DNA of 63,897 nucleotides, filler included, from Aduncisulcus paluster (Eukaryota): NCBI GenBank assembly GCA_024181965.1. It is 13 parts of 13 records of this genome, joined end to end, with 100 filler letters (N's around TTAATTAATTAA, not from the genome) between each part and the next. Parts side by side here need not be neighbours in the genome. Positions count along the whole stretch, not along the records: positions 58,734 to 60,707 come from BQXS01000143.1; 12 more parts are not named here. The stretch is one strand, 5' to 3'. Below are positions 1 through 63,897 of this stretch, piece after piece (within the stretch, counting starts at the first letter, position 1; each line of letters opens with the position of its first letter). The notes beneath the pieces were generated by a model that saw nothing but the letters and a program-made list of their open reading frames with translations, was not told where the DNA came from and made no database searches. The translations under genes and the position numbers were made by a program.

Positions 1-1018
1 CCGGACACATTAGCCGAAATCGACCGTCCCTATGTCGGCAAAACTGACGCCTGGCGCCGATTGAACGAGAGTTCTGTCCATTTTATCCACCCGTCAAGAG
101 AGGACAGCCATCCGAATCACTGTCATTAAGAAGCTGAATTGCCGTCGTGAAGACATTCCTGGGTATGTCAAACTCATTCGTTTGGGCCGTCCATGCTTCA
201 TTGAGCTGAAAGCCTTCTCGTTTGTCGGTGGAACAAGACATCACCATGACTTCTTTCTTTCTTCTCTCTTGCTAACGTTCCCTCCAGCCAGACCAGTGTG
301 TTGAGTATACAAAGTGGCTTGAGGCTGCCCTTGAAGGTGATTACAGTGTTGTCAGTGTCCACCACGAGAGCAAGGCTGTGCTTATGGTGCGCAGAGATCT
401 GTTTGTTGGTGGGAAATGGGTATCTTGGTTCGAAATGTGAATCGTCTGTCAGACTTTTTAGAAATAGAAAATTTACTTCAATATTCCACCATTCAACACT
501 TTGATTGATCGAGAACGAGAGTGAATGAAAAAGAGGAATAATTATGTTTTTTTTTTTTTTTTTTTTTTTTTCAAAATACTGTGAGAGATTGGCAGTAGGA
601 AATCCGAAAGGAAACATTATTCAAATAAAAATCTAGATTCGAAGCGATTTTCACGAAACATCACGTTAGTTTTAAACAAAAGAAGTACAGTTTAGCATTA
701 TGCTAAAAAAAAAAACCTGATTCGAAGAAAAACAGGAAACAGCAATAAACAAAGGATGTAAAAAAATAAAGAATATAAATATTAATTATAAGTTATAATA
801 TAACATTGTTAATATTTGAAGAATGTATAATCGCCAGAAACATTGTCGTTCTTTTTTATATAAATTGTAATTCTTGTTATTGTCCAGAGCCACATTAAGA
901 CAAGAGAAAGCGAGCAAAAGTATAATATAATTAAGAATAAATTGTAAACCATCATTCAATAAAATAAAATAAAATAAAATAAATAAATATATATATAAAA
1001 TTAAAGGTAAAGGTTTGA

Positions 1019-1464
1019 TTATTTACAATTATTTGAATATCTTGCATAATCAACACTCAATCCCCCATTTTGTTTGCACCATTCCATTGCTTCATCAAAT
1101 AATGGAGATATTTGAGGAACAATCGATGGAACAAAGGATAACATCGAAATGAGTCGAGACCAATAAATTACACCCCATTCATGCTCTTCAAACTTGACAA
1201 CTTCAAACCAATCACTGAGAAGCGATTTAATATTATCATAAATCTCAACAGCATGTGATGGATCACAGCATAAATTAGCAAAGAATAATAAAACTCGTTC
1301 ATTTTCATAATCATCATCAACAATCTTATCCCCAACAAACTCTTTCTTAACAACATCAAGAACAGGGTGGAATAAATCCCAAGCATCGGCACAAATCGCT
1401 TCATCGGGAGTTTCGTTATCATTTGAGAGCGTCACTGTCGAAAGAATAAACATACATTCACTAT
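1019..1464 (-). CDS. Hypothetical helical protein, C-terminal fragment (5' end beyond contig)
   Basis: Protein-like ORF (LLFFANLCCDPSHAVEIYDNIK...DEAMEWCKQNGG) starting near the contig edge, stop at 1019-1021, then AT-rich 3' flank. Confidence 0.6.
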
Positions 1465-1564
1465 NNNNNNNNNNNNNNNNNNNNNNNNNNNNNNNNNNNN
1501 NNNNNNNNTTAATTAATTAANNNNNNNNNNNNNNNNNNNNNNNNNNNNNNNNNNNNNNNNNNNN
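1465..1564. other. Artificial contig linker (N44-TTAATTAATTAA-N44); same linker at 3567-3666, 7291-7390, 9316-9415, 11341-11440, 36116-36215, 48582-48681, 52314-52413, 53987-54086, 58634-58733, 60708-60807, 62674-62773
   Basis: Identical 100-nt spacer carrying six-frame stop codons occurs 12 times; sequences on either side are unrelated. Confidence 0.98.
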
Positions 1565-2021
1565 GCAGTAAAATTTTCTTACCTCGTTCGTATGCTGTTG
1601 AACGAGATATTAAAAATGGTTTTCCAACAGCCTGAATGGCTCCAGTTGATTCTTCATCAAATAAGTCGCTGATATGATTTAATGACATAGAATACTTTAA
1701 CATTTTCCCAACAATAATCTCTTCAGCATGTCTCCGTTTACCTTGAAATGAATGTAAACTTAATTGATGCTTGAATAAGTGAAAATGCTTAACTGATGAG
1801 ATATGTGATGCAACTGAGCGAAAATTATAAAACAAAGGGTTAGATTTACAAATTTTACAAATTATTTTTCTATTTTGATCAATAATAAATGAATTTTTGA
1901 TATGATTATGGATTTGCTGAATTGAGGGAGTTGGGTGAAGATCCTGAAGAGTTTTCACGATCGTTTCTTTCTTCCATGTCTGCCCCATAACTCCTAAAAT
2001 AAACTCATTTGGTAATTCCAT
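1565..2021 (-). CDS. C2H2/BED-like zinc-finger protein N-terminus, probably a DNA transposase (3' end beyond contig)
   Basis: CKIC...SHISSVKH zinc-finger pattern followed by a helical region ending ISRSTAY, typical of hAT-like transposase N-termini; catalytic domain not present. Confidence 0.45.
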
Positions 2022-2281
2022 AACCAATAAATAGTATATTTATTTGATAAAACTTAAATTATATTCTCCTATTTGTCATTTTCAAATGATGATCTTAGTA
2101 GGTCATCTTTGTTGATTCGTAGAAATAAAGCTAGTATTTATTATATCCATATAAAGATTTATATAATTATGATAATAATTATTTATTTTAAAGGGGTCAA
2201 AAATCTTTGGACACTCTGGGAATATAGACTGCAGGGAGTTTATGGTTTAAACTCCCGAAACAATCATCTGAACAAATAAAT

Positions 2282-2776
2282 TTGGCCGCATTAAAGTTTA
2301 AAAGATTTTATTTCTGCCCCTCTAGAGTATTTTATCATGGCATTGAGACCGGTGAACTTGCAGTGAAAGCTATGTTCTCTGAACACAAACCTGGACTGTC
2401 TCGAGAAGAAAGGCAGAGACAACTCAACATAAGTGCAGATAGAATGATTGTACGGCTGGAGCAGTATGAGAATTCCGAGTGTCGGCTACAAACGACATCT
2501 CATAATCCAAGCCGCCAATCAACCTTTCAAAGGTGAGAGTTGAAAGACCCTCCTTACTTCATCAATATGATATTTTCTCAAGGTCAACTGGAGTTAGATA
2601 AGCGAAAGATATTTGTTCGCTGTGACCATTGCCGCCTCTCACGAGGGCATAAGCAATGTCGAAAATGGAGAAAACATTGGAAAGCTTCTGACTTTTACTG
2701 CTCATTTATTCGATTTGCCGAGTCACCGCTCCTCCGTATTCACACCCCAAAGAAACAATATCATCTTGCTATATAT
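2282..2776 (+). pseudogene. Degraded coding remnant
   Basis: ORFs 2282-2536 and 2540-2782 are in the same frame, separated by one TGA; truncated by the LTR at 2777. Confidence 0.3.
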
Positions 2777-2858
2777 TGTTAATTTAAAATAAAATTCTTT
2801 AGGGCTAGCAAGTTTATTAAATAATTGATTCGAGATCAATCCTATCAATACTACATCG
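2777..2858 (-). mobile_element. 3' mini-LTR (82 bp) of a chromovirus, preceded by polypurine tract GAGGGAG (2859-2865)
   Basis: Minus strand reads CGATGTA...AATAAACTTGCTAGCCC...TTAACA; lies downstream of the integrase-chromodomain ORF; shares motifs with LTRs at 19410, 58101, 60003 and 61490. Confidence 0.65.
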
Positions 2859-3033
2859 CTCCCTCGATTCTGACGCTCATTATTTCCGGCAGAATCGACC
2901 GACCAATAACAAAATATGAAAATCTTTGCATTTCTATAGAAACAGAATTATGGAGATTAAACTTTTATCAAAGGATTTTTTTTTTTTTTAGGAAAATGCA
3001 AGGAGATGAGGTTTTTGCTCTTTTCCGTAATGG

Positions 3034-3566
3034 TTACTTCTTCTTACTATCCAAAAACTCTTTGAAGGTCAAACTATGTTCAATTTCTGCTCTTTTTATA
3101 AACGTTGTCTTCGATTCTGGTGTTCCATACCAGTTAACTTCAAAAAGTTCATTTCTCCCACGACCTTTTTGTCTCAGAACTGTTTTTGGAATTCTTCTTC
3201 CCATGTCTTGGGCTAAGCTGTTCATAGCCTTGTCAATATCCACATCTTTACCCAAGATCTTTATGTCGTCGATGTGTGCATAACGCTTCGCTCCCAAAAG
3301 ACTCTGAACACAATACTCTACGTCAGATGTCTTTTCCAATACCTTGTATGGTCCTTCCCACGGAAATTGAAGCTTGAGTGGAGGTGGATATCTTTTTATC
3401 ATAACCAAAGTCTCTGATGCTACCACGGAAGTTTTTGCCGCTTTTGCCTGGACAACTTGATGTTTCTGGGCAGATTCAATTAAAGACTTGATATTTTCAG
3501 TTATCTGGCTGACATAGAGATCAGTATCCAAATGTTCTTTCGGAAGTTCCTCTTTGGATTGTAAAC
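3034..3566 (-). mobile_element. Ty3/gypsy (chromovirus) pol C-terminus: GPY domain plus chromodomain
   Basis: KLQFPWEGPYKVLEK (GPY/F motif), then chromodomain-like FEVNWYGTPESKTTF. Confidence 0.85.
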
Positions 3567-3668
3567 NNNNNNNNNNNNNNNNNNNNNNNNNNNNNNNNNN
3601 NNNNNNNNNNTTAATTAATTAANNNNNNNNNNNNNNNNNNNNNNNNNNNNNNNNNNNNNNNNNNNNAC

Positions 3669-6600
3669 CCTCATGCATATGGAGCTGTTGAACTCATTGG
3701 GCGTGGCTCCGGATGTGGTGCTCGGCCTGTTATTGATAGAATGATAAGAAATGCGTGTACGCAGCTTTGGAAAATGGGCATTGTGTTTTATGATAAGGCC
3801 AAAGAGACTCTGAGTCCAACAGAAATGGGTCGAATCAGTTCCCAATATTATCTCAGTCCTGAGACTGTCAATCTGTTTGTTGAGGAATTGACTGCTGGAG
3901 TGGTCGATGGGAGAGGAATTGATCCCACTGAACCTGTGGTGACCTATGCTCAAATACTCAAGCTCGTATGTTCGTCCACTGAGTTCCAGCAACTCAATGC
4001 GAGGAAAGATGAGTTGTTCGAACTCGAATGCATGATGATTGGCAAGCAATTGGCCCATGCTAATCGACAAGTTGACATGATCGACTCTGTAAGCATCGCA
4101 AAAGGGAGTGGAAATGTATCACAGAACAAGAAACTCCAGAGTGACATTAAGAAGTTAAGCAAACGAGGTGGTATCCAGGGTGTCTTTCGGAAAGGTAAGG
4201 ATTCCAAACAGGCAAGTGTTATTGAGATCTCTCCTGTCTATGGAGGCTCTGAATCAACACATGGGAAAGTCAATATTCTACTTCAAAACTACATTGCTCG
4301 TAAATCCTGTCGCAAATCTTCCCTAATCACTGATAGTAATTATATTGCTCAGAATGCCCCCAGAATTCTGCGTGCTCTGTTGGAAATCTGCCTTGCTAAT
4401 CATTGGCCTAACATTAGCATTATGTGTCATTCGTTGTGTGTCTCTGTAGAGTGCCAGAGATGGTGGTTTGATACTCCTTTGTGGCCTCTATTGAAACACT
4501 GTGGTCTCAAGGCTGAGAGTTTGATTAATATAAGCAAGAAAACATTTTCATTCCCTTCTTATGGAGACATTGAAGAGATTGAGCATGAGTCTATCGGTGA
4601 CATTGCTATTCTTTTCTCTATCTCCCGTGATCAAGCCTCTGCCGTTAAAAAGGTATGTAAACGAGTTCCAAGAGTCGATATTAATACTCACGTTCATCCC
4701 ATTACTGATACTGTCCTGAATATGAGTGTCTTGGTTCGTTTCAGAGATGTGTTCGAGTGTGTGAAGGATCTCCATGGAAGGAGTATGGGGTTTTGGGTCT
4801 TGGTTGAGAGTCCGGAGGCTAATTTGATTCTGTTTTCACGCCGCATTGATCTAAAAACCTCTGGAAAGCTGCGTCGTGATGGAACAATGCTATCGATTCC
4901 AATATGTACCCGTTCGTTGTCTGCACGACTTTCTGGTAGAAATCCATCCATTTTCTTTGTTCATGTTCTCTCTGATGACTGGCCTGGATCCGTGGGCTGT
5001 GTTGCAGAGGTCGATCTCTCTCATTGCTTACCACAAGATGCCACCCGTGAAATCCCTACACTGACCCGTTTCCTTACTCTCCATCCTCTATCAGTGCGAG
5101 CCACGAACAATGCTAGAATAGAAAAATATTTCCCATTTAGGTTTTTCAACCCCATTCAAACGCATTATTTCCACCGAGTGTTTTATTCGGACGAAAATAC
5201 AATTATTGGAGCTCCAACTGGCAGTGGGAAGACAACCGCCGCTGAATTGGCTATTTTTAGAACTCATACTGATCCTAATCTATTCAGAGCCGGTGTCGTT
5301 GAAGGTGTCAAAATATGGATGGAGGAACAGGCTGTGGGGAAGATGATTGATAAGAAACTCATTAAATCTGAAAAGAAGAAAGAAGAAGGAGAGAAGGATT
5401 CCCTGGATCTTACACAACTCTCATCATCGGTTCTGCCAATCTTCTGCTCTGACTCTGGCGTAGTCGTCTATGTTNNNNNNNNNNNNNNNNNNNNCAGAGC
5501 CGGTGTCGTTGAAGGTGTCAAAATATGGATGGAGGAACAGGCTGTGGGGAAGATGATTGATAAGAAACTCATTAAATCTGAAAAGAAGAAAGAAGAAGGA
5601 GAGAAGGATTCCCTGGATCTTACACAACTCTCATCATCGGTTCTGCCAATCTTCTGCTCTGACTCTGGCGTAGTCGTCTATGTTGCACCTCTCAAAGCTT
5701 TGGTCCGAGAGACAGTGCGTGAATGGGTTACACTCTCAGAGGTCATTGGGAAAGATGTTGTGGAATTGAGTGGAGATGTGACTCCTGACATGCGAAATGT
5801 GGCAAAAGCTGGGATTATCGTGACGACTCCTGAGAAATTTGATGGTTTGATGAGATTCTGGAGACATAGGGAGTTAATGCAACGTGTGTCTTGTGTTGTT
5901 TTCGATGAGATTCATCTTTTGGACTATGAAAGAGGCCCAGTCATTGAAAGTATGGTCGTAAAGCTCCATCAGATGAATGCGTGGAAAGAAGAGAAGAGGA
6001 AAGAGCACTGGGAATTATTCCATCAAAAACTTAAAGAACCATCTGCTATAGTCCATGATTCTCCAGCTGCGTCTCTTCATCATGCCGTGAGAAAACATTT
6101 ATTTATATCGGAAAACCCTCTATTTTATCCCCTCAAATGCCGTAATACTCGAATCCTTGCTCTCACAACCGCTATTGCCAATGCTCAAGAGTTGGCCAAA
6201 TGGTTGCATGTGTCTGAGAGGGGTTTGTTCAATTTCCATCCCTTTTTGAGACCTGTTCAACTTGAAAAACACATTCAGGGGTTCCCTGGACGTGCCTATT
6301 GTCCTAGAATGGGAAGTATGAACAAATCTGTGTACCAAGCCTTGAAAAAATATGCCCCTCGCACGAACAGACCAACTATTATCTTTGTGACCAGTAGGAG
6401 ACAGACTCGGTTGACTGGACAAGCTCTTGCTGCATATGCTGCCACCGATGAAGCTCCTATCTACCCCATTACTCGGCCTGATGGATCTGTGTTCTCTCCG
6501 TCCATTCGCCGTACGCCTGATCCTTCCCTTTTAGCTGAGATGGATAACATTTCTGATGAAGACTGTAAGAATCTTCTTCCATATGGTATATTGCTCCATC

Positions 6601-7290
6601 ATGCCGCTATGAGTGACAGCGACAGAAGGACAGTTGAAAGACTGTTCTTGCTCAGAAAGTGTAGTGTGATGGTGGCAACTTCAACTCTAGCATGGGGTGT
6701 TAATCTGCCTGCTTACTGTGTCATTGTGAAGGGATGTGTCTATTTTGATGGTCCAAAGGGATCGTATGTCGATATGAAAGTAACTGAGATCATGCAGGCA
6801 GTCGGAAGAGCTGGGAGACCTCAGTTTGTTGAAGAAGAGAAGAGAATGGGGTTACCATCTGCTCAAAAAGACCCTGAAGCCGTGGCAATCGTCATGTGCA
6901 AGAGTGATATGAAAGATTTTTATAAAACATTCTTAAATGAACCATTCCCTGTGGAGTCTTCATTCCACACAAAGATCCCTGAACACATCATCAGTGAGAT
7001 CAGTGTTGGGGCTATCAAAACACTGTTTGACGTGGTGTCATGGCTTAAGAACACTTTTTATTACCTTCGGATGTGCAGTCAACCGTCGAGATATGGCCTT
7101 TATGCTGATGCAACAGAGGGAGAGAAAGAGGTCTGGTTGTGTGGAGTAGCTGCTACTGCTATCCTCGAGCTTGTCCATTGTGGATGCATTGATTTGAGCT
7201 GTGATACCGATAAGTCGGCCCTTGTTGAGCTTGCAAGGCCGATTGTAAGTGTATGCGAAAGTGATGGAGTGTGGCCTGGGTTTTTCTCCA
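3669..7290 (+). CDS. ASCC3: ASCC3/Slh1-type Ski2-like helicase (Sec63 domain + second helicase cassette), partial at both ends, interrupted by gap artefact
   Basis: GAPTGSGKT, YVAPLKAL, TTPEKFD, DEIH, ATSTLAWGVNLPA, QAVGRAGRPQF; IQGFPGRAYCPRMGSMNK is characteristic of ASCC3 rather than Brr2. Confidence 0.88.
5475..5494. other. N20 scaffold gap with duplicated flanks (overlap artefact); also 13350-13369, 21351-21370, 30747-30766, 37601-37620, 55607-55626
   Basis: In each case ~190-325 nt before the gap are repeated right after it (e.g. ~13050-13349 = ~13370-13669), with at most a single-base difference seen. Confidence 0.93.
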
Positions 7291-7390
7291 NNNNNNNNNN
7301 NNNNNNNNNNNNNNNNNNNNNNNNNNNNNNNNNNTTAATTAATTAANNNNNNNNNNNNNNNNNNNNNNNNNNNNNNNNNNNNNNNNNNNN

Positions 7391-9314
7391 GCTCGTCTTT
7401 GCTATATTGCCGAAGTGAACTGAACTTGGGTTTCTTTTTAATCAAATCAGCTCCATGATACTTAAATTTGGGTTGTATTTTGATCTTCTTCTTACGTCTC
7501 TTCTTCTTCTTTTTCATTGGGAACCCACTATTGATTACTAACGTAGCTCCATCAACATTATTATTCCCACTCCCACTGCCCGACTCCTCAGTATAACTTC
7601 CACTCTCTGTCTCACTGTCAGATCTCTTCTTATCTCCATCAACAATCATAGTCCGTGTGATACCATCCCCTTCATTCTCTCCTTCTTTCTCTTCTCTCCG
7701 ACCGTGTCTTCTCTGGATATTTCCTCTTTCCATCATATCTCTTCTCATTCTTTTATCACTTCGTCTTGCATCATCTTCTTCAGCTTCTTCCAACACTTCT
7801 TTGACTTCACCGAGTCTGATCTTTCCATTGGACATCATAAGACCATTCTTTGTAGCTTCAAGGAGTTCACGAACAGTTGAAGAGGACCTTCCAATAAGAG
7901 CAGCATCTTCCTCCTTTTCATCTTGCATTCCCTCGGCCCTATCAACATCATCTATAGGAGTCGAAATGCCAGGTGAAGAGTGACTTGCAGTGTTTGTTGC
8001 ATGACTGTTAGACGTTGTACCTCCACTATCAGGCTCAAATACCCCATGAAGACTGCCACTGTTGGTGGATGGGAGAGTGGTAGAACGCGAAGAAGGTGGT
8101 TGACCCAATGTTCCAGTGGAAGAAGTCCCCAAAGCAGAGAAACCATGTCCAATAGGTCCAGTGTATGATTGTTGATGCTTAGAATCTCCATCAGTTTGTC
8201 CATGTTTGAACATAACATTTGCATTGTCATTATTGGTACCATTGTGAAAGGCTGATGATGAAGGACCGAGTGGAAGATGTACATATTCCATTTCATCTCC
8301 ATCAGAAGAGATAAAATCCTCTCGTTGATCAGAAGAACCGTCACCGTCACTGATCTCAGAGGAACCATCGGTGGATGTCAACAGAACAAGAGCAGAATCG
8401 TCAACAACATAGTAAGTCGACCCTCGTTTTGGGATGGGAATACCACTGGAATCCTTGGATTTTGAGGTAGAACCTTCGATATCCTTGTCAGCTGAATCGT
8501 AACCACTGCCCTCCACTGCTCCTTGAGCAGCTACTGTCGGAGTTATAGCGACACCGCCAACACAGCCCAAGACATCAGCATAACTTCCATTAATCCACTG
8601 CCCATGATCTTCATACAGAACACACTCTTCTTGAGTCTTAAGATTCCGCATGTTAATGAAATCTTGTTCTTGTGTCTTCTTCTTCCGCTTACGTCTTTTC
8701 TTTGAGTATGGTGGTTCAACTGGACTACTTCCAATATCAATTCCAGCGTGACTCATCAGTGGTTTGAGTGATGCAGGAATACCAGTTGAAACCAAATATG
8801 GGTCTTTGTGCGCTTGAATAGTCGATGGATGGAGTCGACCATGAACAGCTCTCGTATCAGCACCACCAGCACCAAACCCAATGCCAATGCTAGCGTGACT
8901 ACTCTGAGTCTTAGACATTGAAGCATGGTCAGACAAGAAACGAGAGTTTTTAGGAATCGATGTTGTTGGAACAGTGTCAACAGCTGATTGACCAACGGCG
9001 TGTGATCCATCATAACCCATGTCTCCTTCAATACTCTTCCCCTTGGCCCTTGTCATGGGCATCCCAACAGCACCCGTTCCATGTTCCTTACGTTGTTGTT
9101 GGTTCGCAAGGGAGACATGATCAGACGTGAGTAGAGAAGAATCAGTAATAGAAGTTGGCAAGGGCAATTGCTTGACTTGTGCTTGTCCACCAGCAGTTCT
9201 GACAGGTAGTCGATTAGCTGGATGTCGTTGAAGGTGAATAATCTTTTCATCTCCTCCTTCTTGGAATTCCTCTTCTTCACTCGATCCTTCTTCTTCTTCT
9301 TCTTCTTCTTCATA
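7391..9314 (-). CDS. Hypothetical low-complexity (S/G/E/K-rich) protein, internal fragment
   Basis: One frame is open across the whole contig; acidic tracts and basic NLS-like runs; no recognisable domain. Confidence 0.7.
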
Positions 9315-9440
9315 TNNNNNNNNNNNNNNNNNNNNNNNNNNNNNNNNNNNNNNNNNNNNTTAATTAATTAANNNNNNNNNNNNNNNNNNNNNNNNNNNNN
9401 NNNNNNNNNNNNNNNCAATCTACCGCAATTTTTCTCGCTT

Positions 9441-11340
9441 ATGAGCAAACAAGAGATTAATATTGTTGATCTTGTGGTTAATTTTGAGAAGATTGTCTCC
9501 AATATTGTTCTGAAGGAAGTCAATGACGATTCTTTGTCTCTCCTGCTGTATCTATGGATAGAAAAGATGATTAGATACAAAAGATCTGATTCATATCGAT
9601 TATATGTTATATTTACCAAAGTTTCAAAAAAATTTAGAGATGACGATTATATAATACTCGATGAAGCCATTAAGAAGCGTAAAACAACTATTTTGAAGTC
9701 AGTACCTGCTCGATCTGTTTCTCTTGTTAAATATTTCATTGAAAACCACAACATATTTGAACTTTTCAAGTATTGTAAGCACGTTAAGGGATATACCGAT
9801 GATTCTCTCTATAGCAATGCTTCTATGTTATCTTTCACGGAAGAAATTTGTAAAATGCTTGATAAAATTACTGTTAGTTTTGATAATTGGGATGTTACAG
9901 CTAAGATAAAACCTTGTTCGATTCCAGGTTTTCCATCTGGTTATGTTTCCAAGCTTGATAAATATATTTCCAAATCTGATGCTGAAGTTGAGGAAGAAGA
10001 GATCATAGATGACACCTCTAAAACCCAATTTAAAGATAATGATGTGCCAGCTTCAAGTCTCAATCCTACCCCAACCATTCCTGGTACACCCCTCTCAATG
10101 ACACCTTCTGCATCCCAAGGAGACCTTGGACAGACTCCGGGTACATTCGCACTCACTCCTGGAGTATATACGACTACAACATCTTCAAGCTCTTCTATTC
10201 ATCATCGAGATGCGCCTCCTTCTCCTTCTTCTCACGCTTCTCAAAGTCAAACTTTTTCTCATCAATCTTCAACTAGTAGTATCTCGACAGCTTCAAATGT
10301 TTCCACAACCATCGATGATTCAGAAATCGAATCTCAACCTCAACTCCTCGATTCTAAGTCCACACCTGCTCTTGCATCGATTGAAAAGACCTCTGTAGCT
10401 CCTGTAACCTCTGTAGATCTTGATAACTCTCTTGATAAAGGAAAAGAGACCCTTGGAGATGTAAAAGATGTGTTCAAAAAGGTGGAAGCACCCCATGAAG
10501 CACCCCATGAAGAGCAGAAAGAGCAGAAAGAGCACCAAAAAGATATAGAAAAACCAGCACTTAAAGAGCATCCAATTATTACCGAATCTAAGCGTATATA
10601 TGATTGTTACGATGATGAAAATATCACATTAATGCTCGAGAGAGATATGAATGGAACTCTTACGATCGATAAGGGTATCCCTGAAGAAAGTATGATTACA
10701 GGTTCATCGGTTGTTATAGAGATTAATGGACCTTTTCGAACACTCATGACATGCTTATCTCCTATTCATAAGGAAGAAGAAGAGAAAGGAGAAGAAGAAG
10801 AGAAAGAAGAAGAAGAGGAAGAAGGGATATTTAGGATTGTGAGAGTCAATATTAATTCAGGAGCTATGGATGTTAGTTATCTCTGGAGAGCAAAGGAAGA
10901 GAGGAAGAGGAAAAGGAGAGAGGAAAGAGAGAGAAGGAAAAAATCAAAAGAAGCTGAGCGTCTGAAGCGTGAGGAAGAAGAACGTCTGAAGCGTGAAGAA
11001 GAAGAAGCCGAACGCAAGAGAATTGAAGAAGCTGAGCGTCTGAAGCGTGAGGAAGAAGAACGTCTGGAACGTCTGAAGCGTGAAGAAGAAGAAGCCGAAC
11101 GCAAGAGAATTGAAGAAGCTGAGCGTCTGAAGCGTGAGGAAGAAGAACGTCTGGAACGTCTGAAGCGTGAAGAAGAAGAAGCCGAACGCAAGAGAATTGA
11201 AGAAGCTGAGCGTCTGAAGCGTGAGGAAGAAGAACGTCTGAAGCGTGAAGAAGAAGAAGCCGAACGCAAGAGAATTGAAGAAGCTGAGCGTCTGAAGCGT
11301 GAGGAAGAAGAACGTCTGAAGCGTGAAGAAGAAGAAGCCG
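9441..11340 (+). CDS. Hypothetical protein with S/T/P-rich linker and E/R/K single-alpha-helix repeat, 3' truncated
   Basis: ~630-codon ORF running into the linker; ends in EAERLKREEEE repeats. Confidence 0.8.
10950..11340 (+). repeat. Coding minisatellite, 78/87-bp units (EAERLKREEEERL[ERL]KREEEEAERKRIE)
   Basis: Unit starts at 10950, 11028, 11115, 11202, 11280; near-identical DNA. Confidence 0.95.
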
Positions 11341-11441
11341 NNNNNNNNNNNNNNNNNNNNNNNNNNNNNNNNNNNNNNNNNNNNTTAATTAATTAANNNN
11401 NNNNNNNNNNNNNNNNNNNNNNNNNNNNNNNNNNNNNNNNC

Positions 11442-12134
11442 ACCAACCTTAACAGGCTTATCGCTCAGTGTGTTTCCTCCATCACTGCTTCCCTCAGATT
11501 CGATGGTGCTTTGAACGTTGATCTTACTGAGTTCCAGACCAACTTGGTTCCCTACCCTCGTATCCACTTCCCTCTCTGCTCTTACGCTCCTATCATCTCT
11601 GCTGAGAAGGCCTACCACGAGCAACTCTCTGTTGCCGAGCTCACCAACTCTGTTTTCGAGCCCGCTAACATGATGGTTAAGTGTGATCCCCGTCACGGTA
11701 AGTACATGGCTTGTGTTCTTATGTTCCGTGGTGATGTCGTTCCTAAGGATGTTAACACCGCCGTTGCCACCATCAAGACCAAGCGTACCATCCAATTCGT
11801 TGACTGGTGTCCTACTGGTTTCAAGATTGGTATCAACTACCAACCCCCTGCCGTTGTCCCCGGAGGTGACCTTGCCAAGGTTCAGAGAAGCTGTCTTATG
11901 ATCAGCAACACCACCGCCATCGCCGAGGTTTGGTCTCGTATGGACCACAAGTTCGATCTTATGTACCAGAAGCGTGCCTTCGTTCACCACTACGTTGGAG
12001 AAGGTATGGAAGAAGGTGAGTTCTCTGAGGCTCGTGAAGATCTTGCTGCCCTTGAGAAGGATTACGAGGAGATCGGTGCCGACAGTCCTATTGAAGAGGG
12101 TGAAGATGAGGGTATGGCCGACGAGGGATTCTAA
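11442..12134 (+). CDS. TUBA: Alpha-tubulin, C-terminal half
   Basis: TNLNRLIAQ...[19 protein letters not shown]...[25 protein letters not shown]; strong C/T-ending codon bias. Confidence 0.98.
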
Positions 12135-12536
12135 GCCCATTAATCTTATCCGTTAGCTCTATACAGTAAAGTAACAAATTGCTCGTGTTTTTGATTCATA
12201 TTTTTTTTATTTTTCCCAGTAAAAGGGTTTGAAAAAGCGAAACAATTCATGAATGACTGGATCAAACTAGAAATAATGTCCATTTCATTACCATAAGATA
12301 ATAAAACGACAAGACTTCGTCTAGCGCCATAAAAACGCAACGTTTCATCGCATAACCCCAAACACCTCCTCCTGCAGGAAGAGTCCAACGCAAACGCCAT
12401 CTGACATAGGGTTATGGTATCGATGGGGTTGATTAAGGGAGGCACCACTCAATAAGAATCTGAGAATGTGACATAGCGTTATATCAGGCGTAGATTATTA
12501 GATTTGTCAAGTGGAAGTAAAAATAATACAACATCT

Positions 12537-14833
12537 TTAATATATAACCTTATCTTCTTCCTTGAACACTCCCCATTCTTTAAGAACAGCTCTGGCGGCG
12601 TGAAGGGTACTCGCGTGTTCCTCAAGGTCAGCTATGACCTCTCCTTCTCTTCTCTCAGCTTCTTCGATCACTGAAGACTCCGTACTGGACTCGTCAATAA
12701 CCTCGGGAGCAACCTTAAGATGCTGAACCCGTTTCATATGGTTACTCTCGATGTCTCTATTCCTCTGTCTTCTTGCCCTGCGTTGGAAACGAAGAGTGCT
12801 CTTCTTCTCTTCCTCGAAGGCAATCGGTTGTTGTGCACAATTTGACTCATCAACGGTGATCTGTACACCTCTAGATACCAATATAGAGCCAACGAAGGAG
12901 AGGACAGTGTTCCCAAGGAATCCAAATACTCCGGTGTGTCTCAAATCACTGAGAACATACACCAGAATGAGCCCAATGCTACGACCAGTGTACATGGCGA
13001 TCTCTCCTAGACCCATAACAAACCCTCTGTGTCCTTCTTCACCGAATACACACCAAATGTCGGAGAATGAAGACGTTAACAATGAGTTAATAATAGTAAT
13101 TAGAATGAATATGAGTAACATTCCAAAGAAATCCACATCAAATTTGAACACATATGTTGGATCAACGTAAGGGAGTTCAAAATTAACGGCCTCAACAAAT
13201 ATGGTGCCAATAGCAAAGACAATGGTCAAAATAATAGAAAATATAAACATGAGTGAATGTGCTTCAATCTTATCTCTTACTTTTTTGTAAATAACAGGAG
13301 CCATGAAGGAAAGAAGTAACACGCATGTGGCGGCAATTATCAGACCTTTNNNNNNNNNNNNNNNNNNNNACACCAAATGTCGGAGAATGAAGACGTTAAC
13401 AATGAGTTAATAATAGTAATTAGAATGAATATGAGTAACATTCCAAAGAAATCCACATCAAATTTGAACACATATGTTGGATCAACGTAAGGGAGTTCAA
13501 AATTAACGGCCTCAACAAATATGGTGCCAATAGCAAAGACAATGGTCAAAATAATAGAAAATATAAACATGAGTGAATGTGCTTCAATCTTATCTCTTAC
13601 TTTTTTGTAAATAACAGGAGCCATGAAGGAAAGAAGTAACACGCATGTGGCGGCAATTATCAGACCTTTGTCTTGGAACATAACGAACACAGCACCTTGC
13701 ATGGATGTGGTGGCAGCAAAGATACATAAACGTGCGAAAAGAAGAGGTTTGAAGGCTGGGATGTTCAAAGAAGCCCACCTAAATTGATTAGAGAGTTTGT
13801 GCTTCTCAACTTCCAGCATTCTGCGTTCAGCTTCATTGGCTTTGACCTTCTTGACAATCTGTTGCATTCTCCAGAGATCTGTGGATGTGATTTTCTTGCG
13901 TTGAGTCGCTATACGTGAAGTATTGGCCTCAATATGATGAGAAACATCGCCTTCAATGAAACCTTCGACCATTTCTTTCCCAGAAAGGTGAGTCGAAGAG
14001 TCATCAAGAATGTCTGATTTGCTAATAGATACGCTTGAATCGGACTTAGCTTGATTCTGCTTGCTGTGGCACTCTTTGAATTGTGATTTCTTCATTTTGG
14101 TTGGTTTCAATTTCTTTTTCTGTTTATCCGATAATTTCTGGCATTCTTGATCCTTTTTGAAGAGTTCTTTGATCTCAAGGATGAACTCGGCAAGGGCGAC
14201 TCGAGGAAGCCGATCCCTGAACACAAAGAAAACTAAAACACTACATAGAACAAATAAATACTGGTTAATGAGAGAAAGAGTCTTCAAACCTTTTGTCGAT
14301 AAAGAAACCCCCACAATCATTCCAGTCAGAAGACCTACATTGGGACCAATGTTAAGAAGAGCAAATACTCCAGCTCTCTTGTTTGGAGGTGCTACATCTG
14401 CGACAGCAGCATAAACAGCACCTACATTCGAACAACAAAATCCTAACGTGGCTCTAACAACCAAAATATGCCAAGGTTCGGTCACAGCTAAGAAAAAAAG
14501 GCAAGTACAGAGAGCAGCACCACATCCAAAGAGAATAATGGGACGTCTTCCACATATATCTGATAATTTGCTGAAAGGAATTGTAAAAAGGGCAATTGGA
14601 AGGGTGTGAGCAGCCAAAACAATTCCAACGAAAGGTAATTCTCTTCCTTTTTCTTTTATGAAATCTCTACTATATGGAATGTATAAAGAATATGAGAACC
14701 AATTCGCGAATAACACAAGATTAAGGATAACAATATTACGGATAGCTATACGCTTCTGACCTTCAGCATCGAGAACAGGACTATCATCGGAGACTTTTGA
14801 TGCATCAGTTTTAATTATATCAACGGTTGGCAT
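12537..14833 (-). CDS. Major facilitator superfamily transporter (TetA/DHA1-like), one gene split by the gap artefact
   Basis: MFS motif A KLSDICGRRP, AAVADVAPPNKRAG; two hydrophobic bundles separated by a long charged loop. Confidence 0.88.
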
Positions 14834-14988
14834 ATTTGATTAAGTAAAATATAATATAGTATCAAAATCTGCTCGAGAAAACCGATATTTTCTCGTTCTT
14901 CGAGTTCTGGAAGTAAACTCCCAAATATGCATTCAAAATTTGTTTTATTATCCTTATTAATCGCCCATTATTATTTTGAATTTAGGAA

Positions 14989-15133
14989 TTATACTCTAAT
15001 TCGCATTGATAAAAAAACTCATTCAAGAAAGAGAATAAAGCATCATATTTCGATGTTTGGGGTCTAATATTTCAGTTAACAGCAATCAGTAACAGTGCAT
15101 TTGGTGGTAATTACTTTCAATAAAATTGTATAT
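14989..15133 (+). repeat. Dispersed AT-rich repeat family, short copy
   Basis: TTATACTC...TAATATTTCAGTTAAC...GCATTTGGTGGTAA.....TTTCAATAAAATTGTATAT shared with 25741-26230 (-) and 50760-51281 (+). Confidence 0.8.
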
Positions 15134-15199
15134 TGCCAGAAAATGTAGATCTACAAAAATAAAAGGATGAATTTATAAAAAAAATGGTGATTAGAAAAT

Positions 15200-15528
15200 T
15201 TATTTTGTTGCCTTTTTAAGGTCTTCAAATGATAACCGTGAAGTTGCTGCTATATCCAGTAAAACTTCGATCTGAAACTGTAGCCTTATAAGTTCCTGTT
15301 TTAGCCTTCTATTTTCCTGTTCTGCTTTTTCTGTTCTCTCTTTGTATATTTCAACACTATCTTTATCTTCTAAATAACAAGAAATTGTTGAGTTAAGGAA
15401 AACAAAACAATTATGATAAAAAAAACAATTCTTTTTTAAAAACACATACTTCGCTGCCATTCGCCTCCAACATACATAAGAGTAGTCTTCCCAAGCGTCA
15501 TAACGATTGGCTGGTCATAACCTGACAT
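15200..15528 (-). CDS. CBY: Chibby-family protein (82 aa); exons 15528-15450 and 15369-15200, 80-nt intron
   Basis: GTATGT donor at 15449, CCTTAAC branch-like site, TAG acceptor at 15370; spliced product has MTLGKTTLMYVGGEW and LKQELIRLQFQIEVLLDI, resembling Chibby MNLAGQSLKFENGQW and LEEENNLLRLKVDILLDM. Confidence 0.72.
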
Positions 15529-15696
15529 GTTATTTTATCAAATACTATCAATAATGTTTTTCGGCTGGAAAATTGTCGAATACCACGAGAATAATAAATT
15601 ATTAAAACTTTTTGGATACTAAAATGAATAATTTAGCATTAAAATTGAATTTTTGTTGCTTATTTTCTTCGGGTCATGTTTTTTAATATTTTGATA

Positions 15697-16848
15697 ATGG
15701 AAGGAAGAAGAACACCCAAGGCGATGAGTGGAGTGGCTCACGGGAAAACCCCGGCAAACAGAGCCACCCCTCAGTCATCCTACTTCCAATCCCCAACCCT
15801 CCAGCGCCTTTCCTTGCTGCAAGGCAGATGTGCAGCAAGGGAAGGTCGCCCTGGAGAAGAAGGGGGGGATGGGAGCAAAATTTCCCAGGCCATTTCGGCC
15901 GTGGGATCTGTTACCAAGGATGACATGGAAAAAATTAGTGAGCGTCTTATTTCTGCTACAAAACAAGTTAAAGATCAGAAAAGGGTTATAGAATCCCAAC
16001 AAACAAAGATTGATGAGTTAACTGAAGCTGTATCACAACTCCAAGTTGCCATGAGAAGTGAAGATGCTACAAGGAAATCTTTGAATACTACATTTGCTAG
16101 AAACTTTGCCATGAAGGTTGAATCTCGTTTCTTGAAGCTTGAAAGTGCCATTAATGCTCAATCTCGGACTCTTGCCCAAGCTGAGAGTGATCGTGTCAGG
16201 ATGCTTCATGAAATAGACAAACGTCTCTCAGATTTTGCTGATCGTCTCGATAGCATTAAAGTTGCTACTGAGGGTGTTATTTCTCAACATTCTGCCTTGA
16301 ACTCTTTGTGTTCTGAGAGATTTGGGGATCTTGATGCTCTTGTTAAAGAAACCCACGATACATCCCGTGAAGAGAGTTTATGGGCCCAACTTAAGAAAGC
16401 TCTTGCCGAACAAAGGAAACAACTTGAGGAAGAACAGACTGAGCGTGCCAAACTTGATGCCGAAAGGCAGAAACAAATTGAAGAAGGTCTTACTTTCATT
16501 CGTGAAGGAAAAGACACTTGGATGCGATATTTCGACTATAAACTCCTTCCATTCAAAATGGCAAGGGAAGATGCGGAGACAAAACTCACAAACAAGATCG
16601 ATGAGATCGGTGAGGAGGTCAAGAAAGCTCTGACTTTGTCTGAGGATGCACAATCCAGCATTTCCGCTGAACGAAGAGAGAGAGTTGATGTTATTGCCAG
16701 TATTGAGAGGATGATGTCGCAGGAGAAAGGAGAGAGAGAGGCAGCTGAAGAACAGATCAGTGGTGTGTTGGAACATGTATTAAGCAGTTTGGATGGTCAG
16801 GAGGAGAAGTTCAAATTTCATCAACGCAAACAAAGAGATTATGAGTAA
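15697..16848 (+). CDS. Coiled-coil cytoskeletal protein, SF-assemblin/beta-giardin-like
   Basis: Short Pro/Ser-rich head (SPTLQRL) then continuous coiled coil; C-terminal E..ERE.AEEQI..VLEH pattern resembles striated-fibre assemblins. Confidence 0.5.
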   Translation: MEGRRTPKAMSGVAHGKTPANRATPQSSYFQSPTLQRLSLLQGRCAAREGRPGEEGGDGSKISQAISAVGSVTKDDMEKISERLISATKQVKDQKRVIESQQTKIDELTEAVSQLQVAMRSEDATRKSLNTTFARNFAMKVESRFLKLESAINAQSRTLAQAESDRVRMLHEIDKRLSDFADRLDSIKVATEGVISQHSALNSLCSERFGDLDALVKETHDTSREESLWAQLKKALAEQRKQLEEEQTERAKLDAERQKQIEEGLTFIREGKDTWMRYFDYKLLPFKMAREDAETKLTNKIDEIGEEVKKALTLSEDAQSSISAERRERVDVIASIERMMSQEKGEREAAEEQISGVLEHVLSSLDGQEEKFKFHQRKQRDYE

Positions 16849-17413
16849 TCCTGCATGTATACTACTAGTATAATTATTAATTATAATAAATTATTATTCA
16901 TACTAAGAATTTCTTTATAAATAACATTTATTCAAATTCAAAGATTAATATATCTATTATTACTAATTGCATGCTATCCTTGTGAGTCCACCTCTGAGCT
17001 TTATTTTTCTCCGAGAATTGGAGTCCAACTTGGACTGTCCGCTTGAAGCGAAGTTGGAGCTGTTGAACACAAAGGTGTAGGTGACGTAAGAAGAAGGCTC
17101 ATAACCTCAAGAAAGGGTGTGGAAAGTAGCATGAGCAGCTGATACAAATCGTTTTCTACAAGGAAATTCCTAGATCTAACAAAACTTTTGTTGCTTGAAG
17201 CAAAATTTGCAATTTGCAATTGAAGTTTGCTTGTAAATCTGTAATGGAATGTGAGATATATATATATGTTAATAAAATTTCTAGTATCATAATAAATCAA
17301 ATATTTTTCCTTCTTGGATATATAATTGATTTGATAGATTTTCGAAATCGTTTTGACGCTCTGGTGTAATTTTGTAACATACATCTGAGTTCAACTTAAT
17401 ATTTACAATCGCC

Positions 17414-18409
17414 ATGGGAAAAGATTATTATAAAATTCTTGGAATTCCAAGAGATGCAACAGATCAACAGATAAAGAGAGCTTATTATAAATTGGCTCAA
17501 AAATGGCATCCTGACAAAAATCCAAGCAATAAGGAAGTGGCCGAAACAAAATTTAAAGAAATTGGAGAGGCATATTGTGTTCTTAAGGATAAAGAGAAGA
17601 AGAGGCTATATGATCAGTTCGGCGAAGAAGGATTGAAAGGTACTCCATCATCTGGGCCTTCTACCTCACAAGATGGCTTCACCCGCACAACATTTTCATC
17701 TTTTGGAACACCATTTACTTTTACAACATCCGATGCATTTGACATTTTCTCTGATTTCTTCGGTCACAGCGACCCATCAGATTTCTTCACTTCTGCCCAG
17801 ATGGGAGGTATGGAAAGTGCTTTTGGTGGCAGTGGATTCAGGGCTCGTGCCACCAGACCCCATCAACCACCACCTATTGTTCGTGATTTAACATGTTCCC
17901 TCGAAGAATTGTTTTCCGGAGCCACCAAACACATAAAAATAACCAAAAAAGTTTTAATTGATGATTCCCATACTCAACAACAAGCCAAAACTCTTGATGT
18001 CCCAATTAAAGCCGGGTGGAAAGAAGGTACCAAGCTTACTTATCACAAAGAGGGGGATCAAGGACCTGGAATCATTCCTGCTGACATTGTATTTGTTATT
18101 AAGCAACGTCCTCATGCTAGATTTGAAAGAATTGGTAATGATCTCGTTACTCGTCTCAAAATTAGATTGCTGGATTCTCTCACTGGATTTACTGGAACTG
18201 TAAAAACACTAGATGGCAGAATTCTTCATATCGCCATTAACACTGTTGTAAATCCTAAATTTGAGAAAAGAATTGTCGGTGAAGGAATGCCAATCTCTAA
18301 AATGCCAGGAAGTCGAGGTGATTTGATTATTCGCTTTGATATTGTATTTCCACAACATTTAACGGAAGAACAAAAAGTTCTTTTGCGTCGAGCATTTAGA
18401 AGTGAATAA
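17414..18409 (+). CDS. Class B DnaJ/Hsp40 (DNAJB4/5/13-like)
   Basis: J domain with HPD, G/F-rich linker, C-terminal domain ([27 protein letters not shown]); no zinc finger. Confidence 0.95.
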
Positions 18410-18658
18410 ATATTATCTGAAAGTAATAGTTGATCTTGTGACAATAACCGGTCTTTCTCCTCTAATATCTTCAAGAAAAAATACTCTATATGTATTTTTA
18501 AAACCGTTTACAAAATTAAGAGCATTTCTAATAAAAAATTATTCTTGCTGAGGTCTGTCAGATGGGAAATCATTTTTCCTGCTTCCAAGTCATTTTTAAA
18601 ATTTATTTTGTGTTCCGTTAATACACTTTCATTTATAATAGCTTTTTTTATTTAAAAT

Positions 18659-19342
18659 ATGTCATATTCAGACAGTGAAGAAGATGATACTGTGAAGCAA
18701 TTCAGAGTTGTTGTTCTTGGAGATGGATCCACTGGGAAAACATCTTTATGTTCAAGATTTGCATATGAAACATTTTCTCAATCATATAAGCAAACCATTG
18801 GCGCAGAATTTTTTTCAAAGAGTATCAAAATTACCGATGGTCAAGAAGTTCTGTTACAAGTTTGGGATATTGGAGGTCAGAGTATTGGTCATCACATGAT
18901 TAATGAGTATATCAAGAATGCACAGGCTGTCATTTTACTCTATGATATTACAAGATTCCCTTCTTTCAGAAATTTGCAAGAGTGGTACCGGAAAGTTTGT
19001 TCAGCTGCTGCATCAAGCGCCTCTGGCGATGATAAGTTCCCATATATCGCATTAGTTGGAAATAAGAGTGACCTTGCCGCAAAGAGAGCTGTTAAACTGG
19101 CCAGACACGAATCATTTGCCCGTGACAATGGTATGGCGTCCTTTTATGTCAGTGCAAGGAGTGGCGATCAAGTGGATGTGTTGTTTGAGACGATAGCTGC
19201 AGCATTAACTGGCGTTAAACTCTCTCCAGGTCAGATTGAAGGAGACGGAGTAATTCCTGCTCTCGTTCCTGCCGATGAGAAAGAAAGACGAGGAAAAGAC
19301 ATAAAAACACAGAGTAACCCCGATACTTGTGATATAGTATAG
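18659..19342 (+). CDS. RAB28: Rab28 small GTPase
   Basis: GDGSTGKT, YKQTIG, Rab28-diagnostic WDIGGQ, GNKSD, SAR, CAAX-type end CDIV. Confidence 0.9.
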   Translation: MSYSDSEEDDTVKQFRVVVLGDGSTGKTSLCSRFAYETFSQSYKQTIGAEFFSKSIKITDGQEVLLQVWDIGGQSIGHHMINEYIKNAQAVILLYDITRFPSFRNLQEWYRKVCSAAASSASGDDKFPYIALVGNKSDLAAKRAVKLARHESFARDNGMASFYVSARSGDQVDVLFETIAAALTGVKLSPGQIEGDGVIPALVPADEKERRGKDIKTQSNPDTCDIV

Positions 19343-19409
19343 GAAAAAAAGTATGTACAATGATTCATTTAGGATGTTAATAAAAGAACTCATAGAAATG
19401 GCGTTGACA

Positions 19410-19504
19410 TGTTAACCATAATATGGGTGGTAAGCAAATTTATTAAGGAGTCTCCTTTTGGAGAATTAGAGCCGGTACATTCCGGTAACAACCGGTATAC
19501 ATCA
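19410..19504 (-). mobile_element. Isolated (solo-like) mini-LTR, 95 bp
   Basis: Minus strand TGATGTA...AATAAATTTGCT...GGTTAACA; close match to the LTR at 61490-61572. Confidence 0.72.
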
Positions 19505-19729
19505 TCTGTACTATGTAATGTAATTTTATAATAAAATTTATAAAAATATATTTATTTCTATCATATAATATGATTCATATTAAACATTTGAATTTCCAAA
19601 CCTACAGTGTAGATCTAGAGCGATCATCGCTGCAAATGATTTGCATGAAAAATGCCACTCGCTATTAATAAAATACTATTCTGATATGACATATCATGGT
19701 CAAATGTTCCATATTAATTACTACGTCTC

Positions 19730-21624
19730 TTACCAACTCATTGTGAAGAAGAATTGTCCATCAATGAACTCAAATTTCATTTCAGCACCTTTAAGCTTTC
19801 CATATGATCCCTCAAGCTTGATGTTCTCACACATATCCATCAAAATAGCTTCCAAGAAGAACAAATTCACCTCATCAAATTTGAGAATAACAGCAACCTC
19901 TTCTGCGGACTTCTTCTCGAAGGAAACCTTGCCCTCAGCCATCGCAGCCTCTGTTTCAAGGCTAAGTTTATCCATGGCCTTGGCAGAGAGCTTTCCATCC
20001 TGTACTCCTGGTTGGTCGTAAGCGTTAAGCCTCTTCATGACCGCAAGGAATGATACAACACGCTCTTGGAGGGCAACAAGCATACCGATGGAGAATAGAG
20101 ATGGGGAGAGAAGAGAGATATCAAAGAAGGGGACCTTGTTCTTTACAAGAGCATCCTCAGTTCCTTTCACGAAAGAGAGCAACTGCCTTCCCATGGAACC
20201 AGAAGAGGTGATTGGGAAATCTGTTTCCCTCCTTCTGAAGGAGATGAGTTGGATGAAGCAGTCATGGATACCCTGTTGAACTTGTTGCATGAAAGCATGT
20301 TGTTCGGAGGTTCCAACGCCACCGAAGACACTCTGGCCCTCAGGATGGACACGTCCTGCAGTATCATGCTTCTTTCCAAGGCTTTCCATCCATAACTGTT
20401 GCAAATAATGAGCAAACTCACGGAGGGCATCACAATAAGCCAACACAATCATATTTTTGTGACCAACAGTGATTGTTGAATGATGAATAGCAACAGCCAT
20501 GAGAAGAGCAGGATTGGAAAGGGCATCCTCACGTCTTGTGAGAGAATCCATATGACTTTGACCCTTAACAAAGGCAGAGAAATCAAGTCCGGCAAAAGCA
20601 CAAGGGACCATTCCAACGGGACTTCCAACACTGGTTCTTCCTCCAGTTTCATTGTGCATGTTGAAGACACCAATAAATTTGTGTTCAGCGGCGTATTTAT
20701 CGAGCATGGAGAGTTTTGTAGTAATAGCAATGTTGTGCTCACCCTTGGGGAGGGAATTTTTCTCAAGGATAGAGTTGAAGGCTTCCATGTTTCCTCTTGT
20801 CTCAGCGGTGGATCCACTCTTTGAGATTGTGACCATTATGGAAGTGGGGAGATTCACTCGACCAAGGATCTTAGAGAAAGATTCAGGATCACTGTTACTG
20901 ATAAAATGTAACTTAGGCTGACAAACAGAACAAAACTGATCGGTGTAAGCCGAAATAATAAGCATAAGAGGACCGAGGTAAGAGCCACCAATTCCATTAA
21001 AGATAATGTCAGAGTATTTTTCTCCGCAAGCGGGCTTAAGTTCTCCGGCACGGATGGAATCACACAGTTTTTTAACATCTTCCCATTGCTTGAGGGTCTC
21101 AGCAAGGGATTTTCCAACCACTGGGCTTTCGCTCATTCTCAAGTTATAGTGATCAACAGCACGTTTTTCAGTGTGGTTGACAATATCTCCTTTCTCAATA
21201 CGTTTAAGGGTCTTGAAAATCTCACGAATTTCAGTGATGTAGGTTGGAACAACATCATCAAATGATGAGACAGTTGAAAAATGAGTAAAATCAATCTTGA
21301 TTCCACTTTCATGGTCGTAAAACACAAATGGGGAAGACATTTTTTCGATTNNNNNNNNNNNNNNNNNNNNTGCTTGAGGGTCTCAGCAAGGGATTTTCCA
21401 ACCACTGGGCTTTCGCTCATTCTCAAGTTATAGTGATCAACAGCACGTTTTTCAGTGTGGTTGACAATATCTCCTTTCTCAATACGTTTAAGGGTCTTGA
21501 AAATCTCACGAATTTCAGTGATGTAGGTTGGAACAACATCATCAAATGATGAGACAGTTGAAAAATGAGTAAAATCAATCTTGATTCCACTTTCATGGTC
21601 GTAAAACACAAATGGGGAAGACAT
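19730..21624 (-). CDS. GPI: Glucose-6-phosphate isomerase (5' ~260 nt duplicated by the gap artefact; ~536 aa)
   Basis: GIGGSYLGP, ISKSGSTAET, GGRTS, QQLWMESLGK, GTSEQHAF, NAYDQPGV. Confidence 0.95.
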
Positions 21625-22038
21625 TTTTTCGATTTGGAAATCAATACGGTCCAAAATCCGAGTGTTGAAATTGATGGCTTCAACTGAAGACTTCAAGTCT
21701 GTCAAGTTGACATCGAGTGGAGACCTGAATGGGGCACCTGCTTCCTTTTTGTACAACAACGTTGAATAAAGTATAACAAAATGTAATAAATTAACTGAAG
21801 CCCAAGCCTTGGAATTACGAAATTAATTCGTACAAGTAAGCTGGCTTAATGTTATTTTCGTGAATTATAAATATCATTATTATTATTGAACATATGGGTG
21901 AACCTTGAGTAGTCTATACATTATATCTTATGTGTGTTATATAAAAATTTGGCGAAAGTCGATTCTTTTCTCGACATTAGAGGATAATATTAAAAAATTT
22001 GAAAAAGATATTTTTGAAACTTTGATTTTATATTTGTT

Positions 22039-22392
22039 ATGCATCCTATATCATCTCATTCTACCTATGGTAGTTCTTCTATACCTTATGCGTCATCCGG
22101 AACTTTCTCAGGCCATATAGATCAGCGTTCTGGGTCTTATCCTTCTTATCCTGGTCAACATTCTCCTCAACAACAATATATTGCTGGATATGGACACCTT
22201 CAACAACCTCAACCTACAATACCATCTCATATGTACCGTAAATCCCCTGTCCCTCCCGGATCACAATCAACTCAGCATGAATATCATAAACCTCAACCTT
22301 CTCCTGATGAGAAGTCTGTAACTTTGACGATAAAAATGACTCCAGATGAATATAGATTATTGGAACAAAGAAGGAAAGAATATCATAAATAA
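22039..22392 (+). CDS. Small P/Q/Y/S-rich hypothetical protein
   Basis: ATG-started ORF with coding-like composition between AT-rich spacers. Confidence 0.55.
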   Translation: MHPISSHSTYGSSSIPYASSGTFSGHIDQRSGSYPSYPGQHSPQQQYIAGYGHLQQPQPTIPSHMYRKSPVPPGSQSTQHEYHKPQPSPDEKSVTLTIKMTPDEYRLLEQRRKEYHK

Positions 22393-22636
22393 TTATCCAT
22401 TTCTTTTATTTGTAGCTCAAAGTACCTAAAAAGTAAAACGTTTGATTAGAAAACACGGTGTTTTAAACACCATGTTCTTCTAGCTCTTATTATTAATTTT
22501 ATTAAACTCATTTTATTCGAATCAACATATATCATTCGAATAAATCACTTTACAATACCATAAAAAAGTGATTTCGGCTTGGACAGCTGTTTTGATATAT
22601 TGGTTCTATCTTCGCTGCCTTGGCAAAAGAGTTTTG

Positions 22637-25288
22637 ATGAAAAGTACTTCTACCGTTGAAAGTGGTGACGTTGATGGTGATTCTTTTGTTGAAACAACAG
22701 ATTCATCAATTGTTGCCGTTGTAGCTAAATCAATCTCTAATTCGATTCATGTTGGTCTTGCGTTTGCTAAACCTGGAAAATCAATCTTGGGTGTTTGTAC
22801 CTTTACTGATTCTAGTGCATTTGTAACCCTCCAACAATATTTGTATGCTTTAGATGCATGTGAAGGAGTTCTTCTCCCTCCCACGAAATCGACTGCCCAA
22901 ATGCATGAATCAATGGCAAAGGCATTTCGTGGTGCTAATATCCCACAATCGATCCAGAAACATCCAGAACCCCACTCTCAAGATCGCATTCTTAAACTTC
23001 ACCGTGATCTAGCAAGGTTATTTGGTGTGGCTCCCCCTCCCTCGATTTTTGGATCCAATATATCATCAAGTGGAACTATTAAAAAACAATTTGACCCTTC
23101 TTCTCTTCAAACTCATGCATTAATTGTATTATGGAAGAACATGGGATTTGATAGCTTCCCTGATGGATCTTTCTCATATTCTCCACCTCCAGCACAACAT
23201 TTGTCCCTTTTACCTTCCGATTGTGGAGCTCTTCGTGTTTTCCCAACTGCTTCCAGTCGTGAGCATGGTTCCTCATCTTCCTTATATTCCTTACTTGACA
23301 AGACAAAAACAAAGATGGGACAGAGATTACTTCGAGAGTGGCTGCATCAACCATCCATTGATCTCGAAGTAATCAATGCTCGTCATGATCTTGTTGAACT
23401 TTTCCTTGAATTCTCATCAGAACGAGAGAGTCTTCGTGAATTGATGAGATCTTTGCCCGATATTGGCGTTGTTGCGAGGAAACTAAGGGCCAGAATTGCC
23501 AAACTTAAGGATAATGTATTGTTATACCAGTGTTGTCTCAAAATGAGTAGTATTCTGCGTGTTCTGAAAGGTATCCGTGAACAAATAATGTCAAAGTATT
23601 GCGTAGAAGGTAGTCAGGAGGATGAGCTCACACAGAAATATAAAAGAATTCTTCATATTCTCAATAAGGAACTTGTGGAACCCCTTGAAACATCCAAGAA
23701 ACAAATGAATAATTTTGAGGCTCTCGTTGAGAAAACTATGGATCTTCAAGCTCTTGCATCACATGAATATGCCATAAAACCTGAGTTTAGTTCCGAATTG
23801 AAATCATTGGATGTTGAAATAGAACGGTGCAAAAATATTCTTGAAGATCTCCGGAAGAAAGCCGTTTCCAAATTAGGTCTGACTGATGCTCGCGTAAAAC
23901 TTGAAGAAAATGCCACCCATGGAAAACATTTGAAAGTAACTCGTAAAGACACTGCTGCCGTTAAGCGAGTTGGAACTTTTGTTGTTCTTGAAACTCGTAC
24001 AACTGGATGCCGATTTGTTGTTCCTAAATTTAGATCGGTGTGTGATCGGTTAGATGATTTGGTTTCTCAGTATTCCACCAAACAGGGTGATCTTGTTGAC
24101 ACTGTGATGAAGATCGCTTTTACTTATGATGGTGTCTCTGAGCGCATGTGTGCCCATCTCTCAGTTATTGATGTTCTGACTTCCTTTGCCCAAGTCTCAG
24201 CCTCTTCATCCACTCCGTATGTACGTCCTTCCATGCTTCCAATGAAGGCTGGTCGTGTCCAGCTCAAAGGTGTTCGTCATGCCCTTCTCGATGCTCAGAT
24301 GGAACAGGGTGAGTACATCCCGAATGACCTTAACATGTGCAGTAATTCTGAAAATATCCATGGAGAAGACCGGAAGAAGGAAGAGGAAGAGGAAGAGGAA
24401 GAGGAAGAACATGATAAAGGTATAGATGCTGAGAATGATAGCTCTCTCTCATTCTTCCATATTATCACAGGTCCCAACTGTGGTGGCAAAACATGTTACA
24501 TAAAGTCCATTGGATTGTGTGTTATTATGGCACAGGTTGGTTGCTTTGTCCCTTGCGATGAAGCATCCATTTCCATCCGTGATCGTGTTCTCTGTCGAGC
24601 CGGTGCCAGTGACTCATTGGCCCTTGGTATGTCCACTTTTATGCTTGAAATGAGTGAGATGGCCTCCATCTTAACTTGTTCCGATCAAGGTAGCCTTGTT
24701 CTGGTCGATGAACTGGGCAGGGGTACCAGCACTACGGATGGGTTTGCTCTGGCATGGGCTATAAGCGAGGCATTGATTAAGAAAAAAGTGATGGTTCTCT
24801 TTGCAACCCATATTTATGAGCTTACTGAGATGTCTCATGTGTGGAAAGGTGTTAAGAACTTCCATGTTGCTTCTCACATTGAATATGGATATATTACTAG
24901 GCCTCATGCACACAAGGCGAAGGAGGAAGAAGGATGTGAAGAAGAAGAAGAAGAAGAAGAAGAAGAGGGAGAGGAAGGAAAGGAAGGTTCTAAAAAAGTA
25001 CCAACAAGTGTGATTCGTTTGTTCAAAATTCGAGAGGGTGCTGCTTCTGCGTCATATGGTATTCAAGTGGCTGAGATTGCAAATTTCCCGACACATGTTG
25101 TCTCTGATGCAAAGCGGAGGTTGGAAGTGTTGAGGCAGAGTGAAGAAGCAAATATGTTAGAATATGCTGAACAGAAAGGGAAAAGAAGATTAAGTCAAGA
25201 TAAGGCACGCGCATACGCCTCTTTGCCACTTAAAAAGGCATTAGATATCGCTCTTATTGGTAGTATCGTACAAGAATCTGATGAATAG
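22637..25288 (+). CDS. MSH2: DNA mismatch repair protein MSH2
   Basis: KTKMGQRLLREWL, ITGPNCGGKT, AQVGCFVPC, STFMLEM, DELGRGTST.DGFALAWAISE (MSH2-type), SYGIQVAEIANFP. Confidence 0.9.
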   Translation: MKSTSTVESGDVDGDSFVETTDSSIVAVVAKSISNSIHVGLAFAKPGKSILGVCTFTDSSAFVTLQQYLYALDACEGVLLPPTKSTAQMHESMAKAFRGANIPQSIQKHPEPHSQDRILKLHRDLARLFGVAPPPSIFGSNISSSGTIKKQFDPSSLQTHALIVLWKNMGFDSFPDGSFSYSPPPAQHLSLLPSDCGALRVFPTASSREHGSSSSLYSLLDKTKTKMGQRLLREWLHQPSIDLEVINARHDLVELFLEFSSERESLRELMRSLPDIGVVARKLRARIAKLKDNVLLYQCCLKMSSILRVLKGIREQIMSKYCVEGSQEDELTQKYKRILHILNKELVEPLETSKKQMNNFEALVEKTMDLQALASHEYAIKPEFSSELKSLDVEIERCKNILEDLRKKAVSKLGLTDARVKLEENATHGKHLKVTRKDTAAVKRVGTFVVLETRTTGCRFVVPKFRSVCDRLDDLVSQYSTKQGDLVDTVMKIAFTYDGVSERMCAHLSVIDVLTSFAQVSASSSTPYVRPSMLPMKAGRVQLKGVRHALLDAQMEQGEYIPNDLNMCSNSENIHGEDRKKEEEEEEEEEEHDKGIDAENDSSLSFFHIITGPNCGGKTCYIKSIGLCVIMAQVGCFVPCDEASISIRDRVLCRAGASDSLALGMSTFMLEMSEMASILTCSDQGSLVLVDELGRGTSTTDGFALAWAISEALIKKKVMVLFATHIYELTEMSHVWKGVKNFHVASHIEYGYITRPHAHKAKEEEGCEEEEEEEEEEGEEGKEGSKKVPTSVIRLFKIREGAASASYGIQVAEIANFPTHVVSDAKRRLEVLRQSEEANMLEYAEQKGKRRLSQDKARAYASLPLKKALDIALIGSIVQESDE

Positions 25289-25297
25289 TGTTTGGAG

Positions 25298-25634
25298 ATG
25301 TTTATGCCGCCAATCTCCAACATGCTGAACAAGAGACTGAAGGCTCTCAAAATCTCTCGAGAAGTTGAACAAGAGGCATCCAAATCCGTCCAACTTTATG
25401 AAGCTCGAATTTCTGCCCTCAAAGAATCGTACAAAAAGAGTGCTCCTGTTGCTTCTGTAGATTCCACAAGCACCAGGCTGAGGATGAGGAGGCCAATCGC
25501 AAGTGGCTTGAAGCATTGGATAAGCGTGAACAGATGATTAATGATATCACTGACTCGTGCATTCGGATAGCACTGACTGATAACTTGAGATCTATCGTGC
25601 CCACAACAAATTTGCCAAGATATCTTACTTAATT
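25298..25634 (+). pseudogene. Coiled-coil coding remnant with apparent frameshift
   Basis: Protein-like text in one frame (KRLKALKISREVEQE...) continues in another after ~25460 (DEEANRKWLEALDKREQMIND). Confidence 0.3.
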
Positions 25635-25740
25635 TCCCAATGACCACTCAAATGCTGACAGATCTCATGTCATTTGACCTATAACAGCCAAGAACCATCA
25701 ATTTCCATCCCTTGGTCAATTACAGATAATACAACAATAA

Positions 25741-26230
25741 AAATAACTGAATATCAATTTAATCTTTTTTAATCAATGAAATCTTCAATCCCAGCAAAAT
25801 TAATGCTTTATCCAATAATTCAGTTTCATCAAGATAATTTTGTTCGATATACAATTTTATAGAAAGTGATTCCCACCAAATGCATTGTTCCTGATTGTTT
25901 CTAACTGAAATATTAACTCCCAAACATCGAAATATGATATTTTATGCCCTTTCTTGAGACGAGTTTTTTATCGATGAGAATAAGAGTATAAAACACGATA
26001 AAATATCGAGTTCCGTGTCAAAAACATCTCGTGGAGCAAATAGCATGTTTTTATTGATTTGATTCCCCTCTTTATATTATGCATTCATAACCGTTATGAA
26101 AATGTGACATCTTCATTGTACAATCTCTTAAGAATATTTTTCCCCGATATTCCTGGAATATCACGATAAAAACGGAGCTTAAACTCATTGCAACTCGAAG
26201 TTCATGCCATTATTATCTCTACTGCTTGTT
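25741..26230 (-). repeat. Dispersed AT-rich repeat family, ~0.5-kb copy
   Basis: Colinear similarity to 50760-51281, e.g. GTGGAGCAAATAGCATG at 26031 is the reverse complement of CATGCTATTTGCTCCAC near 50959. Confidence 0.8.
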
Positions 26231-27107
26231 ATTGTGTGTCAATGATATATGTTTGATTCCCGAACCTTTTGATACCTTATTGTTCTTTTTATTGTCATAA
26301 AACTGAACTCAAACGTTTGATATTTACTGTACCACTCCCTAAAATACTGCTACAAATATAAAACACTCAACTCTCGGTCTGTTCGTTGCTCGTGGTTTCC
26401 ACCCATTGTCTCTGAAAGTAATTGAGAAAATGATACAACTGCCCCTCGCTTAACTCATTTGAATCTCGAATAACACATCAATTACATCAATAACATCAAT
26501 GCTATTCCCCAATCTGTGTGTCACATCATCTTATTCTTGGATGATTCTCGATTCGTGATCTTTCCTTTGTTTTGCCGAATCCAAGCTTTTCTCTTCTCTC
26601 TCTCTCTCTCTGAACAGTTCAAACAACAAGAGAACTTGATCTGCCCAATGAACTTGATTCTTTTATTTTCTGCCAATCTATGAGTAAATTTCCCCCCTTT
26701 TACCCCCATCCGTGGGGGTCCCTCCTGTACGGTGGTTGCACTGTACATTTCTTTATTATTTTTTCAAAAAAAAAAAAAAAAAAAAAAAAAACTTTCCACC
26801 GGCGGTGGCTGAGAAAAGTGGGGGAACCTATACCAAAATATATTATCTATGTTTTATTTTTACTTGGTGTATGAATAATACTATGTGAAATATTCAAGTG
26901 CAGTGCTTCATCTGAATTCCTAAAATTCTTGACGAATAATACCTTTAAGAATAATATTATAACATATCAAATTGTCGAAAAAAAAGGTATATATATATAT
27001 ATAAAGATAATTTCAAGTTTTTTTTTTTTTTTTTCATATGAATGAAGCATTGTTCCGATCAATGGTTGATGTTTTCTGTAAGTGTGTAGTTTTCTGATCT
27101 ATTTTCG

Positions 27108-28631
27108 ATGCCTAAGGGTGAATTAAAGGAGATCCGGAATCCTTCTATCGAAACTATCGATGATGAATTCATTAATTTATCATCAGAAGAACTTGAGCAG
27201 CTTGGATCATCTTCTATTTTCAAACTTATTTTCAACATTAGTTTCTCCTCTGTTGTCTCATTTGTTGCGATGACTGCATACGAAAATATTGATTCCATGG
27301 CAATTGGTACTTTTGCTGGCAGTTCGGCACTCAGTGGAGTCTCGGCCTTTCTCTACTTTGAGTATTTTATAGTGACTGATATTTGCTATTCCTTTGGCGG
27401 AGCTGCCACTGGAGTCATTTCCCATGCCTTAGGATCTCAGAATTTTCTCAGAGCTCGGAAAGTTCTCCTTTATATAGTTTTTGGGTGTATTATTTGGGGC
27501 ATTCTTGTTCCTTTAATTTGTGTTCCCATTCTTCCATGGCTTCTTCCAACTATTGGGGTGCCTGATGCAGCTTATGAGGAAACCCATGAGTATGCTGTTG
27601 TTATTCTTCTTGGAACATGTTTTCCATTGCTTGTCGTGTCTCTTAGTCAGTTATTCCGAGCAGAAAATCGTCCATACACCGCCATGTGGATTGAACTATC
27701 ATGTGCTCTTCTCAATTGTGGAGGTGATTTCCTCACAATGGGAGCGTGGAATATGGGTCCTCGTGGTGCTGCATTATCAACTGTTGGATCTAATGTCATC
27801 TTACTGATTGTTATCATCATCATTCACTGTTCTTGCGGACAATTTGGAGAAAAAATAAGACCCCAAGTGAATCTTCTTAACAAAGAAGTGTTTTCCTCTC
27901 CTTTCGATAAGGAAGCTTTTGGTAAAACATTCGGTGGTGGTGTTGCTTTCTTGCTTTTGAATTCTCTCCTTACCCTTGGTATTATGTTCAGTATTGCAAA
28001 CATAAGTAATTATTCTTCCGATGAAGAAACTCTTTGGGTCGCTGCCTTTGGCGTTAGCGGCCGCCTCGCTACACTTGTATTTGGTCCATGTGGTGGTATT
28101 GGTGCTGCATTGCCAGCCATCATGGGGTATAACCTCGGTCGGAAGAACTTTGATAGGGTCTTCCAAGCACTGTGGAAAGGGGCATTGTCAATTACTGTTT
28201 TTGCCTCTTTCCTTGGAATTCTAAATATTGTTTTCTTGCATCAAATTGCAGGCTTATTTTCTGATGGGAACGATGACCTCACATCACTCATTGAACAAAT
28301 TTCTATTTGGGTTCCTTTCACAACTTTCATTTGTGCTGGTATTCATACAATCACGGGCATTCTTCAAGCTGAACGTAATGTTGTGGGTCAACTCATATTA
28401 TTTATTTCGAATGGGATCCCGATGATTGTGGTTGCTTATCTATTACCAGCCATTTTTGGTATTGATGGTTTCAAGTTCATTTACTTTGTTGGATATGGAT
28501 TGCCTCAACTCATATGCGCGATTTTGCTTCCCCGATGGATGTTCAAATATCACAATCTCAAGAATATTGAGGTCATCGATCTGGAAGATTCAGATGACAT
28601 TGATCCTAAGATGAGTTGTATTCTTCCCTAG
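27108..28631 (+). CDS. MATE family multidrug efflux transporter
   Basis: YENIDSMAIG, ISHALGSQN, FRAENRP, MGPRGAALSTV, IMGYNLGRKNFDR; ~12 hydrophobic segments. Confidence 0.92.
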   Translation: MPKGELKEIRNPSIETIDDEFINLSSEELEQLGSSSIFKLIFNISFSSVVSFVAMTAYENIDSMAIGTFAGSSALSGVSAFLYFEYFIVTDICYSFGGAATGVISHALGSQNFLRARKVLLYIVFGCIIWGILVPLICVPILPWLLPTIGVPDAAYEETHEYAVVILLGTCFPLLVVSLSQLFRAENRPYTAMWIELSCALLNCGGDFLTMGAWNMGPRGAALSTVGSNVILLIVIIIIHCSCGQFGEKIRPQVNLLNKEVFSSPFDKEAFGKTFGGGVAFLLLNSLLTLGIMFSIANISNYSSDEETLWVAAFGVSGRLATLVFGPCGGIGAALPAIMGYNLGRKNFDRVFQALWKGALSITVFASFLGILNIVFLHQIAGLFSDGNDDLTSLIEQISIWVPFTTFICAGIHTITGILQAERNVVGQLILFISNGIPMIVVAYLLPAIFGIDGFKFIYFVGYGLPQLICAILLPRWMFKYHNLKNIEVIDLEDSDDIDPKMSCILP

Positions 28632-28888
28632 TTTTGGGAAAACATTGAACGACACAAAACGCAACTGGAGTGGCTTCCGTGAAATTTGTGAGCTACTAGT
28701 AGTTCACGATAATATCGGCATGAAAGGAATCACTACCATTGCAGGACAACTTTATATCGGACAAATCACTTCCAAATACGTCTTCTGTACCTGAACGAGG
28801 TGGCAATCGTGATCCCAATGTGCCTCCTCTTCCTTCTTCTTCATCATCATCCGCTTCTTTATGATCATTCTCTTCTTCGTCTGCATCT

Positions 28889-29806
28889 CTACTGTATGTT
28901 AGGTTCTTCTTCCCTATTTTTTTCGATAAAATCCCCCCCTTCTATATGTTTTCCCGATAATAATGCAGCTCTTATTGCACCGTGTTTGTATGGATTATGT
29001 TTCTTCGGAGTGCATCTGAAAGCATTTCCCGCTTGGTGCTGTCTCATATTACTTATTTCAAATGCAGGAGTGTCAAAGTTTTGATGCCATCTCCCGCCAA
29101 CCCGAGTTTCGACCCTATATTCATAGCTTATGTTTGCCAATGTGCATTTCAATGATAATGCCGTACCACCCAAACGTAGTGTTGCAACACCATCCAAGAA
29201 GAAGATTAAATTTACAAATATCAAAGGAGGAATGTTGAACCACTTGTGCTTCACGACAAAATCTTCGATATCTGTGAACCTATAGGATGGTGGAAGTCTG
29301 AAAAGACATTGTGAACTACTTAATTTAGAGATAAACGGGCCGATGCTTCTTTTAAAACCATCATAAGCCACCATCTCTATGGAGGGACATTTGGGGAGGT
29401 CCAAGAAGGGTGTTGAAACTAACAGAGTTGAAAACACATGCTTGTCTTCCAGTAACGAACGGATAAGAGCCCCAAGCGGAAGGAAACTGTAGGTGTGTTC
29501 TTTAAATGTCATTACCTCTTGGACATTTTTAAGCCTTTGTCGCATCCTGATAACGTCATATGGTGAATAGAGGTTCAAATTTGGGTGGGATAATGAGACA
29601 CGATAGAGAGCCTTGTGCATATTAAGCGGAAGACTCCTATTCAAAACCCATCCAAGAAGCAATCCTGGGAATGAATCATCATCATTGTTAGGGATGTATC
29701 GAGCATAAGAGGGGTCGAGGGCAAGGCGAGATAGCATATCGGGTTCTGGAGCCTGAGGCGGGAGACTAAGGGAAGGATGTTCAATATCAGTCCCCAAACC
29801 ATTCAT
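28889..29806 (-). mobile_element. CACTA/Plavaka-like transposase fragment (first catalytic-Asp region), chimeric at 3' end
   Basis: LIFFLDGVAT...ALSLKCTLANISYEYR, a hydrophobic strand-DG...NxxxxxR pattern as in Transposase_21/Plavaka. Confidence 0.6.
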
Positions 29807-29895
29807 TGAAACCCTTCATCTTGGTCATGGTTACTCTCTGTGGTTAGGGTTGGCGTACATCCGGTATCATGAACTGAAGTACAGAGTGTCAGCCA

Positions 29896-31549
29896 CTATC
29901 GCTGAGCTGAGAGATCGAACATTTTTAAATGTGCTGGCATCGAGTGTGTACACAGGATTCGTGTGGTCGTGAAAGATTTTGTTTTTGCTTTGGCGTCCTC
30001 AAGCTCAATCAACCACCAAAGAATCTTAAATACCAATCGATGTTTATCCATATGGACAAGAATGTTATCAACATCATCGGGACCACACGTCGGAAGCAAT
30101 TCCATATATGTTCTGTATAGAACAAATATTGAGCAAATAACTGCACGAAAGGCGGAAATATCTTCGTTTGTCACCTCTTCATATTCCGAATCGGACGTTC
30201 TCCTCTTACCAATACCACTCGTCAACGAACTCGAATCCAAAATCAGAGGCAAATCGTGTCTGCGGATATTGTCAGCCACCCTGCTCACCTCCTCAGATTC
30301 TTCATCTTCGACGTTATCGCTGACAAGTGGAATTAGCTCATCTTCCGATGAGTCTTCCACAATGACAACTCTGCCACCCTGACTCCGGAGAAGACGTTTT
30401 CTATTCCTTTCAGCAGCTTCTTGTTCCTTCATCTTTGTCATTTCATCATGGCTTACTTTCCCCCTATTAATGATTTTACCTTTTCTATACATTTCTTCCG
30501 AGCTTCCTTTTTGGCAAGAGGGAACACTGAATCGACTTTTGAACAGGAAGTTCTATAACGATTCCACATCCTTCGGATCGTGATTAATGGGAGAAAGATA
30601 TCTGGTCTCAATAAGAAGTGAAGGATATCGGTGGCGCTCGGTGATATAGCGAACATGCAAGTGATTTTCTGGCGCTGGCATCTCAGTATCAATTCTTCCT
30701 TTGCCGAGGAACTCAGGCAGAAAGACAAGAACTGAGTCATGTATCCNNNNNNNNNNNNNNNNNNNNGTCATTTCATCATGGCTTACTTTCCCCCTATTAA
30801 TGATTTTACCTTTTCTATACATTTCTTCCGAGCTTCCTTTTTGGCAAGAGGGAACACTGAATCGACTTTTGAACAGGAAGTTCTATAACGATTCCACATC
30901 CTTCGGATCGTGATTAATGGGAGAAAGATATCTGGTCTCAATAAGAAGTGAAGGATATCGGTGGCGCTCGGTGATATTGCGAACATGCAAGTGATTTTCT
31001 GGCGCTGGCATCTCAGTATCAATTCTTCCTTTGCCGAGGAACTCAGGCAGAAAGACAAGAACTGAGTCATGTATCCTCCAAGGTGGAGGACCTCCAGGTG
31101 CATGCGGTACAAACCTCATCTCTTGTTGGATCTCTGCCAAACACTTCTTTCTTTCATCGGCTTCAGTGCCAACTGTTGTTTTTGAGAACTTCTTTGGCCC
31201 GTACAAACCGTGTGTAAACCGATCCTATCAAAACAATTGGTAAAAAATGGGTAATCTGAAGCAAAAAAGATAAAATATCAGAAGCAGAAGGGTTGAGAGA
31301 AAAAACCGAATGGATATCAAGTTCTTTTGATATCCTTTCTATTTCATCGGGGTCAACTGTGCATGAGAGGAACTCGATTAAATATCTTCCAAGCCTCAAA
31401 ACCTCCAAGTGCATGATGTCGTGAGGGAAGTGAAAACGTACATCAAAGAAGAGTTTTGGATGCATTAAAGGAGAAGAAAAATCAGAGAGGGGACGATAAG
31501 AAATCCCAAAGTTCTGAAATAATTGGATGTAGCCGAGCAGATCTGGCAA
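29896..31549 (-). mobile_element. Degenerate transposase central fragments (two DxxH/MH-motif copies) plus acidic ORF remnant
   Basis: FPHDIMHLEVLRLGRYLIEFL (31163-31549) and RMHLEVLHLGGYMTQFL (30783-31112) are paralogous; DxMH is the CMC-superfamily motif. Confidence 0.55.
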
Positions 31550-31560
31550 CAGTGAATGCC

Positions 31561-31720
31561 ATGACTGATTCCCAGAATCCGTGACTGATTCCTAGGATCC
31601 GTGACTGATTCCTAGGATCCGTGACTGATTCCCAGAATCCGTGACTGATTCCCAGAATCCGTGACTGATTCCCAGAATCCGTGACTGATTCCTAGGATCC
31701 GTGACTGATTCCTAGGATCC
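31561..31720. repeat. Tandem array of 8 x 20 bp with two variants (A GTGACTGATTCCCAGAATCC, B GTGACTGATTCCTAGGATCC; order ABBAAABB)
   Basis: Read directly; no spacers between units. Confidence 0.97.
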
Positions 31721-32059
31721 GAGTACAGTATAGTACAGTAGAGCATTCGAACATATTAACATCCACCACAACACGAAGAAGCCTTTTCTCTGTTGCTTCA
31801 TTATTGTGAGTACTTTCTCGACCTCTTTTGATCAAAGGGTGGGAAGAAGTGTTATGTATTCAGAGTATTTTCTGAAACAATCTTTCACTACATCAATACT
31901 ATATGAATCTATGGCCTTCTTGACTAATGACTTCTCTTCATCTTTAAGCGAAGTTCTTGCATTAAACTTCCTTTTCACTTGCCTATACAGTCCATCAATG
32001 TGCTTCTCAAAGTTTTGTGGATTGAGCTGAGTACCCGTTATGGATCTTCTCGTTGCCTT

Positions 32060-33213
32060 TTAATCGGGTACCATAATGATCCGCCTCATGATTTTAAGAA
32101 TGATCCACATCAGAACCTTTTCCCTCCCAATGTTGATGATAATTCCATTATGTAGCTTTCTGATTTCTTTCTCGATCATTTTTGTTGCAGTTTTTGTTGC
32201 TGATCGGGCCTCTCTAAAGATTGCGACTTCTCTCCATGAGGCATTCATGTCCCTTACATGGCTTTTTATGTTGCAAAGGGTAATCTTAATGGACAGAGCG
32301 GTGTGTCCACCGAGAGAAGTTGCCACTCCGTCTGCAAAGAGAAGGATCTCAACAAATATTCTTGGCACCACGTGTTTGAGTTTACACTCTTGAACATAAT
32401 TCTCCAAGGTCGAATTGGGCCCTATATCGGGAAGCACACGTATTCCTATGTTCGACATGTATGTCTTGAGCTTGGGACTGATACATTTGGTATGCAGTAG
32501 GCTCATATGAGGGTGGTTGAGGAGGGGATGTGTAGGGCGAATAGTGAGACAATCTCTCAAAGAGAGAGTCATCGAATAGCATATCGGCTATCACTTGGTC
32601 GAATCCGATGTATCGAACATCTTCAGTCGATTCCATCATATCTTCTTGTTCGCTATGAATAGCTTTGATTCTATATAGACTTGGTAGCCGAGGCATTCCA
32701 GTCCTTTTTTCCTCTTCCACTGATGCATTATACATCGTGGTGTATTTTGCATAGGACAATTCTCGGTTTAATGCCATCCTAACTAGCTAAGCATAGAGGA
32801 GATCCTCGCAAATATGTACCTCCCTTCTCCTTTTCGCAACAGTTTCCGGCAAAAGCAAGAGATGGACACAGAAATGCATGGTATGTATCATACATGCTCG
32901 GTGATACAATTCGAGTAGGATCATCAAGGGCCATACCTTGAAGCATGCAATGACATTCAGGGTAGATAAATATCGGATAATATTTATGATACGTGGACGA
33001 AGTTACCTTGAGTCTGAGGTAGCCCATTCTTCCAAAGGAAAGAAGCATCTCCTCAATTTCTCCACACTCCTTTTCCAAGATTCTTTGCTCGATTTCAGGC
33101 AGAAAGTGGTGGAATGCCAGCAAAGTTTTTGCTCGAGTCAAACCTAAGGCACCTTTATGGCAGAGGCCTCCAACCATTTGAGCTCTATCCTCAAAGATTG
33201 TCCAAGCATTCAA
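32060..33213 (-). mobile_element. CACTA/Plavaka-like transposase pseudogene (frameshifted ORFs 33213-32779, 32777-32382, 32572-32060)
   Basis: YPECHC motif, LPSLYRIK, then VEILLFADGVATSLGGHTALSIKITLCNIKSHVR; colinear with the other copies. Confidence 0.62.
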
Positions 33214-33899
33214 TTATCTCTCCCATTTTGATCAAAGGGTACTAAACATTTTACGAATGAAATATTGGGGAGAAAACCAAACATATCCCTAACCCAAGTC
33301 TTCTCCACTTGTTCTTATCGCTTTTTTCATTTGTTCAACCCCATATTTTGATAGACACAACTTCTTTACGTCAAGATCATCTGTTTTAAATGCCATTCGC
33401 AGGTCTGTCAGCCTATTTGGGGTGAAGGGGGTCGAAGTAAGGATCCAATCCATCAGGAGCCTTGACGACACTTTTGATGGGAGGAGGTGGGAGAAAATGA
33501 TCATACCTCGGAGTAGAGAGAGAATCATGAGAACCAATCATTTTCTCAGGATCTAAAAATAGATCATCCGAATCACTTTGACTTGGGTTTGATTCAATTT
33601 GTTCAAGTTCATCGGGGATATCATGGGAAAAATCATCACAACCAGAATAATCGATGGTTGAATGCGCAAATATCTTTGTCTTACAAAATAATTCCAATTG
33701 ATTCCTAACTTGATGAAAAGATTACGGATGTAAATTCCGGAGGGAGAAGAAATGGAAAAGAGAAGCGAAACAGGTGTTATTACAATATTTATTCGAAAGT
33801 TAATCTCCAGTGGAAAACATCAATGGACAGAGCGGTGTGTCCACCGAGAGATGTAGCACATTTCTAACGTTTCAAACTCTTTACGCAATTATTTTAAAC

Positions 33900-35320
33900 A
33901 TGATATCGTAGCACTTTGAGCATCATACTCATCGATCAAAGTGATCTCCACCCAGGCTTGGTCAAATTTCTAATATAAATTGGAAGATTGGCCAATGTCA
34001 TTTTCATTGACAGAACCGTGTGAGTCACACGGTGTGACCAAGACGTGCTGTTGCTATTCCATCCATATAAACAATGAGTGGAATAATAATAGGATCAAAT
34101 GTATGTGCATTTGCGAATTCAACATAATCATGCAGTGTGCCGAATGCCGTATCAAATTGGATAAGATTGTCATCTTCAATCCCTAAACGTATCCTATTAC
34201 AGCCTTCCTTATATTTTCTGTAGCAAATGGGTTTGGAAGGATTCTCAGTACTACTGTTAGTAGTACTAATTATCTGGTGTGGTGATATATGTGTGTTAGG
34301 CAGACATGAACAAGTATTCGAATCACGCATTCGAATAGTAAATTTGTATCACCGAACAAATGTTGCAATTATAATTTATTCACAATTTAAAGTCCTAGGC
34401 AATGCCAACAATTCATTGGGCAATTACTAACAAAAATGACCGAATCGAAATGTAGTGAAGGGGGGCAACTCATCTCCAGAAATGGACAGATCGTTATTCA
34501 GTGTTTTTCTCATCCATTGGAACCGTTTCCCTGATGCCATTTCGTCCGAAGGAGGCGGCATACTTTGATACGGAGAAGCTCCGATAATTTCTTTGAATAT
34601 ATTGTCGTTCGACAGAACTCTTGCCAAGTAGGATGCAAGCGAAGTGTACCTATATTCGTGTCCTAGAAATGAAACTGAGTTCTGACATGGAGCTATGTCT
34701 TTCCTCATCTGATATAGCTTCTTCACAGACGGTAGTTTCTCTGATAAAGGTGACAGAAGCTTGAAAATGCTCATCGGAATGAGTCTTTGGAGGGTCAGAC
34801 TTGTGATGGCATCTTCGAGCGTTCCGAATGAGAGCGTGACTGGGGGTCTCACTGCCTTTACTTCTCCAATGGGGATGAAGTGGCGAGTGGATGAAGGGGG
34901 GACAGAAGTTGATGAAAGGAGCACAGAAGTTGATGAAAGGAGCACAGAAGTTGATGAAAGAGTATGGTGTTGGCTGTGAATCTCATCAAGAGAGGGAAGC
35001 TGGAGGCCAGTCAGAGATGGTCCTAGGATAACACACCCACACGTTGGGAAAAACCGAATTCGGAAAGAATACTCTCCAGTTGGAGTTGATTTGATCGCAC
35101 AGAGCTGATCTTTACATCGATCGAGATCCCTCGTGGAGTGCCATCTTGAAAGAGGATCTGAATGTCGTGAGGCCACTCCAAATATTCGACAACATCTCAT
35201 ACACTCAAAGCGATAAGAATATCCATTCTGGTAGGCTGGATTTAGGACCGGTGATATTTCCGCATTTTCAGTTTTATAAATAATTCCTAGTGAATTACAA
35301 TATAAAATATTAGAAAACAT
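33900..35320 (-). mobile_element. CACTA/Plavaka-like transposase pseudogene fragments
   Basis: FPTCGC and LPSVKKL...YTSLASYL..VLSNDNIF (35320-34427); PLIVYMDGIATARLGHTV/LSMKMTLANLPIYIR (~34100-33960). Confidence 0.6.
34902..34961. repeat. ~3 x 21-bp coding tandem repeat (LSSTSVL on minus strand)
   Basis: ACAGAAGTTGATGAAAGGAGC repeated. Confidence 0.85.
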
Positions 35321-35415
35321 ATTAATTTGAGTCTATTTTGTACCCAAAAATAATAAATTTATTGTTCTATTAATCACAAGCTCAGTTTTTGTTTATCTCG
35401 GGTTCTATTAGATAT

Positions 35416-35491
35416 TGTTAAGAAAAAATAAATGCACTAAAATATATTTTCAAATTTATTATGGAAATTTAGGTATATATCGTGTATTACA
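35416..35491 (-). mobile_element. Possible 3' mini-LTR (76 bp)
   Basis: Minus strand TGTAATA...AATAAATTTG...TTAACA downstream of a chromodomain; PPT weak. Confidence 0.4.
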
Positions 35492-35559
35492 AAGACTTTG
35501 TTCCTATTCGTCGAAGTTTTCACTTTTTGTTTGGATATCACGTAAGAAGTTGGTGGTGT

Positions 35560-36115
35560 AGGACCCACTTGTTGTCCTGTTAATAGAATGTATTCTTTTG
35601 GATAAACAAATTGTTTTTCTTTTACTACTGATTTAAGACTTGGATGTTCTTTTACATAGTCATCCAATGCAATAGAGTCATCCACAGCCTCCAGACACTC
35701 CCATGTGTTTTCGTCAGCGTCGTAACCTCTCCATCTCATCAGGAATTCCATGTCCTCTTCTGTTTCTCCTCTATGATCGACAATGAAATCCACTATATAT
35801 TCTCCTTGAACCGAAGCAGCCGTTTCTTTGAGCTCTTCGAGTGAGTGCTTCCTCTGTTGGCTATTCTCAAAAATGCCGTGGTCAAAATTTACTATACAAA
35901 ATAAACCATCATCATCACTCCCCCTCCACTACTTGTAACGCCACCTTATCCTCTTTCGAACTTGAAGATACGAACTTCCTCATTCTTGATACATGTACCT
36001 TCATTGCATCACCTCCATTGACTGATTTGACACGATAATAGAATGGGCTGGTCTTTTCCTCAACAATAAAGGGGCCTACATTCGTAGGACTGCTCTTTTT
36101 TGTCTTATTTATGTT
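35560..36115 (-). mobile_element. Chromovirus pol C-terminus (GPF domain + canonical chromodomain), degraded
   Basis: NVGPFIVEEK...KVHVSRMRKF and IVDHR...EFLMRWRGYDADENTWE; stops between the two parts. Confidence 0.88.
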
Positions 36116-36215
36116 NNNNNNNNNNNNNNNNNNNNNNNNNNNNNNNNNNNNNNNNNNNNTTAATTAATTAANNNNNNNNNNNNNNNNNNNNNNNNNNNNN
36201 NNNNNNNNNNNNNNN

Positions 36216-39200
36216 TAGATACATTGTAAACATCAACGACTCTCTTCCCATCCTTTAAACGCACATACTCCTCGACTGAAGGCAATGGTGGCGCACAAAC
36301 GACATTTCCAAATGAAAACAATCTATTCCTGCAATCGTCATCAATGAGAGGCAACGAGAATAGGGAGAAGAAAGAAGCTGGGGAATGGATTGAACCCAAG
36401 AGACAGGATGAGGAAGCTCGGACATGTTGTTCCACATACCGATTTCCATCACCTCCAAGAATAGCAGCAACCGAATTGATCCGTTGAGGAGTAAAAAAAT
36501 GTTGCTGACATAACACATCGACAGCGGATGGTACATGGGAAGGATGGAAAGGAATGGAACCAGTGGAAATGATCTGCATCGAGATGGGTGACAGAATTCC
36601 ATTTTGCATTTCCTCCAAGGACACACATTCACATGCCGATGATACGGATAGAACGAACTCATTCACAGAGATGTGAGAAGGAGCAAGAGGCATGAGACAA
36701 GAGCGTTCAACATCATTCAGTGACACTCCAATGTACCCTTTACGCTTACCCTCATCGTCAACATCGACATCTTTGGCTCTGCTTGATAAGAAGGATGACT
36801 GGATCACTCTTCCACTCGGCTCGGCAGCTGGAATAATGGAAGGAAGGCCAAGTCGAACAGCACTCTCAAGCTCTGTCTCCTCGACATTAAAAGGGGAAGT
36901 AGGGGTCAAAACGGCACTCAAATGCCGGGAGAGAAGGCGTGGCAAAGTTGACAATGATGTTGACATGACATACATTCCGCTGCATTGACGACCAGGGAGA
37001 AGCTGTTCATTGAATAAGAAATCTCCAGATCCATGAGTAACAGAAACAAAAGTAGTCTCTTTCCTGGACTTGGGATGTGTGATGTTAGCAGCAGAACGAT
37101 TACTAACAGAATGTCCAGCCACACTGCCTCGACGGATTGTATTCCCATAGCTTCGTGTGGATTGGCTTACCCTATCGGTTGAAGGGATTCCACTCCTTTC
37201 ACCGATGTATTGAGAATCAGTATCAATCGTCTTCTGGATTTTGACACTCTCATTGCCCTTATTTAGGATACCCCACATCCACATTCCACCTAAAACCAAC
37301 ACACGTTCGAGGAAGAGCATCATACCTTCCCGACCAGTGACTTGTTTTCGTTGGGCACCAATAGACACGTCTCCACCGTGCTGCACGATATTGAATAGAC
37401 AATTCCTGAATATTGACTCCCAGGGGGTTCTATTCGGATATAGATGGTGTTTGGAGGGAGTATCTGTATGAGTTGGAAGCAAAAACACATTGGTTCCAGA
37501 CAAAAGAAGCAGAGTAGAACACAATATGTGAGGAAGAATGCGAAGAATCAGAGGAGGAGCTTGGGATGGAGGGAAGAGAGGAGATGATGTTCCCACAGAC
37601 NNNNNNNNNNNNNNNNNNNNGGAAGAGCATCATACCTTCCCGACCAGTGACTTGTTTTCGTTGGGCACCAATAGACACGTCTCCACCGTGCTGCACGATA
37701 TTGAATAGACAATTCCTGCATATTGACTCCCAGGGGGTTCTATTCGGATATAGATGGTGTTTGGAGGGAGTATCTGTATGAGTTGGAAGCAAAAACACAT
37801 TGGTTCCAGACAAAAGAAGCAGAGTAGAACACAATATGTGAGGAAGAATGCGAAGAATCAGAGGAGGAGCTTGGGATGGAGGGAAGAGAGGAGATGATGT
37901 TCCCACAGACTTGCCTAATAAAGCAGAAGCATCAGTTTCATTCTCAGAACCAGGATACTCTTCATCACTTATTACGGTTGAATTGGCCACATTAACACCC
38001 ATATCTTCGATCTTTTGTCCATTTTCTCCACTCATTGGTGCAGATGTGTCCTCTCCGTGCAAGACAAGATCAACTCCAACTTTCCTAAATTCATTTCCTT
38101 CGTATCCAGGAAGGTTCATTGCGACACAATTAAGCGACGTCTCAGTCCGTAGAACAAGAGGAGACCTGGAATGGGTCAGGGACAAGTGAGGGAACCAAGT
38201 GTACAAAGACGATGGAATAGCTGAATTTGAGGCGAAGGATTGGGAAGGAATTGATCCTGTTGAATGCTGAGGAGTTGATGACCCATGTCCTTCAAACACA
38301 CGGCCACTGGTGCGTTTGGAAAGACGAGATGTCGTGATTGCACCTGAAGCCTTCGCAGTAGTAGCAGATGGTTCAATGTCAGAGAAGAAATTTGATGAGA
38401 ATTTGACACGTTTGAGAAGGGAAGGTCCCAGTTCAACATCGAGAGCCTTTGAGAAAGATGTCTCAGCCGTTGAATGTTTCTTGTTTTGGCGGGCAACTTT
38501 TCGAAGTTCGACAGTTTCAAGACTAATGGAAAGACAACTTTGAGCGACACAGTACAAAGCAAAACAACTAGAAACGGCCTCACTAACACCCTGGGTGATG
38601 GTATTCTTCTTAAATGGAGATCCCTGAGAGTCCATTGTCTGAGATATCTGTTTATCTGTGGAACTAACAGGCAAAGTGAAACGAGGAAGGGTACCAACTC
38701 CAATAGAAGTTGGGAATGATCCAGAACCAGATTGAATGGCACCAGGGGTCACGTTCTTATCGCTACTAACACTGAGCTCAAAGAATCCAGAATCATTGAC
38801 AGAAATACTTGTTTTCCGAGTGCTACCTGCACGACTCATGGTGTCTGAGATATCAGTAATGCCACTTCTGTTACTGTTTCTATTGCTTTGACTCACAGTT
38901 GATCTTGTGACAGTCTGATTATGTGTCAAAATCTCATCCAGTCCTGCTTCATCGTCATTGATCACAGAGAATGACTCACAAATGGATGCAGGGTACACCA
39001 CATTAATGGCACACTCAAGGAGAGTGCAGAACATGTTCACAGCGGTGTTCACGAGCAATCCTTCAAGAAGAGGTAACAAGGCAGGAAGTTGCATTGCTGG
39101 ACAACAATCATTGTTGATAGAAGAGAATGAATGGACATCGGATGGTTTAAGGATGCTTGGGGAGACGCCTTTCTTCGAAGCTCGCAACATTCGTTTCCCT

Positions 39201-42200
39201 TCCATCTTCAACCTATCTTCCATTCTTTTCCTTTCCTTTTCCTCTCGTTTCTCCTCTCGGTGGACAATTTCCTCCATATAGTTCAAGATTGGCACCACAA
39301 ACTCACATAAAGTGTCAGAAAGGATATCAAATGAATTCCCAGAAGATAACAACTTCGAAGTGATGGTTCTTGGCACAGCAGATAGCACAGATGATCGAGA
39401 TGATGAAAGAGAGATAATTGGGACAGACAAACGAGATAACAGAGCCTGAGTCTCTTCCACCTTCTTTATAACCGAGGAATGACTCATATATGCTGTTGAA
39501 CAAGTGTGGACAAGAGAAGGATCTTGTGATGTCACACATACGATATGCAGCGTACCAGGTGTGAGTTCTTTCATTCCACTACTGATGACATCTCCAATCT
39601 CACTCTCGTTATGGCAAAGAGTCATCCTCACACAAATCCAACCAGCCGACCACACCATAGAGGCTACATTCATATTGGCAACGATAGTTTGAACCTGAAC
39701 ATGGGGAGTGAGCAACTTGTAAGCCAATAAAAGCAATTGAGGAACTTCTCTAGCGCCAGCAAATGGAGGAGAACGGACAACAACCACATGTGGAGGTTGG
39801 GATAAGAAGAAATGCATCTCCCTGGCAGCCTTCATCCATCTTGTATATGGTTCATGGAATGAACTCACTTTGTTCTTGGCATCGATCAACCTTACAGCCT
39901 GGTTCAAAGCTGCTGGGAGACCTTCAGTGAAGGGATGGAGTGGCAAGAATGTTGAAGAGGTGATTCTTGGAGATAATAGATGGATTGGAGAAGGAACGAG
40001 AAGAGGGTGGTTGTTGAAATGAGGAATATCAGGAGGATGTGAGAAGAAAGGTGAGAAAGAAGTCAATGACTCAACAGATAGGGGCGAAGGAACCCATTTT
40101 CTGCTATGATTAAGAACAGAGTTGAACAGATCGTCAAGGGAAGAATATGAAGAGGACATGAACACAGAAGCAACAACCATTTCACTGAAATTCTTGTTGT
40201 CGGCTGGAATTTGTTTTTCGAACACATCAGCAACATTATTGAGACAAAACAACTCATGGGATGACAGTTTACGAGTGGCTTGATCGAGATAATCCTTGAT
40301 TTTCTTCGTTGGTTGAGTTGTACTCGTGAGAGAAAGGGAAGGAAGAAGTCTACTACTCACCGCAGGAGACAAAATAGTGGGCTCCTTCTCTTTTTCTTCG
40401 CTGTTAGGGAATAATCTTGCGATATCTTGGGAAGCTCTCTCCTGACATACGACTGGGGTAGGTGCAACAATGAAGAAATACAATAGAATCGGAGATACAA
40501 GCATGGGAACTACACGTAAATGAGCTCTTTCATCACGTTGATTGGTTTGATACATCTCTGAAGCAATTGGATGTGTCAATGAAACGACAGTTTCCATTAG
40601 ATTCTCATCTTCTTCAGAAGACTTTTCATGGGACTTGCTCGACTCACCTTCAAGGACTTCTTTGATGGCTCTTTCCTCACGTTCTCTCATCTTGGCATAT
40701 TTCTGCTGTACTTTGAACCTTCCTGCAAGGGTGTTTCCAAGCGATCTCTGAATGTAATGGCCCTTTTTGTCACCATCTTTACCATTGAAAGGATCTTGGG
40801 ATTGGTATTCCTTCGAGTATCCTGAACTTTTAGAATCATCACCAGTATAATCATAGTCTTCAGAAGAATACTCATCTCGAGTTTCTTGCTGGGCAAAACG
40901 ACCTTTCACGGCACCAGAGGCTCTGCTGAACCTCGATTGACTGCTTCCTGCCAGCATAAGGGGAGGCGGTGGAATGGATGGATCATCGGAATGCTCCTGG
41001 GAATCTTCATCATTGGCATAGATGGCTGTTGATGACATTGAAAACTCAAAATCATCAGCGTCAAGTATTCCAAACACACTTAGATCAGAAATGCAACTAA
41101 GAGTCTCAATGGTTATAATAGGATTATCACATTCAATCATTTGAGAAGCTATACCAACCCATTTCAGGAAAAAGTTCTCACTCGTCATTGGAGAGGAGTC
41201 ATAACGTTTGTTTTTGCCGTTCATTCGAGACGACTCTACAAGTTGGAATACCTTATTGGTGGTTTCCCCGACAACATCTTGGGAATCTTCATCCAAGGTA
41301 GGAAGTTTAATGTGCTTAATGTCAATATCACGGGTTGTGGGTTGCACAGAGCTGAGATAGCCACGATTACTACGCAAAGCTGTGGCGAGAAGTTTGGGAG
41401 AGTGAGTATTGTGGGTTGGATGAAGATAGGCACTCCATTCCTTGTCATTTATCATTTGATGTTGCTTACATATGACAGCAGAGGCAATGGAACGAGATAA
41501 AGAAAGTTGATTCGAAGCGGCTTTAAGAATAATTTCAATTCTATTCTTTGAGTCAACATTTCCTTCCTCACATAAATGATAAGCCTTGCTTTGCATCTCA
41601 GAAGAAAGAGAGAATCGCTCATGAGGTATCAAAATCGATGATTGAAGGGCAAGGGTTTGAGCTTGGGAACTCTGATTCCTTTCTTGTTTGTCATCAATAT
41701 CTTTCAAATCAATCTTACATCCCTTGGGAACAGGATTCGTTGGTGAGGATTGATTGATCTTAAAAATGGGGAACGGTCTTTGAAGACAGCTAATTGCACC
41801 TTGTAACTCAAGCCATCCAAAAATAGCAACATCGAGAATGGCGGAATTCACATTCTGGAAGTTCTTTAACACGTCAATCCCATCCAGTTCTTCTTGGGAA
41901 TATTGTTGTGCACGTTGGGGCTGAGCTTGTTGGGGCTGAGCTTGTTGTTTTGTTGCGGTGTTATCAGCCTTAACCTCACTAGTTGCTGAAGATGAGACAT
42001 ATGACTGATGAGTCAGAGCAGGAATATCACTAACTTCTTCTTCCACGTCAGAAGAGATATCTTCAGAGCGAGCAGTCTCCCCCATCCTCATAATCGAGTC
42101 ATACATGTCATCACTGAGTTGAATGATAGAAACTCCATGGAGGGTAGGTCCAATACTTTTCACAAGAGCTGTCAAGAATTGTTTGGACTGACGTTGTTTC

Positions 42201-45200
42201 AATGTCAGAACCATCGTACCCTTTGCAGAGAGAGATCCTCCGGACATGATATTCTGTGTTCCACCCTCTTCTTCTGACTCGTCATACTCATCGTTGAACT
42301 CCTTCACAAGTTTTCTGGAGGAGGAAGGGGGAGGAGACACAGAGGCCAAGGTGTTAACTCTTTCATTTTCAGTCTCTTCTAAACTCCGATCTCTTGCACT
42401 GACCCACACTCTCTCCCGTTTTCCAGACTTATTCTTCTGCATCTTATGGATTGGGATATGAAGAGAAGATGGAGTTCCTGTCGAAGCAATTGATAGGAGA
42501 GCAAGTTCGGCGCCAGAAAGAACATCAGAAAACAAGGATGGTTCAAGTCTGAGGATTCCACTAAGAGAAAGCTCAATAAATCCACATCCAGAAGGAACAA
42601 GAGGAGATGTGATAGCCCCGAATACATCAGCATGAGGGAAAAGCAACATGGAGTTCAATTCATACCGAATCGGAAACTTGAACAATCTCGAAGTATTGAT
42701 GACATTGAAGATATCTATTGTTGACATGAGACTCTTCAAATACTCGAGGGAAAGAGTGGAGCCTGTGAGTTCGGAAGGACTAATAGTGTCAGTTTTGGAG
42801 TGAGGAACACTTGGAATTCCTTGAGTTTTCTCTTGTTTCCTTGCATTGATCAACAATTGCATCAAGAGACTTCTCATATAAAATTTGATTTCATCTCTAC
42901 AATCAATAATGGCACATGAGTTTTGCAACGTTTGCAAAAGTTGTTGGGGCAATTCCAAATGAAGAGCGATTGAAGTTTTCATCAGAGCCAGAATCTCAAT
43001 CAACACATTACGCTCCAGCATCTCAGCCTTCATTGAAGCACCATCAATACACAAGAATGGCACCATAATCTCCACTTTATCCTTTGTGGACATCTTCGAA
43101 CCTCTCTTAGAATCCATATCTAATCTGTCAAATGGCTTCACGGGAGATATTTCAGGTTGGGGACGGTGTGAATCGGCATGGGGTGTATGAAGAGAAGAAG
43201 ATGCAGGTGATTCAGGTCGCACTTGGGGAGATGACACTATCTCAGAGTACGGAAGAACCTCACTGTCCTCACGAACGACACAGAACACTCGGGTTGAAAT
43301 GGTGGAAATTGTGACGAGACAAGATACAAGACGCTCAAATATCGTGCAGAAATCATAAGCAGGTTTCATGGAGAGAGCAAAAGCGCTTGACATACACATT
43401 CTCAGACCTAAAAATAGAGAAGCCGAACTAAAAGCGGAGACACAATGATTATCAGAATGCTTAATTACTGATTTTGTTGGAAGGAACCAACGAGCCGGGA
43501 TATTTGCAATTGGAACCTTCAAGTTTTCGATTGGTTTCATGTGTCTTTCTGGAGGATGGGTATGAGTTGACTGTTGTTTCATTAGGTCCTCTTCAGAAAT
43601 GACTGATGGTGGAGAGAAGGTTGACACCTGAGGTGCTTTTGAGGTCGAAACTGACAAATAAGATGATGGAATGGTAGAATCTGATGGATCTGTTGCAATA
43701 ACTGTTGTGTCAGAGTTCGAAGACAATGGATTATTGAATGTCCGGGCAGTCCGACTGAATGGAGATGCGATAGCAGAAGGAACAAGAGCCGTCTTGAGGT
43801 GAGCTGGAGGAGTTAAAATAAGTCTCCAATCACACAGAGCAGAGAGAGAGTATCTCTTGATAGTTTCAACGACCTGACTTCTCAGAACAGCCAGTAACCA
43901 AGTGATGGGATGGACATGGGGCTTTGTTCGTTGAATCCACTCGTTATCCACAATGAGATCTTTTTCCCACAATGAAGGTCCAACTGGGGCTCCATGTGGA
44001 TTGTGATGTGTGGACGTCGATCTCTGTCCGCTCACTCCCGACATGGACTCATTGGCAGTCTGTATATCTGACGTCATGCTCTTGGAAGATGATTGAATAG
44101 AGGCAGCATGAAGCGTGGAAAGTTCTTCATGGGACGTGTCAATCTTCAGAGCAGCTCCAGATGTCGAGGAACGATACAAAGGACTTGAGCCCATCTTACT
44201 TTCTTCTCTCAGAGCCCACAATTTCTCCTTATCTGTTTTGCGTCTCCGTGGCAAAAGAACATTGGAACAATCGATTGGATTCATCAAAAGAAGCCTTTCG
44301 CCACCAACGAGGACAACTCCAACGATGCACAAACCAGTTTCGCTCAAAATGATTCCACAGATTCCTGGAATGCATCGATATACAATATTCAGAGTATGCA
44401 GGAGTGGGGTCGAATTAAGAGCCTTCAGGGGCAGAGTCGAGGGGAGAGTACACATCGATGACTGATACACGCCAATTCGAGGGGTGATTGAAGGCGAGAG
44501 GATAGTGGGTTGTCTTCGAAGGAAGGAAGAACTCTTTCGAGAACGATAAGACGTCGGAGTCGAATTCCCATCCTCAATACTTGAAATAAGAGTTCGAGCA
44601 GATGACATACGAGAGGCCGGGGCTGTCTTTTCAGAACTTTCTTTAACGTCAAGTTCACTCTTACTTAAGTGTTTCTCATATTCCTCAGTCTTCTCTTTGG
44701 CTTTCATTCCAATTTCCACTTCCCCACAAATTCTATCAGTGACAGGGTTCATCCGACAACTCTCATACAGAACAGAACACGCGATATCACAATTCATCAC
44801 AACACTACCGTGTGTACTATCATGAGCAGTTGGCAACAAAGAAGACCTGAGATTATCAGAAATAATTACAAGCTCATCCAATGACGCAGTTAAGAGAACA
44901 TCCGGAGATATCTCACATTGACCATATGACAACAGAGTAACCCACTCAGCTCCACTCAAAGAGCGCAGTTTATCAATTACCTCATAAAAGTGGAAAATGA
45001 GGGGAGAGGAATGGGTATGAGAATGAGATCTTGGGCTTGGAGACATGTCATACGTCACAGTTTCAGGAGGAAGATGTCTTCCCCACGAATAGGCTGGAGG
45101 TTTGATCTTCCTTCTCTTGCGGTTCTTCTTTGCTTTGTTCTCACCAGCACGAGTCGGAAGAGGGATGGACAACGTAGGTTTTGCAACATTATCTTTCTTA

Positions 45201-48200
45201 ACGACCAAGTCTTCCTGCAATTGCTGGATTCCAGTGAGTTCACAGCAACTCTTGGATAACATTCTTGCAGTACCATCTTCAAGAAGCAAAGAAACGGCAG
45301 ATAGAGCTTCATTTGAACTGATAATAATAACTCGTTCACCTGTGAGAGATTCATCCTTGTCATTAACAACGGTTTGTGACTTGGGAGTTTTTGGGATTGT
45401 CGGGATGCTTGCAGAAATTCCTGTGACCTCTGCCAAATTATTGGCACTCGACTGTTTTTGGTTACCTTTCTCATTGGAAGCATTTTCTTCACTTGTTTTG
45501 GTCAACATCTTCATTTCTTCACGGAACTTGACTTTCAACGGAGTCGTGTTGAATCGCATGATATCCATAAGAACCTCCCAATTTCCAGCCTCGATATTAC
45601 ATTCGACAAGAGGAACATCAAGCATGGCTTCGCATTGTTTCACTGAGGATAAGATGGAAGAGAGAACATGTACTACAACAGCGAGACCAGATGGAAGAAG
45701 AGGAGGAAGAATTGATCCGATATTCAACGGATTAGTTTTTAAACATAAGGCGACAGCACTGACACGGGAGACAGCCACACAGACTTTGGCTAACAGAGCA
45801 ATGAAGGAATCAAGACGTTTGAAAGAATGGTGATAATGCAAAAGAGCAGATAAATGAGGAGCAGAAAAGGGAGCATGAATGGCATTCTCAGCCAAACAGA
45901 TGTGTTTTGAGAGTTGAGAGAGGAATATCATACCTTCTTCAATCTTTTGATCATCAGCAAGGGATGTGGATGCACCCATACGCTTGGAACGTGAATTGAA
46001 AGGATTCGCCTTATCACGAGTCTTCATATCTGTGAAGGAAGACTCGGCTCGAGGGGATCCAGGCCTATCCATCTGTCCATCAGCTTGCTTAGGAGTAAAC
46101 AAATGGGCACGAGCGGTGAGACGAGCGGTGTTTCCGCCTCCACCCCAACTTCTATCGCCTGAACCACCTTTGTCCTCTTCTTTTCTTGATGACTTGTTCT
46201 TCTTGGATGTTGTGTTGACAGACTTGTCTGCACCCATCTCCTTCTCGGCTGACTGTTCCATTGACAACAACTCTACGGCACTACTGAGTGAGAAATTAAC
46301 ATCCATCTCCTCAATTTTCCAGGCAATGATCAATGTTGCCGGTAACAAAGTCTCTGTGTTTAAGGAGAACCAGTATTCTTTCAAATTGGAAAGCAAACGA
46401 TCCACGACAGATTCTCCAGTGGCTTGTAAAAGAACAGAATCAACAGCAGACCGGTGAAGGGAGAGATCAAGTCGCAATGCACTCTCAAGAGAAATATCAT
46501 CCACACTTGACTTGAGTTTCTGCTCTGAAGGGATGGCACGCACCTCATAGTCGGCTTGCTCATTCTCCTCAGACTCTTCCTCGAAGCTTTCACCAGAGGA
46601 GTCACTGAGTTCAGATTGTTTTTGAAGGGCAAACTTTCTGCCCTCTTCAATCCTCCAAAGAGCACGACGTCTCTGCTCTTCAATGACATTCGTGGGCTTA
46701 TCTTTTTCATGCTCTTCTCGTTTCAATATTCTATTTTGACCCTTGAAAACTCCAACGCCTCGTTCACGCTCATGAGAATCGAACACTCTCGCATAAAGAA
46801 CATCTTCCGTTTCATGTGCAACGGAGTGAGCAAGTATTTTCCAATGGATAAGTCGGAATGGGGTGTTAGAGTCGAATATGAATTGAAGCAACTGGAAAGA
46901 TGTTGAATAGAAATCAACAACTCGGAGCAATTCTCCAACCATGAACCATTGCTTGCGATCTCTGCTATGAATGTGCGTGGCCCGAATGGGTTCACTGATG
47001 ATATCTTGGAGATAGTGTTGCTCTCCAACACAATCAACAGAAAGGACAGTGGAATTGAACCACTCTCGCCGCCTGCTATCAAGAAGATTAGCCTTACTCC
47101 ACAGTCCACTGACATGCTTTAACATTGTGTTTCCATGTTCAATTCGCTTGAAGACTCTAATGTCACTCCCAAGAACACGAGAACAGTTCCTGAGCTGGCA
47201 ACAATGATCGGACACAACGCTCAACTTATGCCTGAACTTATCAATAATGTGGATGGCTGCATCAATCGCTTCCTTGTTGAACATATCATGGGGTCCTCTT
47301 ATGGATGCACGGGCAATATGGGTGGCTGACTCAAGTTTTGAAGCAGGGATAATCTCTGTGTGAGAAGCAAGTATTTCGACTCCCAATGGTTGTTGAGAAA
47401 CTGAGGCTACAGGTTTCCTCATGATAGTCCTTGTCACATTAGTCAAAGAAATACCATTGCGATTGGTGTTAGGGTCTTTGATAAGAAGTTCCTTACAGTT
47501 TCTGATTTGTTGCAGGAGCATCTTGCTTGCTTCGTCAGTTCGATCACATTCTGTTGTAATATCCTTGAGGATAACAGGGATAACACGTTCAACACTCAAC
47601 AAAACCTCAGAAATCCAGGCATCAAGTCGTTTCACCTTGGCCAAACACTTCGAATGGATAGAATTCAATTCATGAACCACATCGGTACAATCACCACCGT
47701 CTTTCAGGATAACACGGAGAAGATCTCCGACAGCTTCCAAAGTTTCTTGTATAATGCTCTTCCGAATTGTGAAAGAAAATCTTCTGTTCAATATAATCAG
47801 TGTATTATGTTTAACGGTATAAATATCAACGTTATCGCCATTTGTCACTTGGAGGGCATCAGAGATGTCTTTTTCGAATGATCTAATCACATTTATACAT
47901 TTTATAATCCATTTCAAAGCAATGTGAGTGATTGGTTGTCTTGTAACAGCTGTACTATGCTTCACAGCACTTGATAGGGAGAATTTGGCACCTATTAACT
48001 TCACAACGAGGGCTCCACACCTCTTCTCGTCATCAACTTTTCTCAAACCATCCATAACATTCCTCATGGGATCGAGAGAGATATCAAGGAGTCGCGAAGG
48101 AGATGGAAGAGATGAAAAGGCTTTGAGATCATTCCTGGCTTTCTTTTCAGCTGGAATACCAACAGTGGGATCGTTAGTCGGGAAGTATGACTCGGCAACG

Positions 48201-48581
48201 CCTTCTTCCAGGATTCTGGGATCGAATATTGTCTTAGCAACAGATAACAACTCACAAGATCCATCCTCTTCTTCTTCCTCTTCTTCCTCTTCCTCTTCTT
48301 CTTCCTCTTCCTCTTCCTCGTATTCTGCAAAGTCTTCATCAAAGTCAAATTCGTCCTCTTCTTCCTCATCTGCACTATGTGAGGTACGGGCTAATCTGCT
48401 TCTTTTCTGTTTCTTGGGCTTTATATTGGCGCCATATTGCCTCTTCTCCTTCTTGACCATGTCTTCAAAAGACACAGATCCCCTCCCTGCGAGTGACTGT
48501 CTCTGTTCATCGTTGAGCATATCCACATAGACAGAAATAGACTCGAAGAAAGAGGGAGAGAGGAAGGAAGAGGAGTGATCG
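36216..48581 (-). CDS. Very large (~4000 aa, both ends open) degenerate dynein-heavy-chain-like protein; split by gap artefact at 37601-37620
   Basis: DHC linker-like LW...W...VD, FRLIHWKIL, QATGESVVDRLLSNLKEYW; AAA2-like WMKAAREMH...HVVVVRSPPFAGAREV; AAA3-like TNVFLLPTHTDTPSK; no intact Walker A seen. Confidence 0.6.
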
Positions 48582-48725
48582 NNNNNNNNNNNNNNNNNNN
48601 NNNNNNNNNNNNNNNNNNNNNNNNNTTAATTAATTAANNNNNNNNNNNNNNNNNNNNNNNNNNNNNNNNNNNNNNNNNNNNATCGATATATTCGAACCCA
48701 ACCTACATGTCACAATATTGCAGAT

Positions 48726-49082
48726 TTGTCCTTACCCTTTATTGTTCCTGAAAATAAGATTTTTGTTGACCATCAGATACGATTTAAGACTGGAAAATTT
48801 TATTTGTTTAAAGATATTGAACTTGATGATGCTATTATTCAGTTTATCTCCCATTCCGAAGATAAAATTCACATAAGAGGACAAATTTACAAGTATTTTG
48901 GTCCTGCATCAATTGGCTACGGTGATGATTACAGATATAATTTATTTTATTTGTATTCATTCTTCGGTATAGGTGATATCATGAGGTCTTCTGTCGATAG
49001 ATTGGCTCATTGTGCTTTAGCCAGAGACTTAAAGTTTCGAACTATTCCAGGACATTTCCTAATATGTCCATTACGCAAGTAA
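48726..49082 (+). CDS. Hypothetical beta-rich C-terminal fragment, possibly transposon-encoded
   Basis: ORF near contig edge, directly followed by palindromic subterminal-like repeats. Confidence 0.4.
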   Translation: MSLPFIVPENKIFVDHQIRFKTGKFYLFKDIELDDAIIQFISHSEDKIHIRGQIYKYFGPASIGYGDDYRYNLFYLYSFFGIGDIMRSSVDRLAHCALARDLKFRTIPGHFLICPLRK

Positions 49083-49165
49083 ATTGAAATGATGATTGTA
49101 ATAATGAAGACTTTTTCACGATTTGGTATGTTGGTTTATTGTTATGTTCCCATGCATATTTCGAT

Positions 49166-49265
49166 GGTATGACCTAGGTCATACATAAGTCCGACCGTGG
49201 TCATACCTTCATTGGAGGCAAACACGGTATGACCTAGGTCGGGACCTAAAAAAGTCATCGCTGTG
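49166..49265. repeat. Palindromic GGTATGACC repeats ending in CTGTG (CACAG on minus): candidate DNA-transposon end
   Basis: 18-bp perfect palindrome GTATGACCTAGGTCATAC at 49167-49184, GGTCATACC at 49199-49207, GGTATGACCTAGGTC at 49226-49240. Confidence 0.55.
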
Positions 49266-49344
49266 TATAGAACGTTTAAATTCAGTTTAATGTCAATAAA
49301 AAGAACAATAAGTTGTCAAAAGTATAAGATTTAACCAGAAATCA

Positions 49345-50082
49345 TTGACACACAATATATTGCTGATTTCAGCCGAAACCGGATTTCCGGCACAACTTCT
49401 CGAGAATGCTCCAATATGTATTTTTCCTGAAGAACACAAAATTTTCATGGAACCAAATTATGAAAAATTTAAAATTTATTATAACGTTAAATCTGGAGGA
49501 AGAGGAACATCTGTTGAAAAAGCCTTTGATCATGTAGAAGTTTTTGATTCTCTTGAGACCTTTAAAGCCATTGTTTTTACTAGATTACTCCTTTATCTTC
49601 ACGGAGAATGTTTTGAAGGAACTTGTCCAACCCCATACCGTCTTATTAGATCTCCCGAAAGTACAATAGAGTTATGTTCAAGTGATCCTTCCGAAACTGG
49701 GCTACCCACAAGAACTGTTCATTCGGTAAATGAAAGTATCAAGGAATTACTTAAAAGAAAAATCACTATTGCACTCAAATCATCTAACAAATCCCAACGC
49801 GAAGATATTAATGAATTTACTGATACTGCTTATAATAATTTAATTACTGCCCGAAGACGTGAGGTCTTATCAACTTTTCCAGGGGTAGAAGATGGTCCAT
49901 ATGTTCTTCCAACATCAACTACTCGTGGCTATCCTCCAGTTGAGCTCGTGGATGGTTATCCCGTTTCTGTCCTATATATCTATTTAATTCGGCCTCCACA
50001 AACTCAAACAAGAAGAGACGAATCCAGTGTGATACCGTTTTGGGGGAACGTCCTACAACTTCAGCAGCTGTTTCGACACTAA
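49345..50082 (+). CDS. Hypothetical ORF, probably chimeric with the duplicated segment
   Basis: 245-codon ORF; the part after 49817 belongs to a tandem duplication whose minus strand encodes an HTH. Confidence 0.35.
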   Translation: MTHNILLISAETGFPAQLLENAPICIFPEEHKIFMEPNYEKFKIYYNVKSGGRGTSVEKAFDHVEVFDSLETFKAIVFTRLLLYLHGECFEGTCPTPYRLIRSPESTIELCSSDPSETGLPTRTVHSVNESIKELLKRKITIALKSSNKSQREDINEFTDTAYNNLITARRREVLSTFPGVEDGPYVLPTSTTRGYPPVELVDGYPVSVLYIYLIRPPQTQTRRDESSVIPFWGNVLQLQQLFRH

Positions 50083-50586
50083 CTCCTCGTACGAGAACCG
50101 CTATGCAAAACTGTTCCTTGTTTTGCACACTAAAGTGTTTTTTGCGGCTTAATTTACATTAAATAATAAAAAAAAAGTGAAATATATGAATAATAATCAA
50201 ATTACTGATACTGCTTATAATAATTTAATTACTGCCCGAAGACGTGAGGTCTTATCAACTTTTCCAGGGGTAGAAGATGGTCCATATGTTCTTCCAACAT
50301 CAACTACTCGTGGCTATCCTCCAGTTGAGCTCGTGGATGGTTATCCCGTTTCTGTCCTATATATCTATTTAATTCGGCCTCCACAAACTCAAACAAGAAG
50401 AGACGAAGCCAGTGTGATACCGTTTTGGGGGAACGTCCTACAACTTCAGCAGCTGTTTCGACACTAACTCCTCGTACGAGAACCGCTATGCAAAACTGTT
50501 CCTTGTTTTGCACACTAAAGTGTTTTTTGCGGCTTAATTTACATTAAATAATAAAAAAAAAGTGAAATATATGAATAATAATCAAA
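49817..50586. repeat. Tandem duplication, 2 x ~385 bp
   Basis: 49817-50201 is near-identical to 50202-50586 (one substitution, A-run length difference); no N gap between copies. Confidence 0.92.
49919..50155 (-). mobile_element. Transposase-type helix-turn-helix remnant (IS3 OrfA-like); second copy 50304-50540
   Basis: RKKHFSVQNKEQFCIAVLVRGVSVETAAEVVGRSPKTVSHWIR fits the HTH_Tnp_1/HTH_28 pattern. Confidence 0.55.
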
Positions 50587-50759
50587 TTGAAATTAGTCCT
50601 ATAATAGTCGACAAATTTCAATTCTTAAATTAATATAATTTGATAAAACATACTTTTATAAGGATTTTGTAAAATAATTCCCACCGGCATAAATCAAAAA
50701 TATGCGTGCGAACAAGTCTGTGCGTACATCTATGTTGCTCCGCACGGGTCGACTTTATT

Positions 50760-51281
50760 TGAAATCAGCAATAAGAATAGCATGAACTTTCGATTGCAAT
50801 GTTGTTAAATAGCATTATTATCCATTACATTTTTAGCCATGATATTTTGGGAATATTGGGAAAAATATTAAAAATTCCGTATTTATGCTGTGACAGCACT
50901 GCTGTCATTTGGCAAATGGAAGTGACCAATATAGAGAAGCGAATCGGGTCAATAAAATCATGCTATTTGCTCCACATGCGATTATTTTGCATGGAATCAG
51001 AACTTTTATCATGTTTTTATACTCTTATTCTCATCGATAGAAAACTCATCGAAGAAATGACATAAAACATAATAATTTGTTGTTTGGAATTTAATATTTC
51101 AGTTAACAAGGATCAGCAACAATTCATTTGGTGGTAAACACTTTCAATAAAATTGTATATGTAACGAAAATCGACTTCAAGTTGACGAAGCTGAGATCGA
51201 AATACCAGATAAAGGATTTAATCTTAATAATATATCAGGTCATCTCGATTAAAAAAGAATTAAATGGGACTGCAGTTATTT
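50760..51281 (+). repeat. Dispersed AT-rich repeat family, ~0.5-kb copy
   Basis: Colinear with 25741-26230 (-) and 14989-15133 (+). Confidence 0.8.
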
Positions 51282-51539
51282 ATATTATCAGAATATCTTT
51301 ATTAGGCGTGGAGGAGCAATTGATGCCTCAAGAATCAGTGATAGTCTTTGTTTATTTCTTTTCGCACAAAGCAGAGTTTGCCGTCATATAAATAAAGAAA
51401 AATAGCTAGATAGTTTATTCGGTGAGATACAGTACACCAACCTAAAAACTTAATTTTTTCTTGTTAATTCTGCTCAAAAAGGATCTCTAATTATTTTATT
51501 TTCCATTCTTTCTGTGGTAATACAACATCTACATGAGTT

Positions 51540-52286
51540 TTGTCCGGTGCCACCGGACAGTTCCAGTGGAACTACAACTTACCCCCCACCTTCCTGGACA
51601 CTCAATGCATGCTGTTGCGAGAACATATGTCATCTCAGATCGTGGCTCAAGTCATATCTAATCTGAACTCATTGAAACCACCTCAATTCTCAACTGCTCG
51701 CGAATTTCTTTCGTATTCACCGTTCTGGTCACTTGATTCTGGTCAGTCAAGAAGCAGAAATGGTATTCTGCAAAATGTGCCCGCTACAATAGCAACCCAT
51801 GTTGCTGTAGCGCTGAATCCTTTATTTGACCGTGCAGTGACTACAACCTCAGTACGTGCTAAGTCTCGTGCTCTTAAATGCGTGTCAGCTCGAATGACCG
51901 TGGCTCAAGATGTTCTTTTTTCCAGTGACATACCCATCGATCCCCCCCTTGATGTTCAATCTGGTGATCCTCCAACTACACCAGTCGATGTCCCTCAGGC
52001 ATCAACTACTACCACACAACAAGAACCTCCTTCCTCCTCTACTGTTCCGCCTCCCTCAGTCCCTCAACCAACCTCACATCGTCATTGTATGTACCTTCCT
52101 GATCACAATCGCTCTGGAGCCATCACAACCCTTATCTCCACTTTTGCTGACATTGATCATAGGATTCGTACTCATGGTCATAGTGAAATCAACAAGGGTC
52201 TTGAACGCCTTCTAACGTGTACTCAGTGCTACTTAGTAGGACTTAAAAGGAAGCGTGGCAGGAAAGGAAAAGGAAATGGAAATTAG
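51540..52286 (+). CDS. Hypothetical protein with P/T/S-rich segment and basic C-terminus
   Basis: 248-codon ORF with coding-like composition; no domain recognised. Confidence 0.5.
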   Translation: MSGATGQFQWNYNLPPTFLDTQCMLLREHMSSQIVAQVISNLNSLKPPQFSTAREFLSYSPFWSLDSGQSRSRNGILQNVPATIATHVAVALNPLFDRAVTTTSVRAKSRALKCVSARMTVAQDVLFSSDIPIDPPLDVQSGDPPTTPVDVPQASTTTTQQEPPSSSTVPPPSVPQPTSHRHCMYLPDHNRSGAITTLISTFADIDHRIRTHGHSEINKGLERLLTCTQCYLVGLKRKRGRKGKGNGN

Positions 52287-52413
52287 TCCTATAATAGTCG
52301 ACAAATTTCAATTNNNNNNNNNNNNNNNNNNNNNNNNNNNNNNNNNNNNNNNNNNNNTTAATTAATTAANNNNNNNNNNNNNNNNNNNNNNNNNNNNNNN
52401 NNNNNNNNNNNNN

Positions 52414-53984
52414 TCTCCAGAAGCAATGGGAGTCAAGTCAAGCACATCACTGATAGCACTCAATCCACATCCACTCGTAGATAATATCCTCAGACCAGAA
52501 TCAATGGGTACATACGTCACAGCCTTTGCCAAGATCTGAACAACCAACTTATCATACTCAGCATTGGAATTAATATCTCCACTCAAGTCATACCCATCAA
52601 GGGTCAGAGAGGTCAATGAAGTGGCATACTCAAGACCTTGCAGAGTCGTGATGGAATTCACAGAACTTAAGGAAGCTGCAGAAGCTATGTCTGGTAGTGA
52701 CAATGACTCATTACTATTAGCATCCAATGGACATGACAAAACACTCCTCATGGTGGCAACACTGATTATTCCAGAGTCTAGATCATTAGTTCCTCCAGGT
52801 AAACAATTAGCAACCAAGTACTGACGAATTGAATCATCATGAACAGTGTAACACTCACCACTGCTCCCTTCTTTCGCAATGAATGCACATTGTTTCTCGT
52901 TCACACCATCCACACTGTTGTACACCTCATTCAGAACGATGGAAGGGCATGAAGCATTTGAAGTATCACAGTTATATGGGGTATTTCCAGGATCAGAGTT
53001 GAGAGGACAGCTATTGGGAATATAGTATTTATCCTTATTGTCTGAGGAATGAATTGGAAAGATAGTAGCTATAAATGTCCAATATTCGGGATCAGATTCT
53101 GATCTACAGAGAGGTGTGAATCCAGAATCATATGTATTCGCAATAAACATCTTAGACAATCCAATATTCCTAAATGAGAAAGATATATCATAGATTTGTT
53201 CATTCCCATAAATATACAATAAATGAAATCTATTCAATGTGAATAAAGAATTGAGATCATAAATATTGCCATTATAGGTAGTTAAATACTGATGAAAATA
53301 TAAGTATGATAGTTGTTCAAGGAAAGAAATAGGATAAATTGATGTTACATCTGTATTTGCTCCATGGAAATAATAAATATTTATCAAATACTGAGCACCT
53401 TCAAAGGACGTAATATGGGAATTATTTGAGTAAAACTGTCCACTTATCCCAGCCATTTCAAACTCTGATACATCACACAATGGATCGGAAGCAATATCAT
53501 ATCCGGCATAATCACACACTTTACCTCTAAATAACTCATCTGGAATATATACTTGATACAATTGGTCACACTCATCACCATACCAGGCAGATCGACACCC
53601 ACATGTGATGGAAGTAGCATCTTCCTCAAGAATAGCCATCATATTGGGGTTTCTTTCACATACTTGGAGACGAATGGAATCGTCAACATCTGAAGCAGCT
53701 GTTATGCATGTATATGGTGGGGTTCCACTGGAAGTATCAAGCTCAGACCCACTCGCACATACCTCAAGACACTCTCCACTGGCGTTGTCAAGATAGTACC
53801 CATTCCAGCACTCGACAGCCCAACGATCAGGATACACTTCACGACACACTTGGTGAGCTGCAGAAGACACAGATGCAGAACAATGGCATGTTTGGTCAGA
53901 ATATGTCAAGGTTGATAGGGTTGGGAATTCGGTTTGCAATTGACTCACAATTCCTTCAATGTCACAGATATTATTATCACTAAT
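52414..53984 (-). CDS. LRR + EGF/cysteine-rich surface protein, internal fragment
   Basis: Internalin-like IPDELFR..VC cap, ITSFEGAQYLINI and ITTLQGLEYATSLTSL LRRs; EGF-like CGCRSAWYGDECD; frame open at both contig ends. Confidence 0.82.
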
Positions 53985-54088
53985 GTNNNNNNNNNNNNNN
54001 NNNNNNNNNNNNNNNNNNNNNNNNNNNNNNTTAATTAATTAANNNNNNNNNNNNNNNNNNNNNNNNNNNNNNNNNNNNNNNNNNNNAG

Positions 54089-57000
54089 CGTCAGTTATTC
54101 CTTTCTTTGATGGACGATGGTGCTCATTTTGCCAGATTTACGACTGATGATAAATTCATGAGCATTGTCCAAAGTATGAAAGAAAAAACTCAAGTTAGAG
54201 GTGATAGAACTTTGTTCGATTTAGTTGTATCTGCTAAACACACGCAAAAAATGATATATTATGTATATCTGACGTTGTTTATCATTTCTTTCCTTTATAT
54301 CGTGTTTTTATCTTCCATATTTTCAACGTTTTCGCTTGATGAAGATTTCCAGAGTTTACGTCGAGATTTGCATATTTTCAAACCTCAACAAATGATTCCT
54401 CAGTCCTTTTCACAGTATTATAAACCCCAAAGCTCCCTGAGTGCTGCGTATGAGAACAATCCAACATCTGTTACCGTTCCCAAGAATGATGACAGTTCAA
54501 CCTCTTCGATATATGATTTTATTCACTTTTCATATGCTTCTTCTTCTACGATTACAGGGGGGATGTCATGCATATCGTTTTTACAAACAACTATGCAAGT
54601 TTATGACATTACTTCAGTCGATTCGTTTGATTCTTTATCAGATGATGATAGGGAACTTGTAATTTCTCGTCTAAACAGTGCCATAACATGTATGAATGAC
54701 GTGTTCCATGATATTCCTGTTCATACTCTTCAAGCTGAAGTATTTGGCGTTGAATTGGATTCTCTATTGTCACAAAGCGTTCTGACTGTGAATTCTTTCT
54801 TGTATTTCATGAGAGTTGTTGCATTTTACACTGTTCACGGTGCTGGTATTCAAGATATATTTATTGGCACTCCTTTATTACATTCTCTTGATCCTATTAT
54901 CTCTCAGGCTATTTTTCCTCTTCGACATTTCAATGGTGAGGATTTGTTAGAGTTGTGGGGAAATTTACCAATGGATGAGGATGAATTAGAAACTATGGAT
55001 CCATTCAAGGCTCAGCAAGCTATTTTAAGGGGGGCTATTTTCTCCACAATCACTCGTATTCACACTCAAAGCCATGTTAATGTGCTTGAAAACCTTAAAC
55101 AGATACATTTGAATCACACAGCAAAGAAGATTAGAGCTAGCATTGTGAGCGTTATTGTATCGATTATTCTCAACGGTGGTGCAGCAGTTTTTGCTCTGAT
55201 TTCCTTTTTGATTCAGTCAAAACAAACAAAAGTCTTTGAAAGAGATTTGAAAATTAGCCAGAAATACTTCTTTATCGTTGAAGATGTTGATTTTGCTGAA
55301 AATGTAGTGAAAGAAGAGAAGAAAGAGACTGAAGAAGACGAGGAAGACGATGTTCCCATGCTCAAACAAGTCGTAAAACAACAAACTGGGCCTGTTTTGG
55401 GTTCTGATTCTGCTTTACCGTCGTCTAATGTTCCTTCTTCTTCCTCTTCTTCTTCATCAGTCGGATCTATTGGCAACAACAGCAATAACGGTAACAATGG
55501 ACAGAATGATGGTTTTGGAAATGGTCTAAAAGATTATAGTTCACGAATCTTACAGCCTTCTTCATATCGTAACCATAATGGCCTTGATGTTAATGGGTCT
55601 GGAATANNNNNNNNNNNNNNNNNNNNATGTTGATTTTGCTGAAAATGTAGTGAAAGAAGAGAAGAAAGAGACTGAAGCAGACGAGGAAGACGATGTTCCC
55701 ATGCTCAAACAAGTCGTAAAACAACAAACTGGGCCTGTTTTGGGTTCTGATTCTGCTTTACCGTCGTCTAATGTTCCTTCTTCTTCCTCTTCTTCTTCAT
55801 CAGTCGGATCTATTGGCAACAACAGCAATAACGGTAACAATGGACAGAATGATGGTTTTGGAAATGGTCTAAAAGATTATAGTTCACGAATCTTACAGCC
55901 TTCTTCATATCGTAACCATAATGGCCTTGATGTTAATGGGTCTGGAATATCTCAAAACATTAGTAGTACAAAATTAGAAGAGATTTCTATGCCCTCAAAT
56001 GGTATTTTGGGGGTTGGAAGTGTCGCATCTCATGCTATTACTGAGCTTTCATTGCATAATATTTTCAATCCAACTACAAATTCTATGGATGGATGCAGAA
56101 TGGTTAGTTTTATCATAGCCTGTTTCACGATTGTTATCAATTGTTTCTTGTGTTTACTGATTGTCAGTGGATTCCGAAACACTCTGAATGTGACCAATGA
56201 AGAAATGATATTTGGGTCCAGTATTGCTGCTCTCCATTCTTTTCAGTCACATCTGATGACCGTATCACAGAATATTCTTGCTTCAAATAGCTCAGATACT
56301 CTTGTTAAATACCTTGTTGATGTTCTCTTCTCTTCTTCCTTGCACAGCGTTGTAAGGGATTTCACTGATAAATATGCCAAATATTTGTCCAGTTCGCCTT
56401 ATCTCAATGAACATGAGGAGATTGGAATCACTGGTGTAATGTGCGATGCAGCTCTTATCGGAGAGTTGTTATTCCGTGTGTCAGATGTTGTTGATCTCGA
56501 TAATGTGGATGGCATATCTGGTATTGAAAAATATTACATCAAAAATCTGCATTCCGCCTATCTATTCCTTCCTCAGTGTGTTTTGTTGGGTGAGAAGTGT
56601 GATATCTTGGACGACATTGTTGAGAACACCAATCTTGAATACTTTGCACTTTCAGACGAACAATTTACCGGTAATTCATCCTTAGTTGACGTCTGTGACT
56701 CTTTGAGTACCTTCTATGAATACGAGGAATTATCTACGGATACTGATGGAAATATCGATGCAGCTTCATTTTGGACTGGCCTGATGGATCCTTTCTTCCT
56801 TGAAGTGATGCAATCTCATGATTTGAATGCACATCATCTTTTTTCTTCGATTGAACAGACCATTGGTGAAGCTTACGTTGACTTCACTTCACTTCGGGAT
56901 ATGTTACGGCCCACCTTCGTTTTTTGCTCTATTGCTTGCTTTATTGCTGCCTTAATCTGGATCCTTGCTGGTCTGGTCGATATCAGTTCATTGCGTGTCG

Positions 57001-58070
57001 TGTTGAAGAGTTATGAAAGGTTCTGGGTGCGTGCTGTCCGAAAACTACATCCAAATACTCTTGATCCACTCGATTTACTTGGCAAATTGTCTGATATGGA
57101 ACCACTCAAACAGACTAGGACAGAAGGGAAGTTTGGCACTGGTGATGCTCTTGTTCCTATTGAAGCGAAGAATGAAACTACTCTTCCTGTCCGTTCTATA
57201 TTAAGAATCTCTGCGCTCTCATCGACTTCTTATGACGAGAACTGTGAAAATGTGCCTAGTATCACGTCTCTACGAATTGTTTCGATTCTCATGTACTGTG
57301 TTTGCATGGTGATGTTTGCAATTATTGCACTTGTCATTTTCTCTATCGTGAAATCATATCAAACATCAATGACCGAGAAACTGATCAAGCTGGACAACTA
57401 TTCCCGACACAGTGTAACTCTACATGTCTTGTTCAGTTCACTCATTGAGACGACTTCACATACCATCAAGATGAGCAGCGTTGCACTAGGATCACATCTG
57501 AATTCAATGCTCGAGAAGGATTTCTTGTACAAATCGATTGGATTAAACGATATGAATTCATTTTATTCCCATCAAACCAACTCTCGCAGAATGGCAGATA
57601 TATTCCCAATGGATTCTTTGCAGACGTATAACGTTGTGCACACACTCAACAGCTCCATTCCAGATAGTATTGGTTCCTGGAAAGATGAATGGAACGACTC
57701 CAAGCTATTCTCCATCTACATCTCTCGTGTCGTCAATGTGCTTGACCTCGATTTGACTCTCCCAGATCCAAGATTAACGAGTCTTATCGTCGACACGGAG
57801 AAAGTGATCGAGTTAAGTCTTCAGAATCTTGGCTCTGAACTTGCTGAAGATTCAGACAAATCATATGCCATCACACCCTTGAATCTTTGGCTTTTGGTGA
57901 CAATGTCGATCATTTCTTTGATATTCATTGTTGTGTTGATTGGAAGAAGGATATTGCAGCAGATTCACTCTGCAATCCATATTCTCCTCTATTCTACCCC
58001 TCTTCCAGTCATTCAACGGGGGATTAAATGCATTCGCCAGGAGAAGAGAGAGTGGCAAAAACATTTCTGA
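54089..58070 (+). CDS. Large multipass membrane protein, C-terminal part (repeated TM-ectodomain-TM modules), split by gap artefact
   Basis: Three pairs of hydrophobic helices flanking ~200-280-aa helical domains; one continuous frame once the duplicated ~55283-55606 block is collapsed. Confidence 0.75.
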
Positions 58071-58100
58071 TCATAATGTGCCTGAGCATCATAATTATGT

Positions 58101-58316
58101 TGTTAGCTGTTCTACAGAATTTATGCTTGGAGCAAATTTACTATTTTGAAATAAAATATAAATTCCCAGTTTTTGGATTTGAAACCAAACCGGAACCAAA
58201 AAATAAAACATTCTTAATCCTTTAATATAATAAGATGATAACTTCAAAATAATAAATAATAATAATAGTTTCTGTCAATAATAAATAAACAACATTGTAA
58301 TACCATCATACTAACA
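58101..58316 (-). mobile_element. 3' LTR (216 bp) with PPT at 58320-58333
   Basis: Perfect TGTTAG...CTAACA termini; AGTAAATTTGCT motif near the 3' end; AAAAAGAAAGAAGG-TAG upstream; follows a chromodomain ORF. Confidence 0.7.
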
Positions 58317-58378
58317 CTACCTTCTTTCTTTTTATAATTCTCGTATTATGATGATTGTTTTTTTTTCCATTAATCAGA

Positions 58379-58633
58379 CTATCCTTTCCTTTTCCTACCA
58401 GGTTTTCTTTTAATTTTATATTTCGAACCTTGCTCAGCAATTCGATATATTAATTCCGGGTGCGAGATAATAAATTTCTCTAATGGTAATGTTCCAATAA
58501 CCTTTGGTAATGGTTCCCATTTGTCTGTACCATCTAAATATCTTGCCAAGAAAAACAAATTACTTCCTTCCATCTTATAATCTTCAATATCTTCAACCGG
58601 CCATTTAATCTCATCAAAAGAACGCATTCTTTT
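58379..58633 (-). mobile_element. Chromovirus pol C-terminal chromodomain
   Basis: WPVEDIEDYK...FFLARYLDGTDKWEP...LEKF, followed by PPT and LTR. Confidence 0.8.
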
Positions 58634-58734
58634 NNNNNNNNNNNNNNNNNNNNNNNNNNNNNNNNNNNNNNNNNNNNTTAATTAATTAANNNNNNNNNNN
58701 NNNNNNNNNNNNNNNNNNNNNNNNNNNNNNNNNA

Positions 58735-59476
58735 TGGAAAGGAATTACAAAGGACATTGCTGAACATTTGAAGACCTGTGTGTACTGCCAAAAGCTGAAG
58801 CAGTTACCTACTCCCAGAATGAGAGGCACTATTGCTGGAACACAACCTTTCCAAAGTGTAGCTATTGATTTGATGGGTCCTTTAGAGGAGGATGCAGATG
58901 GAATGAGATACTTGATGGTGTTCGTAGACTCATTTACGAGATTCGTGGAAATTCAAGAATGCAAGTCCACGACAGCAGATGAAGCTGTTGACATATTACA
59001 CTCTTCTATTATTTCCAGATATGGCATTCCAAACGAATTGAGAACTGATGCTGGGGGTCAATTCACAAGTGGAAAGTTCAAGGAGATGTGTAAAGACTTA
59101 AGAATCAATCATGTGGTAGTCACAGTTGGTCACCACGAGGAAAACGGAATGGTTGAACGAATTATCGGAGAACTAAGGAAAATAGTTCGTTATATAAGAC
59201 TCCATAGTGAAACACCTCCCGTGTGGAGACAAGTTCGAATGACAATGATGTCTGTGTTAAACGCCAGACACCACTCCTCTATTGGTTGTTCCCCATTCAG
59301 AGCTCTTTTTGGTAATAATATGCTGGAAGGTAGAGGATCTCTGGAAGAATTATGGACTCCCTGTATTGGTTCAGAAGAAGAAGAAGAACAACAACAATTA
59401 TCCTCGGAATATGTTACTAAGCTTTCTGAATTGTTGACAACGATTCAAGATAAGGCGAGAGGAAGGAGCGAAGAAA
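58735..59476 (+). mobile_element. Ty3/gypsy integrase (zinc-binding C-x2-C + DDE core), truncated
   Basis: KTCVYCQ, PFQSVAIDLMGPL, DSFTRF, LRTDAGGQF, ENGMVER. Confidence 0.93.
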
Positions 59477-60002
59477 CTACCCCCTTTTCTTCTCAGAGAG
59501 CAATTTCACTTCATTCCTTCCCCTCCATTAATCACTTAATATTTATAATTATAAATAAAAAAAAATTATATAGGTAATTATAATTTAACTAGATTTTCGA
59601 TAACATATTGCTTGAAAATTTCTAAACCACCTACGACATCAACTCGTCCCCACGATTTTACCTTTTGTCGACCTATGGTCCATTCTACCAAGTAGAATCT
59701 TTCATTTCCTTCCATACGGTGTTCTATTATTTGCGTAACCTTTCCGTCGAACTTCTCATTCACGTCTATTTTCTGTGTTCCATAAAATTCCCTCAGAACA
59801 CTCACATGAACGATTTTCCGTACGTCTTCCGTGATTTTAATTTCATAGTGAAATTCATCTTCCTTTTTTGTAACTTCAAACGGCCCTAACATTGTTGCAT
59901 CCAACTTTTTCTTATTTTCGTTTATAACCAACACCCTTTGACCAACTTCGTACTTAATCCTTTCTGCTTTCCTCCTCTTTAGAATAATATCTTGCCTAAA
60001 GA
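59477..60002 (-). mobile_element. Chromovirus 3' end: GPF + chromodomain (stop 59578), PPT at 59514-59526, start of LTR
   Basis: YEVGQRVLV...LGPFEV...VHVSVLREF...IIEHR...FYLVEW; GGAGGGGAAGGAA followed by TG. Confidence 0.82.
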
Positions 60003-60075
60003 TGATGTTATGGCCCAGTTCTAAAAATAGAATACACATAGAAGATTTCTTTTTAGTAAATTTGCTACCGCAACA
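60003..60075 (+). mobile_element. 5' mini-LTR (73 bp)
   Basis: TGATGT...AGTAAATTTGCTACCGCAACA; interrupts the minus-strand pol; gag-like ATG at 60099. Confidence 0.68.
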
Positions 60076-60098
60076 TTTTTGATCAAAAACAAAGGTAG

Positions 60099-60707
60099 AT
60101 GATAAGCCCTGAAACTGACCTTTTTCGAGTGCCTTTATTGGCAAAATACGGAGAAGCAGCCTTCCGGTCATTTCTTGAAAAATTTCGTAGATACCGAGCT
60201 CTGAATGGAAAAGCTGCCCTATTTGTGTGTATTACAGCACCAATCCGGAAGATCTACGAGAGTATCGGGAAATGTCAACTTGTGAACCCAGCTATTCCAA
60301 ATCCTGCTGATGATGGACTTCCTGTCGCTACCGAGAAGGTTTTCTTGAAAAAAATATCGGATTTTTATGGAAAAAAATCCGCGTTGGACGTATTATATGA
60401 ATTACAACGTTTAAAACTCCGCAAGGCGGACGAACGTTCTGTCAGTTTTTTTGTACAGCGCCTACATCAACTACTTGATACTGTGGACCCGGAAGATCCC
60501 CTAAATGAGGACATTATTGTAAAAACGCTGCTCGATAATATCCTATTATCTCGCTTTCGTACGAGACTGGATGTGGCACTTCAGTGTGAGGATAAGTCAC
60601 TATCTGACTTTACGAGGGTAATTCTGGAACAATGTCAGATCGTCAGTGAAGCACAGGAGGATGCTGCTGGTTACGGTGAGGCAGAACCACCCAGACAATC
60701 GTTTGAG
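60099..60707 (+). mobile_element. Gag-like ORF, 3' truncated
   Basis: Follows the LTR; LQRLKL....VSFFVQRLHQL capsid-like pattern; FLEKFRRY..LNG....CI paralogous to FIRRFREY..RGG....CI at 62216-62464. Confidence 0.65.
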
Positions 60708-60807
60708 NNNNNNNNNNNNNNNNNNNNNNNNNNNNNNNNNNNNNNNNNNNNTTAATTAATTAANNNNNNNNNNNNNNNNNNNNNNNNNNNNNNNNNNNNN
60801 NNNNNNN

Positions 60808-61418
60808 CTTGTTAGTGGGCTTGCGAATGCCTCTGTGAGAAATTCATCTGATGCTAGAGCATGATGGGTCTTTAGGGGTGATGGATACCTCGGTAGAGTT
60901 CCACATACGGGTGGGGAAAGTTTCTTTTGCTCGTGAGGATCAGCGAAATCTAATGGGTCACTTACAGGGTTTGCTGCGGCAGGGGCCTGGGTTCGAGTCT
61001 CGGTGTCGCTGATAAATTTTTTCTCACCGAAAATAGGTTCATGGGGATGAGTGGAAATGGACATTTTTTCTTTCTCAGTTTTAAAAATAGGAAATTTTAC
61101 GAATTTACCAGGTGAAGCAGTATCACTGGACGTCTCCAGTGAATTTTTTGATTCAGTGTAAGTTCGAGCTTCTAATAACTCCACTTTGTTCGTTAGCCTA
61201 AGAATTGCTTTTGACATGATGTCCAATGCCGTTTGTTGTTGAGTAATGAGCTTGTTGAGCGTGGAAATTTCAGTAGTAGGAATTTCGACAGCCTCGGTGT
61301 GATCAGCACCGGAAATTATTTTCATGGAATGCGCAGGAGTAGTTTCTTCCTTGCCAGATCCCGGTCTGGCCTCCAGTTGTATTCTTTGAAATTGTTTCTC
61401 CAAATCTTTGCTTCTCAT
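60808..61418 (-). mobile_element. Gag-like ORF N-terminus (coiled coil + P-rich region), 3' truncated
   Basis: ATG 72 nt downstream of the LTR end at 61490; frame open to contig end. Confidence 0.5.
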
Positions 61419-61489
61419 TTAAAATATTATAATTCAGTATAAGCAAAGTTTTAGAAAAGTATTCAAATAAGAAATAACAATAATATTAT

Positions 61490-61572
61490 TGTTAACCCTG
61501 TTTAGGGTGGCTAGCAAATTTATTATCGAGAATTAGAGCCGGTACATGCCGGTAACTACCGGTTATACATCA
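61490..61572 (-). mobile_element. 5' mini-LTR (83 bp)
   Basis: TGATGTA...AATAAATTTGCTAGCCACCC...GGTTAACA; close match to 19410-19504; abuts an integrase remnant. Confidence 0.75.
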
Positions 61573-61745
61573 ACACTGGCGTTCCGAGAAGTATGTGTTG
61601 ATACGGTCGGGCCAGTGGAAGAGGACATACACGGCTTCAAATACTTTCTCCTCTGCATTGATTCATTTACTAGATTCGTTGAAATCATTCCACTGCTATC
61701 AACACAAGCAGAGGAAGCCGCAATGGCGTTACTCGAATGTGGTGG
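61573..61745 (+). mobile_element. Gypsy integrase core fragment
   Basis: AFREVCVDTVGPV...YFLLCIDSFTRFVEIIPL, paralogous to 58735-59476. Confidence 0.85.
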
Positions 61746-61749
61746 GCAG

Positions 61750-62673
61750 ATATGAGTAAATTTCTTACTGAAGAATAAAGTATCTCCATCTTGAATCATG
61801 GCTACCATGCCTCCTACCCCAATGGTGCTCGTATATGTCCTTAACACCAGGTCAGAGTCGAGTTTGGATGATACAATATCATCTTTTTTTCCAGAATTTT
61901 CACAAGACGTTAACAACCTCCGCTTGTTAAGTTTCCCATCGAATATCCGTCACTTTCAAAAGCTTTGATATTGGCTCCAGCATTCTACTGAAGTCGGGGA
62001 CGACATTAGATACGTGGTCATGCCCAACATCCTTCAAAGATCTTTTTTTGCATCTTGGGGCCATCATGTCCTTGAGCATGTCAACTCTCTCGGCGCAATC
62101 CTTCTTCCATTTGAATTAATGAGAAAACCGAGGTATTCCACCTCATCACAACCGATCCTGCATTTTTTTCTGTTCAATGACAGTCTTAATTCAATCAATC
62201 GGCCCAAAACCTTCTTCAGGTTCTCCACGTCACATCGTCCTTTCTTGCGATCGCTCTAATGCTAAACGCTACGTTTTCGGAAATACATGCAGATAGTCCC
62301 AATCTTCCTCCTCTTCTCTTATACTCTCGAAACCTTCTAATGAACAACTGATATTCAGTTTTCTCGAATAGTTCCAGGACTGGATGGCTCTCTACTGGTA
62401 ATAGTTGGGTCAACACCTCAGAATCTCCTGATTGAGACTGAACAATCGGGTTTCCATCGCCCAAAATGATCTGACTTCAAATATCCTAACGATAATTTTG
62501 ATACTTCCTTTTCCTCCTTAGACTCTTCATCGTTGCTCTTTTCTTCCTCTTCTTCCTCTTCATCCACGTCAAAAGACCTCGCAGGCTTATTTCCGGCACT
62601 TTCCAATCTCATTTCTAAATCCGCAAATCTTCTCTCGTTTTCCTCTTCCATCCTGCTTAATTTCGTCATAATT
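61750..62673 (-). mobile_element. Internally deleted gypsy element: gag, RT C-terminus and RNase H fragments
   Basis: Gag FIRRFREYKRRGG; RT LSLNRKKCRIGCDEVEYLGF; RNase H-like LVLRTYTSTIGVGG...FFSKKF; stops and frameshifts. Confidence 0.8.
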
Positions 62674-62773
62674 NNNNNNNNNNNNNNNNNNNNNNNNNNN
62701 NNNNNNNNNNNNNNNNNTTAATTAATTAANNNNNNNNNNNNNNNNNNNNNNNNNNNNNNNNNNNNNNNNNNNN

Positions 62774-63282
62774 GATGAGAATAAGGGCAGACGAAGCCGA
62801 AACTTCATCAAACCCAGATTGCCCTTTGAATTAATCGCCGAGCAAAAAAACTCCCACTGAGGTACGACCCGAGGTCGTCACGTGCGTTTGCGTTACCGCC
62901 TGTTAAAGACGATTCTCACTACAGGACTATAAACCTGTTTCCCTTTCGATACGTGTATCAAAAAAAGATGTAAAATTATTTTATCCTTCATTACGACACA
63001 CACCTGCAAAGAGCGTTTGCTTGTCTCTTAGGACCGAGTAACCCGCTACCAAACACAGTTGTCGCGGAACCCTTCTCCACATCGGCCTTCGAGGTTCTCA
63101 CTCGAATATCTGCTACTACTACCAAGATCTGCACTGGAGGAATCGGTCCACGCGCCCTTACGGGCTACGCTTCAATCCAACCCCCACGCCCTCCTACTCA
63201 TTACTCCGCTACAGAGTAATGGTCGAGTATAGGTCATTGTAAGTACCACGCTTCAGCGCCATCCATTTTCTGGGCAAGTTAA

Positions 63283-63316
<34 letters not shown>

Positions 63317-63897
63317 ATCCCGACTTCCATGGTAACCGTCCTGCTGTCTTAATCAACCTACCCCATTTATGTAATCTGTGAGCGTGGAGTTAGGCACCTT
63401 AACTCGAACGTTCGGTTCATCCCGCATTGCCCATCCTGCTTACCAAGAGGGGCCCACTAACCGTCTTCCGCGATTCAATCCCATTCAAAGGTTCAATTAT
63501 GCAACCCAGGGTTCATGCCAGTTCAGAGTTTGAGAGTAAGACAAGGAAGATGCTTCCCCGTTACTTCCAATCATTATCTTTACCCGACATAACTCGTTTC
63601 GACGGCAGCTTTGCTTAGGCAAATTTCGGAGGGAACCAGCTACGAGGCTGTTCGATGGGTATTTCGCCCCTTTGCCCATCTCATGTGACTGGTTCGCAGG
63701 CCAAGAACACTCACGACTTCCACCAGGGTTTCCCCTGGCTTCATCGCGGACAGGCAAAGATCACAGCCTTTCGGGTCCGTACGCTACTGCTCCACCTCAT
63801 CAATCAAACCCTTAGGTATAAGATTGCGGGCACTGTTGCAGTCCATATTTGACGAGGCACGGAGGCCTGGACATCACAGCTTGGAGAAATTTTGTTT
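62774..63897 (-). rRNA. Eukaryotic large-subunit (28S) rRNA gene, internal fragment
   Basis: Reverse complements of conserved LSU blocks: CGCCATCCATTTTC, TTCGGCAGGTGAGTTGTTACACACTCCTTAGCGGA, TTCGGAGGGAACCAGCTAC, TGCTACTACTACCAAGATCTGCA. Confidence 0.97.

Follow-up and report, generated by a model that had tools for sequence, protein, structure and literature searches.

To our knowledge, nearly all long terminal repeat (LTR) elements and retroviruses use a host tRNA to start reverse transcription, and Tf1 is the sole exception to have been worked out. Tf1 primes itself with its own RNA, RNase H cutting an RNA duplex to free the primer (bioRxiv 10.1101/2022.12.06.519325). The fungal GalEa elements of the Ty1/copia class carry a Conserved Hairpin Site (CHSeq1/CHSeq2), a 10-bp palindrome that replaces the primer-binding site (PBS) and for which the available part of the report states no mechanism (Donnart et al. 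2017, PMC5445492). Skipper, a chromovirus of dictyostelids, has a polypyrimidine stretch and, in the sections available, an unexplained mode of priming (PMC5006619), and bivalve TRIMs are likewise described, in the text at hand, as being without a clear primer site (PMC6934838).

Here we describe elements in which a palindrome takes the place of the tRNA site. Their host, Aduncisulcus paluster, is a fornicate, a free-living, anaerobic flagellate. Large-subunit rRNA marks the DNA as eukaryotic, and one protein of the assembly is identical to a database entry labelled with this species. A palindromic site reported for gypsy elements or for this host was not found in the open-access literature. 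The window, i.e. the whole stretch of DNA analysed (63,897 nt, filler included), consists of short contigs strung together by N runs and linkers, and the focal site lies in contig G000:C143 (58734–60707). Elsewhere in the window, an open frame of 3731 codons (37430–48625, minus strand) spans one short N gap.

A young family inserted in other elements

In contig G000:C143, a plus-strand integrase core is followed by a second, minus-strand element, represented by its integrase end, into which the focal element has inserted (Table 1). The interrupted integrase (59578–60005) is close in sequence to the C-terminus of a complete element at locus L189. The right end of the focal insertion was not found. 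Copies of the focal family are often nested in other LTR elements, be it in the integrase, the reverse transcriptase (RT) or the LTR (L001, L003, L004, L006, L012), as might be expected from chromodomain-guided insertion.

Table 1. Coordinates of the features discussed, as positions in the window.
Feature	Position	Strand	Evidence
C-terminal part of an integrase from another gypsy element, into which the focal element inserted	59578..60005	-	SH3_Tf2-1, E 4e-7
Expected left copy of the 5-bp target duplication of the focal insertion	60001..60005	+	Deduced from two matched 5-bp pairs in the focal family and two complete relatives
5′ LTR, 70 bp, TGTT...AACA, of a young Ty3/gypsy family	60006..60075	+	Both boundaries from 18 other genomic matches
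TCTA-W4-TAGA box, putatively TATA-like	60020..60031	+	Either orientation in other families
AGTAAA, likely poly(A) signal by its presumed function	60055..60060	+	Kept as ARTAAA in LTRs of other families
Perfect 14-bp palindrome TTTTTGATCAAAAA at the PBS position, flush with the LTR end	60076..60089	+	Identical in all 13 5′ copies
Leader, 9 nt, from palindrome to start codon	60090..60098	+	Sequence
gag, cut by the contig end	60099..60707	+	Frame stays open into CCHC knuckle and protease in other copies
Second example: 20-bp palindrome between an LTR-like stretch (about 61490–61572) and a gag-like ORF from 61418, different branch	61475..61494	-	

Searching the genome with 59990–60200 returned 19 matches, namely 13 5′ ends, four 3′ LTRs, one solo LTR and one copy cut by a contig end. 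In the 12 5′ ends other than the window's own, the common sequence begins at 60006 (a few extend 1–4 bases further by chance), while the four 3′ LTRs, which stand behind a polypurine tract, and the solo LTR all diverge past 60075. An earlier note on this DNA had placed a 73-bp LTR at 60003–60075. Its end is retained, but a start at 60003 is rejected since the copies share sequence from 60006 only, and 60003–60005 is consequently target DNA. Loose ends in run X1, a set of contigs of uncertain type, agree with both boundaries, perhaps not independently. The same note was right about the perfect 14-bp palindrome, the absence of any TGG-led PBS after the focal LTR, and the position of a gag-like ATG at 60099, whose ORF is indeed gag, leading in other copies into a protease motif.

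With its copies 96–100% alike, the focal family is young. In two cases, a left and a right flank have 5 bp in common, corresponding to a target duplication. Linkage within the family covers gag, CCHC knuckle and protease, with no RT linked among the contigs examined. Five of the 13 5′ copies (L005, L008, L009, L010, L011) have in common a one-base loss early in gag, pointing either to a subfamily that has spread with this frameshift or to one variant repeated in the assembly.

Within the LTR, the TCTA-W4-TAGA box may be a TATA box and ARTAAA a poly(A) signal, which would leave just a few tens of bases for R and U5. AGTAAA at 60055–60060 resembles the Giardia poly(A) signal. The pattern of box plus ARTAAAYT had 607 matches, compared to seven for a reversed control.

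Of the 19 copies of the focal 14-mer in the genome, 16 lie behind an LTR of the focal or a sister family; at the three copies outside elements, no RNA gene was apparent by eye. Palindromes of at least 14 bp arose in 1.15% of 2000 shuffles of 60003–60101, and the window contains other palindromes of about this size. On its own, the focal site is thus weak, suggestive evidence and proves little; significance rests on the comparison across families.

Relatives belong to the Ty3/gypsy class

Direct LTRs with TG...CA ends, a polypurine tract and a target duplication of 4–5 bp mark the elements as Ty3/gypsy. Both LTRs were found on one contig for no copy of the focal family and for four relatives (LTRs of 79–96 bp), of which two have a 5-bp target duplication, one a 4-bp duplication and one none that is clear. 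P0130, a complete relative, has the gypsy order of gag, protease, RT, RNase H, integrase and chromodomain; the integrase follows RNase H in the relatives, which departs from the Ty1/copia domain order. The best solved-structure match of the relatives' RT is Ty3 RT (E 4e-78). A chromodomain (PF00385) lies at the integrase end in P0130 and P0001, both of them relatives with no direct tie to the focal family.

A FastTree phylogeny of 130 RT sequences, built without named Tf1 or Skipper sequences, groups 36 host RTs in a clade (support 0.98) apart from all 32 metagenome RTs. Also in this clade are three further RT-search matches, two of them labelled with the host species, and 18 outside proteins that were found via gag similarity, among them one with the label Andalucia godoyi. 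A metagenome scan yielded 80 gypsy loci, all from other branches, and the seven with clear LTR ends comprised four TGG sites, three pyrimidine-rich sites and no palindromes. In two further metagenome gypsy elements, likewise from other branches, palindromes stand where the contig cuts off the LTR end (L274, 128–141; L275, about 425–445). Viral and prokaryote collections scanned with two outside relatives gave no matches. The palindromic site is documented here for this genome only.

Palindromes adjoin the LTR across gag families

Sampling started from the focal gag, which has 110 genome matches; 30 were taken as loci and a further 40 regions were chosen to cover the gag start. An LTR-motif search contributed another 30 loci and an RT search (150 matches) 30 loci plus 20 regions, and 20 longer stretches completed the sample. 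A gag profile gave 85 distinct starts, which formed 60 clusters at 80% identity, 44 of them at E ≤ 1e-12.

Within the 90 nt before gag, 41 of these 44 families have a perfect palindrome of at least 12 bp (vs. 4.9% of 8800 shuffles), and 29 have one of at least 14 bp (vs. 1.2% of shuffles). Enrichment after other 5′ LTRs relative to shuffled sequence, a point raised in the earlier note, is thereby borne out. By our reading, two of the three families without a palindrome have another element's LTR inserted there and the third looks decayed. Just three of the 16 weaker gag clusters reach 12 bp, and most anchors in this set fall inside reading frames. Only one of 21 non-gag flanks has a 12-bp palindrome. 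In the RT-anchored sample of 20 regions, ten long ORFs reach into gag and nine of the ten have a palindrome: eight beside the ORF start and a ninth further up, before a separate gag frame. The tenth has no 5′ end in the stretch. The palindrome at the primer-site position is a real and strongly conserved feature of elements in this genome.

In all 45 clusters tabulated, the palindrome directly follows CA, from the first base past the LTR, with a core of 8, 10, 12 or 14 nt; 20 distinct core sequences occur. The next base is a T pairing with the LTR's last A in 42 families, the focal family being among the three whose palindrome stops at the LTR edge. The overlap with the LTR end is 0, 1 or 2 nt, except in one branch where it is longer; for 15 of the 45 families, a separate 3′ or solo copy bears out CA as the LTR end. 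On a gag tree of 40 families (five were omitted as too short), at least 39 paired changes were counted, five at the central pair and eight at the next; because the families were chosen for being palindromic, this count measures turnover rather than symmetry. One abundant family is represented by 38 copies, 36 with perfect palindromes and two with single changes; a symmetric double change was sought among them and not found.

Several variants were noted in passing. An LTR-like copy at 19410–19504 is 75% similar to the LTR-like stretch of the minus-strand element at 61380–61572, whose branch (L114, L107, L122) has longer palindromes. A two-LTR element in L114 has the same type of palindrome, an LTR ending in TA and a 4-bp target duplication, and families whose LTR apparently ends in TA rather than CA keep a flush palindrome (G000:C1731, C2612, C4778 and others). 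At L028/L113, L078, L093, L101 and L104, a polypurine tract precedes the LTR while a palindrome and gag follow it, i.e. these are tandem elements with one LTR in common. Unlike the LTR-flush sites, a repeated palindrome of 18–20 bp with partial copies nearby (window 49167–49184; L119, 2870–2889; L111, 4220–4231) has no tie to an LTR and probably belongs to another mobile element.

A proposed model of priming between packaged RNAs

These sites are best explained by a protist clade of Ty3/gypsy elements that gave up tRNA priming, a reading we place slightly above even odds. By a similarly narrow preference, we infer that priming occurs in trans, packaged RNAs pairing via the palindrome and one of them being cut to give the primer. 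Two genomic RNAs in a particle would pair head to head through the palindrome, forming a duplex of 12–16 bp. A cut in one strand where this duplex ends on the 3′ side, for which RNase H of the element is the likeliest enzyme if the analogy with Tf1 holds, would free a 3′-OH; facing the partner's U5, this end would prime minus strong-stop DNA. The RNA primer would in turn be copied into plus strong-stop DNA, and since the site is self-complementary, this DNA could anneal to the minus-strand copy of the site in the second transfer. In each cycle, the site would form a heteroduplex with its mirror image, so both arms would change together.

As minus-strand synthesis starts at the LTR end and needs the complement of the 5′ arm, the primer must equal the palindrome's 3′ arm, and the element's own RNA is the only family-specific primer source found. 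The steps after duplex formation are proposals, and the cut position is unreadable from the sequence because the palindrome overlaps the LTR end by a variable number of nucleotides. In two copies, the C of the LTR's terminal CA is changed to A, which was considered as templating by an overhanging primer; this idea was dropped on account of a third such change without matching flank.

Tentatively put forward in the earlier note, tRNA-independent priming is thus partly supported: the 3′ LTR boundary was right, no match was found among 40 tRNA sequences, palindromes stand before gag in nearly all families, and the self-complementary site is conserved. Of the three routes then suggested, pairing between two RNAs would fit best and fold-back is disfavoured.

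Alternative explanations

Full palindromes have predicted self-duplex energies of –6.8 to –20.6 kcal/mol and two focal 5′ regions gain –16.6 kcal/mol, while the weakest, all-A/U palindromes, at about –7 to –9 kcal/mol, would be marginal without a chaperone. Such energies, like the covariation, fit any intermolecular duplex, including one that serves only in dimerisation or packaging in the manner of a retroviral dimer initiation site, with priming left to a small RNA, a protein or de novo initiation. A predicted fold of the focal RNA, in which the palindrome is unpaired inside a 5-bp stem, also suits such a signal. However, an enclosing stem was found in 36 of the 45 families vs. 75% in shuffles, i.e. 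without enrichment, and a conserved stem presenting the palindrome in its loop was accordingly rejected. Moreover, the palindrome starts immediately behind the LTR in each of the 45 families and so leaves no room for another primer site, whereas retroviral dimer sites, as the available part of PMC5445492 describes them, exist in addition to a PBS. We therefore regard a pure dimerisation signal as unlikely, if the foremost among the alternatives.

Improbable, too, is self-priming by fold-back in cis, in which the RNA would be cut after the palindrome and its 3′ arm would pair with its own 5′ arm. Fold-back needs no partner RNA and would likewise predict a family-specific palindrome flush with the LTR, whose central symmetry would be maintained by the second strand transfer. 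Yet hairpin energies of the cores are just 0 to –0.3 kcal/mol: 18 of 20 cores form no hairpin, the other two reach –0.2 and –0.3 kcal/mol, and 10-nt cores leave a 3-bp stem. The hairpin reading is further weakened because paired changes hit central positions that a loop would leave free. Given that pairing in cis is too weak, pairing between two packaged RNAs is favoured; in two complete elements, the sole match of at least 9 nt to the site is the palindrome itself.

The palindrome lies 5–60 nt before the gag start and is AT-rich, as would befit a DNA-level or promoter element, e.g. a sequence bound by a dimeric protein or an AT-rich initiator in front of the start codon. This account is very unlikely, as it would have to accommodate 20 different, perfectly symmetric sequences in one nucleus, and only four of 44 other long ORFs have such a palindrome upstream, two of these four looking like elements themselves.

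Primers derived from a tRNA half, another host RNA or a tRNA-like unit in the elements' 3′ non-coding region fare worse still. The 45 sites were compared with 40 distinct tRNA sequences with CCA added, an incomplete set (63 of 1712 candidates scored) in which several isoacceptors are missing and some members look bacterial. Against this set, sites formed at most two pairs from the CCA end and at most six Watson-Crick pairs anywhere, so that the complementarity to host tRNA 3′ ends or internal stretches considered in the earlier note did not materialise; allowing G-U pairs, the best runs were 10–11 nt. A TGG-led tRNA site within 3 nt of the LTR was found in none of the 45 families, and 479 kb of host loci held three chance TGG-led matches, none seen at an LTR end. 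Clusters of tRNA genes that encode CCA in an operon-like arrangement (L038, L041, L063, L064) point to bacterial contigs in G000.

Many families, including the focal one, have tRNA-like A-box/B-box units without an acceptor stem near their 3′ end, in sense or antisense and with family-specific spacers (L017, about 872–926, plus strand; L182, L108, L147, L148, L196, L199); these are possibly binding sites of TFIIIC. As candidate primers they were rejected, forming at most three Watson-Crick pairs with the site in the four families tested. The tRNA-like units of Helenus are, in the text available, also reported as not complementary to its PBS (PMC10886601). The outside copies of the focal 14-mer, without an apparent RNA gene, and the many palindromic primers that 20 site sequences would require likewise leave a tRNA piece or other host RNA a very remote prospect.

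A degenerate form of Tf1-type self-priming, with the transcript's 5′ end inside the LTR pairing with the site, is no less far-fetched and would leave the symmetry unexplained, even though relatives have a chromodomain. At most seven Watson-Crick pairs with their own upstream 150 nt were found in 43 of the 45 families, compared to a best of nine among seven outside elements, a weak positive control; one of the two exceptions is a tandem duplicate of the site, and one family has a 9-nt match in the LTR. The Tf1-like pairing proposed earlier at 60022 is rejected, since the partner is the TATA-like box, which is in the opposite orientation in many other families, and only five Watson-Crick pairs form.

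Comparison with known systems

Priming through paired RNAs would combine traits of several described elements. As in Tf1 and the sushi chromoviruses, these are gypsy elements with a chromodomain and without a tRNA site, and a primer taken from their own RNA by cutting a duplex is proposed by analogy; unlike in Tf1, where the available account describes the transcript's 5′ end pairing in cis with a non-palindromic PBS, no such partner was found in the families studied here (bioRxiv 10.1101/2022.12.06.519325). Palindromes follow the LTR here, as opposed to the polypyrimidine stretch described in the accessible part of the Skipper report (PMC5006619). In joining two genomes, the palindrome would resemble the retroviral dimer initiation site and the tRNA-mediated dimer of Ty3; those sites, in the parts of the reports available, are additional to the tRNA site, whereas here the palindrome replaces it and has no conserved loop (PMC5445492, PMC5371799).

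The closest likeness is to the GalEa site: in both, a palindrome abuts the 5′ LTR where a PBS would be expected, with the cores TGATCA and TAATTA occurring in both, and the LTR's last A is included in the palindrome, here in 42 of 45 families although not in the focal one (PMC5445492, as far as available). GalEa elements are copia elements with a 10-bp palindrome in two main sequences, to which the supplements may add variants, as compared to Ty3/gypsy elements with 12–20 bp and 20 covarying sequences here (PMC5445492). The second complementary arm that the available text places 12–41 nt downstream in GalEa was found in none of our 45 families (within 60 nt, one mismatch allowed).

The present elements offer a far cleaner case than GalEa, comprising dozens of gypsy families in which 20 different palindromes covary, a second arm is absent and LTRs go down to 70 bp (70–180 bp where measured). 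Many covarying palindromes without a second arm, together with short LTRs, narrow the options to pairing between two RNAs, which is testable with short RNAs. LTR finders that require a tRNA site or LTRs longer than 100 bp will miss such elements. If true, mutual priming via a palindrome would also explain the GalEa site. We see an even chance that, beside tRNA priming and the loop-back of Tf1, there is a third general way to start reverse transcription in LTR elements, in which each of two packaged genomes serves as primer for the other, dimerisation and priming coincide, and which arose at least twice, in protist gypsy elements and in the fungal GalEa copia elements.
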